Assembly: GCA_964344385.1 (NCBI GenBank)
Contig: CAYFNG010000005.1
Span: 23,583-87,582 of the forward strand
Source of the DNA: an uncultured Sneathiellales bacterium
GTDB lineage: Bacteria > Pseudomonadota > Alphaproteobacteria > CAYFNG01
Direction: 5' to 3'
DNA length: 64,000 nt
In this document: positions 1-64,000 of the stretch, one piece after another
Layout of the letters: each line of letters opens with the position of its first letter
Numbering within the stretch: position 1 is the first letter of the stretch
The notes under the pieces: generated by a model
What the model was told of the DNA's origin: nothing
What the model saw: the letters and a program-made list of their open reading frames with translations, nothing else
Databases searched by the model: none
Program-made: the position numbers and the translations under genes

Positions 1-1
1 G

Positions 2-301
2 CCCTGGCTGCGAGACCCGGACCGGATTACCCTGCTGACCCATGAAAACGGCATCCGTCCGGATGCCGGCTTGGCCGCGCTTTACAAGAACCGCGAGACC
101 CACGACCCGGCCGACATCCACCGGGCCCGGGAGCTGGCCTCGATGGAGAATTCGATCCCGGTCGGGGTGCTGTACCGCAACCCGGACGCGCCGCGCTACG
201 ACGAGGCCCACTACAGCAACCGGACCAGCGCGCCGGACGTCATTCAATCCGGGCTGGAAGCCGAGATGGACAAGTACACGGTTTGGCCCGACGACGAGTA
301 G
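2..301 (+). CDS. korB: 2-oxoacid:ferredoxin oxidoreductase beta subunit, C-terminal fragment (gene continues upstream of the window)
   Basis: Frame 2 is open from the window edge. The C-terminal peptide ...ITLLTHENGIRP...SIPVGVLYRNPDAPRYDE... resembles KorB/OorB C-termini. Stop at 299-301. Confidence 0.45.
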   Translation, partial: PWLRDPDRITLLTHENGIRPDAGLAALYKNRETHDPADIHRARELASMENSIPVGVLYRNPDAPRYDEAHYSNRTSAPDVIQSGLEAEMDKYTVWPDDE

Positions 302-322
302 GGGCCGGTCGCGAAGCTGATT

Positions 323-2578
323 ATGACCGCGCCCAGGAAAGAGTATGGAACCATGAATTTGCAATCCCCACGGCATGCCCTGTTCCACCTGTTGGGTGAG
401 CGCCCGGCCGAGAGTGGCGAGCCCGACGACGTCATGCGGTTCCGACCGGCCCAATTGGCCCGCTACCGGGACCTGGCCAGCCTGCGCCATGACTATCCGT
501 TGGTGCTGCGGGAAGGTGGGCCCGAACCCCTGGCGGCGGGTTTGAGTTCGGTGGTCGGTGGGGTCGCCCGGCAATTGGCACCACAGGGGGCCGACGGCGA
601 AGCGTTGCGCCGCCTGCTGTTGCGGCTGGAGTACGAGGTCCGGGCACAGGCCATGGCCGGCACCAAAGGCAGCCTGAGGATGCTGTGGAACCGGGCCGAA
701 AAGGCGGTTCTGGAAGAAACAGAAAGTGGTGCGACGCACCTCAAACAGGACCTGCGGACGATCCGCCGGGCCCTGCCGATCAAGGGCCGGGTGGTCGGCT
801 GCAACGCCGACACGTTGGGCACCGTGGCACGTTACGCCTGGGACGGCATCCAGGCGAATAAAGTCGCCAGCCTGGGCCGCGAAATCGAGAAGCTGGTCAC
901 TTCCTTGCGGGAAACCCTTGACGCCGACCACCAGAAGACCGCGGCGGCCCGCACGCCCAAACAGTTGGAACGCGACCTTGGCGACAGCTATCGCGCTGAT
1001 ATCGATTTCAACCGGCTGTCACAGTTGCTGCCGCCGGTCGAGGCGGGGGCGGTCATGCCCAAGGAACGGCGAGCCCGGATCCTGGCGGCGCTCAAAGTGC
1101 TGGAAGAGCAACGCTTCCTGGTCCCCGCCGGGGCCAGCGAACGCCGCGGCCGGCGGTCCTACCGGTTCGTGTTCGAACGTTGTGGCGAAGCCCGGGCGGC
1201 ATTCCGCAAGCGGCTGCCCAAGCTGGTCGATCTGGTCAAGGCGATGACCCTGGCCGAGTTGGAGATCGCCAACCGCTACCAGCCCGAAAAGCACGACGCG
1301 CATTTCGCCCGTTTCGACGAGACCCATATCGAGCCGGAATACCTGGCCCGGTTCCCGGCCTATCTGGTGCACCTGCACGCCGCCCGCAGCGACGCGGTGG
1401 AAATGGCGGTCATGACCGAGTTGCTTGAAGCCGGCCTGCCGTTCAAGTTCATCCTGGAAAGCGACGACCTGCTGGCCGAACAACCGGTCACGTCGGGCCG
1501 GTTCTCGCTTGGCGCGCGCGGCACCAGACTGGCCGGCATGACCTTGTGCACCTGCAATGCCTTTGTCCTGCAGGCGCCGGTCTCGCATCTCAGGCAGCAT
1601 TGGACACAGTTCATGCGGGCCATGAACTTTGACGGCCCGGCCTTGATCCACATGCTGTCGACCGAGGGCATGGACGCGCCGCACCTGCCGACCTACCTGA
1701 AGGCGGCCGCCGCTCTGCAGGCCCGGGCCTTCCCCGCCTTTAGCTTCGACCCGGCCGCCGGCGGCGACTGGGCCAGCCGCTTCAGCGTTGCCGGAAACCC
1801 CCAGCCGACCGTCGACTGGCCGGTGGACGAGCTGGACTATGAAGACGATGTGATGCGCCGTGAGGCCATCGAATTGGCCTTCACTTTTGTTGATTTTGCG
1901 GTCCTGGACGCGCGCCAGGCGCATCATTTCGCGGCCGTGCCCCGCAACCAATGGCATGACGGCATGATCCCGGTGGCCGATTACCTGGCGGCGCCACCGG
2001 ACAGCGTCGCCGACCGCATCCCCTATATCCTGGCGGCCGACGAGAATGACGTCATACACCGCCTGGTGGTCGAAAAAGAGATGATCCTGGCCGCCTTGCG
2101 GTGCCTGGACGCCTGGCACAGTCTGCGCGAGCTGGGCGGGATCGCCAATTCCCACGCCGCCGCCGCGGTGGCGGCCAGCGACGCGGCCTGGCAGGATCGG
2201 CTGGCGGCGGAAATCGCCAGCCATGAGGCGAAGGCCGAGCCGGAGGCCCCGGCCAAGGTCGCGGCCCAACCGGCCGCAGCACCGGCACCGGCCGCCGAGC
2301 CGGAGGAGCCGGAAGAGGAAGCCCGCCCGGTCGGCGACCCCTACATTGACACGCCGCGCTGCACCACCTGCAACGAGTGCACCCAGTTGAACGACCGCAT
2401 GTTCGCTTACAATGAGAACATGCAGGCCTATATCGCGGACCCCGATGCCGGCAGCTTCAAGCAGCTGGTGGAGGCGGCCGAGAACTGCCAGGTGTCGATC
2501 ATCCACCCGGGTAATCCCCGTAACCCGGATGAGGACGACCTGGAAGCCCTGATCGACCGCGCCGAGCCGTTCAACTGA
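323..2578 (+). CDS. Large conserved hypothetical protein (751 aa) with a C-terminal ferredoxin-like Cys cluster (CTTCNECTQ...NCQV)
   Basis: Long ORF with GC3-rich codon usage. C-terminus carries C-x2-C-x2-C plus a distal Cys, a single [4Fe-4S]-like motif. An Ala/Pro/Glu-rich linker precedes it. No recognisable catalytic family. An alternative start at 353 (MNLQSP) follows an AGGAAAGAG purine tract. Confidence 0.6.
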   Translation: MTAPRKEYGTMNLQSPRHALFHLLGERPAESGEPDDVMRFRPAQLARYRDLASLRHDYPLVLREGGPEPLAAGLSSVVGGVARQLAPQGADGEALRRLLLRLEYEVRAQAMAGTKGSLRMLWNRAEKAVLEETESGATHLKQDLRTIRRALPIKGRVVGCNADTLGTVARYAWDGIQANKVASLGREIEKLVTSLRETLDADHQKTAAARTPKQLERDLGDSYRADIDFNRLSQLLPPVEAGAVMPKERRARILAALKVLEEQRFLVPAGASERRGRRSYRFVFERCGEARAAFRKRLPKLVDLVKAMTLAELEIANRYQPEKHDAHFARFDETHIEPEYLARFPAYLVHLHAARSDAVEMAVMTELLEAGLPFKFILESDDLLAEQPVTSGRFSLGARGTRLAGMTLCTCNAFVLQAPVSHLRQHWTQFMRAMNFDGPALIHMLSTEGMDAPHLPTYLKAAAALQARAFPAFSFDPAAGGDWASRFSVAGNPQPTVDWPVDELDYEDDVMRREAIELAFTFVDFAVLDARQAHHFAAVPRNQWHDGMIPVADYLAAPPDSVADRIPYILAADENDVIHRLVVEKEMILAALRCLDAWHSLRELGGIANSHAAAAVAASDAAWQDRLAAEIASHEAKAEPEAPAKVAAQPAAAPAPAAEPEEPEEEARPVGDPYIDTPRCTTCNECTQLNDRMFAYNENMQAYIADPDAGSFKQLVEAAENCQVSIIHPGNPRNPDEDDLEALIDRAEPFN

Positions 2579-2664
2579 AATTGACCGGCCGGCCGGTAGA
2601 AACACGATTGTCGTTACCGGCACGGCTTCGATAGACTGAATGTCTGTCGCTACCGGAGCCGAAC

Positions 2665-2955
2665 ATGACCGCGCACGTCGTCACCAAGGAAATGGGTTAC
2701 ACCCACAGGGAATTTCTGCGCCTGCTGCCCAAGGCGTTGGGCAGCGACGACTACACGGTCGATGGCCGCGAAATCCGGTTTACCGACGGGGAACGCCAAC
2801 TGGACATCAGCCTGTCCGAAGAGGGCGAGCGCCGAATTGCCCTGGTACGGATACCGATGACCGAGGTCCAGCTCAGTTTCACCGGTTATGACCAGCCCGG
2901 CATCGAGGCGGCCCTGAAGCTCTTCTGGCGGGCCTATCAGAAGGGCGGCGGTTAA
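2665..2955 (+). CDS. Small hypothetical protein (96 aa)
   Basis: ORF with typical codon bias in an otherwise gene-free gap. No recognisable motifs. Confidence 0.4.
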   Translation: MTAHVVTKEMGYTHREFLRLLPKALGSDDYTVDGREIRFTDGERQLDISLSEEGERRIALVRIPMTEVQLSFTGYDQPGIEAALKLFWRAYQKGGG

Positions 2956-2974
2956 AGCCCACCCCGGCCGAGGA

Positions 2975-3292
2975 TCACACCACCGGCGAACCGTAGCCCC
3001 AGCTATAGGGGACCGCCCCCGAGAGCGCGACCACGTCGCCGTCTTCCAGCTCGAACGACCCGCGCACCGGATCGCCGACCCGGCCGCGGGTGACATCGCG
3101 GCCGTTGACCAGGACCAGGAAGATTTCCGGCTCGGGGATGTTCAAGGTTTCGGCCAGGTGGCTGACCGTGGCGCCGGGATCGAGTTCGATCCGGAAGCGC
3201 TGGCCGCGGGTGTCGGCGAAACGCGAGATGCTGTTGAACAGGCGGACCTCGACGGTGATCTTGACGCCCTGGGAATTGTGACCGACCAACAT
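2975..3292 (-). CDS. MoaD/ThiS-family ubiquitin-like beta-grasp protein
   Basis: VKITVEVRLF...ELEDGDVVALSGAVPYSWGYG pattern typical of ThiS/MoaD sulfur carriers. ATG at 3292 preceded by GAGGG. The C-terminus extends past the Gly pair (WGYGSPVV). Confidence 0.5.
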   Translation of the reverse strand: MLVGHNSQGVKITVEVRLFNSISRFADTRGQRFRIELDPGATVSHLAETLNIPEPEIFLVLVNGRDVTRGRVGDPVRGSFELEDGDVVALSGAVPYSWGYGSPVV

Positions 3293-3405
3293 GACCTTGC
3301 CCTCGGACCGTGCCGGCGCAATCTGGCATCGCGGGATCGCTGAGGTCAAGAAAAACGGCGGGTACCCGGGGCACCCGCCGTCCTTCGTGAGAGAGAGGTC
3401 GAAAG

Positions 3406-4728
3406 TTAGGCGATCTGTGAGCCGCGCCCAAATTCGGGATAGGCTTCCAGCCCCAGTTCCGCCCGGTCGAGGCCCAGAGCCTCTTCCTCTTCGCTGGCCC
3501 GGATGCCAAAGGTGAATTTCAGCACCAGCCAGACCACGGCGCTGGTGACCGCGACGAACCCGCCAATGGCGACGACGCCAAGCGCCTGGGTCGCGAACTT
3601 GGCGTCACCGTTGGTCAACGGCACCGCCATGGTCCCCCAGATACCGGCCACCAGGTGGACCGGGATGGCACCGACCACATCGTCGATCTTCAGGCGGTCC
3701 AGCAGCGGCACCACAAAGACCACGATAACGCCACCGACCGCACCGATCAGGGTGGCGCTGCCCAGGGTAGGCGTGTCGGGCCCGGCGGTGATGCTGACCA
3801 GGCCGGCCAGGGCCCCGTTCAACACCATGGTCAGGTCCGGCTTCTTATAAAGGATCTGGGTCAGGGCCAGGGCGGCAATGACACCGCCGGCGGCGGCGAT
3901 ACCGGTATTGGCGTAGATATTGGAGATGGCGACCGCGTCGGCGCCGGTACCCAGCGCCAACTGCGAACCGCCGTTGAAGCCAAACCAGCCGAGCCACAGG
4001 ATGAAGGTGCCCAGCGTCGCCAGCGGCAGGGACGAACCGGGCATGACGTTGATGCGGCCATCCGCCCCGTACTTGCCCTTGCGGGCGCCAAGAACGATGG
4101 CACCGGTCAGGGCCGCCCAGCCGCCAACCGAATGCACGATGGTCGATCCGGCGAAATCGGCAAATCCCTTGTTCGACAGCCAGCCGCCGCCCCACTGCCA
4201 GGCACCCTGGATCGGGTAAATGAAGCCGGTCAGCACGACGATGAAAGCCAGGAACGGCCACAGGCGAATGCGTTCGGCCAAGGTGCCGGACACGATCGAC
4301 GCGGCGGTGGCGACGAACACCATCTGGAAGAACCAGTCCGACGAAGCAGCGTAGCCGCCTTCGAAATCACCGGCCAGCGCCTTGGCATCGTCGGCGGACC
4401 ACAGGCCGAAACTGCCGATCCAGCCGCCGTCGACACCGGCGTACATCAGATTGTAGCCGACAAGGTAGTAGAGGATCATCGCGGTCGCAAACAGGGCGAC
4501 GTTCTTTAAGAGGATCGTGGCAACGTTCTTCGAACGCACCAAGCCGGCCTCCAGCATGGCAAAGCCGGCGGCCATGAACATCACCAGGAAGCCGTTCATC
4601 AGGAACGACAGGGTGTTGAAGACATATGTGGCTTCAGGCGTCACTTCGGCCCGGGCCGGGGTGGCGGCAAGGGCCAGAACGCAGGCGACACCCGCGGCCA
4701 TGAGCGGGGTTTTACGGGTCAGGTACAT
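3406..4728 (-). CDS. amtB: Ammonium transporter (Amt family)
   Basis: 11-TM Amt signature throughout (…SIVHSVGGWAALTGAIVLGAR…, GALAGLVSITAG). Signal peptide present. GGAG RBS. Lies immediately downstream of glnK. Confidence 0.95.
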   Translation of the reverse strand: MYLTRKTPLMAAGVACVLALAATPARAEVTPEATYVFNTLSFLMNGFLVMFMAAGFAMLEAGLVRSKNVATILLKNVALFATAMILYYLVGYNLMYAGVDGGWIGSFGLWSADDAKALAGDFEGGYAASSDWFFQMVFVATAASIVSGTLAERIRLWPFLAFIVVLTGFIYPIQGAWQWGGGWLSNKGFADFAGSTIVHSVGGWAALTGAIVLGARKGKYGADGRINVMPGSSLPLATLGTFILWLGWFGFNGGSQLALGTGADAVAISNIYANTGIAAAGGVIAALALTQILYKKPDLTMVLNGALAGLVSITAGPDTPTLGSATLIGAVGGVIVVFVVPLLDRLKIDDVVGAIPVHLVAGIWGTMAVPLTNGDAKFATQALGVVAIGGFVAVTSAVVWLVLKFTFGIRASEEEEALGLDRAELGLEAYPEFGRGSQIA

Positions 4729-4758
4729 GATCGGTCTCCGCAGAATTCGGAAAATACG

Positions 4759-5097
4759 TTAAAGGGCCGTCGCACCGGTCTCGCCGGTACGGATGCGAAC
4801 CGCTTGGGTCAGTTCGTAGACGAAGATCTTGCCGTCGCCGATTTTGCCGGTCCGGGCCGTGTCGCCGATGATTTCGATGGCGCGTTCGGCCAGTTCGTCC
4901 GGGACCGCGACCTCAAGGCGCAGCTTGGGCAGGAATTGCACCGAATACTCGGCGCCACGATAGATTTCAGTGTGGCCACCCTGGCGGCCAAAGCCGCGGG
5001 CCTCGCTCACCGTTACCCCGGCGACGCCCAGCGCCGAGAGCGCCTCGCGAACCTCATCGAGTTTGAACGGCTTGATGACGGCCGTGATCATTTTCAT
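4759..5097 (-). CDS. glnK: Nitrogen regulatory protein P-II
   Basis: 112 aa, MKMITAVIKPFKLDEVREAL...RIRTGETG. T-loop Tyr51 (RGAEYSV) present. Classic glnK-amtB pairing. Confidence 0.95.
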   Translation of the reverse strand: MKMITAVIKPFKLDEVREALSALGVAGVTVSEARGFGRQGGHTEIYRGAEYSVQFLPKLRLEVAVPDELAERAIEIIGDTARTGKIGDGKIFVYELTQAVRIRTGETGATAL

Positions 5098-5272
5098 CGG
5101 ATCAACCTTCCTAATATGACACTCGCAGGGACCAAGCCCCCTTGGCCTGGCCTTATCAAGAAGCGTGCCGTTTTTGCAGGAAGGTGATTTACTGTTTTAA
5201 ATCAAAATATTAATTACTGCCGCGTGGTGATCGGTCGAATCCCATCAATCGATTGTGATGAAAAAATAGGCA

Positions 5273-5289
5273 AGAAAAATTCACCGCCT
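5273..5289 (-). terminator. Possible intrinsic terminator after the amidase gene (palindrome CGCCTAAA-A-TTTAGGCG followed on the minus strand by a U-rich tract)
   Basis: 8-1-8 palindrome immediately 3' of the amidase stop (5295). The minus-strand continuation is gtgaatttttcttgcctatttttt. Confidence 0.35.
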
Positions 5290-5294
5290 AAAAT

Positions 5295-6653
5295 TTAGGC
5301 GCACATAATCTGTTCAGCAGCGGAAGCCAATCGCAGCAGACCGCCTTCGCCGAACGGAGGCGCCATGAACATCAGCCCGACCGGCAGGCCATCGGCCAGG
5401 CCGCAGGGCAAGGTTATGGCGCACAGGCCCAGCAGATTGCCGATCCGGGTGTTGCGGACCGCCAACAGGGCCGCCTTGGCATAGGCGGCCGCATCCGCCT
5501 CCAACGGGGCGATCGGCGGCGGCGGCACCGCGACGGTGGGGGCCACGACAGCCGTGAAGCCGGCCGTACGGGCGGCATAGGCGCGCTTCAATTCCTCGGC
5601 CCTGATCAAGGCGCCGGCATAGGCCGACGCCTCATGCCCCAACGTGCCCCGGAAACGGTCGTAGATCGGCCGGTAGACTTTGGCGGGCGCCGCCTCCATC
5701 GCGTCCCGCCATTGGCCATAGCCCTCGGCATTGATCTGGCCGCCGGCGGCGTCGACGAGCGGCCCGATCTCGGCGGCTTCGGGGAGCGGCGCCTCCACAA
5801 TCGCGCCCCCGGCGACAACCAGCCGGTCCAGCGCCGATTCGATCACGTCTGCCACCCCGGTATCGAGCCCGTCCCACATGTGGCCCTGCGGCTTGCAGAG
5901 CCTGACCCCGTCCAGACTCGCCCCGCCAAGGTCGGCCGGACGGCGGCGGGCCAATACGGCGAGCAGTGCATTGGCGTCGGCCACGTCACGGGTCAACGGG
6001 CCGACAGTATCGAGGGTTGGCGACAGCGCGATCACCCCGTCCAGGGGCAGCAGCCCGGCCGTGGTCTTCAATCCCACCAGGCCGTTCCAGGCGGCCGGGA
6101 TCCGCACCGAACCACCGGTATCGCTGCCGATCGCCGCCGCCGCTAGGCCGCGGGCGACCGACACGGCGGCCCCGGCCGAGGAACCACCGGGGACTCGCGG
6201 CACCCGGTCGTCGAACGGGTTGCGCGGGGTACCGTGATAGGGGTTGATGCCCAGCCCGGAAAAGGCCAGGTCCGGCAGTCCGGTCTTGCCCAGACAGACC
6301 AGCCCGGCCCGGGTCGCCCGGGCCAGAAGTTCGGCATCCCGGTCGGGCACCCGCCCCGCCAGCAGTTCGGTACCGCCATTGGTTTCGACGCCGGCCGTGT
6401 CGAACAAATCCTTCCAGGAAATCGGGACGCCGTCCAAGGGGCCCAGGCGCATGCCGCGCCGGTTGCGGTCGCGGGCGGCCATGGCTTCCGCTCGGGCGCG
6501 GTCGGCGGTCAACCGGACATAGATCGCGTGATCGGGGTCTTCGGCCCCAATCCGGTCGAGGAATAAGTCGGTCAATTCGACCGGATCGATGCGCCCATCG
6601 CCGATGGCTTGGCCCAGCGACAGCGCGGTCTGTTCATGCCATGGCGTGTCCAT
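5295..6653 (-). CDS. Amidase (amidase-signature family, GatA-like)
   Basis: AS signature GGSSAGAAVSVARGLAAAAIGSDTGGSVRIPAAWNGLVGLKTT with the Ser-cisSer-Lys triad region. Start trimmed to ATG 6653 (MDTPWHEQ); the upstream in-frame extension looks non-coding. Confidence 0.85.
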   Translation of the reverse strand: MDTPWHEQTALSLGQAIGDGRIDPVELTDLFLDRIGAEDPDHAIYVRLTADRARAEAMAARDRNRRGMRLGPLDGVPISWKDLFDTAGVETNGGTELLAGRVPDRDAELLARATRAGLVCLGKTGLPDLAFSGLGINPYHGTPRNPFDDRVPRVPGGSSAGAAVSVARGLAAAAIGSDTGGSVRIPAAWNGLVGLKTTAGLLPLDGVIALSPTLDTVGPLTRDVADANALLAVLARRRPADLGGASLDGVRLCKPQGHMWDGLDTGVADVIESALDRLVVAGGAIVEAPLPEAAEIGPLVDAAGGQINAEGYGQWRDAMEAAPAKVYRPIYDRFRGTLGHEASAYAGALIRAEELKRAYAARTAGFTAVVAPTVAVPPPPIAPLEADAAAYAKAALLAVRNTRIGNLLGLCAITLPCGLADGLPVGLMFMAPPFGEGGLLRLASAAEQIMCA

Positions 6654-6777
6654 GGCCGAGAAACTAGACCGGTCGCCGCAGCCCGACAACCGCCAAGACG
6701 AAGGCGATCGCGGAAAGCCTGTTCCGGTGCCGCGCGCTGTGCCATCTTGGCCCCGGCAATCCAAGGGACCTGAAGCG

Positions 6778-7686
6778 ATGACGAACCAAACTCCTAAAGT
6801 GGGACTGATCGGCACCGGCGATATGGGACACGCGGTCGGCGGCGCGTTGAAGGACCATGGCCTTGACGTCGTCACCAGCCTGGTCGGGCGCTCGGCGCGG
6901 TCACGCGGCCTAGCGCAGGCCGCCGGCATTCATGACCTGGGCAGCCTGGACGCGGTTGCGGGCACGGCCGATCTGGTGCTGTCGATCCTGCCCCCCGATG
7001 CCGCCCTGCCTGCCGCCGAGGACATGGCCGACGCCCTGGCGCGTAGCGGTGGCCGGCCGGTCTATGTCGATTGCAACGCGGTATCGCCGGACCGGGCCCA
7101 AGCCATTGCCGACCGAATAACCGCGGCTGGCGCGGTCGCGATCGATGTCGGTATCATCGGTGGCGCCCCGGGCCGCGGCGCACCGCCGCGATTCTACGCC
7201 AGCGGACCTGAAGCGGGACGGCTGGAGGTGCTGGACGGCAAGGGCATCGACGTCGCGGTGATCGGGGACGCAATCGGCCGTGCCTCGGGCCTGAAGATGT
7301 GCTATGCGGCGCTGACCAAGGGTCGGATGACGCTGCACACCGCCGTCCTGATCGCCGCCGAGGTGCTGGGGTTGAGCCGCGATTTGCGGGATGAACTCAG
7401 CTATAGCCAGGCCGAAAGCTGGGCGCAAATGCAGCGTACGGTCCCCCGGTTGCCGGCCGATGCCGGGCGCTGGGTCGGCGAGATGGAGGAAATCGCGGCC
7501 ACCTTTCGGGCCGCCGGCGTGACGCCCGGCTTTCACGACGGCGCGGCCGAGATCTTCCGCCTGCTGGCTCAAAGCCCCTATGCGGCCGAAACCCGCGAGA
7601 CCATCGACCCGAACCGGACCGTGGCGGACGCGGTGCCGGTGTTCGCCGCCCTGCTGGCCCAAGGTGGCGGCGAAGCCGAGGACTGA
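6778..7686 (+). CDS. NAD(P)-binding oxidoreductase (6-phosphogluconate dehydrogenase-like NAD-binding domain plus DUF1932-type C-terminal domain)
   Basis: N-terminal Rossmann motif VGLIGTGDMG. Start chosen at ATG 6778 (MTNQTPKV) rather than ORF-track 6589. Confidence 0.7.
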   Translation: MTNQTPKVGLIGTGDMGHAVGGALKDHGLDVVTSLVGRSARSRGLAQAAGIHDLGSLDAVAGTADLVLSILPPDAALPAAEDMADALARSGGRPVYVDCNAVSPDRAQAIADRITAAGAVAIDVGIIGGAPGRGAPPRFYASGPEAGRLEVLDGKGIDVAVIGDAIGRASGLKMCYAALTKGRMTLHTAVLIAAEVLGLSRDLRDELSYSQAESWAQMQRTVPRLPADAGRWVGEMEEIAATFRAAGVTPGFHDGAAEIFRLLAQSPYAAETRETIDPNRTVADAVPVFAALLAQGGGEAED

Positions 7687-7703
7687 ACCAGGCCGGGAGA
7701 GAT

Positions 7704-8243
7704 GTGGTGCGCAGCTTTGTCGCGATCGAGATCCCCGACGATATCCGCCAGGGACTGGCCGGGCTGGCCGGTGGGGTCCCCGGGGCACGGTGGCTGCCGC
7801 CGGACCAGATCCACCTGACACTGCGTTTCGTGGGCGAGGTCAACGGCACCCAGATCCCCGACCTGACCGCAGCGCTGGAGGCGGTTCATGTCGCCCCGTT
7901 CGAGCTCGAGCTCGCCGGGATCGGCACGTTCGGCCATCGCGAAGCGCGGGTGCTGTGGGCGGGGGTCGCGCCGCAGCCCGCCTTGACCACATTGCAGCAA
8001 AAGGTCGAGAACGCGGTGCAGCGGGCGGGACTGGAACCGAACGGTCGCAAATTCACCCCCCACGTCACCCTGGCCCGGCTCAACCATGCCAAAAAAGCCA
8101 AGCTGGGTGAATTCATCAGCCTTCACGGCCTGTACGCCAGCCGCAGCTTTACCGTCGACCGGTTCGTTCTGTTCTCGAGTTTCCTGAGCCACAACGGCGC
8201 CATCCACACGCCCGAGGCCGTATTTCCCCTCAACGGGGGATGA
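7704..8243 (+). CDS. thpR: RNA 2',3'-cyclic phosphodiesterase (2H phosphoesterase, LigT/ThpR)
   Basis: Two H-x-T/S-x motifs (HLTLRF and HVTLAR) at the canonical spacing. GTG start after GGGAGAG. Confidence 0.85.
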   Translation: MVRSFVAIEIPDDIRQGLAGLAGGVPGARWLPPDQIHLTLRFVGEVNGTQIPDLTAALEAVHVAPFELELAGIGTFGHREARVLWAGVAPQPALTTLQQKVENAVQRAGLEPNGRKFTPHVTLARLNHAKKAKLGEFISLHGLYASRSFTVDRFVLFSSFLSHNGAIHTPEAVFPLNGG

Positions 8244-8283
8244 TTTGCTTTTGGTTGAGGCGGGTCCACCCGCCCGGTTACGG

Positions 8284-9135
8284 TCAATATCCCAACCGAT
8301 CGAGGACCCGCGCCACATCGCCGGCATAGCCGCCGCCAAACAAGCGGACATGGACCAGAAGTGGGTAGAGGTTGTAGAGGTAGCGCCGGACCTCGAAGAA
8401 ACCGGGAGCGATGGTCCGATGATCCTGGTAACAGTCGAAGAAGCGCCTGTTGAATGTCCCGAACAGGGTTCCGAAGGCGAGTTCGATTTCGGCATCGGCG
8501 TAGTAGATCGCCGGGTCGACCACCCCAGTGACCCGGCCATCCGCCGACAGGATATTGCCGGTCCACAGATCGCCATGGACCAGCGACGGCGCGGAAGCGG
8601 CCGGCAGGTGCTCGGCGAGAGACGCCGCCAGCCTTTCCAGCCGGGGCACCAGGACCGTCGGCAGCCTGCCGGCATCCACCGCCTGGCGCGTCATATAGAG
8701 AAGCCGCCGCTCGCGGAAAAAATCGATCCACCCATCCATCCAGCCATTGGGCTGGTTCAGCCCGCCGATGACGGTATCTTGATCCAAGCCAAAGCGGTCG
8801 GCGGTGATTTGATGCTGGCCGGCGATCAGATGGGCCGCCTCGGCCTCGGCGCCGGCGATCCCGGGCCGTCCGTCCAGCCAACTCATCACCAGCAATTCAG
8901 GCTCCGCGCAGATCACATCGGGCACCGGCAGCGGCGACCGGCTGCCAAGCTCAGCCAGCATCCAGCCTTCGAGGTCAAGCCCGCCGCCGCCCGGGGCCCA
9001 TTTGGCGACCAGTGGCGGCCGGTCCACAAAGTCGAGCCGGAAGACCTCGCCGATGCAGCCGCCCGCCAGTCCCCGGATCGCCGTCGGCCGGCGGGCCAGC
9101 GCGGCCTCGATGGCGTTTGCCAGGGCGGCGGTCAC
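8284..9135 (-). CDS. Fructosamine/ketosamine-3-kinase family phosphotransferase
   Basis: APH-like fold. HGDLWTGN catalytic loop and DPAIYYADAEIELA. 4-nt overlap with the upstream phosphatase gene. Confidence 0.8.
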   Translation of the reverse strand: MTAALANAIEAALARRPTAIRGLAGGCIGEVFRLDFVDRPPLVAKWAPGGGGLDLEGWMLAELGSRSPLPVPDVICAEPELLVMSWLDGRPGIAGAEAEAAHLIAGQHQITADRFGLDQDTVIGGLNQPNGWMDGWIDFFRERRLLYMTRQAVDAGRLPTVLVPRLERLAASLAEHLPAASAPSLVHGDLWTGNILSADGRVTGVVDPAIYYADAEIELAFGTLFGTFNRRFFDCYQDHRTIAPGFFEVRRYLYNLYPLLVHVRLFGGGYAGDVARVLDRLGY

Positions 9136-9599
9136 GCCGTGAGCTTGGCCCGCACCGCCGCCAGCAGGCCGGGAATGGCGGCCTCAATCAGTTCGAACGA
9201 CAGGTCGTAATCGGCCTCGCCACCGTAATAGGGGTCCGGGACCTCCTCGGCCGGGTGGTCGGGGGCAAAATCCATCATTCGGAAGACGGTGCCGGGGCGG
9301 GCGTGCCGCGCCATCGCCCGGTAGTGCCCGTTGTCCATGGCGACCAGAAAATCAAACTCGTCATAGTCGGAAGGCAGGAGCCGCCTGGCGCGCAGACTGT
9401 GCAGATCGTAGCCGCGTGCGTCGGCCGCGTTGCGAGCCCTGGGATCCGGCGGCTCACCTTCATGCCAACCGCCGGTGCCGGCACTGTCGACCACCACCTG
9501 GTCGCCCAGTCCTTCGCGTTCGACATAGGTCCGGAACACGCCCTCGGCGGTCGGTGAACGACAAATATTGCCACTGCACACGAACAAGACCTTGACCAT
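9132..9599 (-). CDS. Low-molecular-weight protein tyrosine phosphatase
   Basis: P-loop CSGNICRSP (C-x5-R-S) at the N-terminus and the DPYY motif. Start trimmed to MVKVLFVC (ATG 9599). Confidence 0.9.
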   Translation of the reverse strand: MVKVLFVCSGNICRSPTAEGVFRTYVEREGLGDQVVVDSAGTGGWHEGEPPDPRARNAADARGYDLHSLRARRLLPSDYDEFDFLVAMDNGHYRAMARHARPGTVFRMMDFAPDHPAEEVPDPYYGGEADYDLSFELIEAAIPGLLAAVRAKLTA

Positions 9600-9684
9600 T
9601 TTCGCCCTTCCGTTTTTGTTGTGCGGCACGGCCGACACAGAGTCTTGGAGTCCAGTTCACCGGTCTCTGCTCTGTCCCGCTCCT

Positions 9685-9748
9685 CTGCCCAGCCACCCAT
9701 TGAGGTACCCTGGTAGGAGATTGGGCGGAGGAGCGGGACGGAACAACA
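9685..9748. repeat. GC-rich palindromic dispersed repeat, copy A (core ...CCACCCATTGAGGTACCCTGGT...)
   Basis: Imperfect hairpin gtcccgctcctcTgccc...gggcGgaggagcgggac around a GGTACC centre. Copies at 34379-34455 (perfect) and 13815-13855 (half) share the core. Lies in the divergent intergenic region between the LMW-PTP gene and cobB. Confidence 0.7.
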
Positions 9749-9806
9749 CCCCGAAACAGCGCGGCTGGCGCATTTTCGGCCACAAACCTAGAGGGTAACC
9801 CGTATC

Positions 9807-10517
9807 ATGTCGAAATACGACCGCATCGTCATCCTGACCGGCGCCGGGATCTCGGCCGAGTCCGGGCTCGGTACCTTCCGTGACGAGGATGGCCTGTGGA
9901 CCAAATACGACCTGGAAGAGGTTGCCACTCCCGGCGGCTTTGCCCGCAACCCCGATTTCTGCCACGAATTCTACAACGCACGGCGCCGCAACCTGCTGGA
10001 CGCCGAACCCAATGATGCCCATCGCGCCCTGGCCAAGCTGGAACAGGACTATGCCGGCGAGGTGTTGGTGGTGACCCAGAACATCGACGACCTGCACGAG
10101 CGCGCCGGCACCACGCGCTTGATCCACATGCATGGCGAGCTGTTGAAAAGTCGCTGCGAACTTTGCAACACAGTCTTCACCTGGCGCGACGATTGCAGCA
10201 CCGCCAACGCCTGCCCGGCCTGCGCCGAGACCGGCGCCTTGCGGCCGCATGTGGTCTGGTTCGGCGAGATGCCGTATGAGATGAACCGGATCTACAGCGA
10301 ATTGGAGCGTTGCGACCTATTCCTGTCGATCGGCACGTCGGGCAATGTCTATCCGGCGGCCGGTTTTGTCGAGGCGGTGCGCGGCCGCGGCCGGGCCCAC
10401 ACCATGGAACTCAACCTGGAACCGTCCGAGGGAGCCAGCCTGTTCGCCGAACAAATCCTTGGCCCCGCCACGGAGATCGTCCCCACCGCCGTGGAGCGGC
10501 TGTTGACGGCCGGCTAA
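9807..10517 (+). CDS. cobB: NAD-dependent protein deacylase (Sir2 family)
   Basis: GAGISAESGLGTFR Rossmann motif, Zn ribbon C-x2-C...C-x2-C (CELC...CPAC), and the catalytic His in IDDLHERAG. Confidence 0.9.
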   Translation: MSKYDRIVILTGAGISAESGLGTFRDEDGLWTKYDLEEVATPGGFARNPDFCHEFYNARRRNLLDAEPNDAHRALAKLEQDYAGEVLVVTQNIDDLHERAGTTRLIHMHGELLKSRCELCNTVFTWRDDCSTANACPACAETGALRPHVVWFGEMPYEMNRIYSELERCDLFLSIGTSGNVYPAAGFVEAVRGRGRAHTMELNLEPSEGASLFAEQILGPATEIVPTAVERLLTAG

Positions 10518-11347
10518 CGCCGGCAGACCAGGGCGGGGCAGTCAAGCTGTTCGATCAGGCTCTGCAATTCCTCGGGCGCGAAGGCGCTGGCCGCCAGCAC
10601 CATGAAACCACGACCGTCGGCACGGGCCGCGTCCGCCGCGTCCATCGGCCGTGACAGGGTGCGGAATTCGGCATCCAGGACCGGGTCGAGATGGCCGACC
10701 GCATGGGCCTGCATCTCGGCCGCATCGGCGCCGGGGGGCGGCAGCAGGTAGACCACCACCATGCCGGCATCATTGCGGGCCAGCCGTGAGGCCAAGGCCA
10801 GGGCGCGCTCGCCGCAGGGCGAACCGTCATAAACCACCCCCACCCGATGTGGCGCCGACAGCGCCCCTTCGGCGGTCAACAACAGGCCGCAATGGGCGGC
10901 CGACGCCAGCGACCGGGCGGTGCTGCCCAGCCGGGCCCGCCGGGTCAGGGGCCGGATCGCCTTGCCCATGGCCATCAGGTCGGATTCCAGCGCCGCCCGC
11001 ATCAGTTCCAGTTCAACCCGACCGCGGGCGATTTCGAACGACCAGCGCAAGTTTCGTTCGCGGGCCGCAGCCTCGATCGCCCGGCGCGCCATTACCGCCT
11101 GGGCCCGCACCTGGGACTCAATCTCGGTCCGTTGGGGGCGACCACCACTGCCTGAGATGACCTGCACCTCGCGGGCAACCGGCAGGGCCGCCAGGTTGAT
11201 CAGGTTGATGTCCTCGACGAAGATGCCGTGCAGGTCGACACCGAGCCGGGCCGCCAGACGGGCCGCCTCGGTCAGCGCCGCCAGGCTCTCGGGCGAGGCA
11301 TCCAGGGCGACCAGCACCCGGCTGATCTCGTCCCGGCCGCCGGTCAC
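10514..11347 (-). CDS. Universal stress protein, tandem UspA domains
   Basis: Two USP-like alpha/beta domains (VLVALDASPES..., VGVVYDGSPCGE...). 4-nt overlap with the upstream Lon-like gene points to an operon. Confidence 0.65.
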   Translation of the reverse strand: MTGGRDEISRVLVALDASPESLAALTEAARLAARLGVDLHGIFVEDINLINLAALPVAREVQVISGSGGRPQRTEIESQVRAQAVMARRAIEAAARERNLRWSFEIARGRVELELMRAALESDLMAMGKAIRPLTRRARLGSTARSLASAAHCGLLLTAEGALSAPHRVGVVYDGSPCGERALALASRLARNDAGMVVVYLLPPPGADAAEMQAHAVGHLDPVLDAEFRTLSRPMDAADAARADGRGFMVLAASAFAPEELQSLIEQLDCPALVCRR

Positions 11348-13788
11348 GGTTTCGACTCCTCGTCCTCGGTGCCTTTCCCGGTCGCCCCGAACGCCTTGCG
11401 GGCCTCGGCCAGCGCCTTCAGGCGCTGCTCCACCAGGTGGAAGACGGTGCCTTCCGGGAAGGCACCGTCGGCGTCGCGCACGCCCGCCGGCACCCCGGTC
11501 AGCAGTTCGATCCCTTCGGCAATCGTCGCCACCGGGAAGACCTGGAAGCGGCCCTCGGCACAGGCCTCGACCACGTCGCGGCGCAGCATCAGGTGGGTGA
11601 CATTGGCGGCCGGGATCATCACGCCCTGCTCGCCGGTCAGGCCCTTGCGCCGGCAGACATCGAAGAAGCCCTCGATCTTTTCGTTGGCGCCGCCGATCGC
11701 CTGCACTTCGCCCAGTTGGTTGACCGAGCCGGTCACCGCCAACGACTGGCGGATCGGCAGGCCGGAAAGGGCCGACAGTAGGGCATAGAGTTCAGTCGAC
11801 GAGGCGCTGTCGCCGTCGACCCCGCCATAGCTCTGTTCGAAGACCAGGCTTGCCCCCAGGGACAGAGGATGGTCGGTGGCGAAGGTGGCCCCCAGATAAC
11901 CGGCCAGGATCAGCACGCCCTTGGAATGCAAGGGCCCGCCCAGTTCCACCTTGCGTTCGATGTCGATCACCTCGCCGCCGCCCATGCGGACCCGTGCGGT
12001 GATCCGGCTGGGCCGGCCGAAGCTGAAATTGCCGAGGCTGAGGACCGAGAGCCCATTGACCTGGCCGACCTCGGCACCGTCGGTCGAGATCATCATGATA
12101 TCGCGCTCGATCATCTCGTGGCTGCGCTCGCGCAATCGGTCGGCGCGGTGGATTTGGGCATCAATCGCCTGCTCGATATCGGCGGCGCTGACCACCTTGC
12201 GGGTGGCCTCGCCGGCCCAGTAATCGGCCTCGCGCATGACGTCGGCCACGCTGCCGATGCGCGAGGTCAGCCGGGCATTGTCGCCGGCCAGCCGGGCGCT
12301 GTGCTCGATCACCCGGGCCACCGCGTCCCGGTCCAGGGGTTTCAGCCCCTCACGCCGGGCGACGGTGGCGACCAGCCTGGCATATTGCTGGGTGACGCCA
12401 TTGTGCCGGTCCATTTCGTCGTCGAAATCGGCCGCCACCTTGAATAGCTCGGAAAAATCCGGCTCGTACTGGCAGAGCAGGTAATAGAGCCGACGATCGC
12501 CGATCAGTACCACTTTCAGATCCAGCGGGATTGCCGCCGGGTCCAGCGACACGGTGCTGACCAGGCTCATGGCCTGGCCCAGGGATTCGATCCGCACCTC
12601 CTTGCCCCGCAAGGCGGATTTCAGCGCCTCCCAGCCATTGGGCTGCATCAGGAGTCGCCGGGCGTCGAGCAGCAGGTAGCCGCCATTGGCGCGATGCAGG
12701 GCGCCCGGCTTGATCAGCCGGAAATCGGTGACCAGGGCGCCCATCTCAGAGAGATGCTCGATCCGGCCGACCAGATTGGCGTGGCTGGGATGATCCTCGA
12801 ACACCACCGGCGCGCCCTTGGCCTCGCCGTTGTCGATCACCAAATTGACCTCGTAGCGGCCCAGGGACGGTTGGCTGCCACCGGCCCGCGCGCCCGGCAT
12901 GCCGCCGCCGGCCAGCACCGCCTGAGCGCCCTCCGCCTTCTGGCCGAGGAAGCTGTCGACATTTTCGCCGACGTCCTTGCGCACCGCTGCCAGGTAGTCG
13001 CCGATCGCCGCGTGGTCGCGGTAACGCTCGCGGACCGCGTCGATCAAATGGCCAACGGCGTAGGCCGAGACTTCGCGGTTGAGGTCCCGCACCCGGTCGC
13101 CATGGTCCTTGGCCCAACTCGGGATCTGCTGGACGATGCCCTGCAGCTGTTTTTGCAGGTCCTCGATATCCGCCTCGATACGGTGGCGCTCCGTTTCCGA
13201 CAGGGTTTCGAACTCTTCCGGCTTCAGGACCTCGCCATCCTTGACCGGCGCCATGCCGAACCCCATTGGAGTGCGGATCAGGGCAATCCCCTTGTCCTTG
13301 GCCCGGTTCTGAAGGTCATCGAAGGCGGTTTCCTGGCGCTGTTTGAACTCCTCTTCGATCACCTGGCGGCGGTTGCGGTAGTCGTCGCTTTCGAAGGCCG
13401 CCGGGATCGCCGATTTCAGATCGGCAACCAGTTGCGCCATGTCCTGGCGAAACTGCCGTCCCAGCCCCGCCGGCAATCGGACCGCGACCGGTTTGTGCGA
13501 CATCTCGAAGTTGAAGAGGTAGCACCAATCGTCCGGCACCGGGGCCTGGGCCGCGGTTTCCTCGAGATAGCGTTTCAGGGTGGTGTGCTTCCCCGCCCCG
13601 GGCGGGCCGAGCGCGAACAGATTGTACCCTTCGCGCTTGATGCCGATGCCAAAACGGATGGCCGCCAGGGCCCGGTCCTGACCGATGATTTCATCCAAAT
13701 CGGCAAGATCGTCGGTGGTGGTGAAGTCGAGGCTCGCCGGATCGCAACGCTGGTACAGGGACTCTACCGGTAACGGGTCGGGCGCCAT
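11344..13788 (-). CDS. Lon-like ATP-dependent protease (COG1067/LonB-BrxL-type: AAA+ ATPase plus Lon S16 proteolytic domain)
   Basis: Walker A GPPGAGKHT. C-terminal S16 domain ...GVDGDSASSTELYALLSALSGLPIRQSLAVTGSVNQLGEVQAIGGANEKIEGFF with the Ser-Lys dyad region. Strong RBS AGGAGGG ahead of ATG 13788. Confidence 0.85.
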   Translation of the reverse strand: MAPDPLPVESLYQRCDPASLDFTTTDDLADLDEIIGQDRALAAIRFGIGIKREGYNLFALGPPGAGKHTTLKRYLEETAAQAPVPDDWCYLFNFEMSHKPVAVRLPAGLGRQFRQDMAQLVADLKSAIPAAFESDDYRNRRQVIEEEFKQRQETAFDDLQNRAKDKGIALIRTPMGFGMAPVKDGEVLKPEEFETLSETERHRIEADIEDLQKQLQGIVQQIPSWAKDHGDRVRDLNREVSAYAVGHLIDAVRERYRDHAAIGDYLAAVRKDVGENVDSFLGQKAEGAQAVLAGGGMPGARAGGSQPSLGRYEVNLVIDNGEAKGAPVVFEDHPSHANLVGRIEHLSEMGALVTDFRLIKPGALHRANGGYLLLDARRLLMQPNGWEALKSALRGKEVRIESLGQAMSLVSTVSLDPAAIPLDLKVVLIGDRRLYYLLCQYEPDFSELFKVAADFDDEMDRHNGVTQQYARLVATVARREGLKPLDRDAVARVIEHSARLAGDNARLTSRIGSVADVMREADYWAGEATRKVVSAADIEQAIDAQIHRADRLRERSHEMIERDIMMISTDGAEVGQVNGLSVLSLGNFSFGRPSRITARVRMGGGEVIDIERKVELGGPLHSKGVLILAGYLGATFATDHPLSLGASLVFEQSYGGVDGDSASSTELYALLSALSGLPIRQSLAVTGSVNQLGEVQAIGGANEKIEGFFDVCRRKGLTGEQGVMIPAANVTHLMLRRDVVEACAEGRFQVFPVATIAEGIELLTGVPAGVRDADGAFPEGTVFHLVEQRLKALAEARKAFGATGKGTEDEESKP

Positions 13789-13814
13789 CTCATAACCCTC
13801 CTAGTGGATGAAAT

Positions 13815-13855
13815 CTAACATAAGGTACCCTGTCATTGGGTGGTTGGGCGGCAAG
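13815..13855. repeat. Half copy (C) of the GGTACC-centred palindromic repeat family
   Basis: aaGGTACCCTGtcattGGGTGGTTGGGcggcaAGCGG matches the right arm of the copy at 34379-34455. Confidence 0.55.
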
Positions 13856-13899
13856 CGGACTGGAACAGCAATCGCCAAACCGAAACCATCACCTTCCAA

Positions 13900-14322
13900 T
13901 CAGTCTTCGTAACTCTCCTCGATCGCCTGCATGTCGGCATCCGAAAGGCCATAGTGGTGGCCGATTTCATGGATCAGCACGTGGCGCACCACATGCATCA
14001 GATCCACATCATGTTCGCACCAATAATCCAGGATCGGTCGCCGGTAGAGGAAGATCATGTCAATCGCCTGCGGCACGTCCAGGACCGATTTCTGATCCAA
14101 GCTGACCCCCTTATAGAGGCCCAGCAGGTCAAACGGGCTTTCCAGCTCCAAGTCAGCCGCGACGTCCGCATCCGGAAAGTCCTCGACCCGGACGACCAAG
14201 CCGGAAATCGGCCGCCGGAGCTTTTCCGGCAGGCTTGCCAAGGCGGTTCGCGCCATTGTCTCGATATCCCCGAGACTGGGCGCGCGTGCGGCGACTTCTG
14301 GTGGCGGAACGCGTGGCTTCAT
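13900..14322 (-). CDS. Zincin-like metallopeptidase-fold protein (DUF1025/Zincin_1 family)
   Basis: HEIGHHYG zinc-binding motif close to the C-terminus. Small acidic protein. Confidence 0.75.
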   Translation of the reverse strand: MKPRVPPPEVAARAPSLGDIETMARTALASLPEKLRRPISGLVVRVEDFPDADVAADLELESPFDLLGLYKGVSLDQKSVLDVPQAIDMIFLYRRPILDYWCEHDVDLMHVVRHVLIHEIGHHYGLSDADMQAIEESYED

Positions 14323-14618
14323 GCCGAATAAGATAGTACCGCAAGCCGGGAAGTACCATGCACGTCCGGCCTTAAACAGCGAAAAATCCCGCCGATCGTT
14401 TAACTATGAAAAACTTTCGGATAATCCCGGCAAGCGGGTTCAAAGCTTACCCTTTTTTAATCTCGTTACCCGACACTCGCAGGCGGTGAACAACCACTAT
14501 CGTGCCAAGGTCAATGGCCCACTTGCCTGGCGCGCTTGGTGCAGATGTGACAGGTGGCCCAGGAGGCCAGAACAACAACCAATTCCGGCGCGACGACATC
14601 ATCCCCCGAGAGAGTCAG

Positions 14619-15449
14619 ATGACAGCCACCGACCCTAACGCGAACACCCTAACGTCCTTCGAAATGAGCGAGGTCGGGAGCCCGGAAACCGCGCAACAGC
14701 CGGACCAATCGGCCGAATGGACAACCGTCCTTCATGCCGCCCGCCGGACCCATGAAGACGCTTCGGCCACGTCGAGCAAGGCCGACATGATCATGATGAA
14801 CGTCCGCATGGTCACGGCCATGATGACCCAGACCTGTGACAGCTGTGTCGACGTGGTCGGCAAGGCAAAGGTCTCGGAAGATGCGGCGCAAAGCGCGCTG
14901 GACCGTACCGCGGAATGCCAGGAGCGCATCCAGGTCCTGTCGACGATCGGCGACCAGATCGCCAGCATCGCCAACATCATCAAGGGAATCGCCGGGCAGA
15001 CCAACCTGCTGGCCCTGAACGCCACGATCGAGGCGGCGCGGGCCGGCGAGGCCGGCAAGGGATTTTCGGTCGTCGCCCACGAAGTCAAGAACCTGGCAAC
15101 CCAGACCGCCAAGGCCACCGAGGACATCACCGCCCAGATCAACGACATCAAACGGGCCACCGGTTCGGCCGTCGAATCGATCGAGAGCGCCCATACGGGC
15201 GTCACCGAGGTTCGCACGATGGTCGGTGGGCTGGCCGGCGCGGTCGGCGACCAGCGCGACACGGTCAACACGATCAACACCTACATCTCGGAAGCCGCGG
15301 ACGGCGTCGAGGAGATCGCCAAGAGCCTGAAGGGGATCGCTGAAAGCGCCGCCGAGACCGACCAAACCGCGGAAAATGCCGTAACCCGGTTGAACGGCCC
15401 CGACGAGCAAGCGGAGGCATGCGACAACGATAGCCAGAGTGCGGCGTAG
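14619..15449 (+). CDS. Soluble methyl-accepting chemotaxis protein (signalling domain only)
   Basis: Highly conserved MCP hairpin tip [30 protein letters not shown]. No TM or periplasmic sensor domain. Start trimmed to ATG 14619. Confidence 0.85.
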
Positions 15450-15517
15450 GGGGGGCGGGGAGCCACTTTATCCGCGCCTCGTACGGGGCGTATGTGAAAC
15501 ACGAAGGAGACTGATAG

Positions 15518-15931
15518 ATGCCGTTAATCGAATGGACCGATGGGATGAGTGTGGGAGTGGCGGCTTTCGACGACGATCACAAGAAACTCGTTGCCATGCT
15601 GAACGAGCTGTTTGATTCCATGCAATCCGGCGCCGGCAAGGACAAGCTGGGTGAGATTCTCGACGGTCTGATTGCCTACACCGTGACGCATTTCGACCGC
15701 GAAGAGAAGATGTTCGCGGAACATGGCTTTCCGGGTGCGGAAGCCCATATCAAGCAGCACGAGGACCTGAAAGCCCAGGCCGTGGCAGCCCAGGAGAAGT
15801 TCAAGAGCGGTGCCGCCGCAACCGTCAGCATGGAAGTCCTGAACTTCCTGAAGAACTGGCTGGTAACCCATATCCAGGGGTCGGACATGGCCTATTCAGC
15901 GTTCTTCAAGCAAAAAGGGCTCGCCGCCTGA
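15518..15931 (+). CDS. Bacteriohemerythrin (hemerythrin-like O2-binding protein)
   Basis: H...H...E...H...H...D di-iron ligand pattern ([23 protein letters not shown]). Immediately downstream of the soluble MCP. Confidence 0.85.
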
Positions 15932-16106
15932 GGGGCTGAGCCGGGCTTTCGGGCCCAGAACGTTTCGGGTGTATCGGGCCTGGTCGGCGATCCGTCACCG
16001 ACTGTGCTCGATCCGCCCGATATTTTTATTTATCTCCCACCATTGTCGACCTCGGCCCCGGGTTACAGTTCAAGGCAAAAGACCCTCCGAACCCCCGAGG
16101 ACCCGA

Positions 16107-16394
16107 ATGACCGAACCACTGAGCCCCGCGGAGCGTGACGCGGCGCTGGCCCGCCTGCCCGGCTGGGCGTTGGACGATACCGGCACCGCGATCGGCAAGC
16201 GCTTCCAATTTACCGACTTCAGCACCGCCTTTGCTTTCATGACCCGGGTCGCCCTGGCCGCCGAGCGGCTCGACCATCATCCCGACTGGTGCAATTCCTA
16301 CCGCCGGGTCGACATCACCCTGACCACTCATGAGATCGGCGGCCTGAGCCGGCGCGACATCGCCCTGGCCGAGGCGATCGAGGCCTTGGTTTAG
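16107..16394 (+). CDS. phhB: Pterin-4a-carbinolamine dehydratase (PCD/DCoH)
   Basis: 95 aa. ...[20 protein letters not shown]...HHPDW... matches the PCD fold and catalytic His motif. Confidence 0.85.
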
Positions 16395-16468
16395 GCGCCG
16401 GGCAACGGATTCATGATTGCACAACGAAATTTCGCAACAATATATAGGTGTGAACCAGGAAAGCCGAT

Positions 16469-16804
16469 ATGTTCTCATGGGGACGCAGACGAGCGGCCAA
16501 GCGCTATGCCAATGAGCTGGGGCCGCAGTTGATCAATGACTACGGCGCGTCGGAGACCTACACCGCCGGCCAGATCCGTTCGGCCGTAGCCCGCCTGGAG
16601 CTGCCGGAAAAATACCTCTGCTTCGGTTTTGCCGGGTTCATGGACGAGGCCGGCTACAATACCCAGCTCCGCGACCTGAGAAAGGCGCCGCCCTACGCCA
16701 TGGCCCGCAAGCTGTTCCAGCGCTATGTCCCGGTCCGTGGTTTTTCCGAACCCGCGCCGGCCCGCGTCAGCCCCTATATCCACACCGGCAGCAGCATTCG
16801 CTAA
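16469..16804 (+). CDS. Hypothetical protein (111 aa)
   Basis: ORF with normal codon bias. No family recognised. Confidence 0.4.
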   Translation: MFSWGRRRAAKRYANELGPQLINDYGASETYTAGQIRSAVARLELPEKYLCFGFAGFMDEAGYNTQLRDLRKAPPYAMARKLFQRYVPVRGFSEPAPARVSPYIHTGSSIR

Positions 16805-16805
16805 C

Positions 16806-16840
16806 CACCGGCGGAACCTGCATTTACACGTGGCGTGACG
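16806..16840 (+). repeat. Direct repeat DR-L (accacCGGCGGAACCTGCATTTaCaCgTGGCGtGAC) flanking a low-GC insertion. Contains an ECF-sigma-like GGAAC-N16-CGT motif
   Basis: 24 of 28 core positions are identical to the copy at 20286-20320. It sits directly after the stop of the 16469..16804 gene. Confidence 0.6.
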
Positions 16841-16970
16841 TGGGGCACGGGGCAATCTGCACAACACCGCCGGCGGGTCGCCCAGCAGCATCATGTATCG
16901 CGAGCCCAAGCCCACCCAAGCGTGGAAGTTTGCCTCGGAGTTGGGTTACAAGTTCGGTGTTCTTGGTCTG

Positions 16971-17273
16971 CTATGCAGTCGCAACGCTGTAGTCATCGAC
17001 AATTCGTGCGGTGCCGACCGTGGCCTCAAGGCGCAATGGCAGTATTTCGCGATAGGCGGGCGAATTGTACCACGCTTCCGCCTCATCCCGGGATTTGAAC
17101 CGGAGTACGATCGTTCGCGGAAAATCGGAACCGCCTTCGAGAATTGTGCTGTCCTCATCAAACACGAGCACTTCCCCGCCGCTTGCCTCGATAAGCGCAA
17201 AAGCCTCCCCGACATATTTCGCCATCTTCTGCGCATCGGTCACGACGTTGTTGAAAATCACATAGGTTGCCAC
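16971..17273 (-). CDS. DUF1330 domain protein
   Basis: GTG start after GAGGAAGAACAA. ...YVIFNNVVTDAQKMAKYVGEAFALIEASGGEVLVF... matches DUF1330 (dimeric alpha+beta barrel). Confidence 0.6.
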   Translation of the reverse strand: MATYVIFNNVVTDAQKMAKYVGEAFALIEASGGEVLVFDEDSTILEGGSDFPRTIVLRFKSRDEAEAWYNSPAYREILPLRLEATVGTARIVDDYSVATA

Positions 17274-17631
17274 TTGTTCTTCCTCAAAAAAGTATGGAAA
17301 TGGGGCGTTCGATCCCGGGTTGAAGGGGCGGCAATGCAATTGTGCCACATCGCCCAGAGTCGGCGGATGCCTCGCTGCCACGCAAGGGTCTCAATACTGC
17401 GACCGACCCCGAGCCGGCGCAACCAATTGTGCCCTGAAATCCGCAGAGTACGGGGTCCTCGGTCTCGACGTAAATGGCTCTCTCCCTCTCCAAGTAAAAA
17501 GCGTCCATTAAACCGAGGGGACTCCAATCTACTAGCGCGCCTGCTCCAAGAGAAAAATGGCCGGAGTTCACCCGGCCATTTTTGCGCTGCCAGTGAGATG
17601 GCAATTCCATTTTGGAAACCGGCGGCCCGTT

Positions 17632-17892
17632 TTAGGCACCGATCAACATGACAATCGTATCTGGTCGTACGCCATCATGCTTCATCGCCGCGGCACCAAC
17701 GTCGCTTTGCATGAGTGCGTCGAATGCGTCCATGTCATCAACGACCATGGTCAGGCCCACCTTGTTGGCGTCGGAGGGATGGACATAGGTCTCGATGTTC
17801 TCAGCGATGCCGGCAAAGACTTCCTGCCGCTTGGGGGATGCGAGCCAATGATCGACGTTGTCAACTTCATGCATGACGATAATATTTGGCAT
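17632..17892 (-). CDS. Small hypothetical acidic protein (86 aa)
   Basis: Strong RBS AGGAGA 7 nt ahead of ATG 17892. The opposite-strand ORF 17557..17943 is judged spurious. Confidence 0.55.
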   Translation of the reverse strand: MPNIIVMHEVDNVDHWLASPKRQEVFAGIAENIETYVHPSDANKVGLTMVVDDMDAFDALMQSDVGAAAMKHDGVRPDTIVMLIGA

Positions 17893-18035
17893 TGTTTATC
17901 TCCTGGTTCGTTAGAGGGATACGCATCGCTCAAGTGCGATTAGCGTGAGCCAACAGGCGGACGGATATTTGAGCCACCTGTGATGAGGTGTGAGAGGTCG
18001 CGGTGATGGGGCTTTGCTGCGGCTGGAAATAGATC

Positions 18036-19049
18036 TTAGATGTTCAGCACAGCCGCCGAGAGACGCCCAATGTGGGTATCGGCATACCGCCCGCCATCGT
18101 AAACCGTTGTTAGACGCGCTATGCGTCCATCGCTATCCAGTACGACCCCTGTGACGCCAGTGTTGACTGGAGCGGTTGCGGTGGCCGTCCATTCTATGGC
18201 ACCGCCATCGTCGGATCCGACAACATGCCGAAATACGACCCCCTTGCCATAGGGCAGCATCGGCAGGGCGCGCTTTAGATGCGCTTGAACCGCGTTGCGA
18301 CCGATCAACTGCGACCGCAAAGCCATATCCTCGAATACGACGTCGTATGCGAAAACATCACTCGCCTCAGCTTTCGGGTCGTTCTCGAATACCGCCAGTA
18401 GCTTCTGCGAGACATCCGCCATCTTGGCGGGGGTTGCGCTCGCAACTTCGGTTTGGCGGAAGTCGGTAAGTTGAGCCTTTTCAAGCCCATAGTCATTGGG
18501 CCAGTCGCGGCTGTCCCAATGGTCTATCCAGCGTATGATTTTGCCGTCCTTGAAATCGATAACCGCCAAGAGACGCAACTCGCCGCCAAACAATTCGGGT
18601 GTGTCTGTGAAGGCGACAAAGGCACCGCCCTGCATGTCGCCAACGATGCGTGTGGCGTACGACCTGGCAGTATCGGGCCAGTTCGGCATATATTGCGTGA
18701 AGACACCTTTGAGCGCTTCATAGCCGGCTATGTCCCATCCCAAAGTCGCGTCAATATAGGTGACGAGATCAGGCGAGAAGAACGACATGGTGGCGTCAAT
18801 ATCGCGGTTTGTCTTGGCTTCGAAAAAATCCGTCATGAAGGCTGCTAGATCAGGCGACGCGCCGGTTGTGTCGATCTGCGTTTCACGGCCAGCATCGGTG
18901 TGCGCACGGGCCGGCAGGTTGACTGTCATTGCTGCCATTGATCCCATAGCGGCAAGCTGAAGAAACCTCCTTCGCTGCGTGTTGATAGGCCCGGGGAAAC
19001 TGTCCAAATTCATTAGCTCTTCGTTAGAGCCAATATTTTTAAATCCCAT
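18036..19049 (-). CDS. Tat-secreted protein with tandem NTF2-like (SnoaL-like) domains
   Basis: Twin-arginine motif QRRRFLQLAAMG followed by an AxA cleavage site. Two NTF2/SnoaL-like repeats. Start uncertain (19049 or 19013). Confidence 0.6.
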   Translation of the reverse strand: MGFKNIGSNEELMNLDSFPGPINTQRRRFLQLAAMGSMAAMTVNLPARAHTDAGRETQIDTTGASPDLAAFMTDFFEAKTNRDIDATMSFFSPDLVTYIDATLGWDIAGYEALKGVFTQYMPNWPDTARSYATRIVGDMQGGAFVAFTDTPELFGGELRLLAVIDFKDGKIIRWIDHWDSRDWPNDYGLEKAQLTDFRQTEVASATPAKMADVSQKLLAVFENDPKAEASDVFAYDVVFEDMALRSQLIGRNAVQAHLKRALPMLPYGKGVVFRHVVGSDDGGAIEWTATATAPVNTGVTGVVLDSDGRIARLTTVYDGGRYADTHIGRLSAAVLNI

Positions 19050-19165
19050 GGTAGCGAGTCCTTCCGTTGCGTCCATTGTGGGCCTGGTGCCCAAACTGTG
19101 CTTGCGAATTGTGGACAGCTTGGGCGAAGCTGCACCATCACTCAAACGAATGGTTTTCAGGGGTC

Positions 19166-20116
19166 ATGAAGGAAATTCAGCTGCATCGGGTCGACCTCAA
19201 CCTGCTGGTCGTATTTGAGGCCCTGATGCTTGAAGGCAGTGTCGTCGGGGCAGCCTCAAAGCTGAACAAGACGCCTTCGGCCGTCAGTCACGCCCTTGCC
19301 CGCCTGCGTGACCAGGTGGGGGATCCGCTTATGGTCAAAGTCGGCGGGCGGATGCAGGCCAGCCCGTTTGCACTTCAACTTATTGATGATGTCCGGCCGA
19401 TTTTGCGCAGCATCAAACGTGTGCTTGAGCTGCCGGAACCTTTTGATCCTGCCGCCAGCCAGCGCACGTTTCGAATAGCGAGTCCGATTGCGGGGCAGGT
19501 ATTGTCCGATGTCGTGAACCAAGTCGGCCGAGAAGCGCCGAACGCATCCATCGAATGGTTATCGACGCCGCGAGAAGTCTATGCAGCCGTCTCCGAGGGG
19601 ATGATTGACCTGGCGCATTTGGGTGGCGAGCGCAGCCTCCCCGATGGCCTCGAAGAAGCTGAGATGCCTGCGTTGAACTTTGTGAGTTTTGTGCGCGAAG
19701 GTCACCCAGCAATAGCGGACTGGGGACCTGAGGCCTGGCAACATTTCAACCATGTTCAGGTCGCGATTGGCAATGAGGTTCGAAGCCCCGTCGATAGCGC
19801 TGGGACAGGCGCAACTGGCGAGCGGAAGATTGGTGCCTTGATTTCCGAGTTCGCTGCTGTCGGACCACTCCTCGCCAGCAGCAACATGATTGCCACGCTT
19901 CCCACCATGATCATGGCAGGGGATATTCAGAAATACGGGCTCAGACCTATGCCATCCCTGTTACCAATCCCACCGTTCCGTGCACGCTTTTTTTGGTCGT
20001 CGCGAACCGCCAACGACCCGGCTCTGGTCTGGATTCGGGACCTCGTTCTGAACGCCTACCGCACGGCGCACGAAGAGGCCGAATCAATTGTACAGAGCGC
20101 GCTGAACGCTTCTTAA
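19166..20116 (+). CDS. LysR-family transcriptional regulator
   Basis: N-terminal wHTH LNLLVVFEALMLEGSVVGAASKLNKTPSAVSHALARLR, then an LTTR substrate-binding domain. Divergent from the NTF2-like gene. Confidence 0.85.
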   Translation: MKEIQLHRVDLNLLVVFEALMLEGSVVGAASKLNKTPSAVSHALARLRDQVGDPLMVKVGGRMQASPFALQLIDDVRPILRSIKRVLELPEPFDPAASQRTFRIASPIAGQVLSDVVNQVGREAPNASIEWLSTPREVYAAVSEGMIDLAHLGGERSLPDGLEEAEMPALNFVSFVREGHPAIADWGPEAWQHFNHVQVAIGNEVRSPVDSAGTGATGERKIGALISEFAAVGPLLASSNMIATLPTMIMAGDIQKYGLRPMPSLLPIPPFRARFFWSSRTANDPALVWIRDLVLNAYRTAHEEAESIVQSALNAS

Positions 20117-20285
20117 AAGCGGCTTTTACAAGTCGAGACTCCTCGAAACATAGAGGGCGCCGGCTTTCGCATCAGCCGTGCGATCCAGCAGAGAGGGTTT
20201 GTCTTATGATTTCTCTATCGGTCTGGAAGGACATCGAAACGGCTCGTAACCGAGGAAACAGATAACAGCTGAAAACTGGCTGACC

Positions 20286-20320
20286 ACGGGCGGAACCTGC
20301 ATTTGCCCATGGCGCGACCC
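20286..20320 (+). repeat. Direct repeat DR-R (accacGGGCGGAACCTGCATTTgCcCaTGGCGcGAC). Probable native promoter region of the ComM/YifB gene
   Basis: Same 35-bp motif as 16806-16840. Located 60 bp upstream of the 20380 start. Confidence 0.6.
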
Positions 20321-20379
20321 GCAACCAGCCTGTACCATGTTTCGGTTGTGTCTTTGTCTGTTTAACAACGCAAACCGGG

Positions 20380-21909
20380 TTGGGTGACATGGTCGCGCGG
20401 GTCAGTACGGTGGCGTTCCAAGGGATCGAAGCCAGGGACGTCGACGTCCAGGTGCAGGTGGCGTCGGGCATCCCGTCCTTCGCCATTGTCGGCCTGCCCG
20501 ACAAGGCGGTGTCGGAAGCCAAGGAGCGGGTCCGGGCCGCCCTGGGCGCGGTCGGCATGGCCTTGCCGCCGAAGCGGATCACCGTCAACCTGGCACCGGC
20601 CGACCTGCCGAAGGAGGGCAGCCACTACGACCTGCCGATCGCGGTCGGCCTGATGGTCGCGCTGGGCGTGCTGCCCGGTGATGCCATCGCCGGCTACACG
20701 GTGCTGGGGGAGCTGGCGCTGGACGGCGCGATCAGCACCGTGGCCGGAACCCTGCCGGCGGCTCTGCAGGCCTCGGCCCAGGACCGCGGCATCATCTGCC
20801 CGGCGGCGTGCGGCGGCGAGGCGGCCTGGGCCGGCGAGATCGAGGTGCTGGCACCGGCCGGCCTGTTGGCCCTAGTCAACCACTTCAAAGGATCCCAGGT
20901 GCTGAGCCCGCCGGAACCGCGCCTGGCCGATGACAACCCGAGTGTCCTGGACCTGAAGGACATCAAGGGCCAGGAGACCGCCAAGCGGGCCCTGGAAGTG
21001 GCGGCGGCCGGCGGACATAACCTGTTGATGGTGGGACCGCCCGGCGCCGGCAAGTCGATGCTGGCGGCCCGGCTGGCCGGCCTGCTGCCGCCGCTGGACG
21101 CGGCCGAGGCGTTGGAGGTCAGCATGATCGCCTCGGTCGCCGGCCTGTTGGGCGATGGCCGGTTGAGCCGCACCCGCCCGTTTCGCGACCCGCACCATTC
21201 CGCCTCGATGCCGGCGATGATCGGCGGCGGCACCAGGGCCCGGCCGGGCGAGGTCAGCCTGGCCCATCTTGGGGTTCTGTTTCTGGACGAACTGCCGGAA
21301 TTCCCGCGCCCGGTCCTGGATTCCCTGCGCCAGCCGCTGGAGACCGGCGAGGCGGTGGTGGCACGGGCCAACGCCCATATCCGCTATCCGGCCCGGGTGC
21401 AATTGGTGGCGGCAATGAACCCCTGCCGCTGCGGCTATCTGGGCGACCCGGAGCAGGCCTGCACGCGGGCGCCGCGCTGCGCCGGGGAATACCAGTCGAA
21501 GATTTCCGGCCCCTTGTTCGACCGCATCGACCTGCATGTCGAGGTCCCGGCGGTCGCCGCCACTGATTTGAGCCTGCCGCCGCCGGCCGAGGGGACGGCC
21601 GAGATCGCCGCCCGGGTCGGCCTGGCCCGCGACCTCCAGCGGACGCGCTACGCCGAACGGGGCAATGGCGCGGTCATCCGGACCAATGCCGAGGTTGACG
21701 GCGAACTGCTGATGGACGTGGCCGCCCCGGATGATGCCGGCAAGCGGCTATTGGCCGAAGCCACCGAAGCCATGCGCCTGACCGCCCGCGGCTACCACCG
21801 GGTCCTCAGGGTCGCCCGCACCCTGGCCGACCTGGAGGGCACGGACGCCGTCCGCCGCCTCCATATCGCCGAGGCCTTGAGCTACCGGCGGATCCTGTTG
21901 GGACGGTGA
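20380..21909 (+). CDS. comM: YifB/ComM-family Mg-chelatase-like AAA+ ATPase
   Basis: N-terminal Lon-SSD-like domain. Walker A GPPGAGKSM and Walker B VLFLDELPEF. C-terminal ChlI-like domain. Confidence 0.9.
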   Translation: MGDMVARVSTVAFQGIEARDVDVQVQVASGIPSFAIVGLPDKAVSEAKERVRAALGAVGMALPPKRITVNLAPADLPKEGSHYDLPIAVGLMVALGVLPGDAIAGYTVLGELALDGAISTVAGTLPAALQASAQDRGIICPAACGGEAAWAGEIEVLAPAGLLALVNHFKGSQVLSPPEPRLADDNPSVLDLKDIKGQETAKRALEVAAAGGHNLLMVGPPGAGKSMLAARLAGLLPPLDAAEALEVSMIASVAGLLGDGRLSRTRPFRDPHHSASMPAMIGGGTRARPGEVSLAHLGVLFLDELPEFPRPVLDSLRQPLETGEAVVARANAHIRYPARVQLVAAMNPCRCGYLGDPEQACTRAPRCAGEYQSKISGPLFDRIDLHVEVPAVAATDLSLPPPAEGTAEIAARVGLARDLQRTRYAERGNGAVIRTNAEVDGELLMDVAAPDDAGKRLLAEATEAMRLTARGYHRVLRVARTLADLEGTDAVRRLHIAEALSYRRILLGR

Positions 21910-21917
21910 GCCGGCCG

Positions 21918-22655
21918 TCAGGTGTGGGGAAGATTGAGAAACGACTTTAGCTGCGTGCGTTGCGGTGAGCCGGGTCCCAGGATTTGCCGTTCGGTGGCGA
22001 TCAGCGTGACCACCGCTTCGGCCTGGCCCTGCATGTCGAGGACCGGCCCGGCCAGGGCAAACAGTCCCGGGATATAGATTTCCTTGGCCTCGGCCAGGCC
22101 TTCGTCCCGGACGGATGCGCGAATTCCGGCCAAGTCCGCCGCCGTCAGGTCCGGGCGTTCCGCCTGGGCCAATGGCAGGACCATCCGGTCCGGCAGCCAG
22201 GCCGCGAAGGCGAGCCCGGTCGCCGAGCGCAACAGCGGCAGGACCGACCCCACCCCCAGGGCGGTCACCAGCGGCGGATGGGTGCGTTCCCAGCGGACCA
22301 CGGTCGGCCCCATGGTGCCGAACACAGATAACATGGCGGTGCAGCCCAGCCGCTCAACCAGCCCCGGCAGCGCATCGGCGGCGCGGTTGACCACGTCGAC
22401 CCGGGCGACGGCGGCAACCCCGATGCGGGCGGCTTCCGGCCCCAGATCGTAGCTGCCGCTGTCCCGCTGAACCACAAGGCCCGAGGCGATCAGGCTGACC
22501 AGGTAGCGGTGGACCTTGGCGGCCGGCATGGCGACCTGCGCCGCGAGATCGGATAGCGCCACCGGTCCGCCGGCATCGGCCACCGCCTTGAGGACCCGTA
22601 CCGATACCTCTACCGACTGAACGCCGCGATGACGAGCCGCAGCAATCCCATCCAT
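21918..22655 (-). CDS. IclR-family transcriptional regulator
   Basis: N-terminal wHTH (SVRVLKAVADAGGPVALSDLAAQVAMPAAKVHRYLVSL) plus a C-terminal IclR effector domain. Divergent from the aromatic-acid catabolic genes. Start trimmed to ATG 22655. Confidence 0.8.
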   Translation of the reverse strand: MDGIAAARHRGVQSVEVSVRVLKAVADAGGPVALSDLAAQVAMPAAKVHRYLVSLIASGLVVQRDSGSYDLGPEAARIGVAAVARVDVVNRAADALPGLVERLGCTAMLSVFGTMGPTVVRWERTHPPLVTALGVGSVLPLLRSATGLAFAAWLPDRMVLPLAQAERPDLTAADLAGIRASVRDEGLAEAKEIYIPGLFALAGPVLDMQGQAEAVVTLIATERQILGPGSPQRTQLKSFLNLPHT

Positions 22656-22807
22656 GTCGCGTTTCCCTTTTGCTGTGTCGTCACACCATACGTGCTTCCA
22701 GGCAAGCCGGCACCGAATAGCCGGCTTCCCGAGTCCACTTGACAAATTATATAATACGTAAATAATTACGCAATAAGTAACTACAGATCCGATATAGGGG
22801 AGTGGAC

Positions 22808-23944
22808 ATGCAGATTTCCGTCATTGGCGGTGGCCCGGCCGGATTGTACGCGGCGATCCTGATCCGACGCGCCCGCCCCGATATCGAGGTTCGGGTTTTC
22901 GAGCAGAACCCCGCCGACGCCACCTGGGGGTTTGGCGTCGTCTTTTCCGACCAGGCCCTTGCCTTCCTTAAGGCGGATGACGCCGAGACCGCGGACCTGA
23001 TCGAACCGCAAATGAAACGGTGGTCGGATATCGCGGTGGTCCACCGGGGTGAGCGCATCACCATCGACGGCGTCGGTTTTGCCGGTATCGGACGGTTGAA
23101 ACTGCTCCGGCTGCTGCAGCGCCGTGCCAAGGACCTGGGCATTGCCGTCGCGTTCGAACAGCGGTGGGACGATGTCGCCGGGCTCGACGCCGATCTGGTC
23201 ATCGGTGCCGATGGCTTGAATTCCGTCGTGCGTGCCTCGGCCGATTTCGGGGAACGCATCGAAACGAAACGCAATCAATTCGTCTGGTACGGCACCGAGC
23301 GGGAGTTCGATGCGCTGACCCAGACTTTCATCGACACGGAATACGGCGCCATGAACGCGCACCACTACGCCTATGCGCCGGGTCGAGCGACGTTCATCAT
23401 CGAAATGCCGCCAGAGGTCTTCGCCCGTACCGGTTTTGCCGACATGCCGGAACCGGAATACCGCCAGGTTTGCGAACGCCTGTTCGCCGACACGCTGGAC
23501 AGCGCGGCCCTGGTCGCCAACAACTCGATCTGGCGCCAGTTCCCCGATCTCACCTGTTCCCGCTGGCACGTCGGCAACCGGGTGCTGGTCGGCGACGCCC
23601 TGCATACCGCCCATTTTTCGATCGGTTCCGGCACAAGGCTGGCGCTGGAAGATGTCATCGCATTGGTCAAGGCGTTAAGGGACGCCGACTGGGACGTCGG
23701 CCGGGCCCTGCCGGCCTACCAGGCCAACCGCAAGCCGATCCTGGACAAACTGGTCGCCGCCGCCAGGACGTCGTGCGATTGGTACGAGGATTTCCCGGAC
23801 CACATGGCCCTCGACCCCTGGCGGTTTGCGCTTTCCTATATTCGGCGGGCCGGGCGACTGGACGTCACCCGGTTGAGCGAACTGGCGCCCCGCTTCACCC
23901 GCGCCCTGAAAGAGCGCGGGATCGACCCGGAGGCGGCGGCATGA
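22808..23944 (+). CDS. FAD-dependent aromatic-ring hydroxylase (group A flavoprotein monooxygenase; salicyloyl-/aroyl-CoA hydroxylase-like)
   Basis: GxGxxG ISVIGGGPAGLYAA, the DG motif LVIGADGLNSVVR and GD motif VLVGDALHTAHFSIGSGT. RBS AGGGGAG. The stop overlaps the ligase start (ATGA). Confidence 0.8.
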   Translation: MQISVIGGGPAGLYAAILIRRARPDIEVRVFEQNPADATWGFGVVFSDQALAFLKADDAETADLIEPQMKRWSDIAVVHRGERITIDGVGFAGIGRLKLLRLLQRRAKDLGIAVAFEQRWDDVAGLDADLVIGADGLNSVVRASADFGERIETKRNQFVWYGTEREFDALTQTFIDTEYGAMNAHHYAYAPGRATFIIEMPPEVFARTGFADMPEPEYRQVCERLFADTLDSAALVANNSIWRQFPDLTCSRWHVGNRVLVGDALHTAHFSIGSGTRLALEDVIALVKALRDADWDVGRALPAYQANRKPILDKLVAAARTSCDWYEDFPDHMALDPWRFALSYIRRAGRLDVTRLSELAPRFTRALKERGIDPEAAA

Positions 23945-25494
23945 ACCATCCCACGATCGAGGCGTTGGCCCGGCAAGTCGGCTTCGACCTGCCGCAACGC
24001 TACAATGCGTCCCGCCTCCTGTGGGACAACCTCGACAAGAACGCCGACCGCCCCGCCATCCTGCACGACAGCGGCACCTGGTCCTATGCCCAATTGGCGG
24101 CGGACGCCGCCCAAATCGGCAACCACCTGCGCACCCTGTCAAAGCCGGGCGATCGCGTCCTGCTGTTCATGGACGACGAGCCGGTCTATCCGGCCGCCAT
24201 CATGGGTGCGATGCGGGCGGGCCTGGTGCCGATCCTTGCCAACACCCTGTCGCCGCAAGACCAAATCCGTTTCTTCCTGGACGACAGCGGCGCCACGGCC
24301 TGCATCGTGTCGGACAGTTTTCGCGACCTGTTTAGCCGCGAGATTGTCGACGGCACCGCCTGTCACCAGGTTCTCTACGCTGGCGATCGGCCGTGGCGCG
24401 ACGCGGCGACCGAACTCGCCCCCCACCCGACCGACCGCCGGGACCCGGCCTTCTGGATGTATTCCTCCGGCTCCACCGGGCGGCCCAAGGGGGTGGTACA
24501 CCGGCACGAAGATGCCGCCTATACCGCCGCGACCTACGCGGCGGAAATCCTGCGGATCGCCCCCGGCGACATCTGTTTTTCGGTGCCCAAGATTTTCTTC
24601 GCCTATGGCTTCGGCAACGCCGTGACCTTCCCCATGAGCCGGGGCGCCGCCGCCGTGCTGATGTCCGGCCGCCCCGATCCAGCCCGGGTGTTCGATCAGA
24701 TCGCGCGGCATCGCCCCACCATCTTCTTCGGCCTGCCGACCCTGTACACCGCGCTGGCCCACAGCGCGCCGGCGAAATCGGCGGACCTCGGCTCGGTCCG
24801 GCTGTGCGTTTCCGCGGCCGAAATCCTGTCCGACGAAATTGCCGGCCTGTGGCGGTCCCGCTTTGGCCTGGACATCGTCGAGGGGCTGGGCTCAACTGAG
24901 ATGCTGCACATTTACCTGTCGAACGACGCGGTTCGACGGAAACCGGGCTCCGCCGGCCGGGCGGTCCCCGGCTATGCGGTGCGGCTGATCACACCGGACG
25001 GCCGCGAAGCCGGGCCAGGCGAAGAGGGCGTCATGGAAGTCCGCGGCCTGTCCGGCGCCGAGACCTATTGGAACCGGCCGGACAAGACGGCTGAAACCAT
25101 GCGGGACGGCTGGCTGGTCACCGGCGACTGTTTCGTCAGGGACGCCGACGGTTACTATTTCTTCAAGGGCCGGGCCGATGACCTGGTCAAAGTGTCGGGT
25201 CAGTGGGTGTACCCGCTTGAGATTGAACTGGCTCTCAATGACCACCCGAAAGTGCGGGAATGCTGCGTCCAGGCGGTCGAACTGGCCGACCGCAGGCTGA
25301 CCATCGCGGCCTGGGTCGTCCCCGCCACCGGGATCGGCAGCGGCCCGGACCTGACCAGGGAGCTCCAGGACTACGCAAAAGCCACCTTGTTGCCCCACAA
25401 ATATCCCCGCGAAATCATATACTTGGCGGAACTTCCGAAAACCGGGACCGACAAGATCGACCGGCAGGCCCTGCGCCGTTCAAGGCCGGACTGA
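23941..25494 (+). CDS. Aromatic acid--CoA ligase (benzoate-CoA ligase family, AMP-forming)
   Basis: AMP-binding motif YSSGSTGRPKGVVHRH. BCL-family N-terminus. Conserved C-terminal Lys region (PKTGTDKIDR). Confidence 0.85.
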   Translation: MNHPTIEALARQVGFDLPQRYNASRLLWDNLDKNADRPAILHDSGTWSYAQLAADAAQIGNHLRTLSKPGDRVLLFMDDEPVYPAAIMGAMRAGLVPILANTLSPQDQIRFFLDDSGATACIVSDSFRDLFSREIVDGTACHQVLYAGDRPWRDAATELAPHPTDRRDPAFWMYSSGSTGRPKGVVHRHEDAAYTAATYAAEILRIAPGDICFSVPKIFFAYGFGNAVTFPMSRGAAAVLMSGRPDPARVFDQIARHRPTIFFGLPTLYTALAHSAPAKSADLGSVRLCVSAAEILSDEIAGLWRSRFGLDIVEGLGSTEMLHIYLSNDAVRRKPGSAGRAVPGYAVRLITPDGREAGPGEEGVMEVRGLSGAETYWNRPDKTAETMRDGWLVTGDCFVRDADGYYFFKGRADDLVKVSGQWVYPLEIELALNDHPKVRECCVQAVELADRRLTIAAWVVPATGIGSGPDLTRELQDYAKATLLPHKYPREIIYLAELPKTGTDKIDRQALRRSRPD

Positions 25495-25570
25495 CCGGAA
25501 AACGGTACCGGTTCCATCGAAGGTCCGCTTCGGCGAAAACCGGTTCAGTCCCACGCCCCCGGCTTTTACG

Positions 25571-25585
25571 GTTAACAACTTGTTA
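25571..25585. promoter_or_regulatory. Palindrome TTAACAA-c-TTGTTAA upstream of the OM beta-barrel gene (candidate regulator binding site)
   Basis: Perfect 7-1-7 inverted repeat ~65 bp upstream of ATG 25651. Confidence 0.3.
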
Positions 25586-25650
25586 AGCAATTCTGCCTAG
25601 CGTGAGGCCACGGAAGCGTTCTTTCGTCGTAAGCAATCGGGGGATCTACC

Positions 25651-26316
25651 ATGACATCGACGCGTGCATTGCTGCTTGGCGCATCCATGCTGGCCATGAC
25701 CGCTGCGGCCACGCCGGCATTGGCTGAAAACGGCCGTTCCGTCGCCTTCGGGCTCGGGGTCGGTACGCTTGGTGCCGGCGCCTCGATTTCCACGCGGTTG
25801 AACGACTATCTGGTGTTGGGCGTCAACGGTAACTATTTTGCCTTGTCCAAGACTGTCGACTATGGCGGTCTGTCGTACAGCGGTGACCTGGAACTGGCGA
25901 CCGCCGGGCTGGTGGCCGATTTCCACCCCTTCAAGTCCGGCTTCATGATCTCGGTCGGGGTCTACTGGAACGGCAACAACGCCGATTTCGACGTCACGCC
26001 GACCAACAACGTGGTGATCGGCGGCACCACCTATACCCCGGCCCAGGCCGGCCGCCTGGACGGGCGGGTCGAGTTCGACAACGCCGCCCCGTTCCTTGGC
26101 ATCGGTTGGGACGGCGCGCTGTATGGCAAGTCCAGCTTCTCGTTCGTCGCCCGCCTGGGTGTCCTCTACCAGGGTGAGGCCAAGGTAACCCTGACCTCGA
26201 GCGGTACTGTCTCGAACGCCGATATCGCCACCGAAACCGCCCAGATCCGATCGGATATCGAAGACAATCTGGAGTTCTATCCGGTGCTGTTCTTCGGCGT
26301 CAAAATCCCCTTCTAA
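25651..26316 (+). CDS. Small outer-membrane beta-barrel protein (OmpW/OmpA-like 8-strand family)
   Basis: Sec signal peptide (…AATPALA), alternating amphipathic beta strands, and a terminal aromatic (…FFGVKIPF). Confidence 0.7.
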   Translation: MTSTRALLLGASMLAMTAAATPALAENGRSVAFGLGVGTLGAGASISTRLNDYLVLGVNGNYFALSKTVDYGGLSYSGDLELATAGLVADFHPFKSGFMISVGVYWNGNNADFDVTPTNNVVIGGTTYTPAQAGRLDGRVEFDNAAPFLGIGWDGALYGKSSFSFVARLGVLYQGEAKVTLTSSGTVSNADIATETAQIRSDIEDNLEFYPVLFFGVKIPF

Positions 26317-26395
26317 CCCTGGCGCCCGGCACCGCCGGGGCACGTGCTTGACAAGCCGCGGCACCCATGCAGACATGCGGCCTGGGTGAACACAA

Positions 26396-27520
26396 ATGCG
26401 CGGCGAGGACAAGTTGAAGATCGGGGTTCCACGTGAAATCAAGCCACAGGAAGGCCGGGTCGCGTTGCTGCCGGCCGAAGTCGAGGCACTGACCCAAGCC
26501 GGCCACGCGGTCACCGTCGAGCGCGGCGCCGGTCACGCCTCGGAAGCCGGCGACGATGCCTATCGGGCGGCCGGCGCCCAGCTGGCCGATGACGGAGCGG
26601 CGGTGTTCGCCGCGGCCCAACTGATCGTCAAGGTCAAGGAGATCCTGCCCCCCGAATACCCGTATCTGCGGGCCGATCACACCATCCTGACCAACATCCA
26701 TGGCGCCGCCAACCGGGACGAGCTGGACCAGCTCCTGACCGCCGGCCTGACCGCCATCGCGGCCGAGGACACCCACCAGCACGGTTCGCCCAATTGCGCC
26801 CTGGCCGGCGAGGTCGGCGCTTTCGAGGGCCTGCGCCTGACCCTGGCTCCCCATGGCGGGTCGGGACGCCATTTCATGCGCCAGTTCGGGGCACCGCCGG
26901 TCGAAGCCCTGGTGTTGGGGCTCGGCCATGTCGGACGCGGCGCCCTGCGCACGCTGTTGAGCCTGGGCGTCGCGGTGACCGGCCTCGACATCGACGCCGG
27001 CGCCCGCAGCCGTGCGGCACGCGATTGGCCCAATGCCGGCTTGAGCATCGACGATATCGGCACGCTCGACGCCTATCTCGGCCAGGCCGACCTGGTGGTC
27101 AATTGCGTGCTGTGGCCCAAGCACCGCGACGATCATCTGATCGCCCGCAGCCAGCTCGGCCGGATGAAGCCGGGCGCGGTGATCGCCGACATCTCCTGCG
27201 ACGAGGGCGGCGCGGTCGAAACCTGCCGCGCCACGACCTGGGCCGACCCGGTCTATATGGTCGACGGCATCCGCCATTTCTGCGTCGACAACATCCCCGG
27301 TGCGGTGCCGGTTGCCGCATCAGCCGGCTATGCCCAGGCGCTGCTGCCCAAGGTCATGGCGATCGCCGAACTGGGCCCGCTGGAGGCCTGTGCCCGCGAC
27401 CCCTGGCTGGCTCGCGGCCTGACCTGCGCGGATGGCGTCCTGACCCACGCCGAATCCGCCCGGGTCCAGAACCGCGACCACGTGCCGGTCGATGAATTCC
27501 TTACCGGTCGCGCCTCGTGA
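26396..27520 (+). CDS. Alanine dehydrogenase/PNT-family NAD(P)-dependent dehydrogenase (N5-carboxyethyl-ornithine synthase-like)
   Basis: AlaDH/PNT N-terminal domain (LKIGVPREIKPQEGRVALLP) and Rossmann motif LVLGLGHVGRGA. Confidence 0.7.
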   Translation: MRGEDKLKIGVPREIKPQEGRVALLPAEVEALTQAGHAVTVERGAGHASEAGDDAYRAAGAQLADDGAAVFAAAQLIVKVKEILPPEYPYLRADHTILTNIHGAANRDELDQLLTAGLTAIAAEDTHQHGSPNCALAGEVGAFEGLRLTLAPHGGSGRHFMRQFGAPPVEALVLGLGHVGRGALRTLLSLGVAVTGLDIDAGARSRAARDWPNAGLSIDDIGTLDAYLGQADLVVNCVLWPKHRDDHLIARSQLGRMKPGAVIADISCDEGGAVETCRATTWADPVYMVDGIRHFCVDNIPGAVPVAASAGYAQALLPKVMAIAELGPLEACARDPWLARGLTCADGVLTHAESARVQNRDHVPVDEFLTGRAS

Positions 27521-28851
27521 ATCGCTGGCTGCACGCCTTTGCCGACTACCGGGAGCCGCGCATTGTCGCGATGCTGTTCCTCGGTTTCGCCTCCGGCCTG
27601 CCACTGGCGCTCACCTTCAGCACCCTGACCATCTGGCTCGCCGAGCTCGGGATCAGCAAGTCGACGGTCGGTCTGTTCGCATCCCTCGGCACGCCTTATG
27701 CCCTGAAATTCCTCTGGGCACCCTTGATCGACCAGCTGCCGCTGCTGGGATTGACCCGCCGTTTCGGACGCCGGCGCGGTTGGATATTGCTGACCCAGTT
27801 CGCCCTGATCGCCAGCATTTTGGCGCTCGGGTCCTGGGACCCCGCCATCGATATCTGGCTGACCGCCCTGCTCGCCTTCACCGTGGCATTTTGTTCCGCC
27901 AGCCAGGATATCGTGATCGACGCCTATCGGGTCGAGATCCTGGACCGTGAGCAATACGCCGCCGGCGCCGGTGCGCAGGTGTTCGGCTACCGGATCGCCA
28001 TGCTGGTGTCGGGAGCCGGGGCACTGTATGTCGCCGAGTTCGGCAATTGGTTCATCGCCTATGCGGTGATGTCCGGGCTGATGCTCATCGGCGTGATCAC
28101 GGTGTTGGTGAGCAGGGAGCCTGAAGACAGTGGTGAAAGTGAACGTGACGCCCGCCTAGCCGAAGCCAACGCCTATTTGGAAACCCGGCCCGAACTGGGC
28201 GGTCGCAAGGGAATTGCGATCGCCTGGCTCTATGTCGCCGTCGTTTGTCCGTTCGCGGATTTTCTCAAGCGGTCGGGGCCCATGGCCATCGTCGTGCTGG
28301 GTTTTGTCGTGTGTTTCAAGTTGGGCGACAGCCTTGCCGGAATAATGACCAACCCTTTCCTGATTGAACTCGGTTTCAGCAAGATCGACATCGCCAACGT
28401 GTCCAAGCTGTACGGCTTCGCGGCCACGATTATCGGCCTGGCGCTCGGACACTGGCTGTACGAGAGGGTCGGCATGGTGCGCAGCCTGTGGATCTGCGGT
28501 TTCCTGCAAATGGGATCGAACCTGATGTTCGCCGTCCAGGCGGAAGTCGGTGCCGATATCAACGTGTTGGCGTTGACCATCGGCATCGAGAACCTAGCCG
28601 GCGGCATGGGGACGACGGTGTTCGTCGCCTACCTTTCCAGCCTCTGCAACATCACTTATACGGCGACGCAATACGCGTTGCTCAGCTCGCTGTTCGCCGT
28701 CCCCCGGACCTTGATTTCATCCGGCTCCGGCTTCATCGCCGAAATGATGAGCTGGACCGATTTCTTCATCGGCACCTTTTTCGCCGCCATCCCCGGGCTG
28801 ATCCTGCTGTGGTTGATGGCCCGTCCCGGTGCGGTGACCCGGCCCGACTGA
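27517..28851 (+). CDS. ampG: Muropeptide permease AmpG (MFS)
   Basis: Characteristic N-terminus ...YREPRIVAMLFLGFASGLPLALTFSTLTIWLAELGISKSTVG. 12-14 TM. 4-nt overlap with the preceding gene. Confidence 0.85.
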   Translation: MNRWLHAFADYREPRIVAMLFLGFASGLPLALTFSTLTIWLAELGISKSTVGLFASLGTPYALKFLWAPLIDQLPLLGLTRRFGRRRGWILLTQFALIASILALGSWDPAIDIWLTALLAFTVAFCSASQDIVIDAYRVEILDREQYAAGAGAQVFGYRIAMLVSGAGALYVAEFGNWFIAYAVMSGLMLIGVITVLVSREPEDSGESERDARLAEANAYLETRPELGGRKGIAIAWLYVAVVCPFADFLKRSGPMAIVVLGFVVCFKLGDSLAGIMTNPFLIELGFSKIDIANVSKLYGFAATIIGLALGHWLYERVGMVRSLWICGFLQMGSNLMFAVQAEVGADINVLALTIGIENLAGGMGTTVFVAYLSSLCNITYTATQYALLSSLFAVPRTLISSGSGFIAEMMSWTDFFIGTFFAAIPGLILLWLMARPGAVTRPD

Positions 28852-28909
28852 CTTGACTCGCGCCTCAGCCGGTTTAGGCTGATGGCCGTGAACCAGACAG
28901 GAGACGATC

Positions 28910-29212
28910 ATGCGTCTTTCCTTGTTTTACGGGCCGGCGATTGCCGCGGTTTTGGTCCTGCCGGCCGCCGCCCAGCCGACCGATGCGGGCCACGCCGATA
29001 CGGTCAACGGCCTGCGCCAGGCCGATTGGCAGGTGGTGAAGAAGGTCGAACGGGACGAATGGGTCAAGGGCGAAGCGCCTTACGAGAACCTGCGCCGGCT
29101 GATCTACACCGCCGTCTATACCCTGGAAAAGAACGGCCGGACGCGCACCTGCACGCTGACCCGCGACCTGATGACCGACAAGTTCACGGAGCGCTGCTCG
29201 GCGGCGGAGTAG
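28910..29212 (+). CDS. Small secreted hypothetical protein (100 aa, signal peptide)
   Basis: Signal peptide MRLSLFYGPAIAAVLVLPAAAQP. Two Cys. Confidence 0.5.
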   Translation: MRLSLFYGPAIAAVLVLPAAAQPTDAGHADTVNGLRQADWQVVKKVERDEWVKGEAPYENLRRLIYTAVYTLEKNGRTRTCTLTRDLMTDKFTERCSAAE

Positions 29213-29254
29213 TGCAGAGCGCCTGATCTCGGCCAGGCGATTGCGAATAACCCC

Positions 29255-31315
29255 TCACCCCAACTCCGGCTCTTCGGTCCGGAACGGTTCTTCGGTCGCG
29301 TCCAGGCCGCGGGCGTAGGCGTGGCCGGAATAGATCGCGGTGGCGATGGCGCCGGGCGCGTGGGCGTCGCCGATCGGGGTGAGGCTGGCGATGCCGGCTG
29401 CCGACAACACCGCCGGATCGGCCATCAGTTCCCGGTAAAGGCCGTCGTTGCGTTGGCGCGTGCCGGCCACCACCAGGGTGGCGCAGGGGATGTCGATTTC
29501 GCGGCCGCTGTAGGTGCAGATCGCGGTCAGGGCCTCGCCATCGAACCGGGCCACACGATGGGCCGTGACCAGTCGGACGCCCAGCTCCAGCAGCCGCGAT
29601 TGGGCGTGGGCGTGTTCGTTGGTCTCGCGGCCCCAGGTCGAAACTTCGGCGGCGTTGGTGACCAGGGTCACGGGATGCCCATCTAGGGCCAGCTTCTCGG
29701 CGATGACACCGCCGATGTAGTGGTTATCGAAATCGAAGACCGTCACCGGGCCCCGCACCTGGGCACCCGCCATCACCTCGCCCGCGCCCAGTACGGTCCC
29801 GCCTTCGGGCGCCGCGACCGGTGCCGCATCGGGGCCGAGCAGCTGACGGCTCCAGCCGGCGCCGGTGGCGATGGCGACATGATCGGCGCCGAAGTCGAGG
29901 ATGTCTTTGGCGGTCATGCGGCTACCGAGATGCACCGCGACGTTCGGCATCTCAGCCAACCGCCCGACCCGCCAATCGCGCACCCGGGCCCAGGTGGCGA
30001 GGCCGGGCAGCGCCGCCTCCCCATTGATGCGGCCGCCCAGTTCGCCCGTCGCCTCGGCCAGGGTCACGTCATAACCGCGTTGCCCTAAGGCGCGGGCCGC
30101 TTCCAGCCCGGCCGGGCCGCCGCCGACCACCAGGACGCGTGCCTCCGAGCCTTTCGGCGGGATCCGCTCCGGATGCCAGCCGCGCCGCCATTCCTCACCC
30201 ATGGTCGGGTTCTGGGTGCAGCGGATCGGCGTGCCCATGCGATAGGTGGCGATGCACATGTTGCAGCCGATGCATTCGCGGATTTCGTCGATCCGACCAT
30301 CACGGATCTTATTGGGCAGGAAGGGATCGGCGATCGACGGCCGGGCGGCGCCGATCAGGTCGACCACACCGCGGCGGACCTGGGCGGCCATGGTGTCGGG
30401 CGAGGTGAAATGCCCGACCGCCAGCACCGGCTTGCTGGTCACCGACTTGGCGAAGCCCATCATCACTTCCATATAACCTTCGCCCGAGAACCGGGCCGAG
30501 GGCGGATCCCAATCAGCGGTGCCCTTCAGGTCCCAGAGGTCGGGCTCCTCGGCCAGCAGTTCGAGGACCTCCCTTGCGTCACCGGTGCCGTGGGCCCGGT
30601 CCTGGGCGATCAACTCGTCGATCGACAGCCGCACCGCGACGCCGCACCGGTCACCGACCGCGTCCTTGGTGTCGCGGATCATCTCCTTGAGGAGCCGGGC
30701 CCGGTTTTCCAGCGAGCCGCCATATTCGTCCCCGCGCTGGTTGAGGTGGCGCAGCAGGAACTGCAACGGCCCGAAGCTGTTGCCGGCATAGACATAGACG
30801 ACGTCGAAGCCGGCCTGGACCGCCCGCCTGGCCGCCGCGACCTGCCAATGCCGCAGGTCCTTGATATCGGCCTTCGACATTGCGGCTTTGCCCTGTGGGT
30901 AGGAATAGCGCTGGTAGCCGGTATGCCAGCCGACCCCGGAGGGGGTCAGCGACGGGGTGCGGCTGTAGATGTTGGGGGCATAGGTGCCACCGTGCCAAAG
31001 CTCGATCCCGGCCAGGGCGCCATGTTCGTGCACCGCCTCGACGGTGAGGGCATGGGATTTGATATCGGCCTGGTTCCAGATCCGGCTGTGGGGATAGGGG
31101 GCGTCGTCGGAACTGGGGTGGATCGAGCAATAACCGGTACACACCACGCCCCAGCCGCCCTCGGCTTTGACCCGGCGGATCTCGGCCCGGGTCCGGGGTA
31201 GGGGATGGCCGGCGCCGGTCGCATGCGGCACCTGGTAGAACCGGTTCGGCGCCGTGACCGGACCGATCGCCACCGGTTCGAACAACACATCGTATCGCGG
31301 ATCCCGCGCCACCAC
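29255..31315 (-). CDS. OYE-family NADH:flavin oxidoreductase fused to 4Fe-4S and FAD/NAD(P)-binding domains (2,4-dienoyl-CoA reductase / trimethylamine dehydrogenase-like)
   Basis: TIM-barrel OYE domain (…HGALAGIELWHGG…), Cys cluster CIGCNMCI…C, then a GxGxxG domain VLVVGGGPAGLEAA. Confidence 0.85.
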   Translation of the reverse strand: MVARDPRYDVLFEPVAIGPVTAPNRFYQVPHATGAGHPLPRTRAEIRRVKAEGGWGVVCTGYCSIHPSSDDAPYPHSRIWNQADIKSHALTVEAVHEHGALAGIELWHGGTYAPNIYSRTPSLTPSGVGWHTGYQRYSYPQGKAAMSKADIKDLRHWQVAAARRAVQAGFDVVYVYAGNSFGPLQFLLRHLNQRGDEYGGSLENRARLLKEMIRDTKDAVGDRCGVAVRLSIDELIAQDRAHGTGDAREVLELLAEEPDLWDLKGTADWDPPSARFSGEGYMEVMMGFAKSVTSKPVLAVGHFTSPDTMAAQVRRGVVDLIGAARPSIADPFLPNKIRDGRIDEIRECIGCNMCIATYRMGTPIRCTQNPTMGEEWRRGWHPERIPPKGSEARVLVVGGGPAGLEAARALGQRGYDVTLAEATGELGGRINGEAALPGLATWARVRDWRVGRLAEMPNVAVHLGSRMTAKDILDFGADHVAIATGAGWSRQLLGPDAAPVAAPEGGTVLGAGEVMAGAQVRGPVTVFDFDNHYIGGVIAEKLALDGHPVTLVTNAAEVSTWGRETNEHAHAQSRLLELGVRLVTAHRVARFDGEALTAICTYSGREIDIPCATLVVAGTRQRNDGLYRELMADPAVLSAAGIASLTPIGDAHAPGAIATAIYSGHAYARGLDATEEPFRTEEPELG

Positions 31316-31437
31316 ACACCTCCCAGATCGGACCAGGCGCCCACGCTAATCAGGGCAGAGGGTGTGCGCAACGGGAAACGGCGGCGCCACTGGGTGGGAG
31401 CGCCGCCGCTGCTTGCCCGGAGGAGAGAACGGGCCGG

Positions 31438-31842
31438 CTATTTCTCGAGGTCGCGAAACTTGCGGGCCAGGTTGAACTCGGCCGAGGTGACGTGGCGTTC
31501 GATGTCGCGCAGGCGCGCTTCCAGGTCCCGGAAGGTGTGGCGTAGCGACGAGAAGGTGCGGTCGGGCGCGGTCGAGACCGAGCGCCAGAAGACCTCTTCC
31601 TCGCCCGAGGCGTAAACCCGGTCGGGGCGCCGGGGGAGGAAGATCACCGCGGCGATATAGGCCAGCACCGCCGGCACGGTGAAGAAGATGCCGCCGGCGA
31701 TCGCCGCCAGGCGCATGGTCCAGGGCGCGACCCCGAAATAGTCGGCAACCCCGGCACAGACGCCGAACAGGATCCCGTTTTCGGTATTGCGGAACAGCCG
31801 GTGCGGGTTGGGCGAACGGAAGCTGTCATATTCCGTCGTCAT
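31438..31842 (-). CDS. pspC: Phage shock protein C
   Basis: PspC domain (RLFRNTENGILFGVCAGVADYFGVAPWTMRLAAI) plus a TM helix. The ATGA start/stop overlap with pspB. Confidence 0.85.
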   Translation of the reverse strand: MTTEYDSFRSPNPHRLFRNTENGILFGVCAGVADYFGVAPWTMRLAAIAGGIFFTVPAVLAYIAAVIFLPRRPDRVYASGEEEVFWRSVSTAPDRTFSSLRHTFRDLEARLRDIERHVTSAEFNLARKFRDLEK

Positions 31843-32069
31843 TGTTGGTTCCTCCATTCGGGGGTTTCGGCGTCCAGGATGGTCTCCAGGGTGGCGATCC
31901 GGTTTTCCATCTTGCGGACGGATTCCCAGATTTCGACCAGCATGCGTTCGTCGTCGGTGGTCAGGCCCTTGGCCGCCTTCCAGCGCGCCAGATAGTGGAA
32001 CACGATCCACAAGGGCGCCACGAACGCCATGAAGATTACCATCGGCACGAAGAAAAACAGCGATCCCAT
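31839..32069 (-). CDS. pspB: Phage shock protein B
   Basis: 76 aa. N-terminal TM, then …LVEIWESVRKMENRIATLETILD, the typical PspB region. Confidence 0.8.
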   Translation of the reverse strand: MGSLFFFVPMVIFMAFVAPLWIVFHYLARWKAAKGLTTDDERMLVEIWESVRKMENRIATLETILDAETPEWRNQQ

Positions 32070-32115
32070 GATCTTACCTTTTCCGTCTACGCGTTCAGGC
32101 CGGCGGGGTTGTTTC

Positions 32116-32140
32116 CAACGGTCATTGGGAATGACCGTTG
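32116..32140 (-). terminator. Intra-operon hairpin between pspA and pspB (11-bp perfect stem CAACGGTCATT/AATGACCGTTG, GGG loop)
   Basis: Perfect inverted repeat in the 188-bp pspA-pspB spacer. No clear U-tract, so a partial terminator or attenuator. Confidence 0.4.
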
Positions 32141-32257
32141 ATCAGTCCCTCAAACGCCGGGCGCATTTCTCCGAAACGCTTGGCTTCCGGCACACAAGCG
32201 CCGACGCACGTTTGTGCTTGCCACCGGGCCATGAGCCACGCTCACTGCCCGATGGAA

Positions 32258-32953
32258 CTACGACTTGGCCGGCTTCTTGGCCGATTTGGCCTTGACTGCC
32301 TTGGCCTTCAGGGCCTCCAACTCGGCCTCGACCTTGGACTCGACCTCCAGGTCACCGAATTCCTCGGCCAGGCTCTTCTTGCGTTCACCGCCCAGATCAT
32401 AAGCCTCGACCTGCCCGTTCACCTCGTCCAGCTTCCTTTCCATATAGTCAAAGCGGTCGATCACGTCATCGACCTTGCGATTGTGCAGTTCGACCCGCAC
32501 TTTCAGCCGGTTGCCGGCGGTCTTGGTCCGCATGGTCATCGCCTTCTGGCGCGACTTGGCATGATCGAGCTTTTCCTGCAGCTTGGCGATATCGTCGCTG
32601 GCCTTGGCCAGGTCTTCGTCGATCCGGGCCATGTCCTCGTCCAACTGGTCGCGGGTTTCGACCAGCTTGGCCTTGGCGACCAGGGCCGCCTTGGCCAGGT
32701 CTTCGCGGTCCTTCTCCAGCGCCAGTTCCGCCTTGCGCTGCCATTCGTCGATCTGGGCGGTCAGCCGCTCCCGCTGGCGTCCCAGTTCCTTGGTCTCGGC
32801 GATGGTGCGGGCGGCGCCCGAGCGGGCCTCAACCAGCGTGTCCTCCATCTCCTGGATCATCAGCCGAACGATCTTTTCCGGATCCTCGGCCTTGTCGAGA
32901 ATGGCGTTGACGTTGGAATTGATGATGTCGGTGAGGCGCGAGAAAATGCTCAT
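32258..32953 (-). CDS. pspA: Phage shock protein A (PspA/IM30 family)
   Basis: MSIFSRLTDIINSNVNAILDKAEDPEKIVRLMIQEMEDTLVEARS…, a canonical PspA coiled-coil protein. Confidence 0.95.
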   Translation of the reverse strand: MSIFSRLTDIINSNVNAILDKAEDPEKIVRLMIQEMEDTLVEARSGAARTIAETKELGRQRERLTAQIDEWQRKAELALEKDREDLAKAALVAKAKLVETRDQLDEDMARIDEDLAKASDDIAKLQEKLDHAKSRQKAMTMRTKTAGNRLKVRVELHNRKVDDVIDRFDYMERKLDEVNGQVEAYDLGGERKKSLAEEFGDLEVESKVEAELEALKAKAVKAKSAKKPAKS

Positions 32954-33177
32954 CTGTCCTGTTCCGTGGTCTTGGCGGCACCGCCCATCGGCGCCGTCAT
33001 TTGGGGTTGGTAACTGAGGTCCGGTGCCACATCCTGGACCCGGCGCAGGTCAGCCAGCCAGACAAAGGCCAGCAGGATCAGGGGCACCGCGATCACGCCG
33101 ACCAGGACTTGGGTGATGGCCCGTGGGTCGATCATCGATCCGGCCCTGCCTGCACCACTGGTCGCGCTCTGCATCTG
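32950..33177 (-). CDS. Small single-TM protein, translationally coupled (ATGA) upstream of pspA
   Basis: ORF ending 4 nt into pspA. One TM helix (ITQVLVGVIAVPLILLAFVWLADL). Lies downstream of the sigma54 promoter. Start uncertain (33177 or 33135). Confidence 0.35.
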   Translation of the reverse strand, partial: QMQSATSGAGRAGSMIDPRAITQVLVGVIAVPLILLAFVWLADLRRVQDVAPDLSYQPQMTAPMGGAAKTTEQDR

Positions 33178-33247
33178 CACCCTCCTGTCGTCGGGACGGT
33201 CCGTCTCTGCGGTTCCGTCGCTTGCCCGATACATAGCAGGGAGCGTG

Positions 33248-33263
33248 CCAATTCGGGCCGGCC
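33248..33263 (-). promoter_or_regulatory. Sigma54 promoter of the psp operon (minus strand TGGCACG-ctcc-cTGCt)
   Basis: The reverse complement of 33248-33263 reads TTGGCACGCTCCCTGCT: perfect -24 and a GC at -12 with correct spacing. Sits in the divergent pspF-pspA intergenic region. Confidence 0.65.
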
Positions 33264-33378
33264 AGATAAGGCATTGAAATTTATGGGTAAAATTCCGGAC
33301 CGATTTTTGACTTCTTGATATAGTGGTGAAAATCGCTAAATAAATGGTGAGAAAAACCTATTAATCGATTTTTTTACC

Positions 33379-34353
33379 ATGGACCTGCCGCAGATCGTCG
33401 GACAATCACCGCCCTGGCTGGAACTGCTGGAGCAGATCAGCCGGGTCGCGCCCCTGGACAAGCCGGTGCTGGTGATCGGCGAACGCGGCACCGGCAAGGA
33501 ACTGATCGCGGCCCGGCTGCATTTCCTGTCGCAGCGTTGGAACGCGCCGTTCGTCAAGTTGAACTGCGCCGCGCTGCCCGAGACATTGCTGGAGACCGAG
33601 CTGTTCGGCCATGAAGCAGGCGCCTTCACCGGCGCCGGCAAGCAGCGCCTGGGCCGTTTCGAACTGGCCGATGGCGGCACATTGTTCCTGGACGAGATCG
33701 CCAACGCCTCGCTGGCGGTCCAGGAGAAGATCCTCAGGGTGATCGAGTATGGCGAGTTCGAGCGGGTGGGCTCCAGCGCCACGCAAAGCGTCGATGTCCG
33801 GGTGATCGGCGCCACCCATGTCGACCTGCCGACGGCGGCGCGGGCCGGCCACTTTCGCGAAGACCTGCTGGATCGGCTGGCCTTCGATGTCGCCACCGTG
33901 CCGCCGTTGAAGGCGCGGGGCGAGGATATCCATTTGCTGGCCCGGCATTTCGGGGCCCGTATGGCGCGCGAGTTGGAACTCGAGAGCTTCGCCGGGTTCG
34001 CGCCTGAGGTCGAAGCCGAACTGGCCGCTTACCGCTGGCCGGGCAATGTCCGCGAGCTTCGCAATGTGGTCGAGCGGGCCGTCTATCGCCAAGCCGACCC
34101 CGAGGCGCCGATCGCGGCCGTCGTCTTCGACCCCTTCGCCTCGCCCTACCGACCGGGGCGGCCGGACCCGGAAGACGCGAAAGAGGCGCCAGAGGAGCCC
34201 TACGACTTCCAGGCCCGGGTCCGCGACCTGGAAACCGATTGGCTGGGCGCCGCCCTGGCCCGCAACCACCACCACCAACGCCGCACCGCCGAATTCCTGG
34301 GCCTGACCTATCACCAGCTGCGCGGCTACATGCGAAAATACGATTTACCTTAA
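33379..34353 (+). CDS. pspF: Psp operon transcriptional activator (sigma54 enhancer-binding protein without a regulatory domain)
   Basis: AAA+ sigma54-interaction domain starts at residue ~5 (VLVIGERGTGKELIAARLH, GAFTGA present, ESFAGFAPE). C-terminal HTH. Divergent from pspA. Confidence 0.9.
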   Translation: MDLPQIVGQSPPWLELLEQISRVAPLDKPVLVIGERGTGKELIAARLHFLSQRWNAPFVKLNCAALPETLLETELFGHEAGAFTGAGKQRLGRFELADGGTLFLDEIANASLAVQEKILRVIEYGEFERVGSSATQSVDVRVIGATHVDLPTAARAGHFREDLLDRLAFDVATVPPLKARGEDIHLLARHFGARMARELELESFAGFAPEVEAELAAYRWPGNVRELRNVVERAVYRQADPEAPIAAVVFDPFASPYRPGRPDPEDAKEAPEEPYDFQARVRDLETDWLGAALARNHHHQRRTAEFLGLTYHQLRGYMRKYDLP

Positions 34354-34378
34354 GGGTTTGTCTTACAAAGTGGCCGTT

Positions 34379-34455
34379 CCATCCCGCTCCCCCTCCCAAC
34401 CACCCATTGATGGTACCCTGGTGGGTGGTTGGGAGGGGGAGCGGGATGGAACAGG
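34379..34455. repeat. GC-rich palindromic dispersed repeat, copy B (27-bp perfect arms, 17-nt loop ATTGATGGTACCCTGGT)
   Basis: ccatcccgctccccctcccaaccaccc / gggtggttgggagggggagcgggatgg are exact reverse complements. Lies 3' of pspF and could double as a terminator. Confidence 0.8.
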
Positions 34456-34581
34456 CTTCCCGTAAGTCGCCGATAGTGACTTACGGACAAAATATCACAG
34501 GTTGTTGAGCCGAGCTTCGGCCATCGCCAAGGGGCGGAAGATGCTTTAGGCTAAGGCACTTGATGGCGCGACGGAGGGGTC

Positions 34582-35595
34582 ATGCAGGGTCGCTATCGGC
34601 TGTTCGGAAGTCTGGGCTCACCCTATTCGATGAAGATGCGGGCGATCCTGCGCTACCGGCGCCTGCCGTTCGACTGGGTACTGCTGAATGATGCCAACCG
34701 GGCCGAGATCGCCCATGTCAAGCCGGCGATCATCCCGGTGCTGTGGTTCCCCGAAAGCGGCGCCCACCGGGTCGATTCGACGCCGCTGATCTACGACCTG
34801 GAGCGCCGCCACCCAGGCGCCCGGTCGATCCTGCCCGCCGATCCCGGTCACGCCTTCCTGGCCCAATTGCTGGAGGACATGGCCGACGAATGGGGCACCA
34901 AGATCATGTTCCACTATCGCTGGGCGGCCGAGATCGATCAGCTTTATGTCAGCCGCTGGCTGGTCAGTTCCCGGCTGGGCCCGACCGACGATGCGACGGT
35001 GGCGGAAGCGGCCGAGATCTTCCGCCAGCGCCAGGTCGGGCGCATGCCGCTGGTCGGTTGCACCCCGGAGAACGCACCGCTGATCGAGGAGAGCTTCGAC
35101 CGGTTGCTGAAAATCCTCGAGCGGCACCTGACCCGCCACGCCTTTCTGTTCGGCAGCCGCCCGTCGCTGGCCGATTTCGGCTGGTTCGGCCAGCTCTATC
35201 AATTGGCGGTCGACCCGACCCCGATGGCAATCCTGCGCGAACGGGCGCCGCGCACCTATCAATGGGTCGGGCGGATCGACGATGCCTCGGGCGTCGAGGG
35301 CAACTGGCTGGATCCGGCAGCCCCGCTGCCCGTAGCGGTCAGCGAGCTGCTGCACCTGGCCGGCGCGCTCTATCTGCCGTTCCTGGCGGCCAATCAGGCC
35401 GCCAGCGAGCGGGGCGAAGACAGGTTCCGTTTTTCCGCTCTGGGCCTTGACTACGCCCAGGCCACTTTCCGCTATCAGATCAAGTGCTTGAGCTGGCTGC
35501 GCGAGGCCTTTGCCGGGCTTGAGGGCGAACCCAGAAAGCGGGTCGAGGCGGCGCTTGACGGTACCGGTTGCCTGGAGGTTCTGCGGGGGGTATGA
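34582..35595 (+). CDS. Glutathione S-transferase family protein
   Basis: Thioredoxin-like N-domain with G-site (GSPYSMKMRAIL) and a GST C-terminal helical domain. Confidence 0.75.
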   Translation: MQGRYRLFGSLGSPYSMKMRAILRYRRLPFDWVLLNDANRAEIAHVKPAIIPVLWFPESGAHRVDSTPLIYDLERRHPGARSILPADPGHAFLAQLLEDMADEWGTKIMFHYRWAAEIDQLYVSRWLVSSRLGPTDDATVAEAAEIFRQRQVGRMPLVGCTPENAPLIEESFDRLLKILERHLTRHAFLFGSRPSLADFGWFGQLYQLAVDPTPMAILRERAPRTYQWVGRIDDASGVEGNWLDPAAPLPVAVSELLHLAGALYLPFLAANQAASERGEDRFRFSALGLDYAQATFRYQIKCLSWLREAFAGLEGEPRKRVEAALDGTGCLEVLRGV

Positions 35596-35653
35596 AACAC
35601 TATGTGCGTTCGGCCTGGTGGCCTGGGGTTTGTCTGAACTGGAGGTTTGGGCC

Positions 35654-36058
35654 ATGCTGACCATCGATCCCGACAAGGTGTGTTACATCATCGTCAAGGC
35701 GCGCGAGTTCGACGCCAAGGTCGACCCGCCGCTGGCCGATCCGGGCAGCAACCCGGGCGACGACGGATCGGGGATTGTTCTCGGCGACTATCCCAGCGAC
35801 CCGACCCTGCAGGAGCTGATGACCGCGCTGCGCGACCTGCCCGAGGACGAGAGCGTCGAGGTGGTTGCCCTGACCTGGCTGGGCCGCGGCACCTTCAGCA
35901 CCGACGAATGGGATGCCTGCCTGGAAGAGGCCCGCAGCGCCCACAACAACCGCACCGCCGAATACCTGACCGGCATCCCGCTGCTGTCGGACTATCTGGA
36001 AGAAGGCCTGGCGCAGCTCGGCTATGACTGCGAAGACTTCGAAATGGGGCGGATGTAG
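35654..36058 (+). CDS. DUF3775 domain protein
   Basis: GGAGG RBS 8 nt upstream. Acidic 134-aa protein with the …DPDKVCYIIVKAREFDAK… N-terminus typical of DUF3775. Confidence 0.6.
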   Translation: MLTIDPDKVCYIIVKAREFDAKVDPPLADPGSNPGDDGSGIVLGDYPSDPTLQELMTALRDLPEDESVEVVALTWLGRGTFSTDEWDACLEEARSAHNNRTAEYLTGIPLLSDYLEEGLAQLGYDCEDFEMGRM

Positions 36059-36087
36059 CGGCCCACGATTGCTGGTCCAGGATCTTC

Positions 36088-36606
36088 CTATTCCGGTTTG
36101 ACAAAAAACCGGTGACTGACCCGAAACTCCCGGATCAATTTTCGTTTGGTGGTGCGAAAGACCACAAACAACAGTGCGTACCCGCTGCACAACCCGACCC
36201 AGACTTGGAATTCCCAAATCCGAATAGGAGACACTAAAATCAGGGCGAATATCAGGGGTGCCGAAACGATAATCCCCAATAGCGTCCATTCAATTCGCCT
36301 CGCTATAGTCTCTTGGCTATCGTTCTCCAGAACCAGGCCAGCGTGGTTTGCACCCCACGGGTAGTAGACTTTCGTCCGACCTGGATCCTGTTGAATGTTG
36401 CGCTCGGCAAATCTTGAAACGCGACGCCGCAAGGCAAGGAAGCATATGACACAACAGGCCCTAAACCCGACACGCAACGGCTCGGACAGTCTGCACTCCC
36501 CCGCGGTCACATCTTGATGGGCCGAACGCGCACTTTGGCCACCTTGCCGGATCGGCGGTCGTTTCCGCCCGAATGGCGTCATTTTATTCCGCCTCCCTCT
36601 AGACAA
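36088..36606 (-). CDS. Hypothetical membrane protein (C-terminal 2 TM), start uncertain
   Basis: ORF in a lower-GC patch. The C-terminal half is hydrophobic. No internal Met. Weak support. Confidence 0.25.
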   Translation of the reverse strand: MSRGRRNKMTPFGRKRPPIRQGGQSARSAHQDVTAGECRLSEPLRVGFRACCVICFLALRRRVSRFAERNIQQDPGRTKVYYPWGANHAGLVLENDSQETIARRIEWTLLGIIVSAPLIFALILVSPIRIWEFQVWVGLCSGYALLFVVFRTTKRKLIREFRVSHRFFVKPE

Positions 36607-36902
36607 GCGATAAAACGAGCGGCACCGGCAACGTTCCCCAGCTCAACGGTGATCGGCCCACAAAGGTTGGTTTTAGCCAAGGTCATGAGCGTGCTTTCAT
36701 CACGCGAAACCGCCTCCAATCCGCGTATGACATAGTCGCTGGTTGCGGGTCCGATCGGGCCGGTGATTTCGAGCAGGACAGCCCGGCTGGCTGCGGCGTC
36801 GCGGACAATGCCGGACACCAACAGGGTTCCCAGAAGAAGGATTTGGAACAACCGGATCAATTCGCCCTCTTGAAACGACCGGACCGATCGGATCACAACC
36901 AT
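36579..36902 (-). pseudogene. Truncated NfeD-like (membrane-bound ClpP-class protease) N-terminal fragment
   Basis: …AVLLEITGPIGPATSDYVIRGLEA… matches the NfeD N-terminal motif, but the ORF ends after ~100 aa without the rest of the ClpP-like domain or an OB domain. The surrounding DNA has ~50% GC. Confidence 0.45.
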
Positions 36903-37195
36903 TGATCACCTATTTGTGACGACAACCGTCAATATGACGTTAAAATTGCATTTAGAATCGATATCAACTGAACGCGGGTATTTGAGAGTTTTTCCAGCCC
37001 TAAACAATTATTTCGCGTAGAGCCTGGCCGAAACCGGCGAATCCCCGGGGGCGGCGGCGGCAATGAAGCCGGATGTTCGCCAGCGATTGGCCATGGCCCC
37101 GGACATGTGCTATTGGCACGGGATCGCGCCTGCGGTCCGGGTACCGAGCGGCGCCGACACATCACAGGGGCAGGGCGAAACAGGGACTGGGCGAG

Positions 37196-37966
37196 ATGGA
37201 AGCCAATACCGTACGTGAGAAGTGGAAGGCCGGTCAGCCGGTGCTGAACGCATGGCTGGCCATCCCCGACGGGTTTGCCGCCGAAGTCATGGCGGCCCAG
37301 GGCTGGGACAGTGTCACCGTCGACATGCAGCACGGCATCGTCGACTACCAGTCGGCCGTGCGCCTGTTGCAAGCGGTCCGGGGCAGCGGCGCCACCCCGC
37401 TGGTGCGGGTGCCGTGGAACGAACCCGGGATCATCATGAAGAGCCTCGACGCCGGCGCCTTTGGCGTGATCTGCCCGATGGTCAACAGCCGCGAAGATGC
37501 GGAACGCCTGGTTGCCGCCTGCCGCTATGCGCCGGCCGGCAGCCGCAGTTTCGGGCCGAGCCGGGCCGTGATCTCGGCCGGCGCTGACTATTTCGAGCAC
37601 GCCAACCAGTCCGTCATCACCTTCGCCATGATTGAGACCGCCGAAGCGCTGGGCAATCTCGATCAAATCCTCTCGGTGCCGGGTTTGGACGCGGTCTATG
37701 TCGGACCATCCGACCTGGCGATCAGCCTCGGCCATCCGCCGAATCCCGACCCGGACGAGCCCGAGGTGGTCAAGGCAATCACCCATATCCGCGAAACCTG
37801 CGCCAACCACCGGGTCGTGGCCGGGATCCACACCGGGTCGCCGGAGCGGGCCGCCACGATGTTCAAGGAGGGCTTCGCCTTCGCCACCATCGGCAGCGAC
37901 GCGCGCCTGATGGCGTCGGCAGCCCAGGCGGCGGTGCGCGAAACCTGGAGCCGATACGAGGGCTGA
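37196..37966 (+). CDS. HpcH/HpaI-family 2-keto-3-deoxy-acid aldolase
   Basis: TIM-barrel class II aldolase. …FAMIETAEALGNLDQILSVPGLDAVYVGPSDL… metal-binding Glu/Asp region. Confidence 0.8.
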   Translation: MEANTVREKWKAGQPVLNAWLAIPDGFAAEVMAAQGWDSVTVDMQHGIVDYQSAVRLLQAVRGSGATPLVRVPWNEPGIIMKSLDAGAFGVICPMVNSREDAERLVAACRYAPAGSRSFGPSRAVISAGADYFEHANQSVITFAMIETAEALGNLDQILSVPGLDAVYVGPSDLAISLGHPPNPDPDEPEVVKAITHIRETCANHRVVAGIHTGSPERAATMFKEGFAFATIGSDARLMASAAQAAVRETWSRYEG

Positions 37967-38958
37967 CACAAGGACCCGTGTGCCGGACGGGACGAGCCAT
38001 ACCAAATCTTCGGTCGCTGCCCGAGCTGCCGGTCCCATTTCACCTGTTCCCCGACCACCCTTGGATCAATTGGCCGTTATGCCAATTGGCCGAAGCGGAG
38101 ATGCGGCGGATTATGCCGCCGGCTGGAAACATAACGCGCTGCATGACACGATCACGGCCCGCGCCCTGGTCTCAAGCATGAACCGAATCGTCAGTGGCGC
38201 CGGCAACCAAGGCTACTTTGCCTGGGGCAACGACACCGGCATCCGCGGCGAACCACCTGAGACCGTGCCGCCGCCTTGACTGAACTCGTTTTAGGTGTGT
38301 TTCTTTAATTTTTGTTAATCTATGTCAAAGACGCCGGATCCGCGTTTCCGATAATTGTTAACCATATTCGACGGGCATGGCGTCCCCGAATACTTGGCGG
38401 GGCCAACCCGTTGCACATGGGCATCGTGAGACACGCCGGAAAATCATGGTGATTTGCTAAGTCGCCTTGGTCAATTGTATTTTCTACCGTCTGAATGGGT
38501 GAAATTTGTGATGAATTTGGAACAGTAGCGGAAATTCGGCACACCGGGAGAGATTACATATTGCTTGCAGCTACGTAGTTTGGTTTAGTGAAACTGAGCT
38601 TGAAAAACGTCAGGCCAGAATAGTTAAATATAGTTAACGCACAACTTGCCGTTTATCTTAAATTTTGGCCGGTGTGCAATAAAGGCAGTAGTAGAAACAA
38701 TAAAAACAAGGCTCGACCGGCCCTGCACAGCATCCGAATCGGTTGTTAAGAGGGCGTTTTAGGTTCGCAGCCGGACGGTGACAAAGTCTATTGGTCACTG
38801 CACTTTTGGCGTGAGGCGGCAGGGGACGCTGACAGCAGTCGGGACGGCTCCCGTGGTACCTAACTGGGTCAGAAGGGCAGGATATTGATTACACAAGGCA
38901 TTAGAATCACCGTCACAGTCGGCACCGGCATCCGGGCGCCATTTGCTCCGGGCAACGG

Positions 38959-40185
38959 TTGACCATGGACGCATACACGGATACGACCGGCCGAAGTGAA
39001 AACCCGGCTGGCACCACGCGTGCCCGGCTTCGCCAATTGGGTGTCGATGAACTCTCGGAGTTGATGCTTGAGGTCGTCGGCGACAATATCGACGCCATCG
39101 ACCGGCTGCAGCAAGCGGTGCAGAAACGCGAGGGCGCCCCGGAACCGTCCCCGGTGCAGGAACCGGAAAGCGAGCAGTTCATGGTTGGCAGCAGCCCAGC
39201 CATGCGGCGCGTGTTCGACCGCATCCGACGGTTCGGTGCCACCGACGCGCCGGTTCTGGTATTGGGGGAGAGTGGCACCGGCAAGGAACTGGCCGCCCGG
39301 GCGATCCATGAGCGGTCCCGGCAAGCGAACGCACCCTTCGTTGCCATCAACTGCGCCGGCCTGCCGTCCAGCCTGATCGCATCGGAGTTGTTCGGGCACG
39401 AAAAGGGCGCGTTTACCGGCGCGACCCAGCGGCGCATCGGCCGAATCGAAGCGGCCGCCGGCGGCACCGTGCTGTTGGACGAGATCGGCGACATCCCGAT
39501 AGAACTGCAACCGTATCTTTTGCGATTTCTCGAGGAAAAAACGATCGACCGGGTTGGCGGCACCCATCCGATCGAGGTCGACGTCCGGGTCGTCGCCGCC
39601 ACCAATACCGACCTCAAAGTGGCGATCGAGGAAGGCAGATTCCGCGAAGATTTGTTTTATCGCCTGAACGTCCTGACCCTGGAGCTGCCGGCGCTTCGGG
39701 AACGCAGCGACGATATCTCTTTAATTAGCCGATTTTTTCTTGAGAAATTTGCCCGCGAAATGGGGCGGGAAGACTGCCGGTTTTCCGACAGCGCCATGGC
39801 GGCGATTCGCAGCCATGTCTGGCCGGGCAATGTCCGTGAACTGATCAGCCGGGTTCGCCAAGGCGTGGTGATGAGCGAGGATGGTTGCCTGACCGTCGAG
39901 GACCTTGGCCTGCCGCAGTCCGTGGCACCGATCGAGAGCGTATCGGGCAGCGACGACCTGGACAGCCTGATCGCCCAGGTGGGAACGTCGCACCTGCTTC
40001 CCATCCTCGACCAGGCCCGCTACCAGCTGGAAGGCAAATTACTTCGGCGGGCCCTGGACCAAAACAACGAGAACGTCAAGAAAGCAGCGCAGGATTTGGG
40101 GGTGTCGCGGGTCACCCTGTACCGGCTGATGGAAAAGCACGGAATCCAGCGCACCAAAACCGTTCGGGCAGCCACAACACGATAG
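38959..40185 (+). CDS. Sigma54-dependent transcriptional activator (bEBP) with a short N-terminal domain and Fis-type HTH
   Basis: AAA+ sigma54 domain: Walker [45 protein letters not shown]-terminal [27 protein letters not shown]. Preceded by a 680-bp AT-rich non-coding region. Confidence 0.9.
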
Positions 40186-40484
40186 AAAGGCCGAAGCCCA
40201 ATCACAGGATGGGATCAATCCAGGAGACCCCAAACATATCCGAGATCAGTTGCACCGCCCGAACGTAAGCCGCGAATAAGGTTGCGGATCGGGATTCGAA
40301 ACGCGAAACTACGCGCCTCTACGCGTAGCTTGCGCTTTCGTATGTTGATCCGGTTGTTGCAGGTGTCGGGCTCGCCTGCAGGGGACATTTGACCGGACCC
40401 GGTTTCCGTATTTCGGTCATGGTCAGAATCCACAGCAATTCTCGATCAAGGCGGGAGACAGCCGCCGTAAATAAGGAGGCGAAA

Positions 40485-41777
40485 TTGAAGCTCAGTCGAG
40501 GGAATGGATGCACGGTGGCGGGCGCCGCCTTGGTCCTGGCGGCAACGGCCGCCATTCCACCTGGAAAAGCCGGCGACCTTTCCAACAGCCAGTTGGAATT
40601 GGACCGGCTGCGCCAGGAAATTGCCGCCGAACGCCAGCAACTGGCCGATCAGCAACAGGCGCTGGAGCGACAGTACGAGGCGCTGCAGAATCAACGTGAC
40701 CGACTCGAAGCGCTGGAAGCCCAACTTGATGGCGTCGGTGGTCCGCGGATTGAACGGGCCGGCTATCGGGTGCCGTCCACGACACGGGATCGCATGCGGG
40801 ACGGCGGCAGGCGGACGCAGGTGCAGACCACACCGCAGGCCGGCGAAGCGCCGTCCGAAGAGCGGCCCCGGGTCCAGGCGCTGGTGGAATCCGGCGGCGT
40901 GTTGCTGCCCCAGGGTAATTTCGTCCTGGAACCGTCGTTCGAATATGTGCGAAGCGACGTCAACCGGGCGGAGATCGTCGGCTTCACGGTGCTGCCCGGC
41001 ATTGTCGTCGGCAACATTTCCGTGGTCGAGGCCAACCGTAACACCTATGTCGCTGCTTTGACCGGCCGGTACGGCGTCACCGACCGGCTGGAGATCGAGG
41101 CCAAGGTACCCTATGTGATGCGCGATGATAGCACGACGACCCGTGAGATCGGGCAGGGCGCATCGGCAGACGTTGTCACCAGTGCCGACGGCAACGATGT
41201 CGGCGACATCGAAGCCGCGATCCACTACCAGCTGAATCAGCCTTCCGCCGGCAAGCCCTATTTCGTCGGCAATCTGCGTGTCAAATCCCGCACCGGCACC
41301 GACCCGTTCGAGGTGCCGCGCGACGCGACCACCAATGCCGAACTTGAGTTGCCAACCGGCACCGGTTTTTGGGCAATCGAACCAAGCGTGACCGCCATCC
41401 TGCCGTCGGACCCGGCGGTGCTTTACGGCAATCTCAGCTATCTGTGGAACATGGAGCGCAACATCGGCGGCCAGTTCGGCAAGATCGACCCCGGCGATGC
41501 CATTGGCCTGAATATGGGTTTGGGTATCGGGTTGAACGAAGACCTGTCCTTGAGCCTTGGGTACGATCACAAAGTGGTCGGCAAAACCACGCAGAACGGC
41601 CAACGCTTGACCGGATCGGACACCCTGCATGTCGGCAAGATGCTGTTGGGCAGCACCTATCGGATGTCGGATTCCACGTCGCTGAACCTGTCCTTCGGTA
41701 TCGGCGTCACCGACGATGCCCCGGACTTCGATTTTGTCGTGCGCTGGCCGATCACGTTCGGCGATCCGGACGACTAG
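40485..41777 (+). CDS. Outer-membrane protein with N-terminal coiled coil and C-terminal beta-barrel (FapF-like architecture)
   Basis: Probable TTG start 5 nt after AAGGAGG. Signal peptide (AGAALVLAATAA). Heptad coiled coil QLELDRLRQEIAAERQQLADQQQALERQYEALQNQRDRLEALEAQL. Pro/Gly linker. ~290 aa of alternating beta strands ending …FVVRWPITF. Confidence 0.7.
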   Translation: MKLSRGNGCTVAGAALVLAATAAIPPGKAGDLSNSQLELDRLRQEIAAERQQLADQQQALERQYEALQNQRDRLEALEAQLDGVGGPRIERAGYRVPSTTRDRMRDGGRRTQVQTTPQAGEAPSEERPRVQALVESGGVLLPQGNFVLEPSFEYVRSDVNRAEIVGFTVLPGIVVGNISVVEANRNTYVAALTGRYGVTDRLEIEAKVPYVMRDDSTTTREIGQGASADVVTSADGNDVGDIEAAIHYQLNQPSAGKPYFVGNLRVKSRTGTDPFEVPRDATTNAELELPTGTGFWAIEPSVTAILPSDPAVLYGNLSYLWNMERNIGGQFGKIDPGDAIGLNMGLGIGLNEDLSLSLGYDHKVVGKTTQNGQRLTGSDTLHVGKMLLGSTYRMSDSTSLNLSFGIGVTDDAPDFDFVVRWPITFGDPDD

Positions 41778-42010
41778 GATCGCGCCGGCCAGCCTGGGGA
41801 AAGGGGTCGGCCCATTCCCATCGGCCGGAGGAGGATTCTCCTGGGTTGGCTCAGGTGAAGTGCAAGGAAGGGGCTGCCACCAGGCAGCCCCTTTTCTCAC
41901 CGATCTTCAGGGTGACCCGCGGGCCGCATCGCAATTCGACGGCGGCGGTTGCCGAGGGATAGGCTGCCGTCGTCGAACGGGTCGCCGGGACCGGCAAGAA
42001 CGGCGGACAT

Positions 42011-42568
42011 TCAGAAACCAAGCGTCAGTTGGTAGCTCAGATTGTTGATCGTGGTGGCCAACCGGGAACTGATCACCGCGGTATTGAAGGTATCGACGGT
42101 GATCTTGCTGATGTTCTGAATATTTACATTGTCCCGAGTGTTCTGGACCAAGGTCAGGACACCGCTGAAGTCGTCAAAACTGACTGCCGAGTTTCCGTCG
42201 CCCACCTGGGTCACTTGGGTGACGCCATGGTCGGTGATTTCCACGCCCGGCGGCGGCGTGCCACGGGTCAGGTCTTCGGACGTGAAACTGTAACGGACCC
42301 GGTCTTCGCCGTTGATCCGCCTGAGGATCTCGACGCCGAAACGGAAACGGAAGCCGCCGCGGGTGAAGCCGCCGCGCATATTGTCCAGTTCCTGGTCGCC
42401 GACCTTGGCCATCCCGGCGAAGGGATTGTCGCTCGATGCCAAAGCGGCAGCGGCCGGATTGCCGACTGCGGAGAAACCCAACAGGAGCAGCGCGACAACC
42501 AGGCCCGCCAGTCCGTTGGTCGATAGTTTGTTCCAGCTTGTCATTGTCATTATCCCCCTCCCAGCCAA
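42011..42568 (-). CDS. Secreted curlin-repeat protein (minor amyloid subunit, FapE/CsgB-like role)
   Basis: Signal peptide. Canonical curlin motif TQVTQVGDGNSAVSF (Q-x-G-x-G-N-x-A). Gln/Asn/Thr-rich C-terminus ending in F. Confidence 0.65.
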   Translation of the reverse strand: MAGRGIMTMTSWNKLSTNGLAGLVVALLLLGFSAVGNPAAAALASSDNPFAGMAKVGDQELDNMRGGFTRGGFRFRFGVEILRRINGEDRVRYSFTSEDLTRGTPPPGVEITDHGVTQVTQVGDGNSAVSFDDFSGVLTLVQNTRDNVNIQNISKITVDTFNTAVISSRLATTINNLSYQLTLGF

Positions 42569-42572
42569 ACGT

Positions 42573-43268
42573 CTAGAAGTCGCCGGTGCCCGGCAGCAAC
42601 ATGGTGAATGTCGCCAGGCCCTGACGGCTAAGTGCGGAACCGAATGGTGCCTTCTGGCGAACCAGCCAGTCCTCTTTCTGGTTGAAATGGGTCTTGGCCA
42701 GCGGAATATTCTGGGTTACGACGAACAGGATGCCGTTCCACATCGCTTCGAATTCAGCCCGGTTATAGGTCTTGGTGCCCAAGGCAGGGTCACCGACCAG
42801 GATTTCATCGTCGCTCAAACCCTTGACGACGACGAAGTGACGGTAGCCGCGAGTGGTGATCAGGGTAATCGCGGGAATGCCCACCTCCAGCAGCTTGTCC
42901 AACGGTGCCCGGAAACCGTCCGACTGGATATTGCGGCGGTTCAGGTACTGTTTCATATCCAGAAGCGAGAACCCTTCCTTGCGGATTTTCGTCTGGTCGC
43001 CGGTTTGGTACATATCCTTGAAGACGGCCTGTTCGGTGACCGGGCTGTCATAGTGATGCGACAGCAAGGTCGCGATCGCCGCCGAGCCGCAACTGAAATC
43101 ATAGGCCTGCTTCACCACGTTGCGAAACCGCGCTTCCTTAAGGCTGACGATCGGCAGCGAGAAATCCCCGCCGACCCCAAACACCGGAAGTGACGCGGCA
43201 CCCGCGTCCCGGCCTTGCAGGCCGAAAAGCAGGAAACCCACCAATATCACGTTGAGGAACGGTCGCAT
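42573..43268 (-). CDS. Periplasmic peptidase C39-like cysteine protease (FapD-like)
   Basis: Signal peptide. Catalytic Cys in FSCGSAAIATLLSHHY, catalytic His in GYRHFVVVKG, and a downstream Asp (LVGDPALG). No ABC-transporter domain. Confidence 0.85.
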   Translation of the reverse strand: MRPFLNVILVGFLLFGLQGRDAGAASLPVFGVGGDFSLPIVSLKEARFRNVVKQAYDFSCGSAAIATLLSHHYDSPVTEQAVFKDMYQTGDQTKIRKEGFSLLDMKQYLNRRNIQSDGFRAPLDKLLEVGIPAITLITTRGYRHFVVVKGLSDDEILVGDPALGTKTYNRAEFEAMWNGILFVVTQNIPLAKTHFNQKEDWLVRQKAPFGSALSRQGLATFTMLLPGTGDF

Positions 43269-43326
43269 CTTTACCTCTCCGGGGTGATCGACCGGGACGG
43301 TTTGGCCGTCCCGGCCTCCAGCCTCG

Positions 43327-43692
43327 TTAGTGGTGGTTGATGGTCACGATCGTCGCGGTTTGAATGACGACGTTGTTGCCCGAGTTCTGGATCACCGTGG
43401 CAATGCCCGAGGCGCCGGAAAACGCGGCATCGACAATGGTGTTGGAACGTGTGGATCCATTGTCGATTGCCGTATTGTCGTGGTGATCGCTGTCGAACAT
43501 GTGATCGAAATCGAAATCGTCCGAGCCACCGCGAACGGTGGCCAGATCGCTCAAGGCCACCTTCTGTCCGGCACCGACCAGGGCATCCAATCCCGATTCG
43601 CTGGACAACTCGCCGCCAAAGGCTGCGCCGCCAAACCCCATGACTGCCAACAGAACGAACGGTCCCATTCGGGTTATGTAGGTCGTTCTCAT
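43327..43692 (-). CDS. Small secreted curlin-repeat protein (nucleator-like, CsgB/FapB analogue)
   Basis: Signal peptide, then a single repeat …SGASGIATVIQNSGNNVVIQTATIV… resembling the repeat core of the adjacent giant protein. Confidence 0.6.
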   Translation of the reverse strand: MRTTYITRMGPFVLLAVMGFGGAAFGGELSSESGLDALVGAGQKVALSDLATVRGGSDDFDFDHMFDSDHHDNTAIDNGSTRSNTIVDAAFSGASGIATVIQNSGNNVVIQTATIVTINHH

Positions 43693-43736
43693 CGCATCCT
43701 CGCTTCCAACTCAGCTTCGCGCTGGGTTAGGAAAAG

Positions 43737-43768
43737 GCGGCTGGCGGAGGTGTGGTTCCGCCAGCCGC
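43737..43768 (-). terminator. Intra-operon hairpin (12-bp perfect stem GCGGCTGGCGGA/TCCGCCAGCCGC) right after the giant repeat-protein gene, followed by CUUUUCC
   Basis: Located in the 85-bp gap between the major-subunit gene stop (43778) and the next gene. Typical differential-expression attenuator of fimbrial or amyloid operons. Confidence 0.55.
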
Positions 43769-43777
43769 GTCGGGGTA

Positions 43778-45757
43778 TCAGTAGTTGGCAACAACGCTGA
43801 TTGCCGACTGGATGGCGTTGTTGTTCCCGTTGTTTTGCTGGACGACCATCACACCCGCGGCACCCATGAAGGAGCCCGAGACCGTGTTCAGGAAGCCCGG
43901 CGCACCGACCGTCGGCTCGACGATCGACGTGTTCCCGGAAACCGTAGCGCCCAGTGCGGCCATCGAACTTGCCGGCCCGAACCCGAGGCCGCCGCCGCCG
44001 CTGTCATCGACGATGACCGCATTGGCCGAACCCATGACGTTGTTGTCGCCATTGTTCTGCTGCAGGGTCATGATGCCCGCGGCACCGTTGAACGCACCGC
44101 CTGACACACTGTTGGTGCGATCGACGAATTCGGTCGCGATCGCCCAGTTCTCGGTCACTTCAGCGTTGCCATAAGCGGCGTTCGATGCCCGGTTGGCGGT
44201 ATGGTCAGCGCTGCCGAGATTGGCAACCACCGCGTTGGCCGCCTGGATGACGTTTTGGCTGCCATTATTCTGCTGCACCGTCAGCACCCCGGCGGCATTG
44301 CCGAAGGAATTGGTCACGGTGTTGCCGCGGTTGGAGGCCCAGTCGCGGGTTTCAACGCCCGACACCATGCCTTCATTCGATGCCGTGGACCAGTTGACCA
44401 CATCCGTGTTCTCGTGGCTGCCCACATTGGCGACCACCGCGGTGGCGGCGCCCATCATGTTGTTGTCGCCATTGTTCTGCTGGACCGTGGCGATGCCTTC
44501 ATAGCCGTTGAACGACGGGTTGATCAGGTTGCTGCGATCCAGGTCGTCGCCAGCAGCCGACATCTCGGTCGACATCGTCGTGCCTTCGATGCTGCCATAG
44601 TTACTGGCCGACTGGGTCCGAACCCGTTCAAAATCGCCGTCGATAATGCCGGTCGTATCGATATTGGCATTCACCGCCGTCGCACCGGCCATCACGTTGT
44701 TGCTGCCGTTGTTCTGCTGCACGGTGGCGATGCCGGCGGCGCCATTGAACGAATTGGTCACCGCGTTGTCGCGGTCGCCCCAGGCTTCCTGCCGAACGTC
44801 GAGTCCCCGCAGAAGGCCCCGGTTGCCGGCCGAAGTGTCGGCATCCTGGTCCACCGTGCTGGGTGCCGGAAGGTTGGCGTTGCCCAGATTGCCGACCACA
44901 CCGGTCGCCGCCGACAGGACATTGCCGTCGCCATTGTTCTGTTGAACCGTGGCTACACCGCTATAGCCGTCGAACGAGCTGTCGATGGTGTTGTCACGTG
45001 ACTGGCTGCGGTCGACGATGGCCTGATTCCCCACCGAACCACCGGCTGAAACCGACTGCCCCACTCGTCCGGCACCCATGTTCATGAACACCGCCGTGGC
45101 CGCCGACATCGCATTGCCGTTGCCGTTGTTCTGCTGCACCGTGGCGACACCGCCCGCGTTGTTGAACGACGGGTTGATCAGGTTGCTGCGGGCGCTTTCC
45201 TCATCGACCAGGAAACGGCTGTCGTCGCCGCGCTGGGCTGAGGTGTTGCCTTCGGCGCTGACCGACTGGCTGGCGTTGCCGCGGCCGCCGGTTCCGGTGT
45301 GGACCGCCGTGGCGGCACCGATTTCGTTGTGGTCGCCGTTGTTCTGCTGAACGGTGGCCACACCGAAATAGTCTTCGAAGCTGTTGAGGATTTCATTGTC
45401 GCGGGTGCCGCCCACATTGACCGTCTCGTTGTCAAATGTGTTCGAATATACGGCCGCGCCGCCGCCAATATTCTGGTTGTTGGCGATATTGGCGTGGGCC
45501 GCCGTGGCCGCGCCAATCGAGTTGTTGCTGCCGTTGTTCTGCTGCGCGTGGGTGATCCCGGCCGCGCCGTTATAGGCACCATTGTTTATGGTATTCAACC
45601 GCGTGCTGCCGTAGTCGGCGGCATAGTTGCCGGAAACGGTTTCGTCTTCGGCACCGACAGAAGCATCGGCGATCGGTTCATCGGCCCAAGCCTGCGTCGC
45701 AGTCCCAACCGTCAATGCGATGGCCGAGGCACCCATTAAAAGGAGACTTTTCCTCAT
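43778..45757 (-). CDS. Giant secreted curlin-repeat protein (660 aa; 9 tandem ~70-aa repeats with core SF-G-AGxATVQQNNG-x-N-x-AATAV). Putative major amyloid subunit
   Basis: ATG 45757 after AGGAGA. Signal peptide MRKSLLLMGASAIALTVGTATQAWA. Nine QQNNG(D/S/N)xN cores. Ser/Asn/Gly/Ala/Thr-rich low-complexity sequence ending in Y. Confidence 0.85.
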   Translation of the reverse strand: MRKSLLLMGASAIALTVGTATQAWADEPIADASVGAEDETVSGNYAADYGSTRLNTINNGAYNGAAGITHAQQNNGSNNSIGAATAAHANIANNQNIGGGAAVYSNTFDNETVNVGGTRDNEILNSFEDYFGVATVQQNNGDHNEIGAATAVHTGTGGRGNASQSVSAEGNTSAQRGDDSRFLVDEESARSNLINPSFNNAGGVATVQQNNGNGNAMSAATAVFMNMGAGRVGQSVSAGGSVGNQAIVDRSQSRDNTIDSSFDGYSGVATVQQNNGDGNVLSAATGVVGNLGNANLPAPSTVDQDADTSAGNRGLLRGLDVRQEAWGDRDNAVTNSFNGAAGIATVQQNNGSNNVMAGATAVNANIDTTGIIDGDFERVRTQSASNYGSIEGTTMSTEMSAAGDDLDRSNLINPSFNGYEGIATVQQNNGDNNMMGAATAVVANVGSHENTDVVNWSTASNEGMVSGVETRDWASNRGNTVTNSFGNAAGVLTVQQNNGSQNVIQAANAVVANLGSADHTANRASNAAYGNAEVTENWAIATEFVDRTNSVSGGAFNGAAGIMTLQQNNGDNNVMGSANAVIVDDSGGGGLGFGPASSMAALGATVSGNTSIVEPTVGAPGFLNTVSGSFMGAAGVMVVQQNNGNNNAIQSAISVVANY

Positions 45758-45902
45758 CGTGTTTCTCCTAGTGACCTTAACGTTTGTCAACTGGGCGTCT
45801 CCTCGGCTGGAGGGTCGGCCCCCGAGAGCGTCGACACTCGCCCCTATCGCACCTGGTTTCAGCGGATCGGGCGCATGTGTAGCGGCGCTCGCCCACCTAC
45901 CT

Positions 45903-45918
45903 AGCAAAGCTTATGCCA
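45903..45918 (-). promoter_or_regulatory. Sigma54 promoter (minus strand TGGCAT-aagct-TTGCT) for the curlin-repeat operon
   Basis: Exact -24/-12 spacing (GG and GC 10 nt apart). ~135 nt upstream of ATG 45757, in an AT-rich leader. A sigma54 activator gene is 6 kb away in the same cluster. Confidence 0.7.
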
Positions 45919-46233
45919 TTTGGTCTATTTTTGATAAGTAATTGTTTTTATTTATGTTTATTGCGCCTGGAATCAACGCAGCAAGATATATGTAAATGTC
46001 TTGTAACTAATGGTTAAGGCTACCGAGCCGGATATTTACCTAAAATTAGCTATAAACGGACGTTTTCTGCGAACGATTCGCAATTAGGCGGGGTTGACAG
46101 TGTTACAGCAACGTTACACTCAAGGGTGAGCCCCCGCTTTCCCGGTATCGATCTGTTAACCATGCCGACAATCGGCACAAAAAGGCCGTCGCGCGGGTTC
46201 TGCGCGACGGCAGGAAAACCGGAAGTCTGGTGT

Positions 46234-46572
46234 TTATTGGCGGCCCGAAATCGAACTGGAAATCTGATTCGATCCGATATTCCGCGGCAATGTCTGACCA
46301 GCCGGTTGCGGCGGCTTGAATTCGTCCCACAGGATGACGGCCACACCCGTCTCGTTGCCGGAAGCGCCCGGCGCACCGAGGTTTTCGCCTGCCCGCTGGC
46401 GCGAGAGCTCGTCCATGGCAACCGCTTGGCCACCAAGCGGGGAGATCTGGGCGCTGGCCAAGTGCAATAGTCGATCTTCGGCCGCGACCGGGCCGGAAAG
46501 CATGGCCAGACCAGACAGCGCCAGCACTGCTGTCGCGGCCTTGAGGCAGGGTCGAAGAATTCGCTTCACCAT
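46234..46572 (-). CDS. Small secreted protein (112 aa, signal peptide), candidate accessory component of the amyloid locus
   Basis: Signal peptide LALSGLAMLSGPVAA. Preceded by its own sigma54-type promoter. Confidence 0.5.
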   Translation of the reverse strand: MVKRILRPCLKAATAVLALSGLAMLSGPVAAEDRLLHLASAQISPLGGQAVAMDELSRQRAGENLGAPGASGNETGVAVILWDEFKPPQPAGQTLPRNIGSNQISSSISGRQ

Positions 46573-46637
46573 AGCGAACGTCCCACATTCGTTCCTTTAC
46601 ATCGGCCGCCGGGATCGCCGCGACCACCCCATATTAT

Positions 46638-46653
46638 GGCAAACTTCATGCCA
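46638..46653 (-). promoter_or_regulatory. Second sigma54 promoter (minus strand TGGCAT-gaagt-TTGCC), upstream of the 112-aa secreted protein gene
   Basis: Same TGGCAT -24 element and exact spacing as the promoter at 45903-45918. ~55 nt upstream of ATG 46572. Confidence 0.6.
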
Positions 46654-46800
46654 AATTTTAACCCATACGAGAGATTTGCGCCCTTTCGCAGTTTCCGGCC
46701 GATTCAAGCAGGCCGGACCCGATCCGGAGTGCTCGGGCAGCGTAACCCGCGGTTTACACCCACCGATCGCACCGTCGGCCGGGCCGTTTGGTTCGTTCGG

Positions 46801-47151
46801 TCAGCGGGCGCAAATCAAACCGATTTCGACCGTAAAGTCCGGCGCGGCCAGTTTCGACTCCACGCAGGCCCGACACGGCGTGTGGTCGGGCACCACCCAG
46901 GCGTCCCATACCGCATTCATCTCGGCAAAATCCGAAATGTCGGCCAGCCAGATGGTGGCGGACAGGATCTTGCTCTTGTCGGTCCCCGCCTCGGCCAGCA
47001 GGGTTTCGATCCGGGCCAGAATATTCTGGGTCTGCTCGGCGGCGCTGGCGCCCGGCTTGTCCTGTGCCACCTGTCCGGCCAGGTAGACGGTGTCGTTGTG
47101 GATGACGACCTGGCTCATACGCGGACCGACGTGCCGGCGTTCGATGGTCAT
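46801..47151 (-). CDS. ridA: RidA/YjgF-family reactive-intermediate deaminase
   Basis: …VYLAGQVA…TIWLADISDFAEMNAVW…CVESKLAAPDFTVEI…, the RidA fold signature. Confidence 0.8.
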   Translation of the reverse strand: MTIERRHVGPRMSQVVIHNDTVYLAGQVAQDKPGASAAEQTQNILARIETLLAEAGTDKSKILSATIWLADISDFAEMNAVWDAWVVPDHTPCRACVESKLAAPDFTVEIGLICAR

Positions 47152-47187
47152 GGCGTTCCTCCCCAAATTTTGTTCTAGGCGGTCAAC

Positions 47188-47847
47188 TTAGCACGGGCGC
47201 CGGGCGGCCAGAAAGGCCCGCATGTGAAAGGCCGCCTGAGCCGGTTGATAACGGAAGTCGCGCCCAGCCGGACACGCCAGCCTGGCCCGGCAACCCAGCT
47301 CCATGCAGTCCACCCCGCCCTGGTCCGCCAAATGGGCCGCGCACGCCGGTACGTCGTAGCCCTGGGCCGAAAAGGCCGCCACCGGGCAGGTTGCCAGGCA
47401 GGGCCGGTCGCTGCAATTGTCACACGGGCTCGGCCGAAGGTCGGGCGCCGGTAATTCGAACCACCTGTCAAAGACCAACGCCCCACGAAAGCCATGCCAA
47501 AGGCCGAAATCGGGATGGATGAACATGCCCAGCGGCGAAGGATGGCAAGCTTCGGCCTTTTGGGCCCAGCGCTGGAACGGCAGATAGGGTCTGGTGAAGG
47601 GAAACAACGCTGCCGCACCGAGCCTTTCCGCCAGTCCCCCGATCACCTCGCGCGACCAGTCGTCCAGCCGATCGGTGTTGGAATCGCGGGCGGCCGTGAA
47701 GGCCTGCCACATCGCCGGGCCGGCATTGCCAAGCAGGATCAGAGTTGCGGTTGAGCCGCCTTCGGCCGACACCGGAACCAGATCATCCGGCCCTGGGTGG
47801 AAGCCACCCCGCACCGTCAAACCGGCGGCCTGGACGGCCTCAGTGAC
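47188..47847 (-). CDS. Cys-rich ferredoxin-like protein of unknown function (two C-x2-C-x4-C-x3-CP-like clusters). Start uncertain
   Basis: C-terminal CDNCSDRPCLATCP and CAAHLADQGGVDCMELGCRARLACPAG. The long upstream in-frame extension overlaps the neighbouring gene and is probably not translated. Confidence 0.45.
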   Translation of the reverse strand, partial: VTEAVQAAGLTVRGGFHPGPDDLVPVSAEGGSTATLILLGNAGPAMWQAFTAARDSNTDRLDDWSREVIGGLAERLGAAALFPFTRPYLPFQRWAQKAEACHPSPLGMFIHPDFGLWHGFRGALVFDRWFELPAPDLRPSPCDNCSDRPCLATCPVAAFSAQGYDVPACAAHLADQGGVDCMELGCRARLACPAGRDFRYQPAQAAFHMRAFLAARRPC

Positions 47848-47876
47848 TTTGGAAAAGTCCAACTGCCGATCTCCCC

Positions 47877-48125
47877 TCAGTGGATCCTGGGCAACGCCGC
47901 CAGGGTGTCGTTGGGCTTCAGTGGGCGGCCGAGCCAACCCGTTGCATCGGTATCGGTGACGCCGTTGATCAGGGCCAGCCGGCATTCCTCAAGCGGCACG
48001 CCAAGATCCGCCAGCACCGCGCCGGCGGTGGCCCCGTCCGGCACTTCAAGCACGGCCGCCAAGCCATCATGGCCGGATGGCAGGTATTGGCGGAAATGGG
48101 CTAGTAATTTGACTGTGACTTTCAT
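47877..48125 (-). CDS. Small MoaD/ThiS-like beta-grasp protein (82 aa) lacking the terminal Gly-Gly
   Basis: MKVTVKLLAHFRQYLPSGHDGLAAVLEVPDGATAGAVLADLGVPLEE…LINGV pattern. Ends …LAALPRIH. Confidence 0.4.
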   Translation of the reverse strand: MKVTVKLLAHFRQYLPSGHDGLAAVLEVPDGATAGAVLADLGVPLEECRLALINGVTDTDATGWLGRPLKPNDTLAALPRIH

Positions 48126-48304
48126 CGCACAACGCATCCGGACGCCAAGCCGACCGCGATGATGCCCAAGGCCGGCGACAGAGGAAACGGTTTTCTTTCG
48201 CCGACCCCAAGACCGCGTCCGGGATGTCTGGATCATCCGCGGTGATCTCGTGTAGGCTGCGCCATCCCCCATGTCCGGGGCGCACGACCCGAACGAACCT
48301 GCCG

Positions 48305-49777
48305 ATGACCCGTAAACCACCCAATCTGCTGTTCATCCTTGGCGAGAGCCACGCTCCGCACCTGCTGGGTGCGGCTGGAAATCCGCATATCAAGACCCCG
48401 AACCTGGACCGGTTGGCCGCGCGCGGAACCCGGTTCGAAACCGCCTATTGCGCCAGCCCCCTGTGCGTGCCGGCCCGGGCCGCCCTGGCAACCGGCAAGT
48501 TCCCCCACCAGACCGGCTATTGGGACAGCTCGCTGGCCTATGACGGACGCGAGGCGAGCTGGATGCACCGGTTGCGCGCCTCGGGCCATGAGACCGTCGG
48601 CATCGGCAAGATGCATTTCCGCAGCGACGCCGCCGACAATGGCTTCAGCCGGGTGATCGAGACCATGCAGATCGCGGACGGGGTCGGCGACCTGATCAGC
48701 GCGCTGCGCTATGACGGAGAGGAACCGACCTATCGCGGCCTGTGGCGGCTGTGGACCTCGCGCTACGGCGCCGGGGACCAGGACCCCTACCGCCAATATG
48801 ACGAGCGTATCGTCGCGAGCGCCGTCGACTGGCTGGCCAACGAAGCACCGCGGAACGACCGGCCCTGGGCCCTGAGTGTCCATTTCATTGCCGCGCATGC
48901 ACCGTTCATGGTGCCGGAGCGGTTCTACCGGATGTATGATCCGGCCCGCATTCCGCCGCCGGTCCGCTACGGCGAAGGCGAACGCCCCGACCACCCGGCG
49001 ATCGCCCATTTGCGGGACATAATCTGCCACGAGGCGGACCTGCCGCTGGCCCATACCCAGAAGGTCCGGGCCGCCTATTTCGCGACCGTCACCTATCTGG
49101 ACCATCTGGTCGGCCGCTTGCTGGAGGGCCTGGAGCAGGCCGGCCTGCAGGACGACACCCAGATCATCTACACCTCGGATCACGGCTTCAGTTGCGGCGA
49201 TCATTACATCTTCGGGCTGTTCCACTTTTTTGAAGAGTCCCTGGGTGTACCGCTGATCATGGCCGGTCCAGGCGTACCGAGCGGCACCACCGTCTCGCAG
49301 CCGGTCTCCCATGTCGACCTCTGTCCAACGATCCTTGAGAGCGCCGGCTTGGAGCCCACCGGCCAATCGCTCTGGCCGCTGCTCAACGGCCAGGGGGAAA
49401 GCCGTGACCCGGTGTTCGCCGAATATCACGGCACCGGGACATTGACCGGTGGCTATGTGCTGCGCGATGGCGCGATGAAACTGGTCACGTTTGTCGGCCT
49501 GGAACCTCAGCTTTTCGATCTGGCGCGCGACCCCGAGGAATCCCGCGATCTGGCCGGCGATCCGGCGATGGCACCGGTGTTGGAGCGGATGTTACGCGCG
49601 CTCCGCGCGCGGATCGATCCGGAGGCCGTCGACCGAATGGCCAAACAGGCGCAGGAAGCGCTGATCGCACAGCACGGCGGCAAGGCGGAGGTTTTGCGGG
49701 CCAAGCAGGGCTTTTCCTATTCGCCGCCGCCGGGACTGCGTTGGCAGATGATGGACGGCAATGACGCAGAGGACTGA
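48305..49777 (+). CDS. Sulfatase (formylglycine-dependent arylsulfatase family)
   Basis: C-x-P-x-R FGly motif CVPARAAL near the N-terminus (LLFILGESHAPH…). Alkaline-phosphatase-like core. Confidence 0.85.
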   Translation: MTRKPPNLLFILGESHAPHLLGAAGNPHIKTPNLDRLAARGTRFETAYCASPLCVPARAALATGKFPHQTGYWDSSLAYDGREASWMHRLRASGHETVGIGKMHFRSDAADNGFSRVIETMQIADGVGDLISALRYDGEEPTYRGLWRLWTSRYGAGDQDPYRQYDERIVASAVDWLANEAPRNDRPWALSVHFIAAHAPFMVPERFYRMYDPARIPPPVRYGEGERPDHPAIAHLRDIICHEADLPLAHTQKVRAAYFATVTYLDHLVGRLLEGLEQAGLQDDTQIIYTSDHGFSCGDHYIFGLFHFFEESLGVPLIMAGPGVPSGTTVSQPVSHVDLCPTILESAGLEPTGQSLWPLLNGQGESRDPVFAEYHGTGTLTGGYVLRDGAMKLVTFVGLEPQLFDLARDPEESRDLAGDPAMAPVLERMLRALRARIDPEAVDRMAKQAQEALIAQHGGKAEVLRAKQGFSYSPPPGLRWQMMDGNDAED

Positions 49778-49792
49778 GTTGAGGATCGTGAC

Positions 49793-51148
49793 ATGACTGC
49801 CACAGCGACCAGGATCACCATGGCGACCCCGGTCGCGTTCCGCGATCCGCTGCCCGACGCGGTCGACGTGGTGATCATCGGCGGCGGCGTTATCGGGGTG
49901 TTCAGCGCACTTTTTCTGGCGCGACGCGGCATGCGGGTCCTGGTTTGCGAAAAGGGCCGCATCGCCGGCGAGCAATCGTCGCGCAATTGGGGATGGATCC
50001 GCCAGCACGGCCGCGACCCGGCGGAACTGCCGGTCATGACCCAGTCGCTGCGGCTTTGGCACGACATCAATCGCGAGACCGGCGGCGCCACCGGCGTGAC
50101 CACCGCCGGGACCAGCTATTTGGCCAGCAGCGCCAAGGAAATGGCGGTGCTGGAAGGCTGGATGCCAATCGCCCGCGAGCATGGGCTGGACACCAGGCTG
50201 CTCAGCCGCACCGAGGCCCAGGCCCTGTTTTCGGGCGAGGCCGACCATACCTGGGTCGGCGGCACCACGACGCCCAGCGACGCCCGCGGCGAACCCTGGG
50301 CGGCGGTACCGGCGGTCGCCCGGCTGGCCCGGACGGACGGGGTGGCGATCCGCGAGGACTGCGCCGTACGAGCCCTGGACCTGGCCGGCGGCAAGGTCGC
50401 CGGCGTCGTCACCGAGGGCGGACGTGTGGCCTGTGACCAGGTGGTGTTGGCCGGCGGTGCCTGGTCGTCCCTGTTCGCTCGCCGCCACGGCATCGATGTT
50501 CCCCAGCTATCGGTGCAGGGTACTGCGGCTTGCACCGCGCCGTTGACCGAGTTCGCCACCGGCAACGCGACAGACGAGAAACTGGCTTTGCGGCGGCGGT
50601 CGGATGGCGGCTACACCCTGGCCCTGGCCGACCGCAACGGCTTCCACCCCGGCCCCGATGCACTGCGCCATTTCCTGACGTACTTGCCCTTGTTGAAGCC
50701 CAGTTGGCGGGCGATCAAGCTTCACGTCCGCGCCCCGCACGGCCGCCCGGACGGCTGGCGTACCGCCCGGATCTGGTCAGAGGATCGGGAGACCCCGTTC
50801 GAAAGGCTTCGGGTGCTGGAGCCGGCCCCCAACCGTGCCTATGTCCGGATGATGGTCGAGCGGTTCGCGGCCCGTTTTCCCGGCCTCGGCCGGCCGGCGA
50901 TCGCCGATTGCTGGTCGGGCCTGATCGATACCATGCCCGACGTGGTGCCGGTGGTTGATGAGGTACCGGCGATCGACGGGCTGGTCATGGCCACCGGCAT
51001 GTGCGGCCATGGCTTCGGCATCGGCCCCGGTTTCGGCCGGGTGGTCGCCCGCATGGTGGCCGGCGACCCGCCGGAGCACGACCTGCACCGCTTCCGTTTC
51101 AGCCGGTTCGCGGACGGCAGCCGCCTGGAACTCGGCCCGGCGCTTTAG
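49793..51148 (+). CDS. FAD-dependent oxidoreductase (DAO family)
   Basis: VDVVIIGGGVIGVFSALFLARRGMRVLVCEK dinucleotide-binding motif. Sarcosine oxidase-beta/D-amino-acid dehydrogenase-like length. Confidence 0.8.
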   Translation: MTATATRITMATPVAFRDPLPDAVDVVIIGGGVIGVFSALFLARRGMRVLVCEKGRIAGEQSSRNWGWIRQHGRDPAELPVMTQSLRLWHDINRETGGATGVTTAGTSYLASSAKEMAVLEGWMPIAREHGLDTRLLSRTEAQALFSGEADHTWVGGTTTPSDARGEPWAAVPAVARLARTDGVAIREDCAVRALDLAGGKVAGVVTEGGRVACDQVVLAGGAWSSLFARRHGIDVPQLSVQGTAACTAPLTEFATGNATDEKLALRRRSDGGYTLALADRNGFHPGPDALRHFLTYLPLLKPSWRAIKLHVRAPHGRPDGWRTARIWSEDRETPFERLRVLEPAPNRAYVRMMVERFAARFPGLGRPAIADCWSGLIDTMPDVVPVVDEVPAIDGLVMATGMCGHGFGIGPGFGRVVARMVAGDPPEHDLHRFRFSRFADGSRLELGPAL

Positions 51149-51168
51149 AGGCCGGCGGGGTTTTGGCC

Positions 51169-51711
51169 TCAGCCAGGCAGCGCGGTGCGGATGATCCGGG
51201 CCATGCCCTCCTGGAAGGCCTCGCTGGTCTCGCACTTGAGCAGGAGGCCCTTGGCCGCGACCAGCAGCAGATAGGTGATGTCTTCCGCCTCGACCGGGGT
51301 TGCGCAGACCTGCCGATCGACCAGAAAGCGCGTCAGGTCGGCTTCGACCGCGCCGTGGGGATCGATATTCGACCGCTGCATCGATTCGGTGCCCATGTCC
51401 ATGATCTCGGCGCCGTGCGGCGAGCCACGCAACAGCGGCACGACATCGCCGATCAGCCGGCTGAACACCTGCAGCAGCGATTCCGCGGCCGGCCGGCCCT
51501 CGACCCGCAACTCGGCCAAGGCATCCTCGCCGCTGGCGCGGGCCCAGCCCTCGACCGCCCAGTCCAGTACCGCCTCTTTGGTCTTGAGCCGGTTGTACAG
51601 GGTCTGGCGCGAAACACCCACCGCCTGGGCTAGGTCCTCCATCGAGGATTTGCGGAACCCGTAATGGGCAAACACGCCCAGGGCCCGTTCGAATGCCAGC
51701 CGATCTTCCAT
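51169..51711 (-). CDS. TetR-family transcriptional regulator
   Basis: HTH FRKSSMEDLAQAVGVSRQTLYNRLKTKEAVL. Divergent from the lipase gene. Operator palindromes lie in the intergenic region. Confidence 0.85.
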   Translation of the reverse strand: MEDRLAFERALGVFAHYGFRKSSMEDLAQAVGVSRQTLYNRLKTKEAVLDWAVEGWARASGEDALAELRVEGRPAAESLLQVFSRLIGDVVPLLRGSPHGAEIMDMGTESMQRSNIDPHGAVEADLTRFLVDRQVCATPVEAEDITYLLLVAAKGLLLKCETSEAFQEGMARIIRTALPG

Positions 51712-51727
51712 GGGAAGACAATACAAA

Positions 51728-51761
51728 ATTGACATAATTTGTCAATTGACATTGACAAATT
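51728..51761. promoter_or_regulatory. Nested TetR-type operator: ATTGACA-taatt-TGTCAAT overlapping AATTTGTCAA-ttgaca-TTGACAAATT
   Basis: Two overlapping perfect inverted repeats between the divergent tetR and lipase genes. The region also carries -35-like TTGACA hexamers. Confidence 0.75.
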
Positions 51762-51850
51762 ATACTTCAGTTGTAAATACGGAAGATGGCCCTTTACCGA
51801 CACGGGAGGGGTTTCTGACTTGGGAGGCGGAAATAAGGACAAGGGAGACG

Positions 51851-52615
51851 ATGGCCGGTACGACACGCGTCCTGAACGTCACCGCTGTCCTGGGCCTGGC
51901 TCTGGCGCTGGGCGCCCTGGCCGCCTGTACGCCGTCCGCCGCTTCGAGCCCCGTCAACGACGATAACCGCGAGCTGGTGGTGCTGTTGCACGGGCTGGGG
52001 CGCAGCCCCTCGGCCATGCGGTCGCTGGCCGGGCGGCTGGAAGCGGCCGGCTACCGGGTCGAACGGCCCGGCTACAGTTCGTTGGACAGCAGCCCCGATG
52101 ACATCCTGGCCGAAGTGAGCGACAAGATCGCGGCCCTGGGCATCCAACGGGCGCCGCGCGTGCATTTTGTCGGCCATTCCCTGGGCGGCCTGTTGATCCG
52201 TGCCTTTCTCGCTGATAACGAGCCGGCCAATCTCGGTCATGTGGTGGTGATCGGTTCGCCCAATCACGGCACCCCGCTGGTCGACAATCTGCGCGGCAAA
52301 TGGTGGTTCGACATGCTGGGACCGATGACCCTGGCGCTGGGTACCGGTCGCGACAGCTTTCCCAGCCGGCTGCGGCCCCCGGATTATCCCCTTGGTGTCA
52401 TCGCCGGCCGGGTCGAACGCGACAATGACGACCTGTTGCCCGGCCCCGATGACGGGCTGGTCACCGTCGCCTCGACCAAGGTCGAGGGCATGGCGGACTT
52501 CGTCGTCCTGGACGCCCATCACGCGGCCCTGCGCTCCGACAAGGCCGCGGCCGCCCACACCGTGAGCTTTCTGAAGCGCGGTCGTTTCGGCGCCGGTGCC
52601 GCCCATGTCGACTGA
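51851..52615 (+). CDS. Alpha/beta-hydrolase lipoprotein (lipase/esterase; GHSLGG nucleophile elbow)
   Basis: Lipobox LAAC after a signal peptide. GHSLGG serine motif. RBS GGGAG. Confidence 0.8.
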   Translation: MAGTTRVLNVTAVLGLALALGALAACTPSAASSPVNDDNRELVVLLHGLGRSPSAMRSLAGRLEAAGYRVERPGYSSLDSSPDDILAEVSDKIAALGIQRAPRVHFVGHSLGGLLIRAFLADNEPANLGHVVVIGSPNHGTPLVDNLRGKWWFDMLGPMTLALGTGRDSFPSRLRPPDYPLGVIAGRVERDNDDLLPGPDDGLVTVASTKVEGMADFVVLDAHHAALRSDKAAAAHTVSFLKRGRFGAGAAHVD

Positions 52616-53768
52616 CGACACCCTGGCTCTGCCGCGAGCCCGCCGCCTGCGGTTCCGCCGCTTCACCTTGCGGGTTTTATGGCTGTTTGCCGCCGCGCAT
52701 CTCTATGTCGGCTGGCGCCTATTGCCGGACCTACCCCTGGCCCTACCCTGGCAGGTCCTGGGTGCCCTGACCCTGGTCGCTTCGACCCTGTTGATCCCGT
52801 TCGGCACCATGGCACGGCTGTTCCTGGGCGACGAAGCGGCGGTCGACCGGCTGGTCTGGGCCGGCTCCCTGGCCATGGGCTGGTTCTCATCGCTGCTGAT
52901 CCTGACCCTGATACGGGATCTTGCCCTGATTGTTCCCGCCTTGCAGCCCTGGACCGCCGACAGCGCCATGCTGGCGGTCGTGCTGGCGGTTGTCGTGACG
53001 GCAATCGGGTTCCTGAACGCAAGGCGGGTGGCCAAGGTGGTGCCGGTCGACATCATGCTGCCCAACCTGGCGCCGGAGCTCGACGGTTTCACCATCGTCC
53101 AGATCAGCGACATTCATGTCGGCGCCACCATCAAGGGCGACTATGTCGACGGCATCGTCCGGCGGGTCAATGCGCTGCACCCGGATCTGGTGGCGATCAC
53201 CGGCGACGTGGTCGACGGCACCGTGGAACGCCTGGGCGACGAGACCCGGCCCCTGGGCGACCTGCGCGCCCGCCACGGCGCCTATCTGGTGACCGGCAAC
53301 CACGAATACTATTCCGGTGCCGATGCCTGGGTTGACGAATTCGCGCGGCTGGGCCTGGTCCCGCTGTTGAACCAGCACGTTGTGATCGACCATGGCGGCG
53401 CCCAATTGGTGGTCGCCGGGGTCAACGATTTCAGCGCCGCCCGGGTCCACCACGACCATGTCAGCGACCCCGGAGCGGCAGCCAAGGGCAGCCCCGAAGG
53501 CGTATTGAAAGTCCTGCTGGCCCATCAGCCGCGTTCGGCTGCGGCGGCGGCCGCCGCCGGTTTCGACTTGCAGCTCTCGGGCCATACCCATGGCGGCCAG
53601 TTCTGGCCCTGGAACCATTTCGTCCGCATGCAACAGCCCTATACCGCCGGCCTGTACCGGCACGGCGATTTGCAGGTCTATACCAGCCGCGGCACCGGCT
53701 ATTGGGGCCCTCCCAAGCGCTTCGGCGCCCCGTCCGAGATCACCCGGATCACCCTGCGCCGGGGGTGA
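52605..53768 (+). CDS. Membrane-anchored metallophosphoesterase (calcineurin-like)
   Basis: Four N-terminal TM helices, then MPE motifs IVQISDIHVG, GDVVDG, GNHEY, and GHTHGG. Confidence 0.85.
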   Translation: MSTDDTLALPRARRLRFRRFTLRVLWLFAAAHLYVGWRLLPDLPLALPWQVLGALTLVASTLLIPFGTMARLFLGDEAAVDRLVWAGSLAMGWFSSLLILTLIRDLALIVPALQPWTADSAMLAVVLAVVVTAIGFLNARRVAKVVPVDIMLPNLAPELDGFTIVQISDIHVGATIKGDYVDGIVRRVNALHPDLVAITGDVVDGTVERLGDETRPLGDLRARHGAYLVTGNHEYYSGADAWVDEFARLGLVPLLNQHVVIDHGGAQLVVAGVNDFSAARVHHDHVSDPGAAAKGSPEGVLKVLLAHQPRSAAAAAAAGFDLQLSGHTHGGQFWPWNHFVRMQQPYTAGLYRHGDLQVYTSRGTGYWGPPKRFGAPSEITRITLRRG

Positions 53769-53801
53769 AGGGGTCGGGTCGTGCTTTAGTTGCGATTTAA
53801 G

Positions 53802-53926
53802 GCCAATCAAGGCGACACGAATTAAGGGGACACGAATTAAGGGGACACAATACTTAATTCCACGCATGAATTAAGTATTGTGTCCCCTTAATTCGTGTCC
53901 CCTTAATTCGTGTCGCCTTGATTGGC
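53802..53926. repeat. 125-bp perfect palindrome (59-bp stem, 7-nt loop) containing tandem GACACGAATTAAGGGGA units
   Basis: Base-by-base check: 53802-53860 is the exact reverse complement of 53868-53926, with loop CACGCAT. Each arm holds two direct copies of gacacgaattaagggga plus gacacaatacttaattc. AT-rich relative to the genome. Intergenic between the metallophosphoesterase and GMC oxidoreductase genes. Confidence 0.9.
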
Positions 53927-54026
53927 ATCCCCTTGATCACCCAAACGCCGGCAAATGTCGCATAGGCCAAAGGACCGCGCGGTGAATACGGCTAAGCTGT
54001 CACGGTTTGCGGATCGGGAGCGGCGC

Positions 54027-55625
54027 ATGGCGGTTGGCGGGTACGATTATATTGTCATCGGCAGCGGCTCGGCCGGCGGGTTGCTGACTTACCGTCTGAC
54101 CGAGGCGCGGGACATCAAGGTACTGCTGCTGGAGGCCGGCGGCCGGGAGGGGCATTGGTCGATCCGGATGCCGGCGGCGGCCCGCAACAACTTTATGGGC
54201 GGGCCGCGCAACTGGTGCTTCGAAACCGAGCCCGAGCCCCACATGTTCGGCCGCCGCATCTTCCAGCCGCGCGGCAAAGTGATCGGCGGTTCGTCTTCGC
54301 TCAACGGCATGGTCTTTGTCCGCGGCCACCGGCGCGACTATGACGGCTGGGCGGCGGACGGCGCGCCGGGCTGGGGCTATGACGAGGTGTTGCCCCATTT
54401 CCGGAGCCTGGAGCGCTACCTGCCCGGGGCCGATGCCTATCGCGGCGACGGCGGCCCGATCGTCGTCGAGCGGCTGGGTGACCACCATCCGATCGAACAG
54501 GCCTTTCTCGACGCCGCCCAGCAGGCCGGCCACGCGCAATCGACCGACTATAACGGGGCCGAGCAGGAAGGCGTCACGCCGTTCGACGCCAACATCTTCC
54601 GGGGCGAGCGGTGCGGCACCGCCGCCGCCTGCATCGCCCCGGCCCGGGCCCGGCCCAACCTGACCATCGCGACCGGCGCCCAGGTCACGAAGATCGTCAT
54701 CGGGGGCGGCCGCGCGGTCGGCGTCGACTATGTCCAGAGCGGCCAGGTTCGGCAGGCAAGGTGCGAGCGCGAGGTGATCCTGAGCGCCGGCGCCATCCAA
54801 TCGCCGCAGATCCTGATGCTGTCGGGCATCGGCCCCGCCGATCACCTGCGCGACCATGGCATCGCGGTGGTCCAGGACCTGCCCGGGGTCGGCGAGAACC
54901 TGCAGGACCATCTGGAGGTCCATATCAAGCACCGCTGCCCCGGCGGCCTGGCCAAGAACCGCCTGTTGCGCAAGCACCGGATGGCATTGATCGGCCTGCA
55001 ATGGTTTCTCGCCAAGGCCGGTCCCGGCGCCACCACCCACAGCCGGATCGGCGGTTTTCTGCGCACCGACGCCGCCGCCGACTATCCCAATATGCAGTTC
55101 CATTTCTGGCCCTACTTTCTGGAGGGCTGGTCGCCGCCGCCGCACAAGGACGGCTACTGCTTCGACGTCGGCCCGACGCGCAGCAACAGCCGCGGCTGGG
55201 TCCGCCTGGCGTCAGCCGATCCCCTGGCCAAACCGCTGATGCGGTTGAACGGACTGTCGACCGAGCGCGATTTGGAGGAGTTCCGGGCCTGCCTGCGGAT
55301 TACCCGCGAGATCGCCCGCCAGTCGGCCTTCGACTTCTGCCGCGGCCCCGAGGTGGCGCCGGGGCCGGAGGTCACCTCGGACGCCGACATCGACGATTTC
55401 GTGCGCGCCAACGCCAACAGCGCCTACCACCCCAGCGGCACCTGCAAGATGGGCAGTGACGTGCTCGCGGTGGTCGACCCGGAGCTTAAGGTCCATGGGG
55501 TCACAGGTTTAAGGGTGGCGGACGCGTCGATCATCCCGACCATCCCCAACGGCAACCTCAACGCCCCGTCCCTGATGATCGGCGAGCGGGCGGCCAGCCT
55601 GATCCGCAATCAGCAAGCCTCCTGA
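54027..55625 (+). CDS. GMC-family oxidoreductase (choline dehydrogenase-like)
   Basis: YDYIVIGSGSAGGLL FAD motif, GMC signature GGSSSLNGMVFVRG, and the C-terminal His-containing active-site region …YHPSGTCKMG…. Confidence 0.9.
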   Translation: MAVGGYDYIVIGSGSAGGLLTYRLTEARDIKVLLLEAGGREGHWSIRMPAAARNNFMGGPRNWCFETEPEPHMFGRRIFQPRGKVIGGSSSLNGMVFVRGHRRDYDGWAADGAPGWGYDEVLPHFRSLERYLPGADAYRGDGGPIVVERLGDHHPIEQAFLDAAQQAGHAQSTDYNGAEQEGVTPFDANIFRGERCGTAAACIAPARARPNLTIATGAQVTKIVIGGGRAVGVDYVQSGQVRQARCEREVILSAGAIQSPQILMLSGIGPADHLRDHGIAVVQDLPGVGENLQDHLEVHIKHRCPGGLAKNRLLRKHRMALIGLQWFLAKAGPGATTHSRIGGFLRTDAAADYPNMQFHFWPYFLEGWSPPPHKDGYCFDVGPTRSNSRGWVRLASADPLAKPLMRLNGLSTERDLEEFRACLRITREIARQSAFDFCRGPEVAPGPEVTSDADIDDFVRANANSAYHPSGTCKMGSDVLAVVDPELKVHGVTGLRVADASIIPTIPNGNLNAPSLMIGERAASLIRNQQAS

Positions 55626-55642
55626 CAAGGGTGTCTCGTCCG

Positions 55643-56284
55643 CTATTTGATATTCCGGCAATGCACCATGGTCAGCCAACCGAGCGGCGGCAGATCACGC
55701 AGTTCGACCACGTCCACGTTGCCGCACGCCAAGAACGGCCCCAGTTCGAAGTCCGGCCGCCAGCCGAGCTGGGCCGCAAATGGCGCCAGGGACCGTTCGA
55801 TCTGGCCGCGCAGTCCGTTGACCGACGCAAAGTGGTTGACGATCACGATGTCACCGCCGGCAACACAGACCCGCTGGATCTGTTGCAGCAGCCGGGCCGG
55901 GTCAGGCACCACCGCGGCGACGAACATTGCCACCACGATGTCGAAGCTGTCGTCGGCAAAGGCGAGCCGTTCGGCGTCCATGTCGAGCAGCGCTTCGACG
56001 TTTTCCAAGCCGTGCTCCGCCACCCGGTGACGGGCACGCGCCAGCATTTCTTTCGAGACATCGATGCCGACGATCCGCTTGCTGGTGTGGTAGTCGGGCA
56101 GCGCCAGGCCGGTGCCGATGCCGATATCCAGCAACCGCCTGCCCGGCAATGCATTGACTTTTCCGACCGTCAAACGGCGACTATTGGCCAGCGCTGTCCC
56201 GAAAACCGCGTCGTAATAGGGGGCATGCCGACGATAGGCCCGTCTGACCGCCGCCAGGTCCATTCCGTTTGCCAAGCTCTGCAT
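55643..56284 (-). CDS. Class I SAM-dependent methyltransferase
   Basis: Motif I LLDIGIGTGL and motif post-I IVGIDVS. ~210 aa. Confidence 0.75.
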   Translation of the reverse strand: MQSLANGMDLAAVRRAYRRHAPYYDAVFGTALANSRRLTVGKVNALPGRRLLDIGIGTGLALPDYHTSKRIVGIDVSKEMLARARHRVAEHGLENVEALLDMDAERLAFADDSFDIVVAMFVAAVVPDPARLLQQIQRVCVAGGDIVIVNHFASVNGLRGQIERSLAPFAAQLGWRPDFELGPFLACGNVDVVELRDLPPLGWLTMVHCRNIK

Positions 56285-56420
56285 CCAAGTTTGGTTCAAT
56301 GGGAACAAACGACACTGGTGCACTCATGGTCCGGCTGTTTTCCGATCAAGGCAAGAAAAAACGCTGCATTTTCGCCCGAATCTGATATTGGGGATGGTGG
56401 CAAAATGAGGGAGAGGCGCG

Positions 56421-57725
56421 ATGAGCAAGACCTATGACGCGGTGGTCATCGGGGCGGGGATTATCGGCACCGCGGTGGCGTTCGAATTGGCAAAAAACGG
56501 CAAGCGGGTGCTGGGCCTCGACATGCTGCCGGCCGCCGGCTACGGCTCGACATCCAATTCCTGCGCCATCATCCGGGTGCATTATTCCACCCTGGACGGC
56601 ACCGCCGTGGCCTATGACGGGTATTTCTTCTGGAGGGACTGGGCCGACTATCTGGAAGCCCCCGCCGGGGAGGATCTGGCGGTGTTCAACAATTGCGGTT
56701 GCCTGGTCATGAAGACCGAAGGAAACGACCATCTCAGCCGCATCATCGGCCATCTCGATACCCTGTCGATCCCTTACGAACATTGGGACGGCGACCGGAT
56801 TCGCCAGCGCCTGCCGATTTTCGACCTGAAATGCTTCTCTCCGGCCAAGCGCATGGACCAGCCCGGCTTTGGCGAGCCCACCGGCGGTGAACTGGCGGGC
56901 GGCATCTACTTCCCCACCGGCGGCTATATCTCGGATCCGCAGCTTGCGACCCGCAACATCCAGGACGCCGCGGCGCGCAAGGGCGCCGAGTTCATCTTCA
57001 ACCGACGGGTTGTCGAGATCCTCAAGCAGGGCAACCGGGTTCAGGGCGTGGTGCTGGACGACGGCACGAGGATCGACGCACCGGTGGTGATCAACGTCAC
57101 CGGCCCGCATTCATCCAAGGTCAACGAGATGGCCGGGGTCACCGGCGACATGCGGATCACCACCCGGGCCCTGCGCCAGGAGGTGGTCCATGTGCCGGCG
57201 CCCGAGGGCTTCGACATGGGAGCGAACGGCCTGGTGATCAGCGACAGCGATATCAGCGCCTATAGCCGGCCCGAGATCGGCAACCACATCCTGGTCGGCA
57301 GCGAAGATCCGCCCTGCGATCCCCATGATTGGGTCGACGCGGACGATTTCGACCGCAATTTCACCGATCAGTGGACCACCCAGGCGATGCGCCAGGCCCA
57401 GCGCATCCCGACCCTGGGCATTCCCAGCCGCATGGCCGGGGTTGTCGACCTCTACGACGCGACCGAGGACTGGGGCCCGATCTACGACCGGTCAAACCTG
57501 GACGGCTTCTACATGGCCTGCGGCAGCAGCGGCAACCAGTTCAAGAACGCCCAGGTCGCCGGCAAGTTGATGGCCGGGCTGGTCGACTATTGCGAGGCCG
57601 GTAACGACCACGACGCGACGCCGATGCCCCTGAAACTCACGCACCTCGACTACACGGTCGACACCGGCTCGTTCTCGCGTCGCCGCGAGATCAACCAGGA
57701 CAGCAGCTTCTCGGTGTTGGGATAA
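56421..57725 (+). CDS. FAD-dependent oxidoreductase (DAO/sarcosine-oxidase-beta-like)
   Basis: YDAVVIGAGIIGTAVAFELAKNGKRVLGLD dinucleotide-binding motif. Confidence 0.8.
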   Translation: MSKTYDAVVIGAGIIGTAVAFELAKNGKRVLGLDMLPAAGYGSTSNSCAIIRVHYSTLDGTAVAYDGYFFWRDWADYLEAPAGEDLAVFNNCGCLVMKTEGNDHLSRIIGHLDTLSIPYEHWDGDRIRQRLPIFDLKCFSPAKRMDQPGFGEPTGGELAGGIYFPTGGYISDPQLATRNIQDAAARKGAEFIFNRRVVEILKQGNRVQGVVLDDGTRIDAPVVINVTGPHSSKVNEMAGVTGDMRITTRALRQEVVHVPAPEGFDMGANGLVISDSDISAYSRPEIGNHILVGSEDPPCDPHDWVDADDFDRNFTDQWTTQAMRQAQRIPTLGIPSRMAGVVDLYDATEDWGPIYDRSNLDGFYMACGSSGNQFKNAQVAGKLMAGLVDYCEAGNDHDATPMPLKLTHLDYTVDTGSFSRRREINQDSSFSVLG

Positions 57726-57748
57726 GCGCAGGACGGAACGGCCGCAGC

Positions 57749-58432
57749 TTAACCACCCGCCAGCCAGGCCTGAAAGGCGCGCGCGCCCTCGCCTGAGAAG
57801 CTGACCACGCGGCTTGCCTTATGCCGCCGGGCCCAGCCGAGGGTTTCCAGCCGGCTGAACACCGCCCGGCCAAGGCTGCCGGCCAGGTGCGATCGGCGTT
57901 CGCTCCAGTCGAGGCATTCGCGACACAGCGGGGCGCGGGCCGCGACCAACGTGTCCAGGTCGATCCCGAAGCCCAGCATCTCGGCCCGGCCGGACTCAGT
58001 CAGGACCAGGTCGTCGCCGTCCCTGATCAGGTGATTCCTGTCCACCAGGGATTCGAAAAGCTGCGTACCCATTTCGCCGGCCAAGTGGTTGTAGCAGACC
58101 CGCGCCTTTTTCAGGGCAGCGTCCTTCGGCCCGGTGCGGGTGCGGAGGTGGCCTGCCCCCGCCGCCAGCCCCATCAGACCCTCCAGCACCTTGGCAACCT
58201 CATCGCTGGCCAGGGAAAAGTACTTGTGGCGCCCCTGGCGGCGCAGGGCCAGCAGGCCGCCGACCTGGAGCTTCGCGAGGTGAGCGCTGGCGGTCTGCAG
58301 GGTCACGCCGGCTTCGTTGGCAAGCTCGGTCGCGGTGAGTGCCTTGCCGCTCATCAATGCGGTCAGGATGTTGGCACGGGCCGGATCGCCAATCAGGGCC
58401 GCCACCCGCGAGATATCAGGTCCTGTTTTCAT
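57749..58432 (-). CDS. ArsR-family transcriptional regulator with a C-terminal extension domain
   Basis: wHTH ISRVAALIGDPARANILTALMSGKALTATELANEAGVTLQTASAHLAKL. ~120-aa C-terminal domain with paired Cys (CRECLDW). Confidence 0.75.
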   Translation of the reverse strand: MKTGPDISRVAALIGDPARANILTALMSGKALTATELANEAGVTLQTASAHLAKLQVGGLLALRRQGRHKYFSLASDEVAKVLEGLMGLAAGAGHLRTRTGPKDAALKKARVCYNHLAGEMGTQLFESLVDRNHLIRDGDDLVLTESGRAEMLGFGIDLDTLVAARAPLCRECLDWSERRSHLAGSLGRAVFSRLETLGWARRHKASRVVSFSGEGARAFQAWLAGG

Positions 58433-58545
58433 AGTTCGACCGTAAACGAAGCATTCACGGCAGGCAACCGGTTATAAAATGCAGACCGAATGAGGGAGAG
58501 ATCTGTGCTGAACGCCAGCTTCCACTGTCAGGTTTGGCAGCAAGG

Positions 58546-59460
58546 ATGAGCGCCGCGCCCAACCGCGCGATTGAGTCGCTGTTCCTCGGCCTGCTGGCAT
58601 TGCTTTGGGGCTCGTCCTACCTGTTCATCAAGGTGGCGGTGAGCGAAATAACCCCAATCACCCTGATCGCCCTCAGGGTCAGCGGAGCGGCATTGTTCCT
58701 ATGGCTGGTCCTGGTCTGGCGCCGCAGGCGATTGCCGCGCGACCCGAGGACCTGGCGCCGGCTTGGGATTCAGGCGGTCCTGAACAGCATCGCCGCCTGG
58801 ACATTGCTGGCCTGGGGGCAGCAGCATGTCGATGCCGGGCTGGCGAGCGTCCTCAATTCGACCTCACCGATCTTCGTCTATCTGTTCACCGCTGTCGCCA
58901 TCCAGCAGCAGTCGCCGGGCCGGCGAAAGCTGCTGGGGGCCGTTTTGGGTCTGTCCGGCGTTGTTCTGATCGTCGGCGTGGACGTATTGGCCGGGCTGGG
59001 CACGGCGGTCGCGGGACAATTGGCGTGCCTTGTCAGCGCCATGCTTTACGCCGGGGCTGCCATGCACGGCCGGCGGTTTACCGGGCTGGGTGCCCTGGAG
59101 ACGGCGCTTGGCACCCTGATCTGGGCCAGCGCCGTGCTCGTGCCGGCGGCGTTTGTCTTTGAAGCCCCCCTCGACCTCACGCCCAGCCCACAGGCCGTCG
59201 CCGCGACCGCCGTTCTTTCGGTCCTGTGTACCGGTGTTGCGCTGTTGATCTACTTTCGGCTGGTCCAGACCCTTGGGTCCATGGGCGCGGCCAGCCAGGC
59301 CTATCTGCGGGTGGGAATTGCGGTACTGTTGGGGATTGTCGTTCTGGGCGAGCGGCTGACCCTGCCCGCCACAGCAGGAATTCTGTTCGCCGTTGTCGGT
59401 GTCGTGCTGATCAATATTCCGGTTCGGGAGACGCCGAAAGCGACAGGCGACACCCGCTGA
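58546..59460 (+). CDS. EamA/DMT-family transporter
   Basis: 10 TM. Two EamA repeats (…[14 protein letters not shown]…). Confidence 0.75.
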
Positions 59461-59693
59461 ATCATCATGTGGCTACCGCAGGTTTCGCCGCCCTGGGCCA
59501 ACCCGCCACAGGCGCGATCGCCCGCCTGTGTCCCATTTTTTCCCTGATCCCCGGGTGCCAATCTGGTATGTCTAACCATGTCGGTTATCCAAGTAGGGGC
59601 TTGCCGCCCAGTCAGGGGCGATCGGAACCGGCCCAGCACGGTTCCGGAACTTCGCGACCGGTGTCGCGGACCGGTTCTCTCAAGGAGGAAATT

Positions 59694-62600
59694 GTGAACG
59701 TTCGGGTGACGGCCGGGAAGTCGGCGAAGGGCAAGAAGAAACCGGAACTGCCGGTGCGTTTCGTGACCGCCGCCAGCCTGTTCGACGGCCATGACGCGTC
59801 GATCAACATCATGCGCCGGATCCTGCAGTCCCAGGGCGTCGAGGTCATCCACCTGGGCCACAACCGCTCAGTGCTTGAGGTGGTCGAGGCGGCGGTCCAG
59901 GAGGACGTTCACGGTATCGCCGTCAGCTCCTACCAGGGCGGCCATGTCGAGTTCTTCAAGTACATGATCGACCTGTTGCGCGAGCGCGGCCGCGGCGACA
60001 TCAAGGTGTTCGGTGGCGGCGGCGGTGTCATCGTGGCGGAGGAGATCGCCGATCTGCACGACTACGGCGTCACCCGCATCTATTCGCCCGAGGACGGCCG
60101 GCGGATGGGCCTGCAGGGCATGATCGCGGACATGGTCAACCTGTCGCGGCGGGACATCGGGGCCGAACTGCCAACCGCCGATCAGCTTGCCAAAAACGCC
60201 AACCCCGCCGACCTGGCCCGCCTGATCACCGGTTTCGAGAGCGGCACCGTGCCCCAGGCCGAAGCCGAGCGCCTGCACGAATTGGCGGCGTCGCGCCAGG
60301 GGATCGCGGTGATCGGCATCACCGGGACCGGCGGCGCCGGCAAGTCATCGCTGACCGATGAGCTGATTTTGCGCTTCCGTATGCACGCCGACAACCCGCG
60401 CATTGCCATTATTGCCATTGACCCGACCCGCCGACGCAGCGGCGGCGCGCTGCTGGGCGACCGCATTCGCATGAACGCGATCGGCGGCGACGGCATCTAC
60501 CTGCGGTCACTGGCGACCCGCGATGCCGGCAACGAGGTGCCGTCCTGCATGCCGGATGTGGTGGCCGCCGCCAAGGCCGCCGATTTCGACCTGGTCATCC
60601 TGGAAACACCCGGCATTGGCCAGCGCGACAGCGGCATCGTCGATCTGTGCGACCTGTCGCTCTACGTCATGACCCCGGAATTCGGCGCCGCCAGCCAGCT
60701 GGAAAAAATCGACATGCTGGATTTCGCCGACGTGGTGGCGATCAACAAGTTCGACCGCAAGGGCGCCATGGACGCGCTGCGCGACGTCCGCAAACAGTAT
60801 ATGCGCAACCACGAGGCCTTCACCGAGGCGCCGGAGGACCAGCCGGTCTTCGGCACCATCGCCGCCCGTTTTGCCGACAGCGGCGTCACTGCCCTTTACC
60901 TTGGACTGGTAAAGAGCCTGACGGCCAAGGGGTTCGATCGGATCCGCAACCGGCTCGATGCTGAATTCGACAAGCACAGCCAGGTCCAGGACGCGATCGT
61001 TCCACCGGCGCGCCAGCGCTACCTGGCGGAAATTGCCGAAACCGTGCGCGGCTATCACCAGACGATCGACGAGCAGACCAAAATTGCCCGCGAACGCCAG
61101 CAATTGCGGGAAACCAAGCGCATGCTGACCGAGGCGGGCAAGGACGCGAGCGACCTGGACGGGCTGATCGCCAAGCGGGAGGCGGCGTTGGATGCCCGCG
61201 CCGCCAAGTTGATCGAAATCTGGCCAAAGGTGCGTGAGAGCTATTCGGGCGACGAATATGTCGTCAGAATCCGCGACAAGGAGATTCGGACCAAGCTGAC
61301 CCATACCACGCTGTCGGGCAACCAGATCCCCAAGGTCGCGCTGCCCGACTTTGCGGACGAAGGCGAGATCCTGAAATGGCTGTTGAAGGAGAACGTGCCG
61401 GGCAGCTTCCCCTATACCGCCGGTGTCTTCGCCTTCAAGCGCGAAGGCGAAGACCCGACCCGCATGTTCGCCGGCGAGGGCGATCCCTTCCGCACCAACC
61501 GCCGCTTCAAACTGCTGTCGGCGGACCAGCCGGCCAGCCGATTGTCGACGGCGTTCGATTCAGTGACGCTTTACGGGTTTGACCCGGCGGAGCGCCCCGA
61601 CATCTACGGCAAGGTCGGCAATTCCGGCGTCTCGATCGCTACCCTGGACGACCTCAAGGTGCTGTATGACGGGTTCGACCTGTGCGACCCCAAGACCTCG
61701 GTGTCGATGACCATCAACGGCCCGGCGCCGATGATGCTGGCGATGTTCCTGAACGTCGCCATCGACCAGCAGACCGACAAGTTCGAGCGCGACAACGGCC
61801 GCGTGCCGACCGACGAGGAGATCGCCAAGATCCGCGCCTGGGTCCACGAGAACGTGCGGGGCACCATCCAGGCCGACATCCTGAAGGAAGACCAGGGCCA
61901 GAACACCTGCATCTTCGCGACCGAGTTCGCGCTCAAGATGATGGCCGATATCGCCGAGTACTTCGTCCACCACCGGGTCCGGAACTTCTACTCGGTGTCG
62001 ATTTCCGGCTACCACATCGCCGAGGCCGGCGCCAACCCGATCTCGCAGCTGGCGTTTACGCTGGCCAACGGTTTCACCTACGTCGAGGCCTATCTGGCGC
62101 GTGGCATGCACATCGACGATTTTGCGCCCAACCTCTCGTTCTTCTTCTCCAACGGCATGGATCCGGAATACACGGTGATGGGCCGGGTGGCGCGGCGCAT
62201 CTGGGCCACCGCCATGCGCTTCAAGTACGGCGCCGACGAGCGCTCCCAGAAGCTGAAATACCACACCCAGACCTCGGGCCGGTCGCTGCACGCCCAGGAA
62301 ATGTCGTTCAACGACATCCGGACCACGCTGCAGGCCCTGATCGCCACCTATGACAATACCAACAGCCTGCACACCAACGCCTATGACGAGGCGGTCACCA
62401 CGCCGACCGGGGAATCGGTGCGGCGGGCACTGGCCATCCAGATGATCATCAACCGCGAATGGGGCCTGGCCAAGAACGAGAACCCCAATCAGGGCAGCTT
62501 CATCATCGAGGAACTGACCGACCTGGTGGAAGAGGCGGTGCTGCAGGAGTTCGAGCGCATTGCCGAACGCGGCGGCGTATTGGGTGCCATGGAAACCGGC

Positions 62601-62957
62601 TATCAGCGCGGCAAGATCCAGGACGAATCGCTCTACTACGAAACCAAGAAGCATGACGGCACGCTGCCGATCATCGGGGTCAACACGTTCCTCAATCCGG
62701 ACACCGACGGGACCTTGCCGACCCCGGAACTGGCGCGCTCGACCGAAGAAGAGAAGCAAAGCCAGCTCAGCCGGCTGGGCGAATTCCAGGATCGCCACCG
62801 CGATGCCGCCGGGCCGATGTTGGCGCGTCTGAAGGCAACGGCGACCGCGGGCGACAACATCTTCGCGGTGCTGGTGGATGCGGTCCGGGTCTGTTCATTG
62901 GGCCAGATCACCGATGCCCTGTTCGAAGCCGGCGGGCAGTACCGCCGAAACGTCTAG
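59694..62957 (+). CDS. icmF: Fused isobutyryl-CoA mutase (B12-binding domain + MeaB-like G-protein + mutase catalytic domain)
   Basis: GTG start 5 nt after AAGGAGG. B12-binding DxHxxG ([13 protein letters not shown]). MeaB P-loop [12 protein letters not shown]. Mutase TIM barrel (…[25 protein letters not shown]…). Confidence 0.9.
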
Positions 62958-63141
62958 AACTACAGTTTTTTCTTGCTAAACCTAGCTGGCGCCACCTATG
63001 CTCAGGGAAAATAATGTCACAGATAAGGGCAGTCGGATACCATGTGAAGTGGCAACTAGCGTTTTGCCACGGAACACATTCGTTACTCTAATAAAAGACT
63101 AGATTTATCCCGATTGGCCCGTATTCGTAGAATGTAGAGAG

Positions 63142-63882
63142 ATGTCAACCGTTGTTCCATTGAGATGCCACGGCTGCAGGGCGCGCCATGTCGGGATCTG
63201 TGAGCCGATCACCGACGAGCATTTGGATATCGTCGAGAAGTTCAAAAGCGGCAACCGCATCCTGAAAGCCGGCACCGACCTGTTTCGCGAAGGGGAATAT
63301 TCTTACGAGCTCTACAATCTGCTGGACGGTTGGGTCTATTCCTACCACTTGCTCGAGGACGGACGGCGTCAGATCCTGGAGTTCATCCTGCCCGGCGCCT
63401 TTGTCGGCTTCGAATCCAATTTGCGGGCGCCGCTGACCTATTCCGCCCAGTGCCTGACCGAAGTCGCGGTCTGCGTCTTCCCACGCGAAAAGATCCCCGA
63501 CCTGTTCCGCGAGCACCCGGAACTTGCCATTCGCATGACCCGGATGTGCGCCAAGGAACGCATGCTGATCGCCGGCCATTTGACCAGTGTCGGACGCCGC
63601 ACCGCCCGCGAACGGGTCGCCTGTCTGTTGACGGAACTCTACAACCGGCTGGTGGTTCTGAGCCGAGGTACCAAGAACGAGGTTACCCTGCCGCTGACCC
63701 AGGAACATATCGGCGATGCCTTGGGCCTGTCGGCGGTGCATGTCAGCCGCACCCTGCGGGATTTCAGGGCCGCGGGATGGGTCACCATTCGCCGTGGCGA
63801 AATCCGGCTACACAACCCGTCCGCGGTTGCCCAGGTCGGCTGCGCCGAGACCATCGCCGCATTCAGCGACACCGTCCCTTAA
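63142..63882 (+). CDS. fnr: Crp/Fnr-family transcriptional regulator with an N-terminal Cys cluster (FNR-type O2 sensor-like)
   Basis: N-terminal CHGCRARHVGIC (C-x2-C-x7-C), a cNMP-like beta-roll, and C-terminal HTH …EHIGDALGLSAVHVSRTLRDF…. AT-rich upstream region. Confidence 0.8.
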   Translation: MSTVVPLRCHGCRARHVGICEPITDEHLDIVEKFKSGNRILKAGTDLFREGEYSYELYNLLDGWVYSYHLLEDGRRQILEFILPGAFVGFESNLRAPLTYSAQCLTEVAVCVFPREKIPDLFREHPELAIRMTRMCAKERMLIAGHLTSVGRRTARERVACLLTELYNRLVVLSRGTKNEVTLPLTQEHIGDALGLSAVHVSRTLRDFRAAGWVTIRRGEIRLHNPSAVAQVGCAETIAAFSDTVP

Positions 63883-64000
63883 CGCCGGTCCAAAAAAACA
63901 ATGAATAAGGGGCCGCGCATGATCGGCGGTTTCGGCGCACGGAAACCGGCCCTGGGGCCGGATCCTCGTTTGGAACGATGATGTCTCCGTGACCGCAGGT

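What the first reader, a model, noticed from the sequence alone, without database searches (positions are those of the whole stretch)
43778..45757. Giant nine-repeat curlin-like protein (660 aa), far larger than CsgA or FapC
After a Sec signal peptide the protein is nine consecutive ~65-75-aa units, each built around NSF-G-AAG-(I/V)ATVQQNNG-(D/S/N)-x-N-x-(I/M)-(G/S)AATAV followed by a variable Gly/Asn/Ser-rich linker. It ends in an aromatic residue. CsgA has five ~22-aa repeats (≈130 aa) and FapC three. A single polypeptide with nine long pseudo-repeats would form an unusually large beta-solenoid amyloid unit. Repeat-number variation in this gene could also be a strain-level polymorphism hotspot.
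Basis: seen in the sequence. Interest (0 to 1): 0.75.

Follow-up and report, generated by a model that had tools for sequence, protein, structure and literature searches.

The report
Nine-layer FapC-type amyloid subunit gene
The gene encodes a secreted protein of nine long repeats that is a distant, enlarged relative of FapC, the Pseudomonas biofilm amyloid subunit; it sits in a Fap-type secretion gene cluster, so it is an unannotated variant of a known system and not a new kind of protein.

Summary
Window 45757..43778 (- strand) encodes a 659-aa Sec-exported protein with nine homologous units of about 70 aa, each built around QQNNG.

"Curlin-like" is the wrong family. The neighbouring genes encode homologues of FapD (a C39 peptidase), FapE and FapF (the outer-membrane channel). 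An exhaustive protein search links the repeat protein to three-repeat FapB/C proteins in bona fide fap operons.

AlphaFold2 gives a confident all-beta model (pLDDT 87) with about five strands per repeat, the same layer plan as the FapC fibril solved by cryo-EM. The best reading is a nine-layer FapC-type amyloid subunit, exported through the FapF-like channel and transcribed from a sigma-54 promoter.

It is not exceptionally large. Family members carry 4 to 42 repeats, and nine is the most common number. FapC outliers with 4-16 repeats are already published. The suggested strain-level hotspot for repeat number is not supported.

What differs from Pseudomonas Fap is the repeat motif, the layer number, a single-repeat partner protein where FapB would be, conserved sigma-54 control and a mostly alphaproteobacterial host range. 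Fibril formation itself is inferred, not shown. Interest is moderate.

The parts
43778..45757 (-). Gene for the 659-aa nine-repeat FapC-type subunit. Signal peptide is about aa 1-25 (nt 45757..45683). The HMM-defined repeat cores lie at nt 45485-45610, 45296-45412, 45080-45196, 44888-45004, 44660-44779, 44423-44539, 44216-44335, 44006-44122 and 43784-43891.
45903..45918 (-). Sigma-54 (-24/-12) promoter TGGCATAAGCTTTGCT. It ends 145 nt upstream of the ATG and is preceded by an AT-rich stretch (about 45919-46060) in a genome of about 64% GC.
   Evidence: It is the only exact match to TGGCAYN5TTGCW in the 64-kb window; 0.07 are expected. Sequence context. Equivalent elements lie 54-250 nt upstream of the repeat gene at ten sites in nine related loci.
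43737..43768 (-). Hairpin with a 12-bp, GC-rich stem, followed by a short T-rich tail (CTTTTCC), 10 nt after the stop codon of the repeat gene. Likely terminator or attenuator.
   Evidence: Its function is inferred from the pattern scan only.
43327..43692 (-). 121-aa secreted protein that ends in a single repeat unit (..GIATVIQNSGNNVVIQTATIV..). After its signal peptide it carries an LSDLATVRGG motif. It lies where a second, FapB-like subunit would be expected.
   Evidence: The repeat HMM hits aa 77-119 at E 9e-13. Relatives lie between the repeat gene and the C39 gene in most related loci.
42573..43268 (-). FapD-like periplasmic C39 cysteine peptidase, 231 aa. Candidate catalytic residues Cys60, His144 and Asp160.
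   Evidence: Pfam Peptidase_C39 5e-21. NCBIfam FapD 4e-46, below the equivalog cutoff. 42% identity to Pseudomonas FapD, E 2e-44. Residue positions.
42011..42550 (-). FapE-like 179-aa secreted protein. It has a motif like a double-glycine leader (V-G-D-Q-E-L-D-N-M-R-G-G) after its signal peptide and one degenerate repeat near the C-terminus.
40485..41777 (+). FapF-like outer-membrane channel: 430 aa as called, with the ORF extendable to 40389. An N-terminal coiled coil is followed by a beta-barrel.
   Evidence: NCBIfam FapF 1e-52, below cutoff. PDB FapF 5o65 at 1.4e-35. 30% identity to Pseudomonas FapF, E 7e-41. Coiled-coil-type Pfam hits in residues 46-123.
38959..40185 (+). Sigma-54-dependent transcriptional activator (AAA+ domain plus Fis-type HTH). 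No Pfam receiver domain is detected in its short N-terminus of about 70 aa.
   Evidence: Pfam Sigma54_activat 5e-69 and HTH_8. Homologous activators lie next to the cluster in at least ten related loci.
46234..46572 (-). 112-aa secreted protein of unknown role. It has its own sigma-54-like element (TGGCATGAAGTTTGCC, 46653..46638) and its own hairpin terminator (46211..46185). Relatives were detected in some related loci.
   Evidence: ORF. Promoter-like site. Terminator-like site. Relatives in L006-L008 and an ..AVILWDE.. protein in Thermithiobacillus.

Best explanation
The gene encodes the major fibre subunit of a divergent Fap-type (functional amyloid of Pseudomonas) system carried by an alphaproteobacterium, probably of the Rhodospirillales.

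Proposed sequence of events:
1. Transcription starts at a sigma-54 promoter 145 nt upstream, driven by the activator encoded next to the cluster. A strong hairpin just after the gene probably keeps subunit transcripts in excess over the downstream accessory genes.
2. The protein crosses the inner membrane by Sec, with signal-peptide cleavage after AWA.
3. It stays unfolded in the periplasm and leaves through the trimeric FapF-like barrel. This step depends on the FapD-like C39 peptidase. The likeliest substrate of that peptidase is the FapE-like protein, which carries a double-glycine-type leader.
4. Outside the cell, each repeat of about 70 aa folds into one five-strand Greek-key cross-beta layer. 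Three strands come from the conserved core (RxNxIxNS, G-I-A-T-V-Q-Q-N, xxGAATAVxAN) and one or two from the variable linker. Asn/Gln ladders and turn glycines would stabilise the stack.
5. The nine layers stack into a solenoid about 44 A tall with no detectable caps. Solenoids then stack end to end into fibrils.
6. The single-repeat 121-aa protein and the FapE-like protein probably act as nucleator, cap or anchor.

Shown here: the repeats, the homology of the D, E and F components, the sequence link to FapB/C, the predicted fold, the promoter motif and its conservation. Inferred: secretion route, the processing step, polymerisation, and the roles of the small proteins.
For: Repeats.

Fap context: the C39 protein against FapD (E 2e-44) and the barrel against FapF (E 7e-41; PDB 5o65 at 1e-35). 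FapE-like protein. The same gene set (repeat gene, 121-like, C39, 179-like, FapF-like, sigma-54 activator) recurs in most of the 18 GTDB loci and in Indioceanicola.

Homology to FapB/C: an exhaustive phmmer search of 1.84 billion representatives returned only 139 hits. The weak tail (E about 7e-7 to 7e-4) includes three-repeat proteins of about 250 aa. NCBIfam scores these as FapC/FapB at 1e-11 to 1e-16. One of them, P0293, lies in an operon with three Pfam FapBC genes followed by a C39 gene. Pfam PF27129 (FapBC) is the only precomputed Pfam hit on about 22 of the 107 family members.

Sigma-54: an exact consensus site unique in the window, with equivalents at ten sites in nine related loci.
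Against: Direct profile tests against canonical Pseudomonas FapC are not significant. The family repeat HMM scores UK4 FapC below most shuffled controls. hhalign gives P=0.016 in the expected register, but 16 of 300 column shuffles do as well.

NCBIfam FapB/C/E models and the local Pfam copy do not hit the window protein or its small neighbours. The published minimal Fap repeat pattern G-x4-N-x3-G-x6-N matches zero times; a relaxed pattern G-x4-[NQ]-x3-G-x2-N matches nine times.

Confidence: 0.72

Rival explanations
1. A non-polymerising surface beta-helix protein, such as an adhesin or matrix protein. It would use the FapF/FapD-like export route but act as a monomeric nine-turn solenoid, not as a fibril subunit.
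Against: No capping helix or anchoring domain is visible: the protein is repeats from the signal peptide to the last residue. Sequence links lead to FapB/C amyloid subunits. A single-repeat partner protein only makes sense if layers can stack between different chains. CsgA and FapC homologues with many repeats are still described as fibril subunits (PMC12822426, PMC12392863).
Confidence: 0.17
2. A curli-type (CsgA-family) subunit.
Against: No Curlin_rpt or other Pfam hit. None of the flanking cluster genes scanned matched a Csg family; they match FapD and FapF instead. The repeat period is about 70 aa with about five strands, against about 22 aa with two strands for curlin. Identity to the CsgA structures is 11-13%, against 21% to FapC.
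Confidence: 0.03
3. A repeat-rich precursor or cargo that the C39 peptidase cuts into peptides, in the manner of a bacteriocin or RiPP, and not a structural protein.
For: A C39 peptidase gene lies two genes downstream. C39 enzymes classically process double-glycine leaders.
Against: The repeat protein has a Sec signal and no leader of the double-glycine type. That motif sits on the small FapE-like and 121-aa proteins instead. No ABC transporter is fused to or adjacent to the peptidase. The whole chain folds as one solenoid.
Confidence: 0.03

Closest known systems
FapC / FapB, the functional amyloid of Pseudomonas (fapABCDEF; Pfam PF27129 FapBC; PDB 9u4u, 9nqd)
   Same: Sec-exported protein rich in Asn, Gln, Gly and Ala, made of imperfect repeats. 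One repeat plus its linker (62-79 aa) forms one five-strand cross-beta layer. The core pattern G-x4-(N/Q)-x3-G-x2-N is shared. Genes for a periplasmic C39 peptidase (FapD), FapE and the FapF barrel are adjacent. The C-terminal residue is aromatic in both. A significant transitive sequence link runs through three-repeat FapB/C proteins.
   Different: Nine layers, where 94% of FapC genes have three (PMC12392863). The core is QQNNG where FapC has N-x-AAG..NQQ, so the published minimal regex and the NCBIfam models fail. The gene order is subunit, single-repeat protein, D, E, with F on the other strand, where Pseudomonas has A-B-C-D-E-F. No FapA and no three-repeat FapB were detected. Sigma-54 promoter and activator. 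Hosts are mostly Alphaproteobacteria.
Published multi-repeat FapC outliers (Acidithiobacillus, Acidiferrobacter, Vibrio brasiliensis; 4-16 repeats; PMC3792158, PMC12392863 Fig. S8)
   Same: Fap-type subunits with more than three layers, modelled as the same Greek-key stack. Thermithiobacillus tepidarius (Acidithiobacillia) carries two four-repeat members of the present family, with the same accessory genes and sigma-54 promoters.
   Different: I could not check whether the published outliers carry the QQNNG-type core or the single-repeat partner. None of the papers read mentions Alphaproteobacteria, sigma-54 control, or members with up to 42 repeats.
Curli CsgA and its many-repeat homologues (e.g. 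Pontibacter korlensis CsgA, PDB 8c50)
   Different: Curlin repeats are about 22 aa and form two strands. Secretion uses CsgG/E/F, none of which was found here. There is no detectable sequence relationship.
Acinetobacter Fil putative pilus system (NCBIfam FilB, a C39 peptidase, and FilC)
   Same: The C39 and barrel proteins here also match FilB (1e-36) and FilC (4e-13), so Fil looks like another offshoot of the same export module.
   Different: The matches are weaker than those to FapD and FapF. No Fil subunit models matched the repeat protein. Not examined further.

Membership tests
Fap functional amyloid system (FapB/C subunit family) | FapB/C imperfect-repeat sequence signature (Pfam PF27129 / FapBC_repeat HMM; minimal pattern X15-G-X4-N-X3-G-X6-N-X7) | tested here: inconclusive
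   Direct tests fail. NCBIfam FapB/C gives no hit, the minimal regex gives 0 of 9, the family repeat HMM against UK4 FapC is not significant, and hhalign P=0.016 is matched by 16 of 300 shuffles.

Indirect tests succeed. phmmer gives E 7e-7 to 7e-4 to three-repeat proteins that NCBIfam and Pfam score as FapB/C and that lie in fap operons. About 22 of 107 family members carry weak precomputed PF27129 hits. The relaxed pattern G-x4-[NQ]-x3-G-x2-N matches 9 of 9 units. PF27129 itself is absent from the local Pfam copy, so it could not be run on the window protein.
Fap functional amyloid system | Adjacent periplasmic C39 peptidase (FapD) | tested here: met
   42573-43268. Pfam Peptidase_C39 5e-21, NCBIfam FapD 4e-46 (157 bits against an equivalog cutoff of 330), and 42% identity to Pseudomonas FapD. 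Cys60, His144 and Asp160 are present. The N-terminus looks like a signal peptide by eye.
Fap functional amyloid system | FapF outer-membrane channel (N-terminal coiled coil plus 12-stranded barrel) in the cluster | tested here: met
   40485-41777. NCBIfam FapF 1e-52 (179 bits against a cutoff of 700), PDB FapF 5o65 at 1.4e-35 and 30% identity to Pseudomonas FapF. The gene is on the opposite strand; separation of fapF is a known variation (PMC3792158).
Fap functional amyloid system | FapE minor subunit downstream of FapD | tested here: inconclusive
Fap functional amyloid system | A three-repeat FapB nucleator upstream of FapC, and FapA | tested here: not met
   No FapA or FapB homologue in the cluster. 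A 121-aa protein with one repeat lies downstream of the subunit gene, and an unrelated 112-aa secreted protein lies upstream. Loss of FapA is common in accepted Fap operons (PMC3792158).
Fap functional amyloid system | Three imperfect repeats per subunit (94% of FapC genes) | tested here: not met
   Nine units here and 4-42 across the family. This is typical of FapC but not strictly defining, since outliers with 4-16 repeats are accepted as FapC (PMC12392863).
Fap functional amyloid system | Greek-key layer fold: five strands per layer of about 65 aa, stacked as a beta-solenoid | tested here: met
Fap functional amyloid system | Forms extracellular amyloid fibrils that resist SDS and dissolve in formic acid | not testable with these tools
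   Needs expression, electron microscopy, ThT/FTIR and formic-acid solubilisation.
Curli (CsgA/CsgB, Curlin_rpt) | Curlin repeats of about 22 aa (Pfam Curlin_rpt) and CsgE/F/G secretion genes | tested here: not met
   No Pfam hit on the repeat protein at E<=0.1. None of the seven cluster proteins scanned matched a Csg family. The period is about 70 aa. The similarity is structural only.

The most novel reading that the evidence does not exclude
This could be a distinct, so far undescribed lineage of the Fap export system. It occurs mainly in Rhodospirillales-type Alphaproteobacteria, with an outpost in Thermithiobacillus. Three things would set it apart.
1. The number of layers in the subunit varies freely, from 4 to 42.
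2. A one-layer protein replaces the three-repeat FapB nucleator.
3. Expression is hard-wired to sigma-54.

In addition, the FapE-type protein carries a near-textbook double-glycine leader behind its Sec signal. That would identify FapE as the long-sought substrate of the periplasmic C39 peptidase FapD and make the processing step directly testable.
Probability: 0.4. Interest if true: 0.55.

Novelty: new variant of a known kind. Interest (0 to 1): 0.4.

Why it matters
Current surveys describe FapC as almost invariably three layers and treat the fap operon as highly conserved. This family shows that the same export module (FapD, FapE, FapF) serves subunits of 4 to 42 layers with a different core motif. 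The hosts are mostly Alphaproteobacteria and the proteins are annotated only as hypothetical. Curated FapB/C models do not recognise them.

The family offers a natural series for asking how layer number affects nucleation, fragmentation and fibre mechanics, and it gives long, confidently modelled solenoids for materials design. The conserved sigma-54 promoters give a handle on regulation. The clean double-glycine-type leader on the FapE-like protein bears on an open question in the Fap field: what FapD cleaves.

None of this changes what kind of thing the protein is: a secreted amyloid-type matrix subunit.

Tried and rejected
- Pfam and NCBIfam scans of the repeat protein and of the 121-, 179- and 112-aa neighbours found nothing.
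- A sequence search of the PDB with the repeat protein found nothing.
- The afdb50 library was unavailable.
- The family repeat HMM against UK4 FapC scored below shuffled controls. hhalign of the two repeat profiles was only marginal. The link to FapB/C therefore rests on intermediate sequences, not on a direct match.
- The sigma-54 pattern with two mismatches is not enriched in the window (71 matches against 78 expected). Only the exact consensus and its conserved position carry weight.
- Rfam found nothing in the window. TRF found no DNA-level tandem array.
- Literature searches for Fap in Alphaproteobacteria and for PF27129 returned nothing.
- The curli, bacteriocin-precursor and slippage-hotspot readings were considered and rejected for the reasons given under the rival explanations and the first-reader verdict.

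Full report
**What is there**

On the minus strand, 45757..43778, an ATG preceded by AGGAG opens a 659-codon gene. Public assemblies call the same gene, and the identical protein is present on seven metagenomic contigs. The product begins with a signal peptide ending in AWA|DEP. The rest consists of nine units spaced 64-79 aa apart, each containing an exact QQNNG.

The nine 46-aa cores align almost without gaps. A repeat HMM built only from other members of the family scores each of the nine units at i-E 3e-16 to 2e-24. In 5000 shuffles of the mature protein no pentapeptide occurs more than three times.

**Surroundings**

- Downstream on the same strand lie three genes. The first encodes a 121-aa secreted protein that ends in one clear repeat unit (E 9e-13). 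The second encodes a C39 peptidase. The third encodes a 179-aa secreted protein with one degenerate repeat.
- Converging on them from the other strand are a sigma-54 activator gene and a gene for an outer-membrane protein with a coiled coil and a barrel.
- The peptidase matches NCBIfam FapD at 4e-46 and is 42% identical to Pseudomonas FapD.
- The barrel matches NCBIfam FapF at 1e-52, the FapF crystal structure sequence at 1e-35, and Pseudomonas FapF at 30% identity.
- Both NCBIfam scores are far below the equivalog cutoffs. These are distant relatives, not orthologues of the Pseudomonas proteins.
- None of the cluster proteins scanned matched a Csg family.

**Family**

A word-indexed search found 107 relatives. 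An exhaustive phmmer search of 1.84 billion representative proteins found only 139. The family is therefore rare.

With the repeat HMM, members carry 4 to 42 units. Nine is the most common number, ten members in the first set have 16, and the largest is 3063 aa. Named sources are Azospirillaceae, Azospirillum and Indioceanicola. A scan of GTDB species genomes added MAGs of Rhodospirillales, Kiloniellales, Limimonas, Rhodospirillaceae and Paracoccaceae, and the cultured Thermithiobacillus tepidarius DSM 3134.

In most of those 18 loci the repeat gene is followed by a 121-like gene, the C39 gene and a 179-like gene. A FapF-like gene and a sigma-54 activator lie nearby. In Indioceanicola I confirmed only the 121-like and C39 genes.

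**Is it a FapC relative?**

Direct tests are negative or marginal.
- The family repeat HMM does not score Pseudomonas sp. UK4 FapC above shuffled controls. That sequence was verified against PDB 9u4u/9nqd.
- hhalign of the two repeat profiles aligns them in the expected register, but with P=0.016, which 16 of 300 column shuffles equal.
- The published minimal Fap pattern (PMC3792158) does not match. A relaxed form, G-x4-[NQ]-x3-G-x2-N, matches all nine units.

Indirect evidence is stronger.
- The weak tail of the exhaustive search (library-wide E about 7e-7 to 7e-4) includes three-repeat proteins of about 250 aa.
- NCBIfam scores these as FapC/FapB at 1e-11 to 1e-16.
- One of them lies in an operon with three Pfam-FapBC genes followed by a C39 gene.
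- Pfam FapBC (PF27129) is also the only precomputed Pfam family on about 22 of the 107 relatives.

I conclude that the protein belongs to the FapB/C superfamily as a divergent clade. I could not run PF27129 on the window protein itself.

**Fold**

AlphaFold2 with 19 nine-repeat homologues gives pLDDT 87 and pTM 0.90. The model is all beta apart from the signal peptide.

Each repeat supplies three strands from its conserved core: RxNxIxNS, G-I-A-T-V-Q-Q-N and xxGAATAVxAN. One or two more strands come from the variable linker. Layers of 62-72 residues with five strands are what cryo-EM shows for FapC (PMC12459412, PMC12392863).

The DSSP string and the sequence show no capping helix or anchoring domain. 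This fits an open-ended, stackable solenoid. That last point is an inference, because I could not inspect the coordinates.

**Regulation**

The only exact sigma-54 consensus in the 64-kb window, TGGCATAAGCTTTGCT, ends 145 nt upstream of the ATG and lies behind an AT-rich stretch. Equivalent -24/-12 elements lie 54-250 nt upstream of the repeat gene at ten sites in nine related loci, including both repeat genes of Thermithiobacillus. None lies upstream of fapA-C in the Pseudomonas operon I examined. A GC-rich hairpin follows the repeat gene directly.

**Accessory proteins**

The 179-aa protein occupies the FapE position. A profile of its orthologues selects Pseudomonas FapE. After its signal peptide it carries V-x3-E-L-x2-M-R-G-G, and the gene downstream of C39 carries the same motif in eight other loci. 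From my own knowledge, this closely resembles the double-glycine leader consensus LSxxELxxIxGG.

Rouse et al. report that the FapD substrate is unknown, that FapE alone loses its N-terminus, and that Pseudomonas Fap proteins lack canonical C39 sites (PMC5557850). The motif here therefore supports FapD cleaving FapE. This remains an inference.

**Verdict on the interpretation**

"Amyloid-type beta-solenoid subunit" is supported. "Curlin-like" should read "FapC-like". "Far larger" is true only relative to the model proteins, given the family range above and the published FapC outliers of 4-16 repeats (PMC3792158, PMC12392863).

The DNA repeats are 62-76% identical and have no long exact stretches. 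Relatives at 64% identity keep nine units that correspond one to one. Repeat number therefore looks fixed within lineages, not polymorphic between strains.

**Novelty**

The system is a variant of a known kind. It differs from described Fap operons in core motif, layer number, a one-repeat partner where FapB would be, gene order, sigma-54 control and host range. Fibril formation remains to be shown.

Noticed in passing
window 42011-42550 (- strand), aa ~49-61 of the 179-aa protein; also L007 8954, L008 13449, L009 4757, L010 13905, L016 14003, L018 12239, L021 13907, L024 8677: The FapE-position protein carries, just after its Sec signal peptide, a motif (V/I)-x-x-x-E-L-x-x-M-R-G-G that looks like a classical double-glycine leader for C39 peptidases. 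It is conserved across the clade and in a bona fide fap operon. Pseudomonas FapE has E-L-R-G-R at the same place. This could mark FapE as the substrate of FapD, which the literature lists as undetermined.
   Followed up: partly
window 45903-45918 and 46638-46653 (- strand); related loci L006, L007, L008, L010, L013, L015, L018, L019, L022: Sigma-54 -24/-12 elements sit upstream of the repeat gene, and of the 112-aa gene, in the window and at ten sites in nine related loci. A sigma-54 activator gene accompanies the cluster. The Pseudomonas fap operon examined (L004) also has a VpsR-type sigma-54 activator downstream but no consensus element upstream of fapA-C.
   Followed up: yes
window 46234-46572 (- strand): A 112-aa secreted protein with no family match. 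It has its own sigma-54-like promoter and hairpin terminator and an N-terminal M-D-E-L-S-R-Q-R-A-G motif. Relatives were detected in L006-L008, and Thermithiobacillus (L018 12623-13015) has a similar protein sharing ..AVILWDE... Its role is unknown.
   Followed up: partly
L013 3605-12796 and L014 146-9337 (protein P0229): A family member of 3063 aa with 42 repeats, followed by the same 121-like, C39 and FapF-like genes. L014 is labelled as an Anaerolineae MAG and L008 as a Flavobacteriales MAG. Given near-identical alphaproteobacterial counterparts, these labels may reflect binning errors.
   Followed up: no
proteins P0019, P0023, P0033-P0035, P0038-P0041, P0043, P0044, P0046, P0048, P0091; locus L005: Fourteen family members all list the same longest contig length (5,287,738 bp), which suggests one genome with many paralogues. 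One copy (L005) lies alone between a Mg-chelatase-like gene and grpE/hrcA, with no Fap genes nearby. Another metagenomic contig carries three tandem paralogues of about 1140 aa next to sialic-acid and nucleotide-sugar genes.
   Followed up: partly
window 41740-41777 (+ strand), C-terminus of the FapF-like protein: The barrel protein ends ..RWPITFGDPDD. The aromatic residue that usually ends outer-membrane barrels is followed by five extra residues. The Thermithiobacillus homologue ends ..LPITF and Pseudomonas FapF ends ..FPYYF.
   Followed up: no
window 43737-43768 and 46185-46211 (- strand): Two strong GC-rich hairpins with T-rich tails lie directly after the repeat gene and after the 112-aa gene. 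This suggests separate or attenuated transcription units inside the cluster.
   Followed up: partly
window 42573-43268 and 40485-41777: The C39 and barrel proteins also match the NCBIfam models for the Acinetobacter 'Fil' putative pilus proteins FilB (1e-36) and FilC (4e-13). The Fil system may be another derivative of the Fap export module.
   Followed up: no

Follow-up and report, generated by a model that had tools for sequence, protein, structure and literature searches.

How is the Fap-like extracellular-fibre locus in this DNA switched on? In the window (the whole 64-kb stretch of DNA that was analysed), one -24/-12 motif precedes the operon for the fibre subunits, and another precedes the gene of a small secreted protein, p112. 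The gene of a bEBP lies adjacent to the fibre operon and is convergent with it. We consider it probable, at roughly 0.8, that the two motifs, hereafter called P1 and P2, are genuine sigma-54 (RpoN) promoters of the locus and that the neighbouring bEBP controls them. The features that bear on this reading are collected in Table 1; the related loci used for comparison are designated by L numbers.

Table 1. Genes, predicted promoters and candidate regulatory elements of the locus, in window coordinates
Feature	Coordinates	Strand	Remarks
P2, predicted sigma-54 -24/-12 promoter of the p112 gene, TGGCATgaagtTTGCC	46638..46653	-	motif before each of the 11 p112-family genes whose upstream DNA is available
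Candidate UAS for P2, TGTAAAccgcgGGTTAC	46742..46758	-	degenerate TGTAAC-N6-GTTACA palindrome; ~100 nt upstream of the -24 box
p112, small secreted protein	46234..46572	-	signal peptide; invariant AVILWDE motif; uncharacterised family; distant homologs P0123-P0128
Intrinsic terminator after p112	46185..46211	-	10-bp stem, 9 GC pairs, then CTTTTTGT
Candidate enhancer site A for P1, TGTAACgttgcTGTAAC	46102..46118	-	-200/-189; same distance in L081 (TGTAACattctGGTAAC) and L018
Candidate enhancer site B for P1, inverted hexamer pair, GTTACAagacaTTTACA on the operon strand	45991..46007	+	-89/-78
IHF-like site, AAACAATTACTTA	45935..45947	-	1 mismatch to WATCAANNNNTTR; in the 68% AT tract between enhancer and P1
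P1, predicted sigma-54 -24/-12 promoter, TGGCATaagctTTGCT	45903..45918	-	11/11 consensus; conserved in L081 and ~33 related loci
Conserved leader block, ACCCTCCAGCCGAGGAGACGCCCAGTTGACAAAC	45781..45815	-	near-identical in L081, flanks diverged; in the ~135-nt leader
Major subunit gene, FapC-like role, 659 aa	43778..45757	-	signal peptide; 9 repeats G-[VI]-x-T-V-Q-Q-N-N-G-x-x-N
Strong hairpin directly 3' of the major subunit gene	43737..43768	-	12-bp stem, 10 GC pairs, then CTTTTCC
Minor subunit, FapB-like role, 121 aa	43327..43692	-	one repeat; tblastn matches between first gene and peptidase gene in most related loci
C39 peptidase, FapD-type	42573..43268	-	Pfam PF03412 4.6e-21; NCBIfam FapD 4.2e-46
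Secreted protein, FapE-like position, 179-185 aa	42011..42568	-	repeat-like C-terminus
FapF-type outer-membrane transporter	40485..41777	+	N-terminal coiled coil and barrel; lies apart from the operon, 3' of the bEBP gene
bEBP, 406 aa	38965..40185	+	~72-aa helical N-terminus, AAA+ with GAFTGA, HTH_8; presumed activator of P1 and P2

The two motifs stand where the preliminary description had placed them: the minus strand reads TGGCATAAGCTTTGCT at 45918-45903 (P1) and TGGCATGAAGTTTGCC at 46653-46638 (P2). They are the only exact matches to TGGCAT-N5-TTGC in the window, against 0.16 expected, and none of 100 shuffles contained two or more. Both invariant doublets are present at each site, with the claimed spacing of 10 nt from GG to GC. 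Scored against the extended consensus TGGCAY-N5-TTGCW, P1 matches at 11 of 11 positions and P2 at 10 of 11. Each motif is intergenic and in the sense orientation, and ends 145 nt (P1, ATG 45757) or 65 nt (P2, ATG 46572) before the start codon; when the start site is placed ~11 nt after the GC, the distances become ~135 and ~55 nt, in agreement with those first reported. Across the family, the distance from motif to gene start ranges from 17 to 135 nt. The TGGCAT box had been called unusual, which it is not: among 36 aligned sites (35 P1-type sites and the P2 of the window), the last position is T in 15 and C in 21. The AT-rich surroundings with possible IHF sites, described for both promoters, were found at P1, where the upstream DNA is 68% AT, as compared to 36% for the whole window, and holds one IHF-like site, and not at P2, where it is 39% AT and no IHF-like site was found. 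In L081, the closest relative, an IHF-like site with the identical mismatch (AAACAACAGGTTA) occupies the identical position, which by itself is weak evidence. As for the sigma-54 competence of the host, the same window carries a canonical psp sigma-54 promoter beside a PspF-type gene (~32950-34353); rpoN is not in the 64-kb window.

Which genes would these promoters serve? The peptidase is a C39 peptidase of the FapD type, scoring 157 bits with the NCBIfam FapD model, below its 330-bit equivalog cut-off. The transporter matches NCBIfam FapF (1.3e-52; 179 bits against a 700-bit equivalog cut-off) and, over residues 128-425, the PDB structure of FapF, 5O65 (1.3e-35), and its N-terminus is coiled-coil-like. 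No FapC, FapB or FapE could be recognised by sequence among the 659-, 121- and 185-aa proteins, which have no match in Pfam, NCBIfam or PDB; the major subunit does not match FapC, and the protein at the FapE-like position (179-185 aa) belongs to no Pfam or NCBIfam family. They are analogous N/Q/G-rich repeat proteins with one repeat type in common, and orthologs of the major subunit with the same repeats and the same C-terminus occur in L001 and L081. Since the subunits are not recognisable by sequence, we call the locus “Fap-like” and not Fap proper. Its fibres are presumed to be amyloid-like, on the strength of the machinery and the repeats. The fapABCDEF gene order is not found here: p112 is followed by major-minor-D-E, and F is detached behind the bEBP gene. 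A detached fapF and the loss of fapA are known variations (PMC3792158).

Two features of the operon transcript deserve mention. First, 13 of 32 related loci have, behind their first gene, a hairpin with a T-tail comparable to the one after the major subunit gene, as compared to 36 of 600 control windows (6%); the hairpin of the present locus is likely a partial terminator that sets the ratio of subunit to accessory proteins. Second, the conserved block in the leader is limited to the lineage of the window and L081. The P1 leader folds no better than shuffled sequences (z 0.63), and there are no Rfam matches anywhere in the window.

The candidate activator is encoded where the preliminary description had put a bEBP gene, at 38959, although its likely start is the ATG at 38965; both this start and the likely start of the outer-membrane protein gene (TTG 40485) differ from those of the longest ORFs. 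The GAFTGA motif lies at window position 39406 within the PF00158 domain, and the Walker motifs are present. The N-terminal domain is indeed short, with ~72 residues before the AAA+ domain where ~80 had been claimed. Within a subgroup these 72 residues are conserved, with the pattern LxxLGxDxLxxLLLE, which suggests a dedicated input, whereas most of the linked bEBPs in beta- and gammaproteobacteria (~445 aa) have a ~140-aa domain with DFHTLPVD...LGHAYG. The c-di-GMP contact residues of the FleQ type are apparently not conserved, as judged by eye against FleQ. No candidate for an anti-activator of the Fap-linked bEBP was identified. The spacer between the bEBP and fapF genes contains no GG-N10-GC, which bears out the observation that the outer-membrane protein gene lacks an upstream sigma-54 motif, and no convincing sigma-70 promoter or terminator emerged for the bEBP-fapF unit. 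The transporter is probably expressed separately from the operon, together with the bEBP gene.

How would the bEBP find its promoters? In an unbiased k-mer test, TGTAAC was the most enriched hexamer upstream of the P1-type promoters (16 of 33 against 4.2%, p ~5e-14). TGTNAC/GTNACA occurs there 69 times, as compared to 11.1 +/- 3.4 in composition-matched resampling, often in pairs 10-12 bp apart and with a family-wide peak at -120 to -90. In the window GTGTAAC alone is not rare, while the phased hexamer pair is: TGTAAM-N5-KGTWAC has three matches, all upstream of P1 or P2, against 0.01 expected, a post hoc statistic that is inflated because the pattern was partly derived from the same sequences. 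A layout matching that of the candidate UAS of P2, with TGTAAC-N6-GTTACA at -135/-123, is found in L079. These observations suggest that the TGTNAC(A) hexamer pairs are likely the enhancer of these promoters. TGTNAC was not found upstream of the P1-type promoters of L001, L002, L006 and some other loci. A 17-nt inverted similarity between the DNA upstream of P1 and that upstream of P2, considered as a shared site, was dropped, since 20 other pairs within that kilobase are at least as good and L081 lacks it.

Could the two promoters answer to different activators? Both may be sigma-54 promoters of which at least one is activated by another bEBP, either distal or specific to the p112 family, and the locus would then not be one regulon. 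Several observations point this way. Strict TGTNAC is absent upstream of P2, which has only the degenerate pair. The p112 homologs outside Fap-like loci adjoin TPR genes and have sigma-54 motifs with a different upstream repeat, TTTGAGAC...CATG, and no TGTNAC hexamers; p112 is therefore not intrinsically bound to Fap. L081 has P1, but within 10 kb there is no gene for a bEBP, FapF or p112. Finally, a second bEBP, of the PspF type, is encoded 5 kb away. PspF-type activators are, however, normally specific for psp. Moreover, in 41 of the 80 related loci the peptidase gene has a linked bEBP homolog (45-56% identity), the enrichment of TGTNAC upstream of P1 is family-wide, and the phased pairs of the window all lie upstream of P1 or P2. 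In L076 and L078, the P1- and P2-type promoters are divergent, with the hexamer cluster halfway between them. Together with the precedent of brfA (PMC9207406), these findings make activation by a bEBP other than the neighbouring one improbable, though we do not regard it as negligible. The dedicated sigma-54 regulon proposed earlier would match the RpoN/BrfA genetics of strain PF07 (PMC9207406), and roughly half of the loci have a linked GAFTGA-positive bEBP; that P2 also belongs to the neighbouring bEBP is what we infer.

P2 itself is best judged from the p112 family. Neither Pfam nor NCBIfam has a match for p112, and the FapA models likewise do not match it. A word-indexed homolog search returned p112 alone, and its relatives were found by an exhaustive HMMER search; the homolog in L001 aligns with p112 at an hhalign probability of 92% (E 5.5e-7), and further members are found in L015, L068, L076 and L078. 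The AF2 model of p112 is unreliable (pLDDT 53, pTM 0.16). Two large proteins with p112-like stretches, P0122 and P0127, were examined and were uninformative. Five members of the family adjoin the subunit gene in other Fap-like loci. A -24/-12 motif with a score of 10 or 11 of 11 precedes all 11 p112-family genes that have upstream DNA: it lies 17-62 nt upstream of the homologs in L001, L015, L068, L076 and L078 (5 of 5), and the metagenomic homologs have a motif scoring 11 of 11 (5 of 5). The terminator 3' of p112 indicates that the gene is monocistronic.

This consistent placement bears on whether P2 might be mainly or additionally a sigma-70 promoter, with a secondary or non-functional sigma-54 match and constitutive expression of p112. 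A sigma-70-like TTAAAA-17-CATAAT with an extended TG does overlap P2 (46661-46633; 9 of 12 positions match), and P2 lacks the AT-rich, IHF-like context of P1. However, the scan that found this site has low specificity, because it returned four sites of this kind in 5.4 kb, where 1.5 were expected, and a T-rich -12 flank in sigma-54 promoters can easily mimic a -10 box. An inspection by eye of the upstream DNA of the p112 homologs revealed no similar -10-like hexamer overlapping the motif, while the -24/-12 motif itself is there in every case. We therefore hold a sigma-70 identity of P2 to be very unlikely. The start sites predicted for sigma-54 and for sigma-70 at P2 are only a few nucleotides apart.

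What, then, is p112? Tentatively, its family may be a previously unrecognised accessory of a Fap-like subgroup and a functional counterpart of FapA, for example by acting in the periplasm as a chaperone or inhibitor, or outside the cell as a factor associated with the fibre. The bEBP subgroup with the short helical LxxLGxDxLxxLLLE N-terminus would co-activate it through a common TGTNAC(A) enhancer, and this N-terminus would take a signal other than the c-di-GMP described for BrfA. This is a possibility to which we give less than even weight.

The conservation of P1 was followed in the 80 related loci, which were fetched via the peptidase. On the operon strand, the stretch 1-3 kb before the peptidase gene is ~10-fold enriched in -24/-12 matches: their density between -3 and -1 kb reaches 33 and 25 per 100 kb, as compared to ~2-3 elsewhere. 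In ~33 loci from Alpha-, Beta-, Gamma- and Deltaproteobacteria, a match lies 60-135 nt before the first operon gene, which encodes a signal-peptide repeat protein or subunit. L081 retains the TGGCACgcggtTTGCT boxes in flanking DNA that has diverged. About one third of the loci with enough upstream DNA have no match scoring at least 10 of 11. A motif peak on the opposite strand was rejected as a set of promoters: it is the antisense of repeat codons, GNANAN/SNGSAT, which mimic TGGCAY-N5-TTGC and account for 27 of the 31 opposite-strand matches. In L054, L074 and L075 there is also a second strict motif, an unrelated one in front of a ureB-like ORF. Phylogenetic footprinting supports the original claim that both motifs are sigma-54 promoters, one of the operon and one of the secreted-protein gene. 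That they are chance matches or a by-product of repeat sequence without promoter function, as the spurious antisense matches nearby might suggest, is effectively refuted by the comparative data, since the motifs are conserved at specific positions in dozens of loci and before all 11 p112 genes; P1 and P2 are, in addition, intergenic sense-strand sites at promoter-like distances, and no shuffle reproduced the pair.

Based on the sequence comparisons, we propose the following course of events for sigma-54 promoters under the neighbouring bEBP. P1 and P2 would be silent until the bEBP acts. The bEBP would then bind the TGTNAC(A) pairs ~80-200 nt upstream and oligomerise, contact the sigma-54 holoenzyme by DNA looping, and open the promoter with ATP. 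At P1, the AT-rich, IHF-like bend probably aids the looping. The transcript starting at P1 would carry the ~135-nt leader and encode the 659-aa major subunit. The strong hairpin would probably end most of these transcripts, and read-through would supply the minor subunit, the FapD-type C39 peptidase and the FapE-like protein. P2 would drive a monocistronic transcript of p112, whose family accompanies a subset of such loci.

The regulation of functional amyloids of the Fap type has so far been worked out in one Pseudomonas strain only, and a 2013 survey did not find Fap in Alphaproteobacteria (PMC3792158), the class to which the present host probably belongs. Our comparison suggests that control by sigma-54 and a dedicated bEBP is ancestral and widespread across the family based on FapD and FapF, including divergent, probably alphaproteobacterial systems with subunits that cannot be recognised as FapC. 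It also provides testable items, namely the TGTNAC(A) enhancer consensus with sites about one helical turn apart, the recurrent hairpin after the major subunit gene, and the co-regulated p112 family. These are handles for annotating Fap-like fibre systems and for switching them on in uncultivated or silent hosts.

How does this arrangement compare with known systems? In the PilR/sigma-54 control of pilA in Pseudomonas and Geobacter, a sigma-54 promoter likewise drives a strongly expressed gene for the major subunit of a fibre, PilR binds, upstream of this promoter, short TGTC-containing repeats spaced by about one helical turn, and the stoichiometry is set by a hairpin that follows the subunit gene. 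PilR differs in that it is a response regulator, has a receiver domain and a cognate kinase, PilS, and serves another fibre type and secretion route. PspF at pspA is similar to the present bEBP in having little or no N-terminal sensor and in lying beside its target -24/-12 promoter with AT-rich upstream DNA. What sets PspF apart from the Fap-linked bEBP is its control in trans by PspA and its target, a membrane-stress operon. The curli operons csgBAC/csgDEFG also form a functional-amyloid locus, which encodes a major and a nucleator subunit and a dedicated outer-membrane secretion channel and is under tight transcriptional control; their machinery, in contrast, is not homologous to that of the Fap-like locus. 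They rely on sigma-S/sigma-70 promoters and the LuxR-type CsgD instead of sigma-54 (PMC9207406).

The closest counterpart is fapA-E of P. fluorescens PF07, whose -24/-12 promoter has been mapped by 5'-RACE and requires rpoN as well as brfA, an adjacent and convergent bEBP gene (Guo et al. 2022, PMC9207406; Ru et al. 2026, PMC13101488). There, fapF is not co-regulated with fapA-E (PMC9207406, PMC13101488), a trait that the present locus would share. Both loci have a -24/-12 promoter before the first gene of a Fap-type operon, a Fis-family bEBP gene that adjoins the cluster and is convergent with it, and a small secreted protein gene at their head (fapA in PF07, p112 here). They differ in that PF07 has one promoter, before fapA, whereas here there are two and p112 is on its own terminated transcript. 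The gene order is A-B-C-D-E-F in PF07, as compared to major-minor-D-E here, the subunits of the window are not recognisable as FapC or FapB by sequence, and p112 is unlike the FapA models. In addition, BrfA has 441 aa and senses c-di-GMP, while the bEBP of the window has 406 aa with ~72 N-terminal residues. Because control by RpoN and an adjacent BrfA is experimentally established for fapA-E of P. fluorescens, our interpretation is supported as a variation on a design already known: the two-promoter Fap-like layout, which recurs in many bacteria, is a sound but largely expected version of the RpoN/BrfA scheme.

Two motifs of the sigma-54 type (-24/-12), P1 ahead of the gene for the 659-aa major subunit and P2 ahead of the gene for the small secreted protein p112, are present where the preliminary description had placed them. 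They are the only exact matches to TGGCAT-N5-TTGC in the 64-kb window, where 0.16 would be expected, and 100 shuffles that kept the dinucleotide composition never yielded two or more. When one mismatch to TGGCAY-N5-TTGCW is tolerated, the window has seven sites against 3.4 expected, and P1 is the sole perfect one. Both motifs are intergenic and on the sense strand. The pair is the longest direct repeat of the surrounding kilobase, but the likeness stops at the boxes, and P1 and P2 are therefore not a duplication. The TGGCAT box had been called unusual, which it is not: among 36 aligned sites, its last base varies freely, being T in 15 and C in 21. The observation is confirmed and the interpretation as sigma-54 promoters is supported, and we infer that both depend on sigma-54. 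The rpoN gene is not present within the 64-kb window. To judge from its sequence, the psp region is a complete, textbook sigma-54 unit, with its motif 61 nt ahead of a 74-aa small membrane-protein gene and a canonical pspA, and it serves as an internal positive control for sigma-54 use by the organism.

Coordinates of the features discussed (window positions)
Feature	Position	Strand	Remarks
psp-type sigma-54 unit	32950-34353		
psp motif	33250-33235	minus	reads TGGCACgctccCTGCT
PspF-like bEBP gene	33379-34353	plus	divergent
Gap 5' of bEBP gene	38280-38960		680 nt; markedly AT-rich at 38560-38720
bEBP gene	38965-40185	plus	406 aa; ATG at 38965
FapF-like gene	40485-41777	plus	430-aa outer-membrane protein
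Hairpin after 659-aa gene	43768-43737	minus	strong, GC-rich, 12-bp stem, T-tail
Leader block	45815-45781	minus	about 35 nt; reads ACCCTCCAGCCGAGGAGACGCCCAGTTGACAAAC
P1	45918-45903	minus	reads TGGCATAAGCTTTGCT; ATG at 45757, 145 nt further on
p112 terminator	46211-46185	minus	10-bp GC-rich hairpin, then T-run
P2	46653-46638	minus	reads TGGCATGAAGTTTGCC; ATG at 46572, 65 nt further on

We compared P1 across 80 genomic loci, which were fetched from Alpha-, Beta-, Gamma- and Deltaproteobacteria via a peptidase-homolog alignment and oriented on the peptidase gene. To count as a match, a site had to carry both invariant doublets, GG and GC, and to agree with the consensus at 10 or more of its 11 positions. 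On the operon strand, such matches are concentrated between -3 and -1 kb, with densities of 33 and 25 per 100 kb as compared to about 2-3 elsewhere. Of the 58 loci having 3 kb or more of upstream DNA, 39 contain a match. A smaller peak on the opposite strand is an artefact, as 27 of its 31 matches are antisense to GNANAN/SNGSAT repeat codons. Antisense codons of GNANAN, GNTNAS and SNGSAT repeats systematically reproduce TGGCAY-N5-TTGC, and such false positives occur in L003, L004, L011, L043, L066 and other repeat-protein loci. In L081, the closest relative (same metagenome project, peptidase 71% identical), TGGCACgcggtTTGCT, the A-rich tract and the IHF-like site just upstream are preserved, while the remaining region has diverged. 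The AT-rich, IHF-like context that had been proposed for both promoters holds for P1, where IHF may take part, but not for P2, whose upstream DNA is neither AT-rich nor IHF-like. Three Oxalobacteraceae loci have a second strict motif, TGGCATGAGTCTTGCA (L054 5174, L074 4996, L075 5169), 11-12 nt ahead of a ureB-like ORF; it probably places urease expression under nitrogen control and has no connection with the fibre locus.

Which activator serves these promoters? The neighbouring bacterial enhancer-binding protein (bEBP) has PF00158, an intact GAFTGA loop and HTH_8, and its N-terminus is as short as first described, with about 72 residues before the AAA+ core. In 41 of the 80 loci, the peptidase gene has a linked homolog of this bEBP (45-56% identity), and these Fap-linked bEBPs have at least two N-terminal types. 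Most of those from beta- and gammaproteobacteria possess a domain of about 140 aa with DFHTLPVD...LGHAYG. The window bEBP and those of L001, L006, L008 and L076, several of which are annotated as alphaproteobacterial, have in common only a helical N-terminus of 62-82 aa (LxxLGxDxLxxLLLE). A few Fap-linked bEBPs seemingly have no N-terminal domain, and start-codon choice may have truncated these. In the gap ahead of the window bEBP gene, neither a sigma-54 nor a convincing sigma-70 promoter could be assigned.

The alignment of the window with L081 revealed TGTAAC-N5-KGTAAC about 200 nt upstream of P1. The window contains this pattern twice, against 0.01 expected, and both copies precede P1, one at -200 and an inverted one at -89. 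If one position is relaxed, just one more site appears, and it precedes P2 by about 100 nt. The only other matches to the pattern in the fetched loci, which total about 1.3 Mb, are in L081 (L082 is identical in sequence) and in L018 from a deltaproteobacterium; in both, the match precedes the P1 of that locus by about 200 nt. Since the pattern was derived post hoc, we ran an unbiased test of all hexamers in the 325 nt upstream of 33 P1-type promoters. TGTAAC is the most enriched (16/33 versus 4.2%, p 5e-14), followed by TGTGAC and TGTCAC. TGTNAC/GTNACA hexamers number 69, against 11.1 +/- 3.4 in composition-matched resampling; they commonly form pairs with a spacing of 10-12 bp and are most frequent between -120 and -90. 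P2 in the window is preceded by only a degenerate TGTAAA-N6-GTTACG, and one or both promoters might be served by another activator. In L076 (7753-8032) and L078 (8344-8637), p112-type and subunit-type sigma-54 promoters diverge about 250 nt apart, and a TGTNAC(A) cluster lies midway, in what looks like a bidirectional enhancer arrangement. This position argues for one activator for both promoter types; we consider another activator unlikely and assign P1 and P2 tentatively to the neighbouring bEBP.

The P2 gene encodes a 112-aa protein with a signal peptide and is monocistronic, because a hairpin and T-run follow it. In L081, an unrelated gene occupies its place. A word-indexed search found no p112 homolog, while an exhaustive HMMER search yielded five small ones (34-40% identity) with a signal peptide and an invariant AVILWD motif. 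An 11/11 consensus motif lies upstream of the start in all five having upstream DNA, at about 60-105 nt in four and nearer the annotated start in L093. The family profile places members in five Fap-like loci, L001 (hhalign probability 92%, E 5.5e-7), L015, L068, L076 and L078. All of these adjoin the major-subunit gene, in tandem in L001 and L015 and divergently in L076 and L078, and start 17-62 nt downstream of a 10-11/11 motif; a -24/-12 motif precedes 11 of 11 family members. Judging from these neighbourhoods, the two-promoter layout recurs. Non-Fap p112 homologs carry another upstream repeat, TTTGAGAC...CATG, before their sigma-54 motifs (L090 ~300-520, L092 ~30-100, L093 ~1-60), which suggests a different activator and context there. 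TPR-protein genes follow the homologs in L090 and L092, and thus the family is not obligatorily Fap-linked. p112 matches no curated family, FapA included, and its AF2 model is unreliable. P2 could be read instead as a sigma-70 promoter on the strength of one low-specificity 9/12 match, but, as judged by eye, the match is not common to the p112 homologs, and this reading is very improbable. Chance matches are excluded by the comparative data.

The 659-aa protein behind P1 has a signal peptide and nine G-V-A-T-V-Q-Q-N-N-G-x-x-N-type repeats. Its gene is followed by those for a protein of 121 aa with a single repeat, a C39 peptidase and a protein of about 180 aa with a related C-terminus. The peptidase matches the NCBIfam FapD model (4e-46), and the outer-membrane protein, encoded convergently with the operon, matches NCBIfam FapF (1e-52), both under the equivalog cut-off; the latter also matches the solved FapF barrel 5O65 (1e-35). 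As the repeat proteins match nothing, the solved FapC included, the locus can be classed as Fap-like on the basis of its machinery, and its subunits as divergent. The bEBP gene is followed at 300 nt, on the same strand, by the FapF-like gene, and GG-N10-GC is absent from the spacer, in agreement with the earlier failure to see a sigma-54 motif there. A T-tailed hairpin right after the major-subunit gene is found in 13 of 32 related loci (41%), as compared to 6% of the control windows; it resembles an intrinsic attenuator, by which the subunit stoichiometry would be set. Its stem is often CCGGCGGG...CCCGCCGG across the family. The leader block of the major-subunit mRNA is near-identical in L081 (7450-7484) despite diverged flanks; it has no Rfam match and no significant fold, and its CCUCC could pair with the GGAG ribosome-binding site. 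Aidingimonas halophila (L068 10001-20631) has two Fap-like clusters within 20 kb, with two peptidases, two FapF homologs and two bEBPs in all; its p112-family gene is part of the second cluster.

The analysis documents the motifs and how they are conserved, the gene families, the linkage of the bEBP and the enrichment of the hexamers. The best-supported mechanism is as follows. The neighbouring bEBP would bind the phased TGTNAC(A) hexamers upstream of P1 and P2 and loop to the closed complexes of the sigma-54 holoenzyme, helped at P1 by the AT-rich, IHF-like bend, and then open them through ATP hydrolysis. Transcription from P1 would give abundant major-subunit mRNA. Some transcripts would end at the hairpin behind the first gene, and those reading through it would provide the minor subunit, the peptidase and the FapE-like protein. 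P2 would produce p112 alone, and FapF would be expressed separately.

In Pseudomonas fluorescens PF07, the -24/-12 promoter of fapA-E has been mapped by 5'-RACE, and the operon needs rpoN and brfA, an adjoining, convergent bEBP gene whose product is a c-di-GMP sensor; fapF is not induced along with the operon (PMC9207406, PMC13101488). A 2013 survey noted detached fapF genes without recognisable promoters and did not find Fap systems in Alphaproteobacteria (PMC3792158). The nearest peptidase relatives of the window are from Paracoccaceae, Kiloniellaceae and Rhodospirillaceae, and the host is therefore probably an alphaproteobacterium. In its sequence, the window reproduces the PF07 design of a -24/-12 promoter with an adjacent convergent bEBP. 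It differs in its gene order, in subunits not recognisable as FapC or FapB, in the short, different bEBP N-terminus and in a second promoter, which serves the gene of a small, unrelated secreted protein. The locus is thus a variant of a published regulatory design rather than a new kind of system. What our analysis adds to it is the conservation throughout the family, a candidate consensus for the enhancer, the hairpin that recurs among the loci and the p112 family.

Follow-up and report, generated by a model that had tools for sequence, protein, structure and literature searches.

The palindrome described here occupies positions 53802–53926 of the window (the whole 64,000-nucleotide stretch of DNA that was analysed) and lies between two genes of the forward strand. 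Upstream is a metallophosphoesterase gene (52605–53768, +), the stop codon of which is 34 nt before the palindrome, and downstream is a gene for a GMC-family oxidoreductase (54027–55625, +) that starts 100 nt after it. A TetR-family gene is located ~2 kb upstream of the palindrome. The nearest named relatives of the flanking protein belong to Sneathiella and the Rhodospirillaceae (~65% identity), and the synteny of the two flanking genes was not kept in the two nearest relatives examined. An empty orthologous site, sought by means of the flanking metallophosphoesterase, was not obtained; the closest relatives were at most 70% identical, and the downstream gene differed in both loci examined. 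No gene is called across the palindrome on the public contig, and the open reading frames at 53590–53874 (+) and 52887–53867 (−), which the preliminary description of this DNA had already taken for artefacts, are indeed not among its genes. A scan of 53500–54200 found no promoter-like or terminator-like sites, and the 3′ flank of the palindrome, GGCATCCCCTTGATCACCC, has no T-run. Rfam 15 at gathering thresholds gave no match in the window. A structured small RNA had also been suggested for this site, and a permissive Rfam scan gave only generic, sub-threshold matches to miRNA-precursor and other hairpin models, which do not bear the suggestion out. A search of the 64-kb window for a Y1 gene was negative (tblastn best E = 0.2).

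A repeat search of the window showed two arms of 59 nt each, at 53802–53860 and 53868–53926, that are 100% complementary and have 7 nt between them, in exact agreement with the mismatch-free arms and 7-nt loop first described. The spacer, CACGCAT (53861–53867), is non-palindromic and forms the loop of the hairpin. The innermost left end copy (53836–53860, +) reads ATTAAGGGGACA-CA-ATAC-TTAATTC, and the innermost right end copy (53868–53892, −), GAATTAA-GTAT-TG-TGTCCCCTTAAT, is its exact reverse complement. The left copy contains a GGGGWSAS-type core, GGGGACAC, at 53841–53848 (mirrored at 53880–53887), followed by ATAC, as in the left ends of the full-length TIRYT units discussed below (loci L051 and L133). 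Outward on the left arm are a second 15-bp unit, ATTAAGGGGACA+CGA (53821–53835, +), which is a tandem copy of the outer 12-mer, and a third, diverged unit, ATCAAGGCGACA+CGA (53806–53820, +). The right arm has a second 15-bp unit, TCG+TGTCCCCTTAAT (53893–53907, −), and a diverged third unit, TCG+TGTCGCCTTGAT (53908–53922, −), that mirrors 53806–53820 and repeats both substitutions of the diverged left unit. A fourth, degenerate right unit, ATCCCCTTGAT (53927–53937, −), lies beyond the perfect palindrome and runs to about 53937. The tandem period is 15 bp, with a TRF consensus of AATTAAGGGGACACG, the left array having 2.9 copies and the right one 3.7; the unit had earlier been given as 17 bp, and such 17-mers overlap by 2 nt. 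As single-stranded DNA the palindrome folds at −75.7 kcal/mol, compared to −17.7 ± 3.1 for shuffled sequences (z = −18.5; 0/200 shuffles as good). It contains 44.8% GC against 63.9% for the window, in line with the AT-richness relative to the genome noted at the outset. The pattern GGGGWSASNATAC has two matches in the 64-kb window, both in the palindrome, where 0.02 would be expected, and the window holds no second copy of the element. Reading of the sequence showed no GTAG or GTGG tetranucleotide in the palindrome, the conserved tag being ATTAAGGGGACA, and no target-site duplication was seen beside the element.

The window was taken from a 441-kb metagenome contig (k127_44923 of ERZ930065, run ERR2281800). 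A 237-kb contig of a second assembly, ERZ930061 (run ERR2281801), is identical to the window across the whole 59 + 7 + 59 nt of the palindrome. Four Logan assemblies (k=31), all from sibling runs, stop exactly 63 nt past the upstream gene, in the second unit of the left arm; two further Logan assemblies start at the mirror-image point of the right arm. The assemblies break at the start of the 15-bp repeat on each side because the 31-mer is no longer unique there. Both diverged outer units are confirmed by Logan contigs, the left one by four and the right one by two; these contigs represent six runs, five of them other than ERR2281800. The least secure point is the exact number of central units, which is read from the k=127 assemblies only. 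Elements of this kind interrupt assemblies made with a short k and give rise to spurious ORF calls.

The sequence belongs to a dispersed repeat family. A pattern of one and a half units was first run against one genome per species, with three matches. One of these was a near-identical palindrome, AATTAAGGGGACACGAATTAAGGGGACAGTATACTTAATTG-AAC-AATTAAGTATACTGTCCCCTTAAT..., in a Syntrophales MAG (L001), and the other two, both from alphaproteobacterial MAGs, were incomplete arrays. When metagenomes were scanned for TGTCSCCTTRAT twice in tandem, with at most 30 nt in between, at least 120 loci were obtained, compared to about 3 expected by chance on a rough estimate; about 10–15 of the 120 listed loci are unrelated tandem repeats, some of them coding, that match the TGTCGCCTTGAT G-variant of the degenerate pattern (for example L011, L016, L027, L074, and L123). 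The 12-mer ATTAAGGGGACA / TGTCCCCTTAAT was found in tandem, mostly as inverted pairs around a variable self-complementary stem, on at least 100 metagenome contigs. An inverted motif partner together with 8 nt of stem within 250 nt, which the search pattern did not demand, was present in 52 of the 120 listed loci. The common architecture begins with ATYAAGGGGACA and NN, continues with a self-complementary stem of 10–17 nt, its loop and the complementary stem, and closes with NN and TGTCCCCTTRAT; outside it, the 12-mer is present in one to five further copies, on one side or on both. The stems of the subfamilies differ and yet stay complementary, as in CCATACTTAATT, GTATACTTAATT, CAATACTTAATT (the window type), GTGACCCTAATT, and GGTTTTTGAATGAATTC. 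In 48 of the listed loci a total of 57 core hairpins were counted, the stems of which have 27 different sequences. In a set of 38 distinct hairpins, Watson-Crick pairs account for 92–97% at the first four positions of the stem, with two to four pair types at each, a covariation that fits a single-strand hairpin and double-stranded ends bound by one protein equally well. In most family members the arms are unequal.

The host contigs range from 34 to 71% GC and belong to several phyla. Contig L114 (44.6% GC) carries the window core over about 70 nt almost base for base. The AT-rich look of the element in a 64% GC genome is explained by the presence of the same core in hosts of varied GC such as this one. 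Several copies per contig, in different intergenic regions, were observed in L080, L055, L046, L077, and L098, with four hairpin copies within about 6 kb in L080. The 3′ end of a frame of at least 120 codons lies within 200 nt, on at least one side, of 38 of 41 family hairpins and on both sides of 21, in a crude count made without a control. Scans of viral contigs with two patterns gave no match, BLASTN of the element against 72,556 plasmids gave none, and the motif strings, when looked for in full-text literature, matched nothing but unrelated primers. The preliminary description had named a MITE or foldback element among its possibilities and stated that many identical copies genome-wide would make the palindrome an ordinary MITE family. 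Many copies do occur across metagenomes, and the first of its possibilities was essentially right, since the element is one of a dispersed, non-coding family of hairpins formed from the ends of a transposase-bearing unit.

The enzyme of this unit was found by all-versus-all clustering of ORFs within 4 kb of the motif. A single recurrent family was present beside the motif, Pfam Y1_Tnp (IS200-like HUH tyrosine transposase) of ~221 aa, and no DDE family recurred near the motif in this clustering. The Y1 family occurs in six loci by tblastn, and in the five clustered loci the motif is 32–103 nt from the end of the ORF. The best NCBIfam model was that of the REP-associated tyrosine transposase, with scores of 59–66 bits for the two best proteins and 26.5 for the third against a cutoff of 80. 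The best PDB match was ISDra2 TnpA (E = 4e-4), and E. coli TnpA-REP was matched weakly. The associated proteins contain the motifs LMPNHVHLI, HLWQGRF, and RYIELNPVRA. Geobacter sulfurreducens GSU2396, a published TIRYT, shares 81% identity with the L051 protein along the whole length of the latter and 68% with P0026 (reference alignment from Additional file 5 of Di Nocera, PMC3733652). Homologues of the protein form at least 8000 clusters. Named homologues with 63–68% identity to the query are from Alphaproteobacteria, Thermodesulfobacteriota, Trichloromonas, Thermoguttaceae (Planctomycetota), and Hydrogenedentes.

Of eight Y1 genes inspected, which represent seven distinct loci, seven (in six loci) are flanked by the pair GGGGACA-NN-AYAY ... 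RTRT-NN-TGTCCCC. Six loci were fetched by way of the homologues, namely L124/125, L126, L127 (10001–10666), L133/134, L135, and L136. All six have GGGGACA-NN-AYAY 55–75 nt upstream of the Y1 gene and RTRT-NN-TGTCCCC directly after its stop codon, the right end being degenerate in L127 (GTGTCTC) and just 8 nt long in L133/134. A TTGA/TTGAC-like hexamer follows the left end in five of the six, the exception being L133/134, and the outer end piece is repeated in tandem in five loci, at one end or at both, L136 having no such copies. The L133/134 locus, from an alphaproteobacterial MAG, carries ATTAAGGGGACA twice at its left end, and the left end of L051, ATTAAGGGGACACCATACTTAATTC, differs by one mismatch from the inner arm in the window. 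Ends of the ATTAAGGGGACA type are thus found beside TIRYT genes on the left in L051 and L133/134 and on the right in L026, and ends of the wider GGGGACA-NN-ATAC type in L124–L127, L135, and L136. The full-length units have inverted ends of 8–13 nt and, by eye, no separate hairpin at each end. In addition, locus L127 has an extra Y1 gene of a different kind with another inverted repeat, AAAGGGGTCGGGAGTCT. Transposase genes of the IS110 type (L125, L126) and of the DDE_Tnp_1 type (L126) also occur near some Y1 loci.

Reports exist on enzymes of this type. Di Nocera et al. (2013; PMC3733652) have described RAYT-like genes with long terminal inverted repeats (TIRs) in place of GTAG REPs, and have named the enzyme TIRYT and the unit TIRtron. 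They reported a common TIR motif, GGGGWSAS, and 'moderately abundant families of TIRs', many of them 'organized as REPs in dimers or clusters'. Quentin et al. (2018; PMC6006769) have equated TIRYTs with TnpA-Y1 subclass 2.1, which is group 1 of the RAYT classification of Bertels et al. (2017; PMC5581495). Subclass 2.1 was characterized by an HuH motif of NHVH, by W[EQ] and YIELNP, by a median length of 238 aa and by a C-terminal extension resembling an HTH, and canonical REPs were not found near its genes (PMC6006769). On the evidence of their motifs and identities, the proteins associated with the present family are TIRYTs of TnpA-Y1 subclass 2.1. The window element shares with the published TIR families a core, GGGGACAC, that fits GGGGWSAS; the family as a whole also shares an occurrence as singles, dimers, and clusters, a patchy distribution across phyla, and ends that flank Y1 genes with NHVH, WQ, and YIELNP. 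The window copy differs from TIRtrons in that it is gene-less and its arms are perfectly mirrored over three units. Two features apparently go undescribed for TIRYTs in the available portions of the source papers, the systematic outward tandem arrays of an 11–17-bp outer end piece and the nucleotide-level conservation of ATTAAGGGGACA across hosts of 34–71% GC. TIRYTs are the second-largest Y1 subclass and a neglected one. Their ends form abundant, cross-phylum, gene-less hairpins and tandem end arrays, and one survey reported no associated repeats. These three properties (the cross-phylum 12-mer, the abundant gene-less hairpins, and the tandem end arrays) merit follow-up by specialists, and the conserved 12-mer provides a concrete substrate for binding and cleavage assays in vitro.

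The family can be compared with other mobile repeats. REPIN and REP-BIME elements are reportedly mobilised by RAYTs (TnpA-REP), a finding said to go back to Nunvar in 2010, Bertels and Rainey in 2011, and Ton-Hoang in 2012. Like the window family, REPINs are non-coding, intergenic inverted doublets that form hairpins and often lie downstream of genes, and like the family here they are linked to a Y1 enzyme acting on single-strand DNA that is itself flanked by the same repeats. The GT[AG]G tag at the foot of the hairpin is absent here, however, and so is the formation of short GC-rich hairpins by the individual units. The enzyme is of subclass 2.1, as judged from its motifs and 81% identity to GSU2396, and not of the REP-linked subclasses 2.2, 2.4, 2.5, 2.7, and 2.8, and the repeat family is common to several phyla whereas REPINs are lineage-specific. 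With these differences, the window element is the TIRYT counterpart of a REPIN. The IS200/IS605 elements share the HUH/Y1 catalytic fold with the associated enzyme, and by analogy with them the DNA is probably recognised as a single-strand hairpin. Their ends are two different, subterminal, imperfect hairpins, in contrast to the exact inverted repeats of the window arms; moreover, the enzyme here has no tnpB partner and is longer (about 221 aa), with a C-terminal extension. Classical MITEs such as Correia/NEMIS, RUP, ERIC, and Nezha resemble the window element in being short, non-coding, and intergenic, with terminal inverted repeats and long hairpins. They derive from DDE-type IS elements and have target-site duplications, whereas here none was seen and the partner enzyme is a Y1 transposase.

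The window sequence is a member of this family, and the family is associated with TIRYT genes. The element is therefore part of a known, little-studied mobile repeat family and not a locus-specific regulatory site. The palindrome is, with good confidence, a non-autonomous, gene-less derivative of a TIRtron with its TIRYT-type ends placed head-to-head. The following observations count against this derivation: the 64-kb window has neither a Y1 gene nor a second copy of the repeat, the perfect symmetry over three units needs an extra event when most arms of the family are unequal, and a part of the listed loci (about 10–15 of 120) are the unrelated tandem repeats mentioned above. A derivation from a TIRtron would make an eye-catching palindrome an ordinary mobile-repeat relic for which no origin, dif site or operator is needed.

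Several other explanations of the locus have been considered. The suspicion of an assembly artefact, either a palindromic mis-join or a symmetrised repeat, arises from the use of k=127 de Bruijn assembly on a palindrome of 125 nt and from the breaks of short-k assemblies at this place, and was raised in the preliminary description. It is next to negligible in view of the identical second assembly from a different run, the confirmation of the mirrored outer units by Logan contigs of six runs, the unique genes on both flanks, and the comparable palindromes in many independent assemblies, including Mb-scale contigs. It is also extremely unlikely that the units are a locus-specific operator array, in which half-sites for a dimeric regulator (e.g., the nearby TetR-family protein) would control the GMC oxidoreductase. 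The inverted arrangement of the units, the distance of 100 nt to the oxidoreductase start, and the TetR-family gene about 2 kb upstream would suit such an array. The 12-mer and even the 25-nt arm are, on the other hand, found in >100 unrelated contexts in hosts of 34–71% GC and the units also flank Y1 transposase genes, while 53500–54200 holds no promoter-like site in the scan and neither of the two nearest relatives examined keeps the order of the flanking genes. The earlier view of the units as protein-binding sites holds to the extent that they are plausible end sites for a transposase; as operator half-sites they are not supported, given their many unrelated contexts.

A main role at the RNA level, either in termination or stabilisation of the metallophosphoesterase transcript by a 3′ hairpin or as a structured small RNA, would agree with the very stable hairpin beginning 34 nt after the stop codon and with the 38 of 41 hairpins near the 3′ end of a long frame (the crude count without a control). 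REPs have been reported to act as 3′ hairpins that terminate or stabilise transcripts (PMC3733652), which also speaks for such a role. The absence of a T-run and of a terminator-like site, and of any Rfam family at threshold, speaks against it, and the tandem DNA-level units in both orientations and their position around transposase genes indicate a DNA element; an RNA main role is accordingly quite improbable, and an effect on the upstream transcript as a by-product is possible. A further explanation is a MITE of another, non-Y1 transposon (e.g., a DDE element with multiple subterminal sites), with the Y1 association being coincidental. Repeated subterminal units occur at the ends of Tn7, Mu, and IS21, and the terminal inverted repeats with repeated subterminal units in the window would fit such an origin, as would the IS110-type (L125, L126) and DDE_Tnp_1-type (L126) genes close to some of the Y1 loci. 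Against it, no DDE family is recurrent near the motif, no target-site duplication is seen at the window element, the Y1 gene lies exactly between the inverted ends in six of the six fetched loci, and the published TIRYT TIR consensus fits; this origin is very unlikely.

Some further candidates were rejected on structural or distributional grounds. An intrinsic (Rho-independent) terminator is not supported, as no T-run follows the stem. An integron attC site would have RYYYAAC/GTTRRRY cores, which are absent, and the pairing here is perfect. The centre is not dyad-symmetric as regards a protelomerase target, a parS or iteron centromere disagrees with the same sequence in unrelated chromosomes across phyla, and there are no spacers as in CRISPR. 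A remnant of a replication origin or a dif-like site, which was also put forward in the preliminary description, found no support.

In the derivation from a TIRtron, two 25-nt ends (ATTAAGGGGACACAATACTTAATTC and its complement) would stand head-to-head around the 7-nt spacer, and outside each of them would come two further 15-bp units that repeat the outer 12-mer in tandem. The ends may pair into a hairpin where the DNA is single-stranded, as on the lagging-strand template; this is proposed on the model of IS200/IS605 TnpA and E. coli TnpA-REP. The hairpin would then be recognised, cleaved, and rejoined by a TIRYT whose gene lies at another place in the genome, and the element would be moved or amplified. 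The outer tandem copies may have arisen as by-products when ends were processed repeatedly or when slippage occurred, or they may offer the C-terminal domain of the enzyme additional sites to bind. Any effect on neighbouring genes, such as that of a hairpin at the mRNA 3′ end, would be secondary. In the searchable library the term TIRYT is used by two papers only (PMC3733652 and PMC6006769), neither of which contains TIRYT biochemistry, and for this reason the hairpin mechanism is argued from analogy. The exact mirroring of the diverged third unit implies that the arms were copied from one another. The copying could have occurred recently, through conversion or through synthesis templated by a fold-back or hairpin. 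In the subfamily with stems GGTCCATGATCGCTC / GGTCGCGTGATTCGCTC, there is a consistent difference between the two inner arms, which look like the left and right ends of the L082 full-length unit; this indicates a left-plus-right deletion derivative. For the subfamily of the window, a left-left fold-back is possible.

Tandem copies are systematic in the family and are present in full-length units, gene-less hairpins, one-sided arrays that lack a partner, and pure arrays with a period of 11, 12 or 17. They possibly arose by slippage, by repeated insertion of an element beside its own end, or by selection for several binding sites. A more tentative and rather unlikely proposal is that the tandem arrays and mirrored arms were made by the TIRYT enzyme and not by slippage, and that the 12-mer arrays are landing sites for its C-terminal domain. 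The end pieces would then be amplified by rounds of HUH cutting and rejoining at their outer boundary (...CCTTAAT), and strand-switch or fold-back joining would yield perfect palindromes. If this proposal were true, the family would be a REPIN-like system that spreads horizontally across phyla and amplifies its ends in its own way, unlike the REPIN-RAYT systems of gammaproteobacteria, which are inherited vertically. Loci L124 and L125, from two assemblies, encode an identical TIRYT protein and have four copies and one copy of the right end, respectively, a difference in copy number that suggests rapid change.

The palindrome at 53802–53926 of the window, which is read as a gene-less pair of TIRYT end repeats (TIRYT denotes an HUH/Y1 tyrosine transposase gene flanked by inverted terminal repeats), systematically breaks the contigs of short-k assemblers, since in all Logan assemblies of the sibling sequencing runs (k = 31) the contigs are interrupted at the first 15-bp unit that is repeated, whichever flank they come from: those of L129–L132 end there, and those of L144–L145 start there. 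Copy number of terminal units also differs between two assemblies that encode an identical TIRYT protein (P0098). The locus L124 carries four tandem right-end copies of GGTGTCCCCCGATT (10682–10780), whereas L125 carries one (3614–3640) and, upstream of the TIRYT gene, repeats in tandem a segment made up of the left end and the gene's first ~60 nt. Either the number of terminal units is polymorphic, or the repeat has collapsed in one of the assemblies. Pure head-to-tail arrays of three to six copies of the outer end piece TGTCCCCTTAAT are present in four metagenomic loci, with a period of 12 in L008 (5413–5484), 11 in L023 (1233–1266) and L087 (500–533), and 17 in L094 (821–926). No hairpin partner was found near the array in L008, L023, and L087, the three loci checked. 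Another metagenomic locus, L080 (contig Ga0326512_10000199), contains four hairpin copies of one subfamily, with stems GGTCCATGATCGCTC / GGTCGCGTGATTC, between 8658 and 14379. Additional single motif copies also lie in this stretch, all within 6 kb, and copies occur in both orientations. This REP-like density contrasts with the single copy in the 64 kb of the window.

The Mb-scale contig of L127 has two TIRYT-type Y1 genes spaced 2 kb apart, at 7450–8124 and 10001–10666, and each has its own inverted terminal repeats, which differ between the two. The repeat around the gene at 7450–8124 is AAAGGGGTCGGGAGTCT. A similar motif, AAGGGGTCGGG, was observed at 53768–53778 of the window, immediately 3′ of the stop codon of the metallophosphoesterase gene upstream of the palindrome. 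Within the window there is a single exact match, and matches with one mismatch are not enriched. AAGGGGTCGGG may represent a solo end, beside the palindrome, that belongs to a different TIRYT family, or it may be a chance occurrence.

The window also harbors a palindromic family that is separate from, and unrelated to, the palindrome at 53802–53926. Its copies lie at 9668–9745 and 34376–34452, the latter with perfect 31-nt arms around a 15-nt spacer, and they share GTTCC(R)TCCCGCTCC ... CCACCCATTGA(K)GTACCCTGGT ... GGAGCGGGA(Y)GGAAC. With up to two mismatches allowed, the 15-mer of this family gave five matches against 0.6 expected; four are the arms of the two copies, and the fifth (3657–3671) is unrelated.
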